This document shows, piece after piece, positions 1 through 20,310 of a stretch of 20,310 bases of DNA. The notes below the pieces were generated by a model, which worked only from the letters and a program-made list of their open reading frames with translations, was not told the DNA's origin and did no database searches. The DNA comes from Chlamydiota bacterium. GTDB taxonomy: Bacteria; Auribacterota; Tritonobacteria; UBA1439. A program made the translations under genes and the position numbers. Location: assembly GCA_037133055.1 (NCBI GenBank), contig JBAXOY010000051.1, positions 1 to 20,310 on the forward strand, in the 5' to 3' direction. How positions within the stretch are numbered: the first letter of the stretch is position 1; every line of letters starts with the position of its first letter.

Positions 1-20
1 TACTGTGAGGAGATGGGGTT

Positions 21-1073
21 GTGAGTAAAGACGCCGGGAAAGTCATCCGTATCACCTGCACAGGCGCCGGGATGATGCCGCTCGACAAGATCGTCGCGCT
101 CCAGGGCGGGCTGAAAGAGCTTTCCGTCGAGAATTACGAGCGCCTGAAAAGCACGATCGTCAAGCGTGGGTTCTCCTTCCCTATCGGAATCGCGGTCATC
201 AAAGAGAAGCCCTGCGGCGTTATCGACGGTCATCAGCGGCACCGGGTCGTAAAGCAGATGGTCGAGAAGGAAGGCTACGCGCTCCCCTGTATGAAGCTCC
301 CCGTGTGCTGGATCGAGTGCAAGAACCGTGCGGAAGCGGGCAGGAAGATACTCGACGCCGTCTCACAGTTCGGGAAGGTGACAGACGAGGGGCTATATGA
401 GTTCGCAACTGATTTCAAGATCGACGCCGAGGAACTGAAGACGGACTTCGACCTGCCGGACTTTGATATGGGGGAGTACCTTGAGGGGTATGAGGAAGAG
501 CGGGCTGAAGCTAAAAAGCAGGCCGACCCAGAGGCGCAGAAGTACGCAGGGGGGCTGATATACCGGCCTACGGTGAACAAGAAGCGGACTTGCGCCTTTC
601 TCTCGATGCGGAAATGGCGGACTGCCACGAAAGAAGCCGACCTCGAACGCATCAAGGCGGCAAAGGCTGCCGGCGATGAGGATTTTGCGGACTTCGTTGC
701 CGGCGAGATGGCGGAGCTGATCAGTCTCCTCCTACGCCGTCCCGAAGATTGGACCGTGACCAGCCCTCCTCCTGGACATTCCCGCGGGAAAGGGAAGCAT
801 TTCGCCGCCCTGATCGCCCAGAAGGTCGCATCGAGGCTTGGATCTGAGTATGTCTTGGCATTCGAGCCGGGGACCCCCAAGAAGGGCAGAGAGCAGGAGC
901 ACTGGAAGGACAAGGAGGGGGTGCCGACCCTCAAGGATACCGGAGCGAGGAGATGGCTTCTGGTCGATGACGTCGCGACAACGGGCCTGACGATAGAGAA
1001 GTGCTGTGAATTACTAAGCACCCATGGGGCGGTTCTTTCGGTCGCCTGGGTATACGAAGAGACGGAACTATGA
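21..1073 (+). CDS. ParB/Srx-like N-terminal domain fused to a C-terminal type I phosphoribosyltransferase (ComF-like) domain
   Basis: GTG start with SD GAGGAG (7-12). ParB-like motifs GFSFPI and VIDGHQRHR. C-terminal PRPP-binding loop WLLVDDVATTGLT, preceded by a ComF-like TSPPPGHSR segment. Confidence 0.8.
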   Translation: MSKDAGKVIRITCTGAGMMPLDKIVALQGGLKELSVENYERLKSTIVKRGFSFPIGIAVIKEKPCGVIDGHQRHRVVKQMVEKEGYALPCMKLPVCWIECKNRAEAGRKILDAVSQFGKVTDEGLYEFATDFKIDAEELKTDFDLPDFDMGEYLEGYEEERAEAKKQADPEAQKYAGGLIYRPTVNKKRTCAFLSMRKWRTATKEADLERIKAAKAAGDEDFADFVAGEMAELISLLLRRPEDWTVTSPPPGHSRGKGKHFAALIAQKVASRLGSEYVLAFEPGTPKKGREQEHWKDKEGVPTLKDTGARRWLLVDDVATTGLTIEKCCELLSTHGAVLSVAWVYEETEL

Positions 1074-1636
1074 GCAGGGACATCGGGAGAGTCATCAGTA
1101 TCACCTGTGAGGGCAAGTCTCTTATGTCGCTCTCTGAGATCAAGGAGCTCCAGGGGCAGCTCAAAGAGCTGTCAGTCAGGGGATACGAGAAACTCAAGAG
1201 AACCATCGCCAAGGAGGGCTTTGCGTTCCCGATCGGAGTGGCAGTGATAGACGGGAAGCCATACGGGATACTTGATGGTCACCAGAGGTTACGGACCGTC
1301 CGGCAGATGACACAGAAGGAGGGATACAGCCTGCCCGGGGGAAAGCTTCCGGTGTCATTCACGCAGTGCAAAGATAAGGCACAAGCCGGGCGGCTTATTC
1401 TCAGTGCGATCTCGCAATATGCAAAGACAAAGGATGAGGGTCTGTACGAGTTCGCGAACGAGTTCAAGATAGACCCAAAGAGCCTTACGGATGACTTTGA
1501 TATCCCCGACTATGACACCGAGAAGTTCGTCGAGGGGTATTACGGCGATGTTTTGGCCGGCACCGATAAGGCAGGAGCAGGAGATGATGATCCAGAGACT
1601 AATAACGAATGCCCGAAATGCGGGTTCAGGTGGTAG
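1070..1636 (+). CDS. ParB-like domain protein with C-terminal CPKCG zinc knuckle; paralog of 21..1073
   Basis: ILDGHQRLR motif; gap-free alignment to the first ~157 aa of the upstream ORF; ends NECPKCGFRW; ATGA overlap with the upstream stop. Confidence 0.8.
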   Translation: MSRDIGRVISITCEGKSLMSLSEIKELQGQLKELSVRGYEKLKRTIAKEGFAFPIGVAVIDGKPYGILDGHQRLRTVRQMTQKEGYSLPGGKLPVSFTQCKDKAQAGRLILSAISQYAKTKDEGLYEFANEFKIDPKSLTDDFDIPDYDTEKFVEGYYGDVLAGTDKAGAGDDDPETNNECPKCGFRW

Positions 1637-1639
1637 GCC

Positions 1640-2992
1640 ATGGCTGAAGTAGCTTTTCTCGTGTACGGCGGTCCGGATAAGCAGGGGTTCCGGAAAAGCG
1701 CCAGCTTCGACTGGCTGGGCAATATCGGAGCCTACATGGTGATTGACTGTCTGCGTAGGGCGGGGATTGAGGTCGGTTTCTGTTCTCCCGCGACAGCACA
1801 TGAGCACAAGGTCATCCTCGCCTCATTTACCAGTTCCTTTGATACCTACAACTTCCTTCGGGCAGTGGCGAAGGTCCCCTCATGGCGTTCGAGGAAATTC
1901 AGGGTTATTGCCGGCGGATTCGGGCTCCAGAACGTATATCCGCTCCGGGAGCTCATAGATTATGCGGTATTCGGGAGATGCGAGTCTTTCATCGCAGGCA
2001 TGGTCAAGGCTGTTCTCGAGGGAAAGGATTATACCCATGAGAGTTTGATGGCCCTCGAGGATGGTGTGAAGAAGGTGGTGCTAGGGCAGGCCGGAGGCCT
2101 GTATCCCCATGAACTCGATACCCAGCCGATCAAATACCAGGAGATGGAAATCGGCTGTCCGCGCAGGTGTCTTTTTTGCCATTACTCATTCGCTCGGAAG
2201 AGGCTCACCAGCAACAAGGAGATGTTCCGGGGAGCGCTCGGGTGGACGGCGAAAGAGGTGCTGTTCGACAGGTTGCTCCAGGACAGCAACCTGAAGGGTA
2301 TGACGAGAACAGCTATCGACGGATTCAGCGAGCGGTTGAGACTTGCGTTCCACAAGCCTATCACTGACAAGATGATAAAGGAGACGATCGAGAAGCTGTC
2401 GATTATGTGGAATGGGAGTTCGGTCTGGCTCAAGTTGTATCAGATTGGATCGTTCCCAACCGAAACGGAAGATGACCGGCGACAGTTCACCAAATTGATC
2501 AACTCATGCGAGTGCAAAGGGAAACGGGTCCGGATCGACATCCATGTGACACCCTTCAGGCCATCCGCTCTCACGCCCGCAGCTTACCTTCCAGTGGATA
2601 TCGGCTTTAGCTGGAGGAGGATAGCCTCAACCAACATAGCCCATAAGCCCACGCTGGAAGTCTTCTATACGCCGACGATCGAGACCAGTTTCTCTCACTT
2701 AAAAGAGCTGATCGTAATCAGGGCCACCGAGGAGAGCGACGAGATCCTCGATGCGATCTGCTTTAATCGTGCCCTGGAGAAGATATCGGCGGAGGCACGC
2801 CCAAGGGTGATTTCAAAGCATTTCGACCTATCACCCTACCTTCGGGAATACCACACCGAGGAGCAGCTTCCGACCTGGTACCTGACCGGGCATGTGCCGG
2901 ATGAACAGGTGCGGGCTATGGCGCGAAAGCTAAAAGCCGATCTCGGGATGCCAGAGAAGAGAGTCAATGAGAAACAAAAGCACCAGGAATAA
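1640..2992 (+). CDS. Radical SAM protein with a probable B12-binding-like N-terminal domain
   Basis: CxxxCxxC motif GCPRRCLFCHY. N-terminal VIAGGFGLQN...IDYAVFGRCE resembles B12-binding radical SAM enzymes; also DGFSERLR, IGSFPTETEDD and TPFRPSALTP segments. Confidence 0.8.
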   Translation: MAEVAFLVYGGPDKQGFRKSASFDWLGNIGAYMVIDCLRRAGIEVGFCSPATAHEHKVILASFTSSFDTYNFLRAVAKVPSWRSRKFRVIAGGFGLQNVYPLRELIDYAVFGRCESFIAGMVKAVLEGKDYTHESLMALEDGVKKVVLGQAGGLYPHELDTQPIKYQEMEIGCPRRCLFCHYSFARKRLTSNKEMFRGALGWTAKEVLFDRLLQDSNLKGMTRTAIDGFSERLRLAFHKPITDKMIKETIEKLSIMWNGSSVWLKLYQIGSFPTETEDDRRQFTKLINSCECKGKRVRIDIHVTPFRPSALTPAAYLPVDIGFSWRRIASTNIAHKPTLEVFYTPTIETSFSHLKELIVIRATEESDEILDAICFNRALEKISAEARPRVISKHFDLSPYLREYHTEEQLPTWYLTGHVPDEQVRAMARKLKADLGMPEKRVNEKQKHQE

Positions 2993-3458
2993 TAAAAGGT
3001 CAAAGTACGACTGGCAGGCTATACGGCACGAGTATGTCACAAGCCCTGCAGGGGAAGAAGGGTTGACGTTAGATGTGTTGTCGAAAAAATACCGTTGCCC
3101 ATTCACCTATATCCAGCAAAAGGCGGCTAAGGAAAGTTGGACAAAGCTCCGCGAGGGTCATAGAAGAAAAATAGCAGAAAATGCGCAGAAAAAAGCCGAG
3201 GAAACTGCCGCCCAACGCCTACATCGCCATGCGCAGTACCTGAGGCTCGTACAGGCGAAGGCCGGGAAGGCGATGCTTACCGGAGAAACGGTCCCGACGC
3301 CGAGAGACGGAACCGAGGCAATTAAGGCCGAGCGCGTACTGTACGGCGAGGCCAGTGAGCATATACAGATTGAAGCAAGTAAACTCGACAGAATGATAGC
3401 CGCCGCGTACTGGAAGGCGCGCCGGGAACAGATGGAGTATGAGAGCGATGGAGATTGA
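2967..3458 (+). CDS. Terminase small subunit (putative)
   Basis: N-terminal YDWQAIRHEYVT / LSKKY / KESW HTH-like pattern followed by helical segments; overlaps the large terminase start. Confidence 0.7.
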   Translation: MRNKSTRNNKRSKYDWQAIRHEYVTSPAGEEGLTLDVLSKKYRCPFTYIQQKAAKESWTKLREGHRRKIAENAQKKAEETAAQRLHRHAQYLRLVQAKAGKAMLTGETVPTPRDGTEAIKAERVLYGEASEHIQIEASKLDRMIAAAYWKARREQMEYESDGD

Positions 3459-5091
3459 GGAGCTTCGCAAGAAGGACCGCTATTTCAGAGGGATCACTCC
3501 GGGCAGTCCCGTTGAGCTCCTCGACTACGTCGCGACATACTGCGGCGCGATCATCCCGCATTATCCGAAGGGAAAGGCACCCTGTGTCGGACATGATTCT
3601 CCGTCTTCGTACCTTGTCGGCAGCTTCTTCGACAATACGGACGGCTGGAGCAAATCGGAAAAAGCCCAGTACGAGCCGCACAAGGATTGTGTCGTGTGGG
3701 CCTGCCGGAGCGGCGGGAAGACGATGCTGGGCGCGATCTCGGCAAGGCTCAAGGCTCATTTTATGTCACCGTGCGAGATACGTGTACTCGGGGGGTCCAG
3801 CGATCAGGCCAAGAAAATGTACGACAACGTGAGCAGATTCGACCTCACGGCCTTCGCGGACATGGTAGTCGGCGAGGCGACGCAGGAGAAGACGAGATAC
3901 CGGGGTATGAGCAATATCGAGATTCTCATGGCGTCGATGAAGAGCGTTCGCGGGCCGCATGTGCCGGTCCTTATGCTCGACGAGGTGGACGAGTTCACGA
4001 AGCGCATCTATATCGCTGCCGTCGCCATCGCCCAGTCCTCGAAAAAGGTGACGGCGACAATCGAACAGTTCTCAACGGCGCACAATCCGAACGGAATCAT
4101 GCAACAGCTCATTACGGATGCGGCGACGAGCGGCATGAGGCTCTATAAGTGGTGCATATTCGAGTGCCTCATTAAATGCCCCTACCCATGCACGCCGGGC
4201 AATCCCCACAAGAAGTGTGCCGAGATGGTGAAGTACGACCAGATGAATCAGCCGCACCGGTTCTCGGATGTCTGCGGATGCAAAGCGAAGAAGGGCCGCG
4301 GGTACTACCGGATCGAGGACCTGTGGCAGAAGTTTGAGCACCCGATGATGAGCTGGGAGAGTTTCGCGTCGGAATACCTCTGTGACCTCCCGAAGCTGGA
4401 GGATGCCGCCTTCCCGATGCTGGCCAAGTTGCACCTTGTCCCCGACTGGCCTTGTGTTCCAGCCCCCGCAGGTTGGCTTAGGTCGCAATTTCGGCTGGTA
4501 CTAGGGGCTGATGCCGGGCCGGTCAACACATGGGTCGTGTGGGCGCTCGTGGGGCGGCTGGACCCGAAGCATGACGATTTCGACACGTTCCAGGTGATCC
4601 ACCAGCTTGTAACTGACAGGGCGACAGCCTCATCCGACCGGGCCGACATGATAGTCGCCGAGAATGAGCGGATGGGGTTCCCGAAGGCGACAGGGCTATT
4701 CACGGGACCATCGAGCGTGCCGCAGGACTCTGAGCTCGCAATGGAGCTCGACAAGGAACACAGGCGGTCTCGGCTGTTCCTGCCGTCGCCTCAGTCGCCT
4801 GCAGGCCGACGCTGTATGAGATGTGACAAGGAAGGGATGCAGTACGGCTGGGAGTCGATGGGCGGGCTTCTCGTGCTGCGGACGGTCATCGACGAACAGC
4901 CGCGCCCGGCGCTCGTGTTCGGAGCGGCCGCCCGTCCGACTTATGACGTGCTCGCAACGCAGCAGAAGGGGGAAGACGAAGCCCACGGAGTCGCAGCTAC
5001 GCGATACCTGATACGCGGATGGGAGACGTACAAGAACAGACTCACCGCAGCCTATGACGGGGGCGGTGGGATGGTGATTGCGACATCGTAA
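3439..5091 (+). CDS. terL: Terminase large subunit
   Basis: Walker A ACRSGGKT, SVRG, Walker B LMLDEVDE, coupling motif FSTA, RNase H-like start VLGADAG; lies between the TerS candidate and the portal. Alternative start ATG at 3448. Confidence 0.88.
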   Translation: MRAMEIEELRKKDRYFRGITPGSPVELLDYVATYCGAIIPHYPKGKAPCVGHDSPSSYLVGSFFDNTDGWSKSEKAQYEPHKDCVVWACRSGGKTMLGAISARLKAHFMSPCEIRVLGGSSDQAKKMYDNVSRFDLTAFADMVVGEATQEKTRYRGMSNIEILMASMKSVRGPHVPVLMLDEVDEFTKRIYIAAVAIAQSSKKVTATIEQFSTAHNPNGIMQQLITDAATSGMRLYKWCIFECLIKCPYPCTPGNPHKKCAEMVKYDQMNQPHRFSDVCGCKAKKGRGYYRIEDLWQKFEHPMMSWESFASEYLCDLPKLEDAAFPMLAKLHLVPDWPCVPAPAGWLRSQFRLVLGADAGPVNTWVVWALVGRLDPKHDDFDTFQVIHQLVTDRATASSDRADMIVAENERMGFPKATGLFTGPSSVPQDSELAMELDKEHRRSRLFLPSPQSPAGRRCMRCDKEGMQYGWESMGGLLVLRTVIDEQPRPALVFGAAARPTYDVLATQQKGEDEAHGVAATRYLIRGWETYKNRLTAAYDGGGGMVIATS

Positions 5092-5117
5092 GGCCATAAA
5101 AAGATAGGCAACAATAA

Positions 5118-6812
5118 ATGTCAAAAATTAAAAATACGTCACAACCGGTGCATACCGGGACAGTCATGAAAGCTGCTTCGCAGATGGTCGCGCTCGCGTC
5201 AGGCGGTCCGGTAATGGAGCAGGCTATTCCGAGTCGGTCAGCGTTCAAGGATCCGTTCGCGAAGAAGTCGATCGACGGGTTGCTGGTACATCCGGTCCCC
5301 CCGGTGGAGCTCTGCTTCTGGAAACAGCGGTCGAGTATCCTTCCGCAGATCATCCGCGCCCTCGAGGTGGGGATCGAGAGCTACGGGTACGACTTCATCA
5401 TCGCCGAGGAGATGAACGACGAGAAGGAGAAGGCCGCTATATGGGCGGCGATCAAAGGGGAGATCAACCCCCTGACCGGCCTCGCCTACGCCAAGACCAT
5501 CGAGGAGCTTCTCAACAGGGAGATCGAGCTCTGCGAACGGTTCTATGACTACTTCTCTCCGTTTGAGTCCTTCATCGACATCCGCCGGAAGTTCAGGAAC
5601 GATCGGGAGACCGTCGGCGCATGGGCGATGGAGGTCCTACGCGACGGGTTCGGCATCCCCTGCGGCGGCGAGCATGTCCCTGCGCATGAGGTCGGGCTCC
5701 TCGAGAAGGACGATACCGCTACGGAGATTGAGTTCGCGCGTATCGGTCGTGACTGGAAATGGGTGACGGATACGCGGCCGGTCTTTTTCCGCCGGTATGT
5801 CCAGATCAAGGGTGGATCAAAACGATATTACCGGCAGTTCGGGGATCCCCGCCCCCTGAGTTACATCAACGGGAAGACCCTCCTGAGTGCCGATGCGAAG
5901 AGTGCCGCCACGGAGATCATCTATGCCCCCGTGTATGTTCCCGGCACGGACTACGGCCTCCCGGACTGGTCCTCGCAGATCTACAACATCGGCGGCAGTC
6001 ACCTCATGGAGAAGGGGAACATGAGCTACTTCGCCAACTCCATGATCCCCGCGATCTTCATGGCGATCCTCGGCGGAGGAAAGGTCACGCAGGAGGAGCT
6101 CAAGAAGCTCGCGGGAGAGTTCGAGAAGGTGAAGGGCGACCCGAGCCAGACGAAACTCCTCGCGGTGCAGTTGCCGGCTGGCATGGCGGAGAACGATCCG
6201 ACGGGCAAGGCGAACAAACCTGACCTCGTGCTCAAGTTCCTGAAGGACCAGCAGCGGAATGACGCGACGCACACGGTCTACGGGAAGATCAATGACGAGA
6301 AGCTTCTGAGCTCGAGGGCTGTCCCGCCCATAGCCATAGGACGCAGTGGCGACTATACCCGCGCCACAGTATTCGGAGCCCTCAGCATGTTCGAGGACCG
6401 GACGTGCCGACCGGAGCGGAATCAATTCGACTGGACCATGAATCGAATCATCGTCGAGATGCGCGTGCGGTTCCATGAGTTCCAGTCAAGGGGACCGGAC
6501 CTGAGCGATCCTGACAGCATCGCCAGGCTGGTCGATGCCTGCTCGCGCGCCGGCGGGCTCTCGATCAACGGTTGCATCCAGATCGCCAACAAGGCCCTCG
6601 GGACAAAGGTGCCGCCGTATCCCGGGCCTGACGGTGACCTGCCGATCGCCGTGGTACTCGAGAAGATCAGGGCGCAGGCGGCGCTACAGGGGCCACGCGT
6701 GGCGCTCACGGCGGAGGATTCCGAGAAGCACATGAAGCAGTTCACGCAGATGTTCGGCAACTGGCTCATGCACTGCCGGGATCACGCGAGGAGGCTGAGC
6801 GATGCGGCGTAA
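5118..6812 (+). CDS. Portal protein (PBSX XkdE-like)
   Basis: 564 aa following TerL; motifs DRETVGAWAMEVLRD, YGLPDW, NMSYFANSMIP and VPPIAIG typical of phage portals. Confidence 0.85.
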   Translation: MSKIKNTSQPVHTGTVMKAASQMVALASGGPVMEQAIPSRSAFKDPFAKKSIDGLLVHPVPPVELCFWKQRSSILPQIIRALEVGIESYGYDFIIAEEMNDEKEKAAIWAAIKGEINPLTGLAYAKTIEELLNREIELCERFYDYFSPFESFIDIRRKFRNDRETVGAWAMEVLRDGFGIPCGGEHVPAHEVGLLEKDDTATEIEFARIGRDWKWVTDTRPVFFRRYVQIKGGSKRYYRQFGDPRPLSYINGKTLLSADAKSAATEIIYAPVYVPGTDYGLPDWSSQIYNIGGSHLMEKGNMSYFANSMIPAIFMAILGGGKVTQEELKKLAGEFEKVKGDPSQTKLLAVQLPAGMAENDPTGKANKPDLVLKFLKDQQRNDATHTVYGKINDEKLLSSRAVPPIAIGRSGDYTRATVFGALSMFEDRTCRPERNQFDWTMNRIIVEMRVRFHEFQSRGPDLSDPDSIARLVDACSRAGGLSINGCIQIANKALGTKVPPYPGPDGDLPIAVVLEKIRAQAALQGPRVALTAEDSEKHMKQFTQMFGNWLMHCRDHARRLSDAA

Positions 6813-6867
6813 GAAACACATCATCGCTTCCGTCTATGGCTTCGACATCATAGGGTATCCGATATGA
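6802..6867 (+). CDS. Putative 21-aa mini-ORF MRRKKHIIASVYGFDIIGYPI (not in the ORF track)
   Basis: SD GAGGAGG at 6788-6794 with ATG at 6802; overlaps the portal stop, and its TGA overlaps the next ATG (ATGA 6864-6867). Confidence 0.45.
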   Translation: MRRKKHIIASVYGFDIIGYPI

Positions 6868-7139
6868 CTAAACGTGAGCAGTTGCAGAAGTACATCATGG
6901 GGGAAGCAGCTACCGTCGCCGACAGGATTATCGAGCGGTCATCCGGAAAGTACGCGCTTCCGCCTGGGTGGAAGTATGGGCGCATCGGGAAGAAGGTCGT
7001 CATCAAGTGCGGGCCCGGGAACAATGCCGCAGACGAGCCGTTCGCGGTCCCCGTGGATCTCTTTATTGAGATGGATCTCGATGCCATAGAGCGATGGATC
7101 GAGGATTGCCGGAAGGCGCTCAAATCGGAGAATGAGTAA
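6864..7139 (+). CDS. Hypothetical protein (91 aa)
   Basis: Fills the gap between portal and gpF-like gene; TAATG overlap with the next gene. Confidence 0.6.
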   Translation: MTKREQLQKYIMGEAATVADRIIERSSGKYALPPGWKYGRIGKKVVIKCGPGNNAADEPFAVPVDLFIEMDLDAIERWIEDCRKALKSENE

Positions 7140-8170
7140 TGTGCCATCTCTGCGAGCAGATAGACCGGATGGACGCCGCTGACAGGTTGAGGATCGAGCA
7201 GTCTATCGACTGGCTCTTCGGCGACGATGGCATTGTCGAGCGCGCGAAGAAGAAGGAGAAGAACCCGCTTATCAATCGTGACCTTGTGGCATTTGAAGTC
7301 ACTCTCTCCGACAGCCTGCGGAAGATCGCCGATGCCGAGGGGGACGCCGCGAAGACGTGGCTCATGAAGTTCCTCGACGAGTCCTTCACGGTCACAGACG
7401 CATCCGCAAAGGAACTCGTAGAGATGGTCAGTACCTTCTACCCGCATATCGGCTCCGCAATCGCCGAGTCTGCCGTCCCCGTGACGGAGGAGACCGCGCA
7501 GGAGATCATCAGGCTCGCGCGGAAGCATATCGCCGTGAAACCCGCCTTCTCGAAACTCCCCGAGGACTGGGCAATGACGTGGAATCTCCGGGATGATCGT
7601 GCACTCGAGGCGCTTGCCCGGAAGCCTGCCATGTGGATCGGCGACTACTACTCCGGCCCGAAGATCGACCAGGTGCGAGCGATCGTCGATTCGGCAATGG
7701 CGAAAGGGCTCGGTCGGGATCAGACGGCGGCGCTTCTGAAAGAGGCCCTCGGGGTGACATTCGATGATTACCGGTATTGGGATGTGCTTTCGTCATCAGT
7801 GACAACGAAGGCTCGGAGCTGGAGCATCCTCACGGGGATGCAGGATGCCGGGTATGAGGTTTACATCTGGCACGCCGCTGGGGATGAGCGCAGCTGCGAG
7901 AGTTGCCTAGCTATGGACGGTCGTGAGTTCTCGGTCGCGAAGGCAATCAGGAACATTGAGGCTACCTTTGATCTTGAGGACAAGGACCAGGCGAAGGACA
8001 AACTCCCGTGGCTCTCGTGGGATCCCGAGCGGAAGGACATGTACTACAAGAAGGGCGACCGTTCAGTATACGTTGGCAACAGGGGGAGCGAGAGCCTTCA
8101 GAACAGCGGGATCGGAACGCCCCCTCTCCACGGACGCTGCAGGTGCACCCTCGTTCTCGCGGAGCAATAG
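7139..8170 (+). CDS. Head morphogenesis / minor head protein (SPP1 gp7, Mu gpF family)
   Basis: WHAAGDERSCESCLAMDG and the C-terminal PPLHGRCRCTLV signature; located after the portal. Confidence 0.88.
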   Translation: MCHLCEQIDRMDAADRLRIEQSIDWLFGDDGIVERAKKKEKNPLINRDLVAFEVTLSDSLRKIADAEGDAAKTWLMKFLDESFTVTDASAKELVEMVSTFYPHIGSAIAESAVPVTEETAQEIIRLARKHIAVKPAFSKLPEDWAMTWNLRDDRALEALARKPAMWIGDYYSGPKIDQVRAIVDSAMAKGLGRDQTAALLKEALGVTFDDYRYWDVLSSSVTTKARSWSILTGMQDAGYEVYIWHAAGDERSCESCLAMDGREFSVAKAIRNIEATFDLEDKDQAKDKLPWLSWDPERKDMYYKKGDRSVYVGNRGSESLQNSGIGTPPLHGRCRCTLVLAEQ

Positions 8171-8175
8171 GAAAC

Positions 8176-8364
8176 ATGGAAAGGCATGAACTGAAGAAGG
8201 TCACGCGTTTCGAGGGGCCGAACGGCGAGGAGACAAGCGCCGAGAGGGCTACGATGGTAATCACGCGGACCTATAGCCCCGACGGGCTCGAAATCTCTTG
8301 CTTCATGCAGACCGCGGAAAGCTGGCGGGAAGAAAAAGAGGCTGAGCGCAACGGGCACTGGTGA
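8176..8364 (+). CDS. Hypothetical protein (62 aa, MERHELKKV...)
   Basis: ATG at 8176, 5 nt after the gpF stop, in frame with track ORF 8008..8364; upstream GGAG/AGGA. Confidence 0.5.
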   Translation: MERHELKKVTRFEGPNGEETSAERATMVITRTYSPDGLEISCFMQTAESWREEKEAERNGHW

Positions 8365-8395
8365 AGACAGCAAACCTGGCGAGAAAGGGAAGGGG

Positions 8396-8788
8396 ATGAC
8401 GGACGCGAAGGTGATCGACTTCGACGATGTGCTCCAGAAGCTTGGGCCCGAGCAGAAGGCGCGGCATGAACAGGCCAAGCGCCGCGAGATCGAGAAGAAG
8501 ATGCGGCAGCCGGCGACGATCGGGCATATCGTGAACATCGGCCGCAGGCTCGACCAGGAAAGGGGCTACGTCGACGCCCTGCTCGTGCAGGTGGCGCTAC
8601 TGCGGATAAGAGACCGGCGCGGCTGGTTCAAGAACATTGTCATGAAGCCGCCTGACCTCGCGGCGCTGCGGAAGGAGATCGACGTCGTGCTCGCTGAGAG
8701 GGATATGCTCGTGAAGAATAATGAGGGCAGTGCGCCGCAGAAGAAACCGATGCCGCGGGCGATGAACACGTTGAATGGGACAACGTAG
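8396..8788 (+). CDS. Hypothetical protein (130 aa, helical/basic)
   Basis: Purine-rich SD GGGAAGGGG before the ATG; codon style similar to neighbouring genes. Confidence 0.65.
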   Translation: MTDAKVIDFDDVLQKLGPEQKARHEQAKRREIEKKMRQPATIGHIVNIGRRLDQERGYVDALLVQVALLRIRDRRGWFKNIVMKPPDLAALRKEIDVVLAERDMLVKNNEGSAPQKKPMPRAMNTLNGTT

Positions 8789-8829
8789 CCTAATCCAACT
8801 GACATCGTTTGAGCTTGGCCTGGACTGAA

Positions 8830-9003
8830 ATGACTGAAATGACGATAGGCGACGTGCGGTGCTGGCATTGCCACAAGATTCTGATATTTGATGCGGCCAT
8901 GGTTCGCGGGAGAATCAAATGTCCAAGATGCGGTAAGCCAACGAAGATCCCGAAACCGACGAGTGAAAACAAGATAAGTGAGAAGGTGAACGCCTCGGCG
9001 TAA
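8830..9003 (+). CDS. Com-family (Mu Com-like) zinc-finger protein
   Basis: DVRCWHCHKILIF...RIKCPRCGK matches the Com pattern IRCxxCxKLL...IxCPRCK. Start uncertain (TTG 8809, ATG 8830 or ATG 8839). Confidence 0.75.
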   Translation: MTEMTIGDVRCWHCHKILIFDAAMVRGRIKCPRCGKPTKIPKPTSENKISEKVNASA

Positions 9004-9015
9004 GAAGTATTATTC

Positions 9016-9044
9016 TTGACAGCATTATGTTGTTATGCTATAAT
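9016..9044 (+). promoter_or_regulatory. Perfect-consensus sigma70/sigmaA promoter with extended -10
   Basis: TTGACA 9016-9021, 17-nt spacer, TG at 9036-9037, TATAAT 9039-9044, in an AT-rich patch of a GC-rich sequence. Confidence 0.92.
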
Positions 9045-9093
9045 TTTTGCTGACACTTGGAAAATTGTGTCTCGATCTTTTTCATAGTGGGGA

Positions 9094-9172
9094 AGAGAGC
9101 CATAGTGCACCAGCGCCATTGGACAGTGAGCCGGCGCGAACCCCATGTGCTGAGAGAGCCATAGAGCACCAG
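9094..9172 (+). repeat. 20-nt direct repeat AGAGAGCCATAG(T/A)GCACCAG, candidate Com-binding boxes
   Basis: Copies at 9094-9113 and 9153-9172 (19/20 identical); degenerate GTGAGCC-GGC-GCGAACC between them at 9126-9142. Confidence 0.85.
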
Positions 9173-9230
9173 ATCCGAAGATGCTTGTGCGTCTGACCGT
9201 TTGACCCGCCAGGTTGCGGTCTAGGATCAT

Positions 9231-9285
9231 AGGCACATCGTTTCAGGCGTGAATAACGCTTGATTCGATGTGCCTTTTTTATTTT
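9231..9285 (+). terminator. Intrinsic terminator T1
   Basis: AGGCACATCG (9231-9240) / CGATGTGCCT (9266-9275) perfect 10-bp stem, inner stem TCAGGCGT/ACGCTTGA, followed by TTTTTATTTT. Confidence 0.85.
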
Positions 9286-9302
9286 CTCCGGCACGCGAAG
9301 TC

Positions 9303-9347
9303 AAGGCCCGTTGTTTCAGGTTCACGCCTGAGCAATGGGCCTTTTTT
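9303..9347 (+). terminator. Intrinsic terminator T2
   Basis: AAGGCCCGTTGTTTCAGG (9303-9320) / CCTGAGCAATGGGCCTT (9327-9343) with G-U pairs and one bulge; T6 at 9342-9347. Confidence 0.8.
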
Positions 9348-9368
9348 CTGCGCGGAGCCGGAGGAGAC

Positions 9369-9773
9369 ATGAGGAAGCCAGGGCACTACAGGATCGCGGC
9401 GGTTCTATTCGCCTCTCTCGTTTTCGCAAGCCTCGCGTCTGCTCAGACCGAGACGCCTACCCCCACCGAAACACCGACCTCAACTCCGACTATCACGCCG
9501 ACCCTGACGCCTACTCCGTCTCCGACGGCCTATGCCTATCCATACGCGCCGTCCTACGACTGGAAGTACGGGGGCGCCGCGCAGACGCAGAAGGCGATCC
9601 GTCAAATCGCGCATGACCTCGCGGGGATCGCCGCGTCATCCGGCTACCAGCTCCCAGTGCTCTATGTCCAGTCCACCCCAACCCCGACTCCTACCCGGAC
9701 CCGGACCCCGACGAAGACTCCGACGGTCACCCGCACCCCCACGAGGACACCGACCCCCACGGTGACTCCATGA
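9369..9773 (+). CDS. Signal-peptide Pro/Thr-repeat protein 1 (134 aa)
   Basis: SD GGAGGAG then ATG at 9369 (preferred over 9270). MRKPGHYRIAAVLFASLVFASLASA|QTETPT has basic, hydrophobic and A-S-A cleavage regions; two PT tracts flank a short core; ATGA overlap with the protease. Confidence 0.8.
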   Translation: MRKPGHYRIAAVLFASLVFASLASAQTETPTPTETPTSTPTITPTLTPTPSPTAYAYPYAPSYDWKYGGAAQTQKAIRQIAHDLAGIAASSGYQLPVLYVQSTPTPTPTRTRTPTKTPTVTRTPTRTPTPTVTP

Positions 9774-11167
9774 AGGCCCGACGATTCCTGGACGTTGACG
9801 TCGAGTGGATCAGTCTCGTGTTCGATCCGCGAGAGCCCGCGAACCGGGAGCCGCTGAAAGTCGCAAGGACGACCGGCCAGGCGGTCGAGCAGGGTCTTGA
9901 GCTCGTATCGGTCGCCCGGGATGCGGACTTCGACGAGAGCAAGGCTACTTTCGACCGGATCGTCCCTGTCGAGCGGATCGACAAGGATGCGCGGACGCTC
10001 TACGGGATCGTTTACCGGGTCAACGACGTGGACGCCTGCGGGACCTACGCGACCGCCGAGACAGTCCACCTGATGATGCGTAAGTTCGCCGCCCGCGGGC
10101 TCCTCGGCAACGTCGACAGCAACCACGACGAGAAGAAGCTGCGCGGTGTGTTCATCTCCCAACAGTGGATCGTGAAGCGCGGGGATCCGCTGTTCCCTGA
10201 ACCGAAGTACGAGGGTGCGTGGGCTGCCGGGGCATACGTGCAGGAGAACGATGCCGGCGCGAAGGTCTGGGAACGGGTGGAGAAAGGCGAGGCCCGCGGC
10301 TTCAGCCTGAAGGGCATGGCGCTGGTCAGCGATGAGCACGAGGTCGGCTTCGAACCCGTGGCGAATACGAAGAAGGAGAACGAGAAGATGGACAAGAAGG
10401 ATCAGCGAACGGATGACGGCGCCCAGCCGAGTGTCGAGGAGATAAGCCGGGCCCGCAAGGTACTCCGCTGGCTATTCGGCGAGTCGGCGCAGCGCGGCGT
10501 GTTAGGCGGACAAGAACCCCACGCGGGCGAGGCTCCGGCAGATGCGGTGCTCGGTGCCGCCGCCAGGGGGATCGAGGTGGAGCTTGCGGGCCGGGAGTTC
10601 TCGAAGTGCAATCTCGATCAGATGAAGGCCGCCCACGACATGCTCGGGAAGCTGATCGCGAAGGCGGGGGGCGGCGAGAGTGAAGGCGGGGACGCAACGA
10701 AACGGACAACCAAACAGGAGGGGAAGGACATGGAGAAGAGCGAGGTGGTTCAGCTGATCGCGGAGGCGATGAAGCCAATCGAGGCGAAACTGACGGAGAT
10801 CGGGTCGAAGCTTGCCGAGAAGGCGCCGGAGGTGAAGCTCAGTGAGGCGGACGTGGCTCGCATCGCCGCGGTCGAGACGAAGCTCACGGCGATCGAGGCG
10901 AAGCAGGCGGAAGCCCCGAAGACGGCTGAGCAGCAGCAGGCTGAGCTCACCGCGAAGATCGCGGAGGGAGAGGCGAAGACCGTGGAGCTCACCAAGCAGC
11001 TCAGGGAGCAGAGCGATAAGATCGTCGAGCAGAGGACCATGCTCGACAAGCTCTCCGGGAAGCGTCCGGAGTCGCGGTCTGCGCAGCCGGGTGGCGCCGG
11101 GCCGTCCGACGCGCCGAAACTGCAACTCAAGGTGAGGGACGGCGCTCCCAAGGGGTGCGTCATCTAG
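9770..11167 (+). CDS. XkdF-like prohead serine protease with C-terminal coiled-coil scaffold region
   Basis: WISLVFDPREPAN, RTLYGIVY, VDSNHD, GAW and WERVEKGEARGFSLKG motifs; long E/K/A-rich helical C-terminus; directly precedes the capsid gene. Confidence 0.85.
   Translation: MKARRFLDVDVEWISLVFDPREPANREPLKVARTTGQAVEQGLELVSVARDADFDESKATFDRIVPVERIDKDARTLYGIVYRVNDVDACGTYATAETVHLMMRKFAARGLLGNVDSNHDEKKLRGVFISQQWIVKRGDPLFPEPKYEGAWAAGAYVQENDAGAKVWERVEKGEARGFSLKGMALVSDEHEVGFEPVANTKKENEKMDKKDQRTDDGAQPSVEEISRARKVLRWLFGESAQRGVLGGQEPHAGEAPADAVLGAAARGIEVELAGREFSKCNLDQMKAAHDMLGKLIAKAGGGESEGGDATKRTTKQEGKDMEKSEVVQLIAEAMKPIEAKLTEIGSKLAEKAPEVKLSEADVARIAAVETKLTAIEAKQAEAPKTAEQQQAELTAKIAEGEAKTVELTKQLREQSDKIVEQRTMLDKLSGKRPESRSAQPGGAGPSDAPKLQLKVRDGAPKGCVI
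10730..11167 (+). CDS. Putative nested scaffolding protein from an internal in-frame start
   Basis: AGGAGG at 10716-10721 upstream of in-frame ATG 10730 (MEKSEVVQ...), 145 aa, coiled-coil composition. Confidence 0.55.
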   Translation: MEKSEVVQLIAEAMKPIEAKLTEIGSKLAEKAPEVKLSEADVARIAAVETKLTAIEAKQAEAPKTAEQQQAELTAKIAEGEAKTVELTKQLREQSDKIVEQRTMLDKLSGKRPESRSAQPGGAGPSDAPKLQLKVRDGAPKGCVI

Positions 11168-11230
11168 GGGCGGAAATCGGAATGCAACCGTCGTAGCGCG
11201 GGGAAAGGTGAATCAACTGGAGGAAAGAAG

Positions 11231-12157
11231 ATGAAGAGATACGCGACATTCGAAGAAGTGGCGAGGGCGATCAAGCAGGGTGACGTCGGCGGGAACGTGA
11301 TGGCTGCCGAGGAGGCGACTGAATTCGTCCTGACAACCCTGAACGAGCAGAAGCTGATGCCGTCCATTCAGAACAATATCATGACGAGGGAGACGAAGAA
11401 GATCAGTACTCTCGGCATGACGGGTCGTGCGACGCGCGGACCTGGCGCCGGTACGGTGAACGAGGAGGAGGCTGCGGTTACCTACGGCGAGAACACTCTT
11501 ACCGGTAAAAAGACGATGCTCAATTTCCGGATAGAGTACGAAGCTACCATGTTCAACATCGAGGGGTCCAGCATTACCGACACGCTGAAAGGCCTCGCGG
11601 CGACTACGATCGGCAACAGCAATGAGGACCTTGGGATCAACGGTGCTGTGGCGACCGATCCGGGAGCAGATGACTACGCCTTCCTGAAGCAGAATGACGG
11701 TTGGCTCGCGCTCGCCGAAGAGGAAGACCGCGGAACCCACAAGGTCAACTCGAACGACCTAACGAAGATGTCGGAGAAGTTCGAGCAGGCCATGATGGCG
11801 TTGCCGGCGAAATGGCGGAGCGCGCCGACGAAGGCATTCATCTGCAGCGATACCGATGCCAGGTCATGGGCGCTCGAGGTGAGCGGGATGGTGGGTGCAT
11901 ACAACTATCTGCTGAACGGCGTGATCCCTCCATACGCAGGAATACCGATCGTCGATCTGCCGGCGTGGCCCACAGGGACGATCTTCCACGGGCCGACGAG
12001 GAACCTGAACTTCGGCGTGGTCCGGGACAGCATCCGCAACGAGACGGACGTGGACATCGAATCGCAGGAGTTCATCTTCGTGTGGAGCATGTTCATCGAC
12101 TACGAGTTCGGCCTCAACGATGCAGTCGTGGTCAGCAAGGACCGCGGACCCGCATAA
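11231..12157 (+). CDS. Major capsid protein (HK97 fold, XkdG/P2-like)
   Basis: 308 aa after the protease; SD GGAGG; GGNVMAAEEATEF, NIEG, EDLGING, NDGWL and ALPAKWR motifs; followed by a strong terminator. Confidence 0.85.
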   Translation: MKRYATFEEVARAIKQGDVGGNVMAAEEATEFVLTTLNEQKLMPSIQNNIMTRETKKISTLGMTGRATRGPGAGTVNEEEAAVTYGENTLTGKKTMLNFRIEYEATMFNIEGSSITDTLKGLAATTIGNSNEDLGINGAVATDPGADDYAFLKQNDGWLALAEEEDRGTHKVNSNDLTKMSEKFEQAMMALPAKWRSAPTKAFICSDTDARSWALEVSGMVGAYNYLLNGVIPPYAGIPIVDLPAWPTGTIFHGPTRNLNFGVVRDSIRNETDVDIESQEFIFVWSMFIDYEFGLNDAVVVSKDRGPA

Positions 12158-12188
12158 GCGGTAACCGGGCTGCATGGAAGAGATGTGT

Positions 12189-12227
12189 GGCCCGGCAGGA
12201 TGACACCTGTTCCTGCCGGGCCTTTTT
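12189..12227 (+). terminator. Intrinsic terminator after the capsid gene
   Basis: GGCCCGGCAGGA (12189-12200) / TCCTGCCGGGCC (12211-12222) perfect 12-bp stem followed by TTTTT. Confidence 0.85.
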
Positions 12228-12243
12228 CATGGAGGATCAGTAG

Positions 12244-12690
12244 GTGCCGATCTATAGAGACAGGCGATGCTCGGGGTCATATTCCCAGACGGTCAACGGC
12301 ATCGCTTACTGCCTGAGATCACACAAACCTGCTCCTCCTGGTACGCCGCCCGGAGTAATCGAGAAGGCCAGGAGATGCGGGGTGATCGTTCTCGATCCGG
12401 GGCAGAAACCCGAGCCGATGAGGAAGGTGGCTCCCGAGGAGCTCAAGGACAATAAGTCGCACATGGTCATAGCGAGTACCAGGCCGAAGAGGCTGCGCGA
12501 TGAGTTCCCGGCGAGGTCGAGAGTGAAGAAACAAGAGGAAGAGGCGCAGCCGCCAGCATCCGCTCCGGCGGTACCGGCGGATGTGGATGTTTCTAATCCG
12601 GGATGGAATAGGCCGAAGACCGAAGAAAAGCCACAGGCTACAGAGAAGAAGATCGCAAAACGAGCACGCAAGAAAGAAGGAGAAAAATGA
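12244..12690 (+). CDS. Hypothetical protein with Pro/Lys-rich, probably disordered C-terminus
   Basis: SD GGAGG (12231-12235) with GTG start; ATGA overlap with the next gene; post-capsid position. Confidence 0.7.
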   Translation: MPIYRDRRCSGSYSQTVNGIAYCLRSHKPAPPGTPPGVIEKARRCGVIVLDPGQKPEPMRKVAPEELKDNKSHMVIASTRPKRLRDEFPARSRVKKQEEEAQPPASAPAVPADVDVSNPGWNRPKTEEKPQATEKKIAKRARKKEGEK

Positions 12691-13280
12691 GAGAGAGAAG
12701 ATTCAAATGGAGGGTGCTCGGCGCGATGGTACTCTTCGCCATTGTGGTGACGTCTGTGCTCGCCCAGACGGAGACGCCAACTGAGACCCCGACGATCACA
12801 GCGACCCCCACGAATACTCCGACCAATACCCCCACAAACACGCCGACGGGGACCCCGACCAGTACGGCTACATACACTCCGACGATCACGCCAACAGCAA
12901 CGGCCACGGCGACTACTCCCCCGACGGCGACATCGACGCCGACTAAGACGCCGACGATTACCCCGACGCCCACTGTGACACCGGTGCAGTTCCGGGTCCC
13001 GCTTGAGCCTTTTCGCGGGATGCGAGGCGGGGCAGACATCTTCAACGGATTCAAACAGACGGCGTATGACCTGAACGCGATCAAGACATGGCTTGAGGCG
13101 AATGTGGCGACGCCCGGGCCGGCAATTGGGCTATCGGTACAGCCGACGGTGACCCCCACACCGACGCCGACGAAGACGCCTACGCGGACGGCGACTCCGA
13201 CCCGGACACCGACACGGACTCCGACGCCCACGAGGACAGCGACGCCGACAAGGACCCCCACGGCCACGGTTACGCCGTAG
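12687..13280 (+). CDS. Signal-peptide Pro/Thr-repeat protein 2 (197 aa); paralog of 9369..9773
   Basis: MRERRFKWRVLGAMVLFAIVVTSVLA|QTETPT; two PT tracts; core GGA...KQTAYDLNAI; ends TVTP; SD AAGGAG. Confidence 0.85.
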   Translation: MRERRFKWRVLGAMVLFAIVVTSVLAQTETPTETPTITATPTNTPTNTPTNTPTGTPTSTATYTPTITPTATATATTPPTATSTPTKTPTITPTPTVTPVQFRVPLEPFRGMRGGADIFNGFKQTAYDLNAIKTWLEANVATPGPAIGLSVQPTVTPTPTPTKTPTRTATPTRTPTRTPTPTRTATPTRTPTATVTP

Positions 13281-13296
13281 GGGATAGGAGCTGGCG

Positions 13297-13986
13297 ATGT
13301 ACTGCACGGTCGAGGATTTGAAGGGCGAGGGCGTCGCGATAGCCGCCGCCAAGGGCGAGAAAGAGCGGGTCGAAAGGCTCATCTCTTTCGCCTGCTCGAT
13401 CCTCGATGACCGGACCGGGCAGTGGTTTGAGGAGCGGACGTTCACGGCTGAAGCCCCGATGCTCATTGACGGTGACGGGTCAAACGCCCTCGATTTCTCG
13501 GTCCCGATCATCTCGATCGACGAGATCTGGGTCGACGGCGACGCTACGGATGCCGACGATTACGTGGTCTACAACCGGATCCTTCCAGATGACCGAAAAT
13601 GGCCGAGGGTTGTCCTCGAACACGGTTTCGTCTGGACAAGGGGGCGGCAGAACATTGAGGTGGCTGGGAAGTTCGGCTACATGGACCGCGACCCGATATC
13701 AGGCGCGCTAATGACCCCTGAGCCTATCCGGCAGGCGGCGATGCGGCTGGTGATGATTGAGGTGCCGAAGCTCGGGACCGGATCGGGGCAGCTGGAGCGG
13801 AAACTCTCGAACGTGAAGAGCGAGACTACGGACACGCACAGCTACACGCTCGCCGACATCGCCGTTTCGGACGGTCCGACCGGTGATTCGTTCATCGACA
13901 AAGTGATTGAGCGATACCAGGGGCCGCTTGCCGCCGTGGTAGTGGGCGGCTCGCATGACAGGTGCGGATTTCGTTCATGGGCCTGA
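13297..13986 (+). CDS. Head-tail adaptor/connector protein
   Basis: MYCTVEDLK start, ILDDRTGQWF, GRQNIEVAGKFGY, PEPIRQAAMRL and KSETTDTHSYT, typical of gp6/gp15-like adaptors; SD AGGAG. Confidence 0.75.
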   Translation: MYCTVEDLKGEGVAIAAAKGEKERVERLISFACSILDDRTGQWFEERTFTAEAPMLIDGDGSNALDFSVPIISIDEIWVDGDATDADDYVVYNRILPDDRKWPRVVLEHGFVWTRGRQNIEVAGKFGYMDRDPISGALMTPEPIRQAAMRLVMIEVPKLGTGSGQLERKLSNVKSETTDTHSYTLADIAVSDGPTGDSFIDKVIERYQGPLAAVVVGGSHDRCGFRSWA

Positions 13987-14378
13987 GCTTTCTCATCCAT
14001 CCGGTAACCGTCGAGGTGCGGCAAATCGACCCGGAGAGGGTGACCCGGGACGCGATAACCGGAGATGTGACGGTGAAGCCGGGGTACGAGGACGGATACG
14101 GAGATCCGGTGGCACTTCAAGGCCAGGTGCACCGGTATAGCGAGAAGGAGCTCTCCTACGGGATAGGCGGGTTGGTACCGATCGGAAAAGGGTTCGTGCT
14201 TTTCGACCGTGAGGAACTTGAGCAGGCCGAGGTGACGCTGGCGACGGGCGACATCATCAGCTCGGTGGAGGGTGTGGCAAAGGATTTCAGGATCGTCGAC
14301 GTATCAGGGACGGCGACCTACGGAGGGCAGACGTACCTCGTCAAGGCCGTGTACGACGAGGCGCCGAAAGGGCGGTGA
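13977..14378 (+). CDS. Putative head-closure protein
   Basis: Position after the adaptor; beta-rich 133 aa with a GDII motif. Start is ATG 13977 or GTG 13962. Confidence 0.55.
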   Translation: MGLSFLIHPVTVEVRQIDPERVTRDAITGDVTVKPGYEDGYGDPVALQGQVHRYSEKELSYGIGGLVPIGKGFVLFDREELEQAEVTLATGDIISSVEGVAKDFRIVDVSGTATYGGQTYLVKAVYDEAPKGR

Positions 14379-14381
14379 GAG

Positions 14382-14894
14382 GTGGCATCGGGCGGGGCGG
14401 GGCTCCTTGGCGGATGGAGCAAGATGGTCCAGAAGTTCAGCTCGCTCGGCGGGGATCTCAAGCGGGTACAGGAGAAGTTCCCGGAGAAGAAGGCGGTCTA
14501 CCTCGCATCGGAGATACGGAAAGGGATCACATCACAGGCCCCCGGCGGAGTGGCGTTTCAGGCGCTCGCGCAGTCGACGATCGATCGGAAGGGATCGAGC
14601 AAGGCGCTCATCGACACCGCGGACATGCGGAACTCGGTGACGCATCAGGAGGTTGAATCTGGCGTCGAGTTCGTGGGGCTTCTGCGGACGCAGCAGCATA
14701 AAAAGAAAGGCGCGAGTGACGAAGATATCTCCGAGGCAAATCTCGGATATATCCACGAGGTCGAGGGTGTGAGGGCCGGACCCGGCGGAGAGAACAGGAT
14801 AAAGCGGCCGTTCATCATGCCGGTCTGGAACGTAGAGAAGCCGAAAATGGAGCGGGACCTGGTGCACGAGGTCGAGGACGCGCTGAGGAAATAG
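14382..14894 (+). CDS. Neck / virion morphogenesis (tail completion) protein
   Basis: ALAQSTIDRKGSSKALIDTADMRNSV, YIHE and IKRPFIMP motifs of the HK97 gp10 / Mu gpG-like group. Confidence 0.75.
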   Translation: MASGGAGLLGGWSKMVQKFSSLGGDLKRVQEKFPEKKAVYLASEIRKGITSQAPGGVAFQALAQSTIDRKGSSKALIDTADMRNSVTHQEVESGVEFVGLLRTQQHKKKGASDEDISEANLGYIHEVEGVRAGPGGENRIKRPFIMPVWNVEKPKMERDLVHEVEDALRK

Positions 14895-14901
14895 GGGAAA
14901 G

Positions 14902-15531
14902 ATGGACACGGTCGATACGGTAATGCGAGCGCTGATAGGCGATCTCCGGACAAGGTTCGGGGAGCGCTTTTTCTCCGCTGCCGGACAGGACCAGGCGAAG
15001 GACATCACGCTCACGCCGCCGCTTGAGTTCAACGAGCAATCGCGGTCCCCGCAGTGGGTCATTACCGATCTCACGCTCACGCCGTCACGCTGGCGGAGCA
15101 ACGGGACCCTGGACCTGAACGAGGACAGGGAATCGGGGACGGTCGACGAGGTGGCTGATCCGATCCATCGCAATATCGAGTTCGTTGTGACGGTGGTGTC
15201 GAAGAAGCACGCTGAGGCATGGGCGATGACCGAGGCGCTTACCGTGTACTTCGGCAAGGAGCCGCCGGTCCTCGAGTTCACGGTCGGTGAGGGGGCGGAT
15301 GCCTACACGTTCAAGTTCGTGAAGGACCTGATGCGCGAGTTCGAGGACAGGACGGTCCCGAATGCCGGCGGCCTCCGGTTCTGGGAAGCGCGAGTGCGGA
15401 TCATGGACGTGCCGATATATGACGGTGTGCGGACGGAGCGGAAGCTCGCGACGGAGGTCGAGATCAGCGTGAGCGACCAGAATAGCGGCGAAAAGCTTGT
15501 GACCGCGGATGTTTCGGTCGACGACGAATAA
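14902..15531 (+). CDS. Putative tail terminator / sheath-capping protein
   Basis: 209 aa immediately before the sheath; assignment by synteny only. Confidence 0.5.
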   Translation: MDTVDTVMRALIGDLRTRFGERFFSAAGQDQAKDITLTPPLEFNEQSRSPQWVITDLTLTPSRWRSNGTLDLNEDRESGTVDEVADPIHRNIEFVVTVVSKKHAEAWAMTEALTVYFGKEPPVLEFTVGEGADAYTFKFVKDLMREFEDRTVPNAGGLRFWEARVRIMDVPIYDGVRTERKLATEVEISVSDQNSGEKLVTADVSVDDE

Positions 15532-15546
15532 AGGAGGGCGCGAAAA

Positions 15547-17148
15547 ATGGGCAACTTGGGAACAGGAGCACCGGGAACCTCTGTCACGATAAGGGATTAC
15601 TCAGGCTTCAGCCGGGAGGCGCTGAAGGGGTGGGTGATGTTTCCTGGATATTTCAAGCGGGGACCCATGGGGGCCTATCCGTGCAGCTCGTGGGGCGACG
15701 TGCTCGCACGGTACGGCGACATCATGGACGACTATGACTCCGCCTACCTAGTGAAGCGGTTGATGACGCTCTACGGTGCGCGTGCGATCGTGAACCGCCT
15801 CGCGCACTACGAGGATCCGTCGGACGTGACGAGTCTCACAGCGACCTGCGGGACGGCGACGCTCGTCGATAGGGCCGGATCTCCGCTCCCGACGCTGGGG
15901 ATCACGGTAATCGGGCCTGGGTCGCACAGCGCGAACATCAAGTGGACCGTCACGGACGGCACGATCAACCCGACGACGGAGTTCAATATCACCTTCGAAG
16001 ACGAGGATGACAGCCGTGTGGTGCCGGAGGGGTACCAGAACTGCACGATCGCGAACGTACTCGACAAAGTGAACGGCGTCTCGAAGATCGTGACGCTCGC
16101 GGACCTCGAGAGCGCAACGGTGGCCCCGGATAACCGCCCGGCAAACGGCACGGGGAACTTATCAGAGGGTGACGACGGCCTCACGAACCTCAACGCCGCT
16201 GACTGGATCGGGGACGAGGCCGCAGGGACGGGCCTCTATGCTTTCGACGACTACGACCAGTCGATGCTGCTCGTGGCGCCGGAATCGGTGCTTCTCTCCG
16301 GCGCCGGCCCCGAGACGGTCCAGGCGGCCGTACAGACCTACTGCAACACGCACCGGAAGCAGCTCGTCTTCGCGATCCATACACCTCCGGACGGCCTCAT
16401 CCCGACGGACGCTGCCGATTACCGGAACGGGAAGGGGAAGTGGGACTACACGCCGATCAACGACTGGTGCGGCGCGATGTACTGGGGGGACCTCGCGGTT
16501 CTTGATCCGAGGACCGGGAACAAGCTCGTGTACATCAATCCCGCGGCCGATGTTGCCGGGAGGATCGCCCGGGCGCATGTGGAAAAGAAGGAGTGGTTCG
16601 CGGCGGCCGGTCCGAAGTTCGGGAACCTCAAAGAGGTGCACGGCGTACGCTACAACCTCGGCCCTGTCGCAAAAGAGGGATACCGTGACATCCTCGCGGA
16701 GGCGCAGGTCAACCCCATCATCGTTGACGAGGATGGGTGCTACATCGACGGCATCCGCACGCTCCAGCGGGAGACGACGCAGCTCCAGAACTCGCCCGTC
16801 GCCTGGCTCATGATGGTGATGAAGAAGGCGCTCTATAAGTACGCGCGCAGCTACCGGTACTACAAGATCGGGCCGGCTACCTGGGCGCTCATGTATTCAG
16901 AGCTCAATCCGTGGCTCGCGCAGCTTAAGAAGGAGCTCGGCTTCGCGGAATACTACCTGCAGGTCGACCAGGACGCTCCGGACATCATGAGTGGGAAGAT
17001 CAACACGCCGGAGACGATCGAGCGCGGCATTCTCATGGGCGACATCGCCGTTAAGCCGATCCCGGACGCGCAGTGGGTCGGATTCGTCGTGGGGATCACG
17101 AAGCTCAGCATGACGTTTGAGGACTACGAGAAGATCTCCGTTCTGTAG
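15547..17148 (+). CDS. Contractile tail sheath protein
   Basis: N-terminal APGTSV...FKRGP, LSEGDDG, GLYAFD, PAADVAGRIAR...WFAAAG and QVNPII...GIRTLQ; SD GGAGG; 533 aa. Confidence 0.92.
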   Translation: MGNLGTGAPGTSVTIRDYSGFSREALKGWVMFPGYFKRGPMGAYPCSSWGDVLARYGDIMDDYDSAYLVKRLMTLYGARAIVNRLAHYEDPSDVTSLTATCGTATLVDRAGSPLPTLGITVIGPGSHSANIKWTVTDGTINPTTEFNITFEDEDDSRVVPEGYQNCTIANVLDKVNGVSKIVTLADLESATVAPDNRPANGTGNLSEGDDGLTNLNAADWIGDEAAGTGLYAFDDYDQSMLLVAPESVLLSGAGPETVQAAVQTYCNTHRKQLVFAIHTPPDGLIPTDAADYRNGKGKWDYTPINDWCGAMYWGDLAVLDPRTGNKLVYINPAADVAGRIARAHVEKKEWFAAAGPKFGNLKEVHGVRYNLGPVAKEGYRDILAEAQVNPIIVDEDGCYIDGIRTLQRETTQLQNSPVAWLMMVMKKALYKYARSYRYYKIGPATWALMYSELNPWLAQLKKELGFAEYYLQVDQDAPDIMSGKINTPETIERGILMGDIAVKPIPDAQWVGFVVGITKLSMTFEDYEKISVL

Positions 17149-17189
17149 GGGATTTGACGGACGGATCGGATAACCGGGAGGGAATCGAT

Positions 17190-17651
17190 ATGGTACTTGA
17201 AAGCTATCACGCGGGATTGCGGCAGGAGGGGATGTTCGCGATCGCATTCAACTCGATCGAGCTCGGGCTGCTGAAGACGTTCACGCTGCCCGACCTGGAG
17301 TGGGAGGTACAGAAGTTCGGGTCCGCCGGGACCTACTGGGACCACAAGGAGGCTGGGCGCCTCGTCGTCGGCACGTGGGAGGTCGAGAAGGCGGTAAAGG
17401 CCGACGAGACGGATGAATGGACGTGGAACACGTTCTTCCGCGTCCTCGGTATGCCGCCTGTGGCATACCAGAACAAGGAGTTCGTCATCTACGAGCTCAC
17501 GTCAGACCGCAAGGCGCACAAGCGGATGTGGACGCTCCATAACGCATGGGCGTCGAAGATGCCGGGCCTCAAGTTCGACGGCATGAGCTCCAACTTCGTG
17601 CTCGAGAAGCTCACCGGAGAGTGTGACTACGTCGATTTCAAGAACCTGTAG
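17190..17651 (+). CDS. Tail tube protein (T4 gp19-like)
   Basis: Follows the sheath; HKEAGRL, WTLHNAWASK and FDGMSSNFVLEKLT motifs; SD GGGAGGG favours ATG 17190. Confidence 0.85.
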   Translation: MVLESYHAGLRQEGMFAIAFNSIELGLLKTFTLPDLEWEVQKFGSAGTYWDHKEAGRLVVGTWEVEKAVKADETDEWTWNTFFRVLGMPPVAYQNKEFVIYELTSDRKAHKRMWTLHNAWASKMPGLKFDGMSSNFVLEKLTGECDYVDFKNL

Positions 17652-17668
17652 AACCCAAAACAGTATTC

Positions 17669-17704
17669 AGTCGCGCCGGTGAATCCTTTGCCGGCGCGGC
17701 TTTA
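17669..17704 (+). terminator. Long hairpin after the tube gene (weak terminator or mRNA stabiliser)
   Basis: AGTCGCGCCGGTGAA-TCC-TTTGCCGGCGCGGCT, 15 bp including G-U pairs; only a short T tail. Confidence 0.55.
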
Positions 17705-17814
17705 GCATAGATCGAAAGAAGCGGAATCATTCAACCGCAGCACGGAGGCCCCGAACCCGGCAGGGGGCAGGGCTATCCGGCTCAAAAGTCCAACCCAGTA
17801 AGGAGGATCGCATC

Positions 17815-18681
17815 ATGGAACAGGCCCCACCGGTCGCAGTCAATCATCCCGTCAAATCACCGCCCCCCCCGATTATCGAGAGCCCCGAGGCAGAGGCGCA
17901 ACCCGTCAATCGCGCGCAGAAGACGATGGAGGCGCTCATCCCCGAACCGTCCCGCCTGAGAGCTATCCCGATGAATACGCTCCAACTCCCCAGCGGCGGC
18001 GTCGCGGTCATACAACCCGCGGGGGCAGGGGCGGAGGAGATTCTCTCCAGTGTGAAGCTCCAGGAGAGCGGAGACGCATTCGACCTGTGGCTCACCGCGT
18101 GCATCATGTCTCTCAATGGAGTAAGGAACCCAGGCCCGGGCGACGGATTCACCGCTTTCCTCGGAGATACACTCAATCTCTTCCCCGGGGACCGGCGGCA
18201 GATCGCCGTGGAGATCATCGGCTTTACCTACGGCGACAGGATCGACTGCCCCGTCGACTGCCCTCATTGCGGCGAGACGAATGAGCTTGCCGTGGACGTG
18301 AAGGCGATCCTAGCGACGAGCAAGCCATACCCCGAGCAGCGGGCATTCGAGGTTGTACTCCCCTCCGGCCGGAAAGCGGTCTACGGCTACAACACCGGAG
18401 TACACCAGAAGACGCTCCGGGCAATGGGGGCCGATGGTATGTCCCTCCTCGACGGCCTCAAGATGCGCCTCCGGTCACTCGACGGACGACAGGCGACCTC
18501 GAAGTCGTGGGCCGAGCTCGACGGGCCGGACCGTGCAGCGCTCAGGGCGGCGATCCTCTCACATCCCGACTGCGGGCCGGATACTTCAGTGCGGAACGTC
18601 TGCCGGAAGTGCAAGAAGCCGTTTGTGACATCGCTGGAGATGCACTTGTCTTTTTTCTTGCCCGGGCTGCGGCTCAGTTAG
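17815..18681 (+). CDS. Tail assembly chaperone-like protein with two repeated units, each ending in CxxC
   Basis: Between tube and tape measure; SD AAGGAGG; repeated LPSG...DR...CPHCG / LPSG...DR...CRKCK units; slippery site near the 3' end. Confidence 0.7.
   Translation: MEQAPPVAVNHPVKSPPPPIIESPEAEAQPVNRAQKTMEALIPEPSRLRAIPMNTLQLPSGGVAVIQPAGAGAEEILSSVKLQESGDAFDLWLTACIMSLNGVRNPGPGDGFTAFLGDTLNLFPGDRRQIAVEIIGFTYGDRIDCPVDCPHCGETNELAVDVKAILATSKPYPEQRAFEVVLPSGRKAVYGYNTGVHQKTLRAMGADGMSLLDGLKMRLRSLDGRQATSKSWAELDGPDRAALRAAILSHPDCGPDTSVRNVCRKCKKPFVTSLEMHLSFFLPGLRLS
18651..18657 (+). other. -1 programmed ribosomal frameshift heptamer T TTT TTC
   Basis: In-frame codons TCT TTT TTC give an X XXY YYZ pattern; the -1 frame is open to TAG at 18860. 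Confidence 0.8.
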
Positions 18682-18860
18682 AGGCGGACTTCTTCTCGCT
18701 GAGTTACGGCGGCCAGATGGGGCAACAGTGGTCGGAGGTACGGCGCTGGCCGATAGATTTCCGGCGGCGCATGGTGAAACGGCTGGAGGCGCAAAAGCGG
18801 TACGAGAGCGATTACATGGACAAGCAGGTACGCGAGGCGCAGCGGAAGGGCAGAAGGTAG
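18654..18860 (+). CDS. -1 frame C-terminal extension of the tail chaperone (gpGT-like)
   Basis: FLARAAAQLEADFFSLSYGGQMGQQWSEVRRWPIDFRRRMVKRL...; part of track ORF 18507..18860; the WSEV..WP...R pattern resembles gpT-like segments. Confidence 0.7.
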   Translation, partial: FLARAAAQLEADFFSLSYGGQMGQQWSEVRRWPIDFRRRMVKRLEAQKRYESDYMDKQVREAQRKGRR

Positions 18861-18866
18861 CGGCTC

Positions 18867-20310
18867 ATGATGGACCTATCGAGCGGACTGATGGGGGCGA
18901 CAGGCCTTGGTGTGTTCATTTACATCAAGGACATGTTCTCCTCGCAGGCCGTAAAGATCGGCGCCCAGGCATCCATCCTCGAGGGACGTATGGCGAAGTC
19001 AGCCGCCGGCATCCGCGGCAGTATGACGATGATGGGCGGGGGACTCGCCGTAGCCGGCATTGGGATAGCTGCCCTGAAGCTCGGGGATATGATCGCGCGC
19101 CAGGCAGAAGGGATCGACGAGAAGGTCCGGGAACTGCGGATAAAGGGATTCCCGGCGGAAGAGGCTGCGAAGGTCAAGGCGCAGGTCCGCGGCCTTGCAT
19201 CTGAGATCGGCATCATTCCCCAGGAGGCAATGACGGCATCGGTATGGGCCGCCGAATATGGCCTGAGACGGGCAGAAGACATCACGGCTGCACTTAGGAC
19301 CACGTTCAGAGCGGCCGTGGGTACAGGGACAGAGGCCGTCGCGACGTCAGAGGGGTTGCTTAGAACGATGGCGGGGTTCGGATACGGCCCAAGCTCACTC
19401 CCCATGATAAGCGGAAAGATGCAGATAGGCGCTGACGAGATGCGAATTTCGTTCGGTGAGCTCACATCGGTATTCCCGGAAGCGATCTCGCTTTCCCGCC
19501 TCTACGGTCTATCGCTCGACGACATGCTTGTCAATCTAGTAGCCGCAAAATATGGCGGGATGGACGCTGGACGCGCACTCGCCGGGATGCGGATGAGTTT
19601 CATGATGCTCGAAGCGCCACAGGGGAAGATGGCCGAACGGCTTGCCGCGATACGAAACGGCGAGGTCATGGCCGCGATCCAGGCGGGGCACATGGGCGAC
19701 GCGCTCAGGATGCTCTCCGAGGAGATGGCCGGCCTGGGAGCATCAGAGAGAGCCGGATTCCTTAAGAGTCTTGGCGTTGGCGGCAGGCAGGCGACGGTGC
19801 TGAATGCCCTGATCGAGAACGCGCCGAAGGTCAAGGGGCTATACGCCGAGCTTGGTGGATGGGCCGAGCGCGAGCAGCGATCGTTTGAGGAGATGAACGC
19901 CAGCTATGGGCATCAGTTGGCTATACGATCGGTGCGCCTGAAGAATATCGGCATCACACTCGGAGAGGCGGTCAAAAAGTCCAACGCGCCATTCCTAGAG
20001 ACGCAGAACAAACTCCTTCTCGGTATCGACAATTTTATACGCGGAAACGAGAAAGCCGTTGTAGCGATCATGGCGCCGACGCGGACGCTCGGTAGGTTGG
20101 CCGTAGTAGCCGGCCTTTCCACGGCGGGAATCGGACTACTCCGGTTCGGCCTCATCAAGGCCGGGGTCTCTGCCGTCCAGGGCGCCGGTATGTTCTCCAC
20201 GCTTGGTATAGGGATTAAGGCCGCCCTTACGAGTATGCTCCCCGTCGCGCTTACCATCGCCGGGATCGCGCTCGCGGGCACCGTTTACTTAAAACAAAAA
20301 CACTGGGCGG
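18867..20310 (+). CDS. Tail tape measure protein (TP901-like), truncated by the window end
   Basis: Read by hand from ATG 18867: MMDLSSGLMGATGLGVFIYIKDMFSSQA...; Ala/Gly/Met-rich helical sequence; no stop seen, consistent with its absence from the ORF track; follows the chaperone genes. Confidence 0.88.
   Translation, partial: MMDLSSGLMGATGLGVFIYIKDMFSSQAVKIGAQASILEGRMAKSAAGIRGSMTMMGGGLAVAGIGIAALKLGDMIARQAEGIDEKVRELRIKGFPAEEAAKVKAQVRGLASEIGIIPQEAMTASVWAAEYGLRRAEDITAALRTTFRAAVGTGTEAVATSEGLLRTMAGFGYGPSSLPMISGKMQIGADEMRISFGELTSVFPEAISLSRLYGLSLDDMLVNLVAAKYGGMDAGRALAGMRMSFMMLEAPQGKMAERLAAIRNGEVMAAIQAGHMGDALRMLSEEMAGLGASERAGFLKSLGVGGRQATVLNALIENAPKVKGLYAELGGWAEREQRSFEEMNASYGHQLAIRSVRLKNIGITLGEAVKKSNAPFLETQNKLLLGIDNFIRGNEKAVVAIMAPTRTLGRLAVVAGLSTAGIGLLRFGLIKAGVSAVQGAGMFSTLGIGIKAALTSMLPVALTIAGIALAGTVYLKQKHWA

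Follow-up and report, generated by a model that had tools for sequence, protein, structure and literature searches.

A conserved pair of ParB-like adaptor and B12-type radical SAM enzyme in phage packaging loci: a candidate DNA-modification system

Introduction

In the ParB-Tls loci of a 2013 survey, a ParB-like gene and a gene for a modifying enzyme accompany a terminase gene (available portions of PMC6536676 and PMC4738411). In a second system, the phage thymine dioxygenase 5mYOX176 is activated by ParB176, and both ends of ParB176 are required for this; the ParB is a separate protein that has no DNA-binding domain and carries a linker and a C-terminal element, and the word zinc is absent from the main text of the paper (available portion of PMC13229309). 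A radical SAM enzyme that acts on DNA, M6 gp53, is also on record (available portion of PMC8989533), and the ComF-like phosphoribosyltransferases (PRTases) of invasive elements have been called an enigmatic group (available portion of PMC5512222).

Here we analyse a phage packaging locus in a stretch of 20,310 nt (hereafter the window), which is an entire contig within a 2.99-Mb bin. The locus has the same gene order as the ParB-Tls loci, and its CPKCGF adaptor type serves C5 and Dam methylases too, but where those loci encode a Rossmann-fold methyltransferase the window encodes a B12-type radical SAM protein. The ParB-dependent and ParB-independent subclasses of 5mYOX parallel the ParB-less radical-SAM loci reported below; however, 5mYOX is an oxygen-dependent Fe/2OG enzyme, whereas the partner in the window is an Fe-S/B12 radical SAM enzyme (available portion of PMC13229309). 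Like MgmA/QCMT, the third protein of the locus (ORF3) combines a B12 domain with a radical SAM core, and the motifs of the two align; unlike ORF3, MgmA/QCMT is archaeal, acts on a peptide and has no ParB partner, and identity is 13-15% (PDB 9ccb; available portion of PMC11796369). TIGR03960 is an uncharacterised cellular family with some DUF2344 fusions, whereas the ORF3 family is shorter, viral and ParB-paired. Finally, ShosT and PsyrT resemble ORF1 in having a type I PRTase whose PRPP loop is intact (available portions of PMC5512222 and PMC12961424), but ORF1 is fused to a ParB at a packaging locus, with no DprA in the window and one beside the relative in locus L292.

Results

Three tightly packed genes precede the terminase

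Pfam and PHROGs scans assigned the window phage packaging, head and contractile-tail genes. Its first three genes (Table 1) had been described in an earlier note, made from the DNA alone, as tightly packed with the last overlapping terS. The ORF coordinates bear this out, with all genes on the same strand: the overlap of ORF1 and ORF2 is the tetranucleotide ATGA, ORF2 stops 3 nt short of ORF3, which in turn shares 26 nt with terS. Profile, motif and structure searches agree with the same note on the domains (ParB-PRTase, ParB-CxxC and radical SAM). The genes after terL encode the portal, head, sheath, tube and tape-measure proteins of a phage with a contractile tail.

Table 1. Features of the packaging locus, in window coordinates
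Feature	Position	Strand	Remarks
ORF1: ParB-like + ComF-like type I PRTase fusion	21-1073	+	350 aa
ORF2: ParB-like adaptor (ParB N-domain, acidic linker, C-terminal CPKCGF tail)	1070-1636	+	188 aa
CPKCGFRW tail of ORF2	1610-1633	+	common to ParB adaptors of phage C5-cytosine/adenine methylases
ORF3: B12-binding-domain radical SAM enzyme	1640-2992	+	450 aa; CxxxCxxC residues 173-180
terS, terminase small subunit	2967-3458	+	PHROGs match
terL, terminase large subunit	3439-5091	+	PHROGs match

The GC3 of ORF2 (0.67) and ORF3 (0.68) is lower than that of the seven genes from terL to the tape measure (0.71-0.84), which is compatible with a swapped-in slot; the value for terS is lower still (0.59). 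A TET/JBP match was found for none of the 22 window ORFs. In locus L084, from a related phage, no further modification gene was seen among the ORFs called upstream of the ParB-PRTase, a set that lay outside the Pfam scan.

ORF3 is a divergent B12-type radical SAM enzyme

The cluster motif of ORF3, CPRRCLFC at residues 173-180, contains three cysteines (C173, C177 and C180) that are invariant in 65 sequences. Scores against established families were low: 33.4 bits for TIGR04013 (E 2e-8; cut-off 251), 20.4 bits for TIGR03960 (cut-off 462.3), and a value under the cut-off for the Pfam B12-binding domain. The 65 members of the ORF3 family matched 11 families, with scores far under the cut-offs. 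Because all family cut-offs lie so far above these scores, we assign ORF3 by sequence to an unnamed, mostly viral subfamily of class B radical SAM enzymes.

An AlphaFold model of ORF3 (pLDDT 93.7) supports the B12-type architecture. Residues 1-130 matched cobalamin-binding domains with Z 6.5-7.6 in a fold comparison, and the best solved match to the model was MgmA, a peptide methylase (Z 18.4, rmsd 3.5, 319 residues aligned). CysS, AprD4, MiaB, TsrM and OxsB followed with Z 13-15, AprD4 (Z 14.1) and OxsB (Z 13.0) having the two-domain fold in common with ORF3. The cobalamin-domain motifs also align with those of MgmA by sequence (E 8e-9). The alignment to MgmA ends at residue 369 of ORF3, and the match to TIGR03960 reaches the C-terminus.

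Sixty-four of 65 matches were homologues of ORF3 at E <=1e-29, and the matches of a profile search (E up to 1e-30) fall into 274 clusters when grouped at 50% identity. All of the best 150 profile matches are at most 519 aa long, hence none of these carries a fusion such as DUF2344. We take DUF2344 to be a catalytically dead pseudouridine-synthase-like domain; pseudouridine synthases gave weak matches only (E 0.14-1.8). The nearest Atlas clusters are 73-100% viral. The family was found in none of 50,697 annotated phage records, nor was a cultured phage with the gene, and 60 related genomes yielded no full-length orthologue, just partial matches at E 1e-14 or weaker.

Among cellular families TIGR03960 stands closest, with a TM of 0.80 between predicted models over residues 1-435 and an hhalign value of 98% that includes the C-terminus. 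Seven of eight cellular matches scanned scored above the TIGR03960 cut-off, and three of the eight are fused to DUF2344. We also considered YgiQ (TIGR03904) as a close relative and rejected it, as it is missing from the 11 families to which the 65 members gave matches and reached an hhalign value of 7%. Escherichia coli YgiQ is presumably RlmX, an rRNA ribose C-methylase. A basic pI was likewise discarded as evidence of DNA binding, 27 B12-radical SAM proteins of the host being equally basic. The presumed host bin contains 31 matches to B12-binding domains, which makes a supply of cobalamin plausible; CobS was not found in this bin, which is 92% complete.

ParB and radical SAM genes form a conserved pair

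We compared the window with 161 other loci. Counting the window, the enzyme was present in 148 loci; 90 of these are non-redundant at 90%, and 84 of the 90 have enough flanking sequence to be informative. In 72 of the 84 the enzyme has a ParB-like gene on its own strand no more than 1 kb away (70 upstream, 2 downstream), as detected with a profile built from the same loci. In 51 of 61 loci terL is found no further than 3.5 kb downstream. These terminases fall into nine sequence clusters, two of them assigned by eye on the ATPase motif, so the enzyme is not tied to any one virion protein.

The enzymes of the 12 ParB-less loci are divergent, and several of these relatives adjoin other genes linked to modification, namely an N6/N4 methylase, Nmad5 or a PAPS reductase. 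The 87 neighbouring ORFs scanned contained no nucleotide kinase or phosphatase, the neighbourhood survey found no downstream tailoring enzyme conserved with the pair, and single-sequence locus searches gave no matches. The conserved unit is two genes, ParB-CPKCGF and the B12-type radical SAM enzyme, not three.

A common ParB tail precedes DNA methylases and the radical SAM enzyme

ORF2 matched phrog_620 (E 2e-6), and its family profile matched Noc/Spo0J (E 1e-13). ParB proteins encoded next to the radical SAM enzyme nearly always have an acidic linker and a CPKCG end, which in ORF2 reads CPKCGFRW; the non-adjacent ParB paralogues of L085, L084 and the window lack the CPKCG tail. In a motif-restricted search, the lysine of CPKCGF was present in 71 of 73 tails linked to the radical SAM enzyme. 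At tail position -2, histidine occurs in 31 of 35 methylase-linked and 2 of 73 radical-SAM-linked tails, counts that ignore kinship. Asp or Asn at position +8 had been a candidate for partner specificity and was dropped because the +8 codons overlap the ATG of the following gene.

We then searched in reverse with a DNA pattern for the terminal CPKCGFxFxx-stop, which returned at least 120 viral matches, and analysed 80 of them. A ParB-like ORF ends in the tail in 76 of the 80. The next gene encodes a C5-cytosine methylase in 52 (31 non-redundant) and the radical SAM enzyme in 20 (12 non-redundant); the others are Dam-type methylases (2), another methyltransferase (1), a second ParB (2), one unassigned gene and two missing genes. 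All 12 C5-methylase neighbours scanned matched PF00145. When lysine was excluded from the tail pattern, 42 of 44 matches lay in a ParB; the next gene was a C5 methylase in 38 of the 44 and the radical SAM enzyme in none.

The two enzyme classes alternate across a quick tree of 91 ParB cores, built on 133 columns after removal of the tails. The tree implies 15-17 changes of partner, at least 6-8 of them forced by well-supported branches, as against 25-28 changes with shuffled labels on the same tree. One pair of loci has the exchange in nearly matching surroundings: after the ParB gene, L165 has a C5 methylase and L044 the radical SAM enzyme, and in both a small gene and then gpA come next. Identity between their flanks is 75% across 244 nt and 67% across 961 nt, and their proteins are 59% (ParB) and 51% (TerL) identical. 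Judged from these gene arrangements, the CPKCGF tail serves DNA methylases in general as an adaptor, with the radical SAM enzyme as one interchangeable client.

The same tree groups the ParB domain of ORF2 with that of ORF1 and places that of L084 in another clade, so the ParB domain was exchanged while the tail was retained. The N-terminal 157 aa of ORF1 are 60% identical to ORF2, and we regard the two ParB domains, by sequence, as paralogues.

The ParB-PRTase is probably an independent cargo

The PRTase domain of ORF1 occupies about residues 170-350. This C-terminal part matched PF00156 with 23.8 bits (E 3e-5), under the cut-off of 26.3. Its PRPP-binding loop, LLVDDVATTG, is intact, and DDVAT-G is kept in six of six aligned sequences. 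The predicted model of ORF1 itself has a low pLDDT of 55, with PRTases as top fold matches; an Atlas model reached TM 0.73-0.78 to PRTase and ComF clusters. Atlas neighbours of the domain are ComF-like and viral PRTases, and there were weak matches to PsyrT and ShosT.

Full-length relatives of the fusion form just four clusters, and a search for the PRTase family in 79 genomes of the phylum returned the window, one generic loop match and nothing else. Among the 148 radical-SAM loci the PRTase is present in two, the window and L084. Many of these loci are short, and of the 29 non-redundant ones with at least 2.4 kb upstream, one has the PRTase. The order in L084 is ParB-PRTase, a terS-like gene, ParB-CPKCG, the radical SAM enzyme and terL. 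The same PRTase family also occurs apart from the enzyme. In L292, a 4.6-kb contig without a radical SAM gene, it is fused to a different ParB and adjoins DprA and a methylase; in MW202482 it is attached to another N-terminal domain, 1.6 kb ahead of terL, again without the enzyme. No DprA-like partner was found among the 22 window ORFs, the contig starting just upstream of ORF1. A literature search, with most subscription papers outside its scope, returned no description of a ParB-PRTase fusion.

The ParB-PRTase is probably a separate cargo that shares the ParB targeting domain, that is, an independent accessory gene of the packaging locus. We suggest that its PRTase may serve either DNA modification, as the ParB fusions hint, or ShosT-like nucleotide handling.

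Discussion

ParB-CPKCGF and the B12-type radical SAM enzyme are a conserved pair, placed ahead of the terminase in a slot otherwise held by DNA methylases. We propose that the pair likely modifies phage DNA once it has been replicated, with radical C-methylation as the most likely reaction; we put the probability of this reading at roughly 60%. In class B radical SAM enzymes, a first SAM methylates cobalamin and a second yields the hydrogen-abstracting radical, after which the substrate radical is methylated. Here the ParB would bind the enzyme via its tail and either bring it to double-stranded DNA or activate it there, a role modelled on the ParB that works with phage thymine dioxygenases. 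The [4Fe-4S] cluster would cleave SAM to give a 5'-deoxyadenosyl radical that strips an unactivated carbon of a hydrogen, and the resulting substrate radical would receive a methyl group from methylcobalamin. The target would be an sp3 carbon, our first guess being a deoxyribose carbon and our second the thymine methyl group, and the mark would shield progeny DNA from host nucleases. The deoxyribose guess is weak because the sugar-methylating YgiQ/RlmX is not a close relative. A k-mer comparison of 61 with 23 loci gave no usable target motif, and CTAG is low in the host too.

The DNA substrate is favoured because the enzyme exchanges with DNA methylases behind a common tail, and the same exchange bears on the two alternatives in which the substrate is something else. 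The enzyme might be an MgmA-like protein C-methylase that acts on the ParB tail or on a packaging or virion protein. MgmA is its best solved match by both fold and sequence, and the tail beside the enzyme is nearly invariant, including the lysine in 71 of 73 tails of the motif-restricted search. However, among the 80 analysed of at least 120 matches CPKCGF more often precedes a DNA methylase than the radical SAM enzyme, and as a substrate the tail loses its main ground because it serves ordinary DNA methylases as well; moreover, the downstream terminases are of unrelated types, family scores are far under the cut-off, and the MgmA match halts at residue 369 where that of TIGR03960 runs to the end. 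We therefore consider a protein substrate unlikely. Slightly less likely as substrates are RNA, of either host or phage, and free nucleotides, as for the cellular relatives, with the gene's position serving only late expression. The DUF2344 fusions in three of eight scanned proteins of the nearest cellular family would fit this, as would the presence among the fold matches of OxsB, which we take to act on dAMP; but in the phage family the best 150 matches are too short for DUF2344 and a ParB is the partner instead, the 87 neighbouring ORFs scanned include no nucleotide kinase or phosphatase, and L165 and L044 differ by an exchange with a DNA methylase.

Two further alternatives keep DNA as the substrate and change the chemistry. 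A non-methylating radical reaction, such as a rearrangement or the activation of a base for another enzyme, has models in AprD4, a dehydratase, and OxsB, which have the same two-domain fold, and in M6 gp53, an isomerase on DNA (available portion of PMC8989533). Yet no tailoring enzyme is conserved downstream of the pair, and ORF3 retains the B12-domain motifs, so that we rate such chemistry as improbable. The least probable of all is a single pathway in which the PRTase ribosylates DNA and the radical SAM enzyme then tailors the product, which the earlier note had offered as its example. Translational coupling in the window and the presence of both genes in L084 speak for it. Against it, terS separates the PRTase from the pair in L084, and the co-occurrence on which the note had staked its proposal fails for these two genes: since the PRTase is present in just 2 of 148 radical-SAM loci and exists on other N-terminal domains without the enzyme in L292 and MW202482, ribosylation plus radical chemistry is unsupported. 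The broader suggestion of a packaging-linked DNA-modification cassette holds for the ParB and radical SAM genes, on neighbourhood and slot exchange, but does not extend to the PRTase.

Radical C-methylation of DNA by the pair also has a bolder version, which we regard as speculative and rather doubtful. A cobalamin-dependent radical enzyme, held on DNA by an exchangeable ParB adaptor with a zinc knuckle, would C-methylate the deoxyribose backbone, or convert thymine to 5-ethyluracil, and the ParB-PRTase would act independently as another writer directed to DNA, one that adds phosphoribose. If true, this would be a DNA mark made by a carbon-carbon bond, a chemical class not met in our literature search, which left most subscription papers outside its scope.

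The same search, within that scope, found no description of a ParB and B12-type radical SAM pair, which is thus apparently a widespread, undescribed variant of the ParB-terminase modification locus. Going by the company that its genes keep, this variant likely brings a new chemistry to DNA modification. If so, B12-dependent radical methylation would join that repertoire, through a family that numbers at least 274 clusters at the 50% identity level and has no cultured representative. Radical SAM/B12 chemistry suits anoxic hosts, where oxygen-dependent ParB partners fail, and an enzyme that alkylates unactivated carbons in double-stranded DNA may prove a useful reagent. The common tail, which can be swapped, gives a handle on the standing question of how, at the packaging locus, phage ParB-like proteins couple varied modifying enzymes to DNA.

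Neighborhoods of the phage genes

Several modification genes are stacked in one locus, L085, ahead of terS and terL; its 291-aa protein carries a motif that, judged by eye, is PAPS-reductase-like. In L033, the radical SAM gene is directly preceded by an orphan copy of the CPKCG tail, with the intact ParB split off by an insertion. On three viral contigs (L147, L040, and L055), genes for a Cas9-like protein and an SNF2 helicase lie immediately upstream of a ParB-less radical SAM gene, those of L040 and L055 falling in the same clusters as their L147 counterparts.

In L292, a DprA gene (ShosA-like, E 5e-65) sits directly upstream of a ParB-PRTase fusion, an arrangement that resembles a ShosTA-type pair with an extra ParB domain. 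The PRTase fusion of L339 belongs to the same PRTase family as ParB-PRTase and is encoded near terminase genes. Within the head and neck genes of the window are two ORFs of similar layout, and a Pfam search with them returned no match.

Features at the compared loci and in the window
Locus	Position	Feature	Detail
L033	4789-4902	Orphan CPKCG tail	Second copy
L085	253-5257	Stacked genes	In order: ParB, Mom (PF25680), ParB-CPKCG, radical SAM, 291-aa protein, terS, terL
L147	597-3365	Cas9-like protein	923 aa; match to Cas9 structures, E 5e-16
L147	3751-5490	SNF2 helicase	
L292	1589-3797	DprA + ParB-PRTase fusion	
L339 (MW202482)	5491-6492	PRTase fusion	N-terminal domain with HGGSS motif
Window	9270-9773	ORF	Hydrophobic N-terminus, long Thr-Pro repeats
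Window	12687-13280	ORF	Hydrophobic N-terminus, long Thr-Pro repeats

Cellular relatives

The host bin has clusters of many B12-binding radical SAM genes on contigs C9 and C12 (7 and 4 matches, respectively). Among cellular TIGR03960 proteins (L283-L291), three of the eight scanned are fused to DUF2344, a domain whose profile weakly matched three pseudouridine synthases (E 0.14-1.8). Cellular TIGR03960 and DUF2344 may constitute an uncharacterised RNA-modifying pair.

Follow-up and report, generated by a model that had tools for sequence, protein, structure and literature searches.

The stretch of DNA analysed in this study, here called the window, comprises 20,310 nt and is contig C51 of its genome (G000). 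Profile matches identify it as the structural region of a contractile-tailed phage, in which the genes of interest are arranged as follows.

3439-5091, terminase
5118-6812, portal
7139-8170, Mu-F-like gene
8830..9003, plus strand, Com-like C4 zinc-ribbon gene, the last gene of the packaging (terminase-portal-F) run
9369..9773, plus strand, first gene behind the leader and the first proposed to be gated by it; hydrophobic N-terminus and Thr-Pro repeats (by eye), core conserved in relatives
9770-11167, plus strand, prohead protease (Pfam/PHROG)
11231-12157, plus strand, major capsid protein, followed by neck, sheath and tube genes

The block at 9770..12157 matches PF14550 and PHROG families 3017, 1623, 442, 222, 23 and 4542. 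The gene at 12687-13280 encodes, like that at 9369-9773, a product with a hydrophobic N-terminus and Thr-Pro repeats, as do many host contigs; no Pfam family was found for the 9369..9773 gene or for the conserved cores of the two products. Upstream of the terminase, positions 21-2992 hold two ParB-like genes, one of them fused to a phosphoribosyltransferase-like domain, together with a B12/radical-SAM-like gene, the whole being a possible DNA-modification module. Contig C144 overlaps the window start by 20 nt, and the start of C144 in turn lies in C187. Contigs C15 and C148, which are linked to the window by homology only, are similar to the early region found in a relative; a divergent HTH pair and an integrase-family match on them suggest that the window phage is temperate.

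The gene that closes the packaging run encodes 57 aa with a CxxC-16-CxxC arrangement and displays the family traits of four N-terminal zinc-binding cysteines, small size and a variable tail. A first-pass annotation of this DNA had called it Com-like, and the profile search bears this out, with a score of 31.7 bits against PF10122 (Zn_ribbon_Com; cut-off 22.9) and further matches to PHROG 6417 ('translational regulator') and PHROG 13819 ('gpCom'). Structure modelling gives a beta-ribbon of low confidence (pLDDT 59.5), and a fold search returned nothing at E <= 0.001. One protein homologue search recovered the query itself only and another gave 46 matches, two of which are full-length orthologues; across the phylum, matches to the zinc-finger profile sit in open frames of 115-510 aa. 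A 9-nt tandem repeat at 8823-8840 gives the gene two in-frame ATGs, and its SD is weak.

Twelve nucleotides separate the stop codon of this gene from the -35 element of a perfect sigma70 promoter, as first described, and only six such TTGACA-17-TATAAT sites exist in the 2.99-Mb genome. The leader that follows, put at about 320 nt by the same annotation, measures 318 nt from a start inferred near 9051 to the ATG at 9369. It contains no SD-led start, for which reason a leader peptide was dropped from consideration. The features of promoter and leader, including those of the predicted folds discussed below, are listed here.

9016..9044, plus strand, sigma70-type promoter TTGACA-17-TATAAT with extended TG, 12/12 match
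9052..9071, plus strand, 5' hairpin P1, conserved in 5/7 leaders
9089..9144, plus strand, G4:C4 helix (9089-9092 with 9141-9144), from conserved runs and folds
9094..9113, plus strand, box 1, one mismatch from the Com consensus (GTG for the second GAG)
9145..9151, plus strand, switch (antiterminator) strand S, a mimic of the T1 3' arm that pairs with 9232-9238
9153..9172, plus strand, box 2, exact Com SELEX bipartite consensus (from 9154), loop CC-ATA-GAG
9172..9228, plus strand, three-way junction domain between box 2 and T1, -24.1 kcal/mol
9231..9285, plus strand, terminator T1, 45-nt hairpin 9231-9275 (-31.6 kcal/mol) plus U tract
9286..9363, plus strand, SD-blocking helix, 9286-9292 with 9357-9363; SD GGAGG 9360-9364, ATG 9369
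9290..9305, plus strand, strand e, which pairs with the T1 3' arm 9259-9274 in the read-through fold
9303..9347, plus strand, terminator T2, hairpin 9303-9343, -27.8 kcal/mol; in 5/7 leaders

An Rfam search of the leader gave no match (best E 0.34, all far below gathering scores), and likeness to T-box, hammerhead, TRAP or HutP elements was dropped, there being no T-box sequence, no catalytic core and too few triplet repeats. Three RNA runs returned a single 35-nt piece of low identity, lying outside the leader. The promoter spacer (9022-9038) is a near-palindrome, and a 10-nt word in it recurs at two host sites, C38:15687 and C87:12725 of G000, one of them the promoter of a Soj/ParA-like gene (by eye); the word is possibly a host operator or a promoter habit of the lineage. 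In the related genome G061 both late promoters share a spacer motif, which resembles the host promoter on C38. A shared spacer operator was not adopted because the motif is missing from the window phage's own packaging promoter.

Seven homologous leaders were compared, namely those of the window and of loci L119, L044, L089, L050, L003 and L151, after removal of L045, which is near-identical to the window, and of repeats of one record. As L119, L044 and L089 are near-identical and form one lineage, the sample represents about five independent lineages. DNA-pattern searches yielded homologues at 4/11, 3/82, 4/16 and 1/2 loci, and at 0/1 and 0/8 loci when run on genomes. L003 came from a capsid search, and a protein homologue search for the capsid gave two matches. 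The sample is biased, since the T1 5' arm lay within the search patterns for all leaders but L003 and strand S within the pattern through which L151 was recovered; no pattern included strand e. No homologous leader was found in 60 related genomes, which gave two short weak matches only, or in scans of genome contigs, and no second copy in the phage's own genome or in two related phage records. A promoter-like site precedes, and head genes follow, the leader in 7/7 cases, and six measured leaders span about 300-410 nt. Losses are seen for T2 (in L050 and L151) and for most of the first gene (in L089). A zinc-finger orthologue occupies the same position in 5/6 homologous loci, with C11, C14, C31 and C34 invariant across the six aligned proteins; those of L050 (19.2 bits) and L151 (17.8 bits) score under the PF10122 cut-off, and those of L119, L089 and L003 gave no match to it. 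The exception, L044, has a transposase-like ORF (by eye) and a methylase-like gene where the zinc finger would be, and a host-like gene (NadA-like, by eye) is found about 0.7 kb away from L050; both loci are likely prophage remnants or rearrangements.

The first-pass annotation had noted repeated GAG-NN-CC boxes in the leader. There is indeed a 20-nt direct repeat (9094-9113 and 9153-9172, 19/20 identical), of a kind seen in 0/2000 leader shuffles, and its second copy alone has the strict bipartite form, the first reading GTG. Box 2 is the sole strict GAG-NN-CC-N3-GAG-NN-CC in the window, against an expectation of 0.008 per 318 nt and 7/2000 shuffles; the one-mismatch motif is unenriched window-wide (5 found, 3.35 expected). 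The consensus derives from a SELEX study of Com, the available text of which also gives CC(N)2-3GAG as the minimal bound loop, a motif contained in box 2, and implicates the GA in binding, an A that box 1 lacks (PMC6483171). The hairpin of box 2 is marginal (-0.5 kcal/mol). The boxes lie 196-255 nt from the ATG, in keeping with the early estimate of about 200 nt; their placement just upstream of the terminators needs refining to 58-117 nt before T1, with no overlap. Box 1 and a variable hairpin are enclosed by the G4:C4 helix, an extension of which can capture strand S. Among the six homologous leaders none has the strict box (L050 has an N4 variant), and no GAG-NN-CC half site was found in the box region of L119, L044, L089 or L003. 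What the leaders keep is two small hairpins at the box positions, spaced 54-83 nt apart, with box 2 57-72 nt from T1. The two loops are alike within a phage, being CAUAG-type in the window and L003 and CAGUAGA twice in L151; they form a near pair in L050 and are less alike in the L119 lineage.

Two intrinsic terminators ahead of the first SD had also been proposed, and our fold predictions agree: T1 and T2 are strong U-tailed hairpins, two of the three strongest among the five on the plus strand of the window. Interior loops caused a simple terminator scanner to overlook T1 and to report no more of T2 than a sub-hairpin. The T1 hairpin with at least five U is found in 7/7 leaders. T2 sits within the longer helix that covers the SD. 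The junction domain between box 2 and T1 contains two helices with compensatory changes and is replaced by two hairpins in L003 and L151. Its conserved CGCCA apical loop (9207-9211) could form a kissing contact with the UUGG/UGG loop (9057-9060) of the 5' hairpin; in L003 and L151 these words pair inside a single hairpin. Shuffling of the whole leader gives z = -7.4, a value dominated by the terminators.

Beyond the terminators, the leaders share a second set of pairings that is incompatible with the first. Strand S can form seven pairs with the T1 5' arm in 7/7 leaders (11 bp in L050), closing a domain made of the box-2 hairpin and the three-way junction. The S helix has one single-sided change and no doubly changed pair, and 257 of the 20299 11-mers of the window pair equally well with the T1 5' arm, so that taken alone it is weak evidence. 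Its predicted probability before the T1 3' arm is made is 0.98 in L050 and L151, 0.38 in L119 and L044, 0.02 in the window (+0.9 kcal/mol) and about 0 in L089 (+4.5) and L003 (+6.4), and in folding of growing transcripts it collapses once 4-6 nt of the T1 3' arm emerge. Strand e, which in the off fold contributes its 5' end to the SD-blocking helix, pairs with the T1 3' arm in 77/77 alignment cells, compared with 25-44% in slid controls, and four pairs and seven cells are doubly changed (10/500 and 0/500 shuffles, respectively). Finally, the loop and 3' arm of T2 (9321-9331) are the exact complement of the T1 upper arm and loop (9243-9253), giving 11 perfect pairs in 5/5 T2-bearing leaders at a place where T1's own upper stem keeps a G-U; the duplex is worth -18.3 kcal/mol, versus -10.5 and -6.4 for the two local stems.

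These three helices nest without a pseudoknot. The whole read-through fold is 91% paired with 12 doubly changed pairs (0/500 shuffles), and the off fold is 94% paired with none, a lack to which its near-invariance contributes. Since the structures were derived from these very sequences and kin share changes, the shuffle counts are not probabilities. The comparison shows that two mutually exclusive sets of predicted pairings are conserved in related phages. The predicted leader thereby combines a terminator with a mutually exclusive upstream antiterminator pairing, the general mark of an attenuator. Judged from sequence and folding, it is a real, conserved and previously uncatalogued two-state RNA linked to a Com-family gene. 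Predicted energies prefer the off fold, by 8-16 kcal/mol at the U tract and by 10-26 kcal/mol for the full-length leader, as would be expected of an attenuator whose outcome is set kinetically, and the choice between folds must therefore be co-transcriptional. In the five leaders with T2, imposing the S helix and the T1-T2 duplex at once carries a penalty of about 31-39 kcal/mol, which makes invasion of T2 by the T1 upper arm the least certain step. The SD becomes more accessible in the on fold in only 3/6 leaders, and the stretch scored in L151 probably missed its SD.

One could regard the alternative pairings as by-products of hairpin-arm duplication, with no regulatory role, T1 and T2 merely damping expression. 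The two terminators do share arm sequence, from which 8 of the 11 T1-T2 cross pairs would follow, and the off fold always wins at equilibrium. Nevertheless, strand e follows the T1 3' arm and not the 5' arm: the L119 lineage changes the 3' arm and e together with the 5' arm unchanged, and the e of L151 complements the 3' arm exactly over 8 nt, a better match than T1's own 5' arm offers. In a cross-matrix of e and T1 the cognate partner is the best or within 0.4 kcal/mol of it in every row, but not in every column. We consider the duplication account very improbable.

We propose instead, with roughly even confidence, that the leader is an attenuator operated by the Com protein, in which the read-through fold is clamped during transcription, linking antitermination to release of the ribosome site. 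The strong host-type promoter would fire constitutively. When protein is absent, T1 would form and release an RNA of about 230 nt, and leaky transcripts would meet T2 and the SD-blocking helix. The zinc-finger protein would be made from the end of the packaging operon and so should appear later in infection. It would bind the box-hairpin loops on both sides of the G4:C4/S junction and clamp S (9145-9151) on the T1 5' arm against displacement by the T1 3' arm. The freed 3' arm could then be captured by strand e (9290-9305), locking T1 open and breaking the SD-blocking helix, and the T1 upper arm would invade T2, so that a single binding decision might let polymerase past both terminators and ribosomes onto the first gene. 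The first-pass annotation had suggested an RNA-binding antiterminator. The conserved strand beside box 2 and the covarying read-through fold favour this idea, and the absence of the strict box from all six relatives tells against it. Its contrast with the Mu paradigm was overstated, because the same fold would also free the SD, which is Mu-like.

A GAG loop is kept in the leaders of the window, L050 and L151, the three loci whose proteins score against PF10122, and L119, L089 and L003 have neither score nor loop, making two concordant contrasts that are weak. L119 and L089 differ upstream at 11/3466 nt (99.7% identical over 3.4 kb) and at 2/142 nt from T1 to the ATG, yet at 32/87 nt in the zinc-finger core and 14/43 around box 1, with the box-2 hairpin unchanged. 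The difference could be one recombined cassette, and it fits a co-inherited specificity pair. On the other hand, the leader might be a protein-independent or host-controlled switch, riboswitch-like or put/EAR-like, with the zinc finger a linked neighbour devoted to another task. Consistent with this, conservation is stronger in the scaffold, a large multi-junction fold, than in the boxes, L050 and L151 are predicted to form the S helix even with no protein, and the leader of L044 is intact although the 2.5 kb fetched hold no zinc-finger gene. Such a switch would leave unexplained the exact Com consensus beside a Com-family gene and the joint change of the paired loops with one another and with the protein core, and the lack of an Rfam match also speaks against it. 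We regard it as unlikely.

Binding was simulated by hard folding constraints on the box hairpins, with results that are inconsistent across leaders. Forcing the box-2 hairpin alone in the window raised the probability of the S helix from 0.02 to 0.53, and forcing both boxes lowered it to 0.008 there; in the other six leaders forcing the box hairpins brought no gain (probability near 0 in L089 and L003). Given this inconsistency, the mode of binding, whether bridging or tertiary clamping, and its sign are inferred. A protein that binds and represses, favouring T1 or an anti-antiterminator, or a short terminated RNA that acts as a decoy setting a protein threshold, would agree with the lower values obtained on holding box 1 or both (0.008 in the window, 0.08 in L119 and L044) and with the abundant two-box RNA that a strong promoter followed by T1 would yield. 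However, the Com protein studied so far is an activator, the gene's place at the end of the preceding operon suits a feed-forward step, and a pure decoy needs no covarying read-through helices; a threshold effect would be compatible with the Com-operated attenuator. Repression or titration as the main role is thus a slim possibility.

Other late terminators of this phage family bear on the question. The packaging operon of G000 (C187, minus strand; L176, promoter at about 2052) and that of G061 (L174:2550-2700) each begin with a sigma70 promoter and a leader of about 50 nt, in which a small hairpin is common to both; a long U-tailed terminator and an SD are also present, and there is no Com box. 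A further U-tailed hairpin without a Com box lies 3' of the capsid gene, as listed here.

12189..12227, plus strand, further U-tailed hairpin 3' of the capsid gene, -28.2 kcal/mol

By the same scan no equivalent was found in L003, L089 or L175. L175, from the phage of L151, has a T1-like long terminator between terminase and portal (about 10630-10690, minus strand), and in the window that gap is 26 nt and lacks it. These box-less terminators may be leaky or in need of a processive factor, so a second read-through mechanism may exist. A separate processive antiterminator (Q/N/put-like), loaded at a late promoter or leader, could carry polymerase past all late terminators, leaving Com mainly a Mu-style release of the SD through the same refolding. 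Besides three box-less terminators (that of C187, that 3' of the capsid gene and that ahead of the portal in L151's phage), this explanation draws on the spacer motif shared by the two late promoters of G061, on the persistence of strand e and the SD-side pairing where T2 is lost (L050, L151) and on the translational role of Mu Com. Against it, refolding a finished transcript would cost the 10-26 kcal/mol given above, the packaging promoter of the window phage lacks the shared spacer, a scan of 15 + 13 early and late proteins (a partial set) revealed no Q-like family, and holding the S helix necessarily removes the T1 lower stem. We judge it fairly improbable.

The Com-operated attenuator resembles several known systems without coinciding with any. 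Mu Com is described, in the accessible parts of the reports, as a translational activator of mom (PMC6483171, PMC3299994). The likeness to Mu Com/mom (PF10122) lies in the C4 zinc-finger family, the hairpin with a CC-N3-GAG loop and an SD-hiding helix predicted to open by refolding. Unlike in Mu, the boxes here lie at a distance of 196-255 nt from the start codon and precede intrinsic terminators, and if the proposal is right they work by way of a long-range fold; the genes gated would be head and tail genes (Thr-Pro protein, protease, capsid) rather than a DNA-modification gene, and com lies upstream of the promoter, outside the regulated transcript. ANTAR systems (EutV, AmiR, NasR), according to the part of the source available, use a pair of hexaloop hairpins separated by 5-12 nt, of which the second overlaps the terminator (PMC3369931). 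Shared with them are two small hairpins of similar loops before an intrinsic terminator and a proposed exclusion of that terminator by protein binding, whereas the protein fold here is unrelated, the hairpins are 54-83 nt apart, the second has no terminator overlap, and the leader adds a junction domain, a second terminator and an SD lock. No ANTAR domain (PF03861) was matched in G000, and the control genomes gave none either. In BglG/LicT RAT, T-box and riboswitch attenuators a metastable antiterminator helix is held against a more stable terminator; that logic is common to our leader, which differs in having no Rfam match and a phage zinc ribbon as its proposed ligand. In lambda (pR'-tR'/Q), Q loads from DNA, and the put RNA of HK022 acts alone and processively. 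These also have a strong host-polymerase promoter and a terminator before late genes, but the evidence here points to a local RNA switch. The leader would behave like an ANTAR/BglG-type attenuator joined to Mu-type SD release, yet it belongs to neither group.

Com has been documented only as a translational activator; in the accessible text of two papers, Com homologues precede methylase, bacteriocin, lysis and levansucrase genes and their wider role 'remains to be explored' (PMC3299994, PMC6240691). No paper on Com-family antitermination was found in the literature searched, mostly outside subscription journals, and the words 'zinc' and 'phage' are absent from the available part of a 2025 review of antiterminators (PMC12591593). 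If our proposal is true, a Com-operated attenuator would be a new route for timing late genes beside Q, N, put and DNA-binding activators, with an antiterminator of 57 residues, and naturally diverged protein-RNA pairs could serve as orthogonal switches for synthetic biology. More speculatively, and with clearly less confidence than in the attenuator itself, we suggest that Com-family zinc ribbons may constitute an unrecognised class of late-gene antiterminators, in which one binding event is relayed to two terminators and a ribosome site through an allosteric RNA of riboswitch size, and in which protein core and box are swapped as a specificity cassette between otherwise identical phages.

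A search for Com genes with promoter-box-terminator leaders had been recommended from the outset. Scanning viral contigs for a promoter plus box gave 38 loci, 16 of them distinct, and in 5/16, from unrelated phages, the second half-box itself is the 5' arm of a U-tailed hairpin, a pattern that speaks for the proposed attenuator. A small Com-like ORF occurs in four of these five records (three over the cut-off; three of the records are only 5-6.5 kb), compared with 2/5 records without such a terminator (five of the 11 others tested). Three more Com genes were compared, and in two of them the 3' end carries a bipartite box that overlaps a second terminator. The simple box-terminator overlaps of other phages (L007, L018, L022, L031, L034, L190 and L192) share with the window a Com-type box, an intrinsic terminator and a Com-like gene in the record, and differ in that the half-box is the terminator arm there, whereas the window has a separate switch strand and a scaffold of about 300 nt. 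In L190, L192 and L193 (and L031, L034 and L022), from unrelated phages, each genome has a pair of Com-box terminators, the first following a promoter and the second lying at the 3' end of com; com is downstream of the first, an arrangement in which positive feedback is possible.
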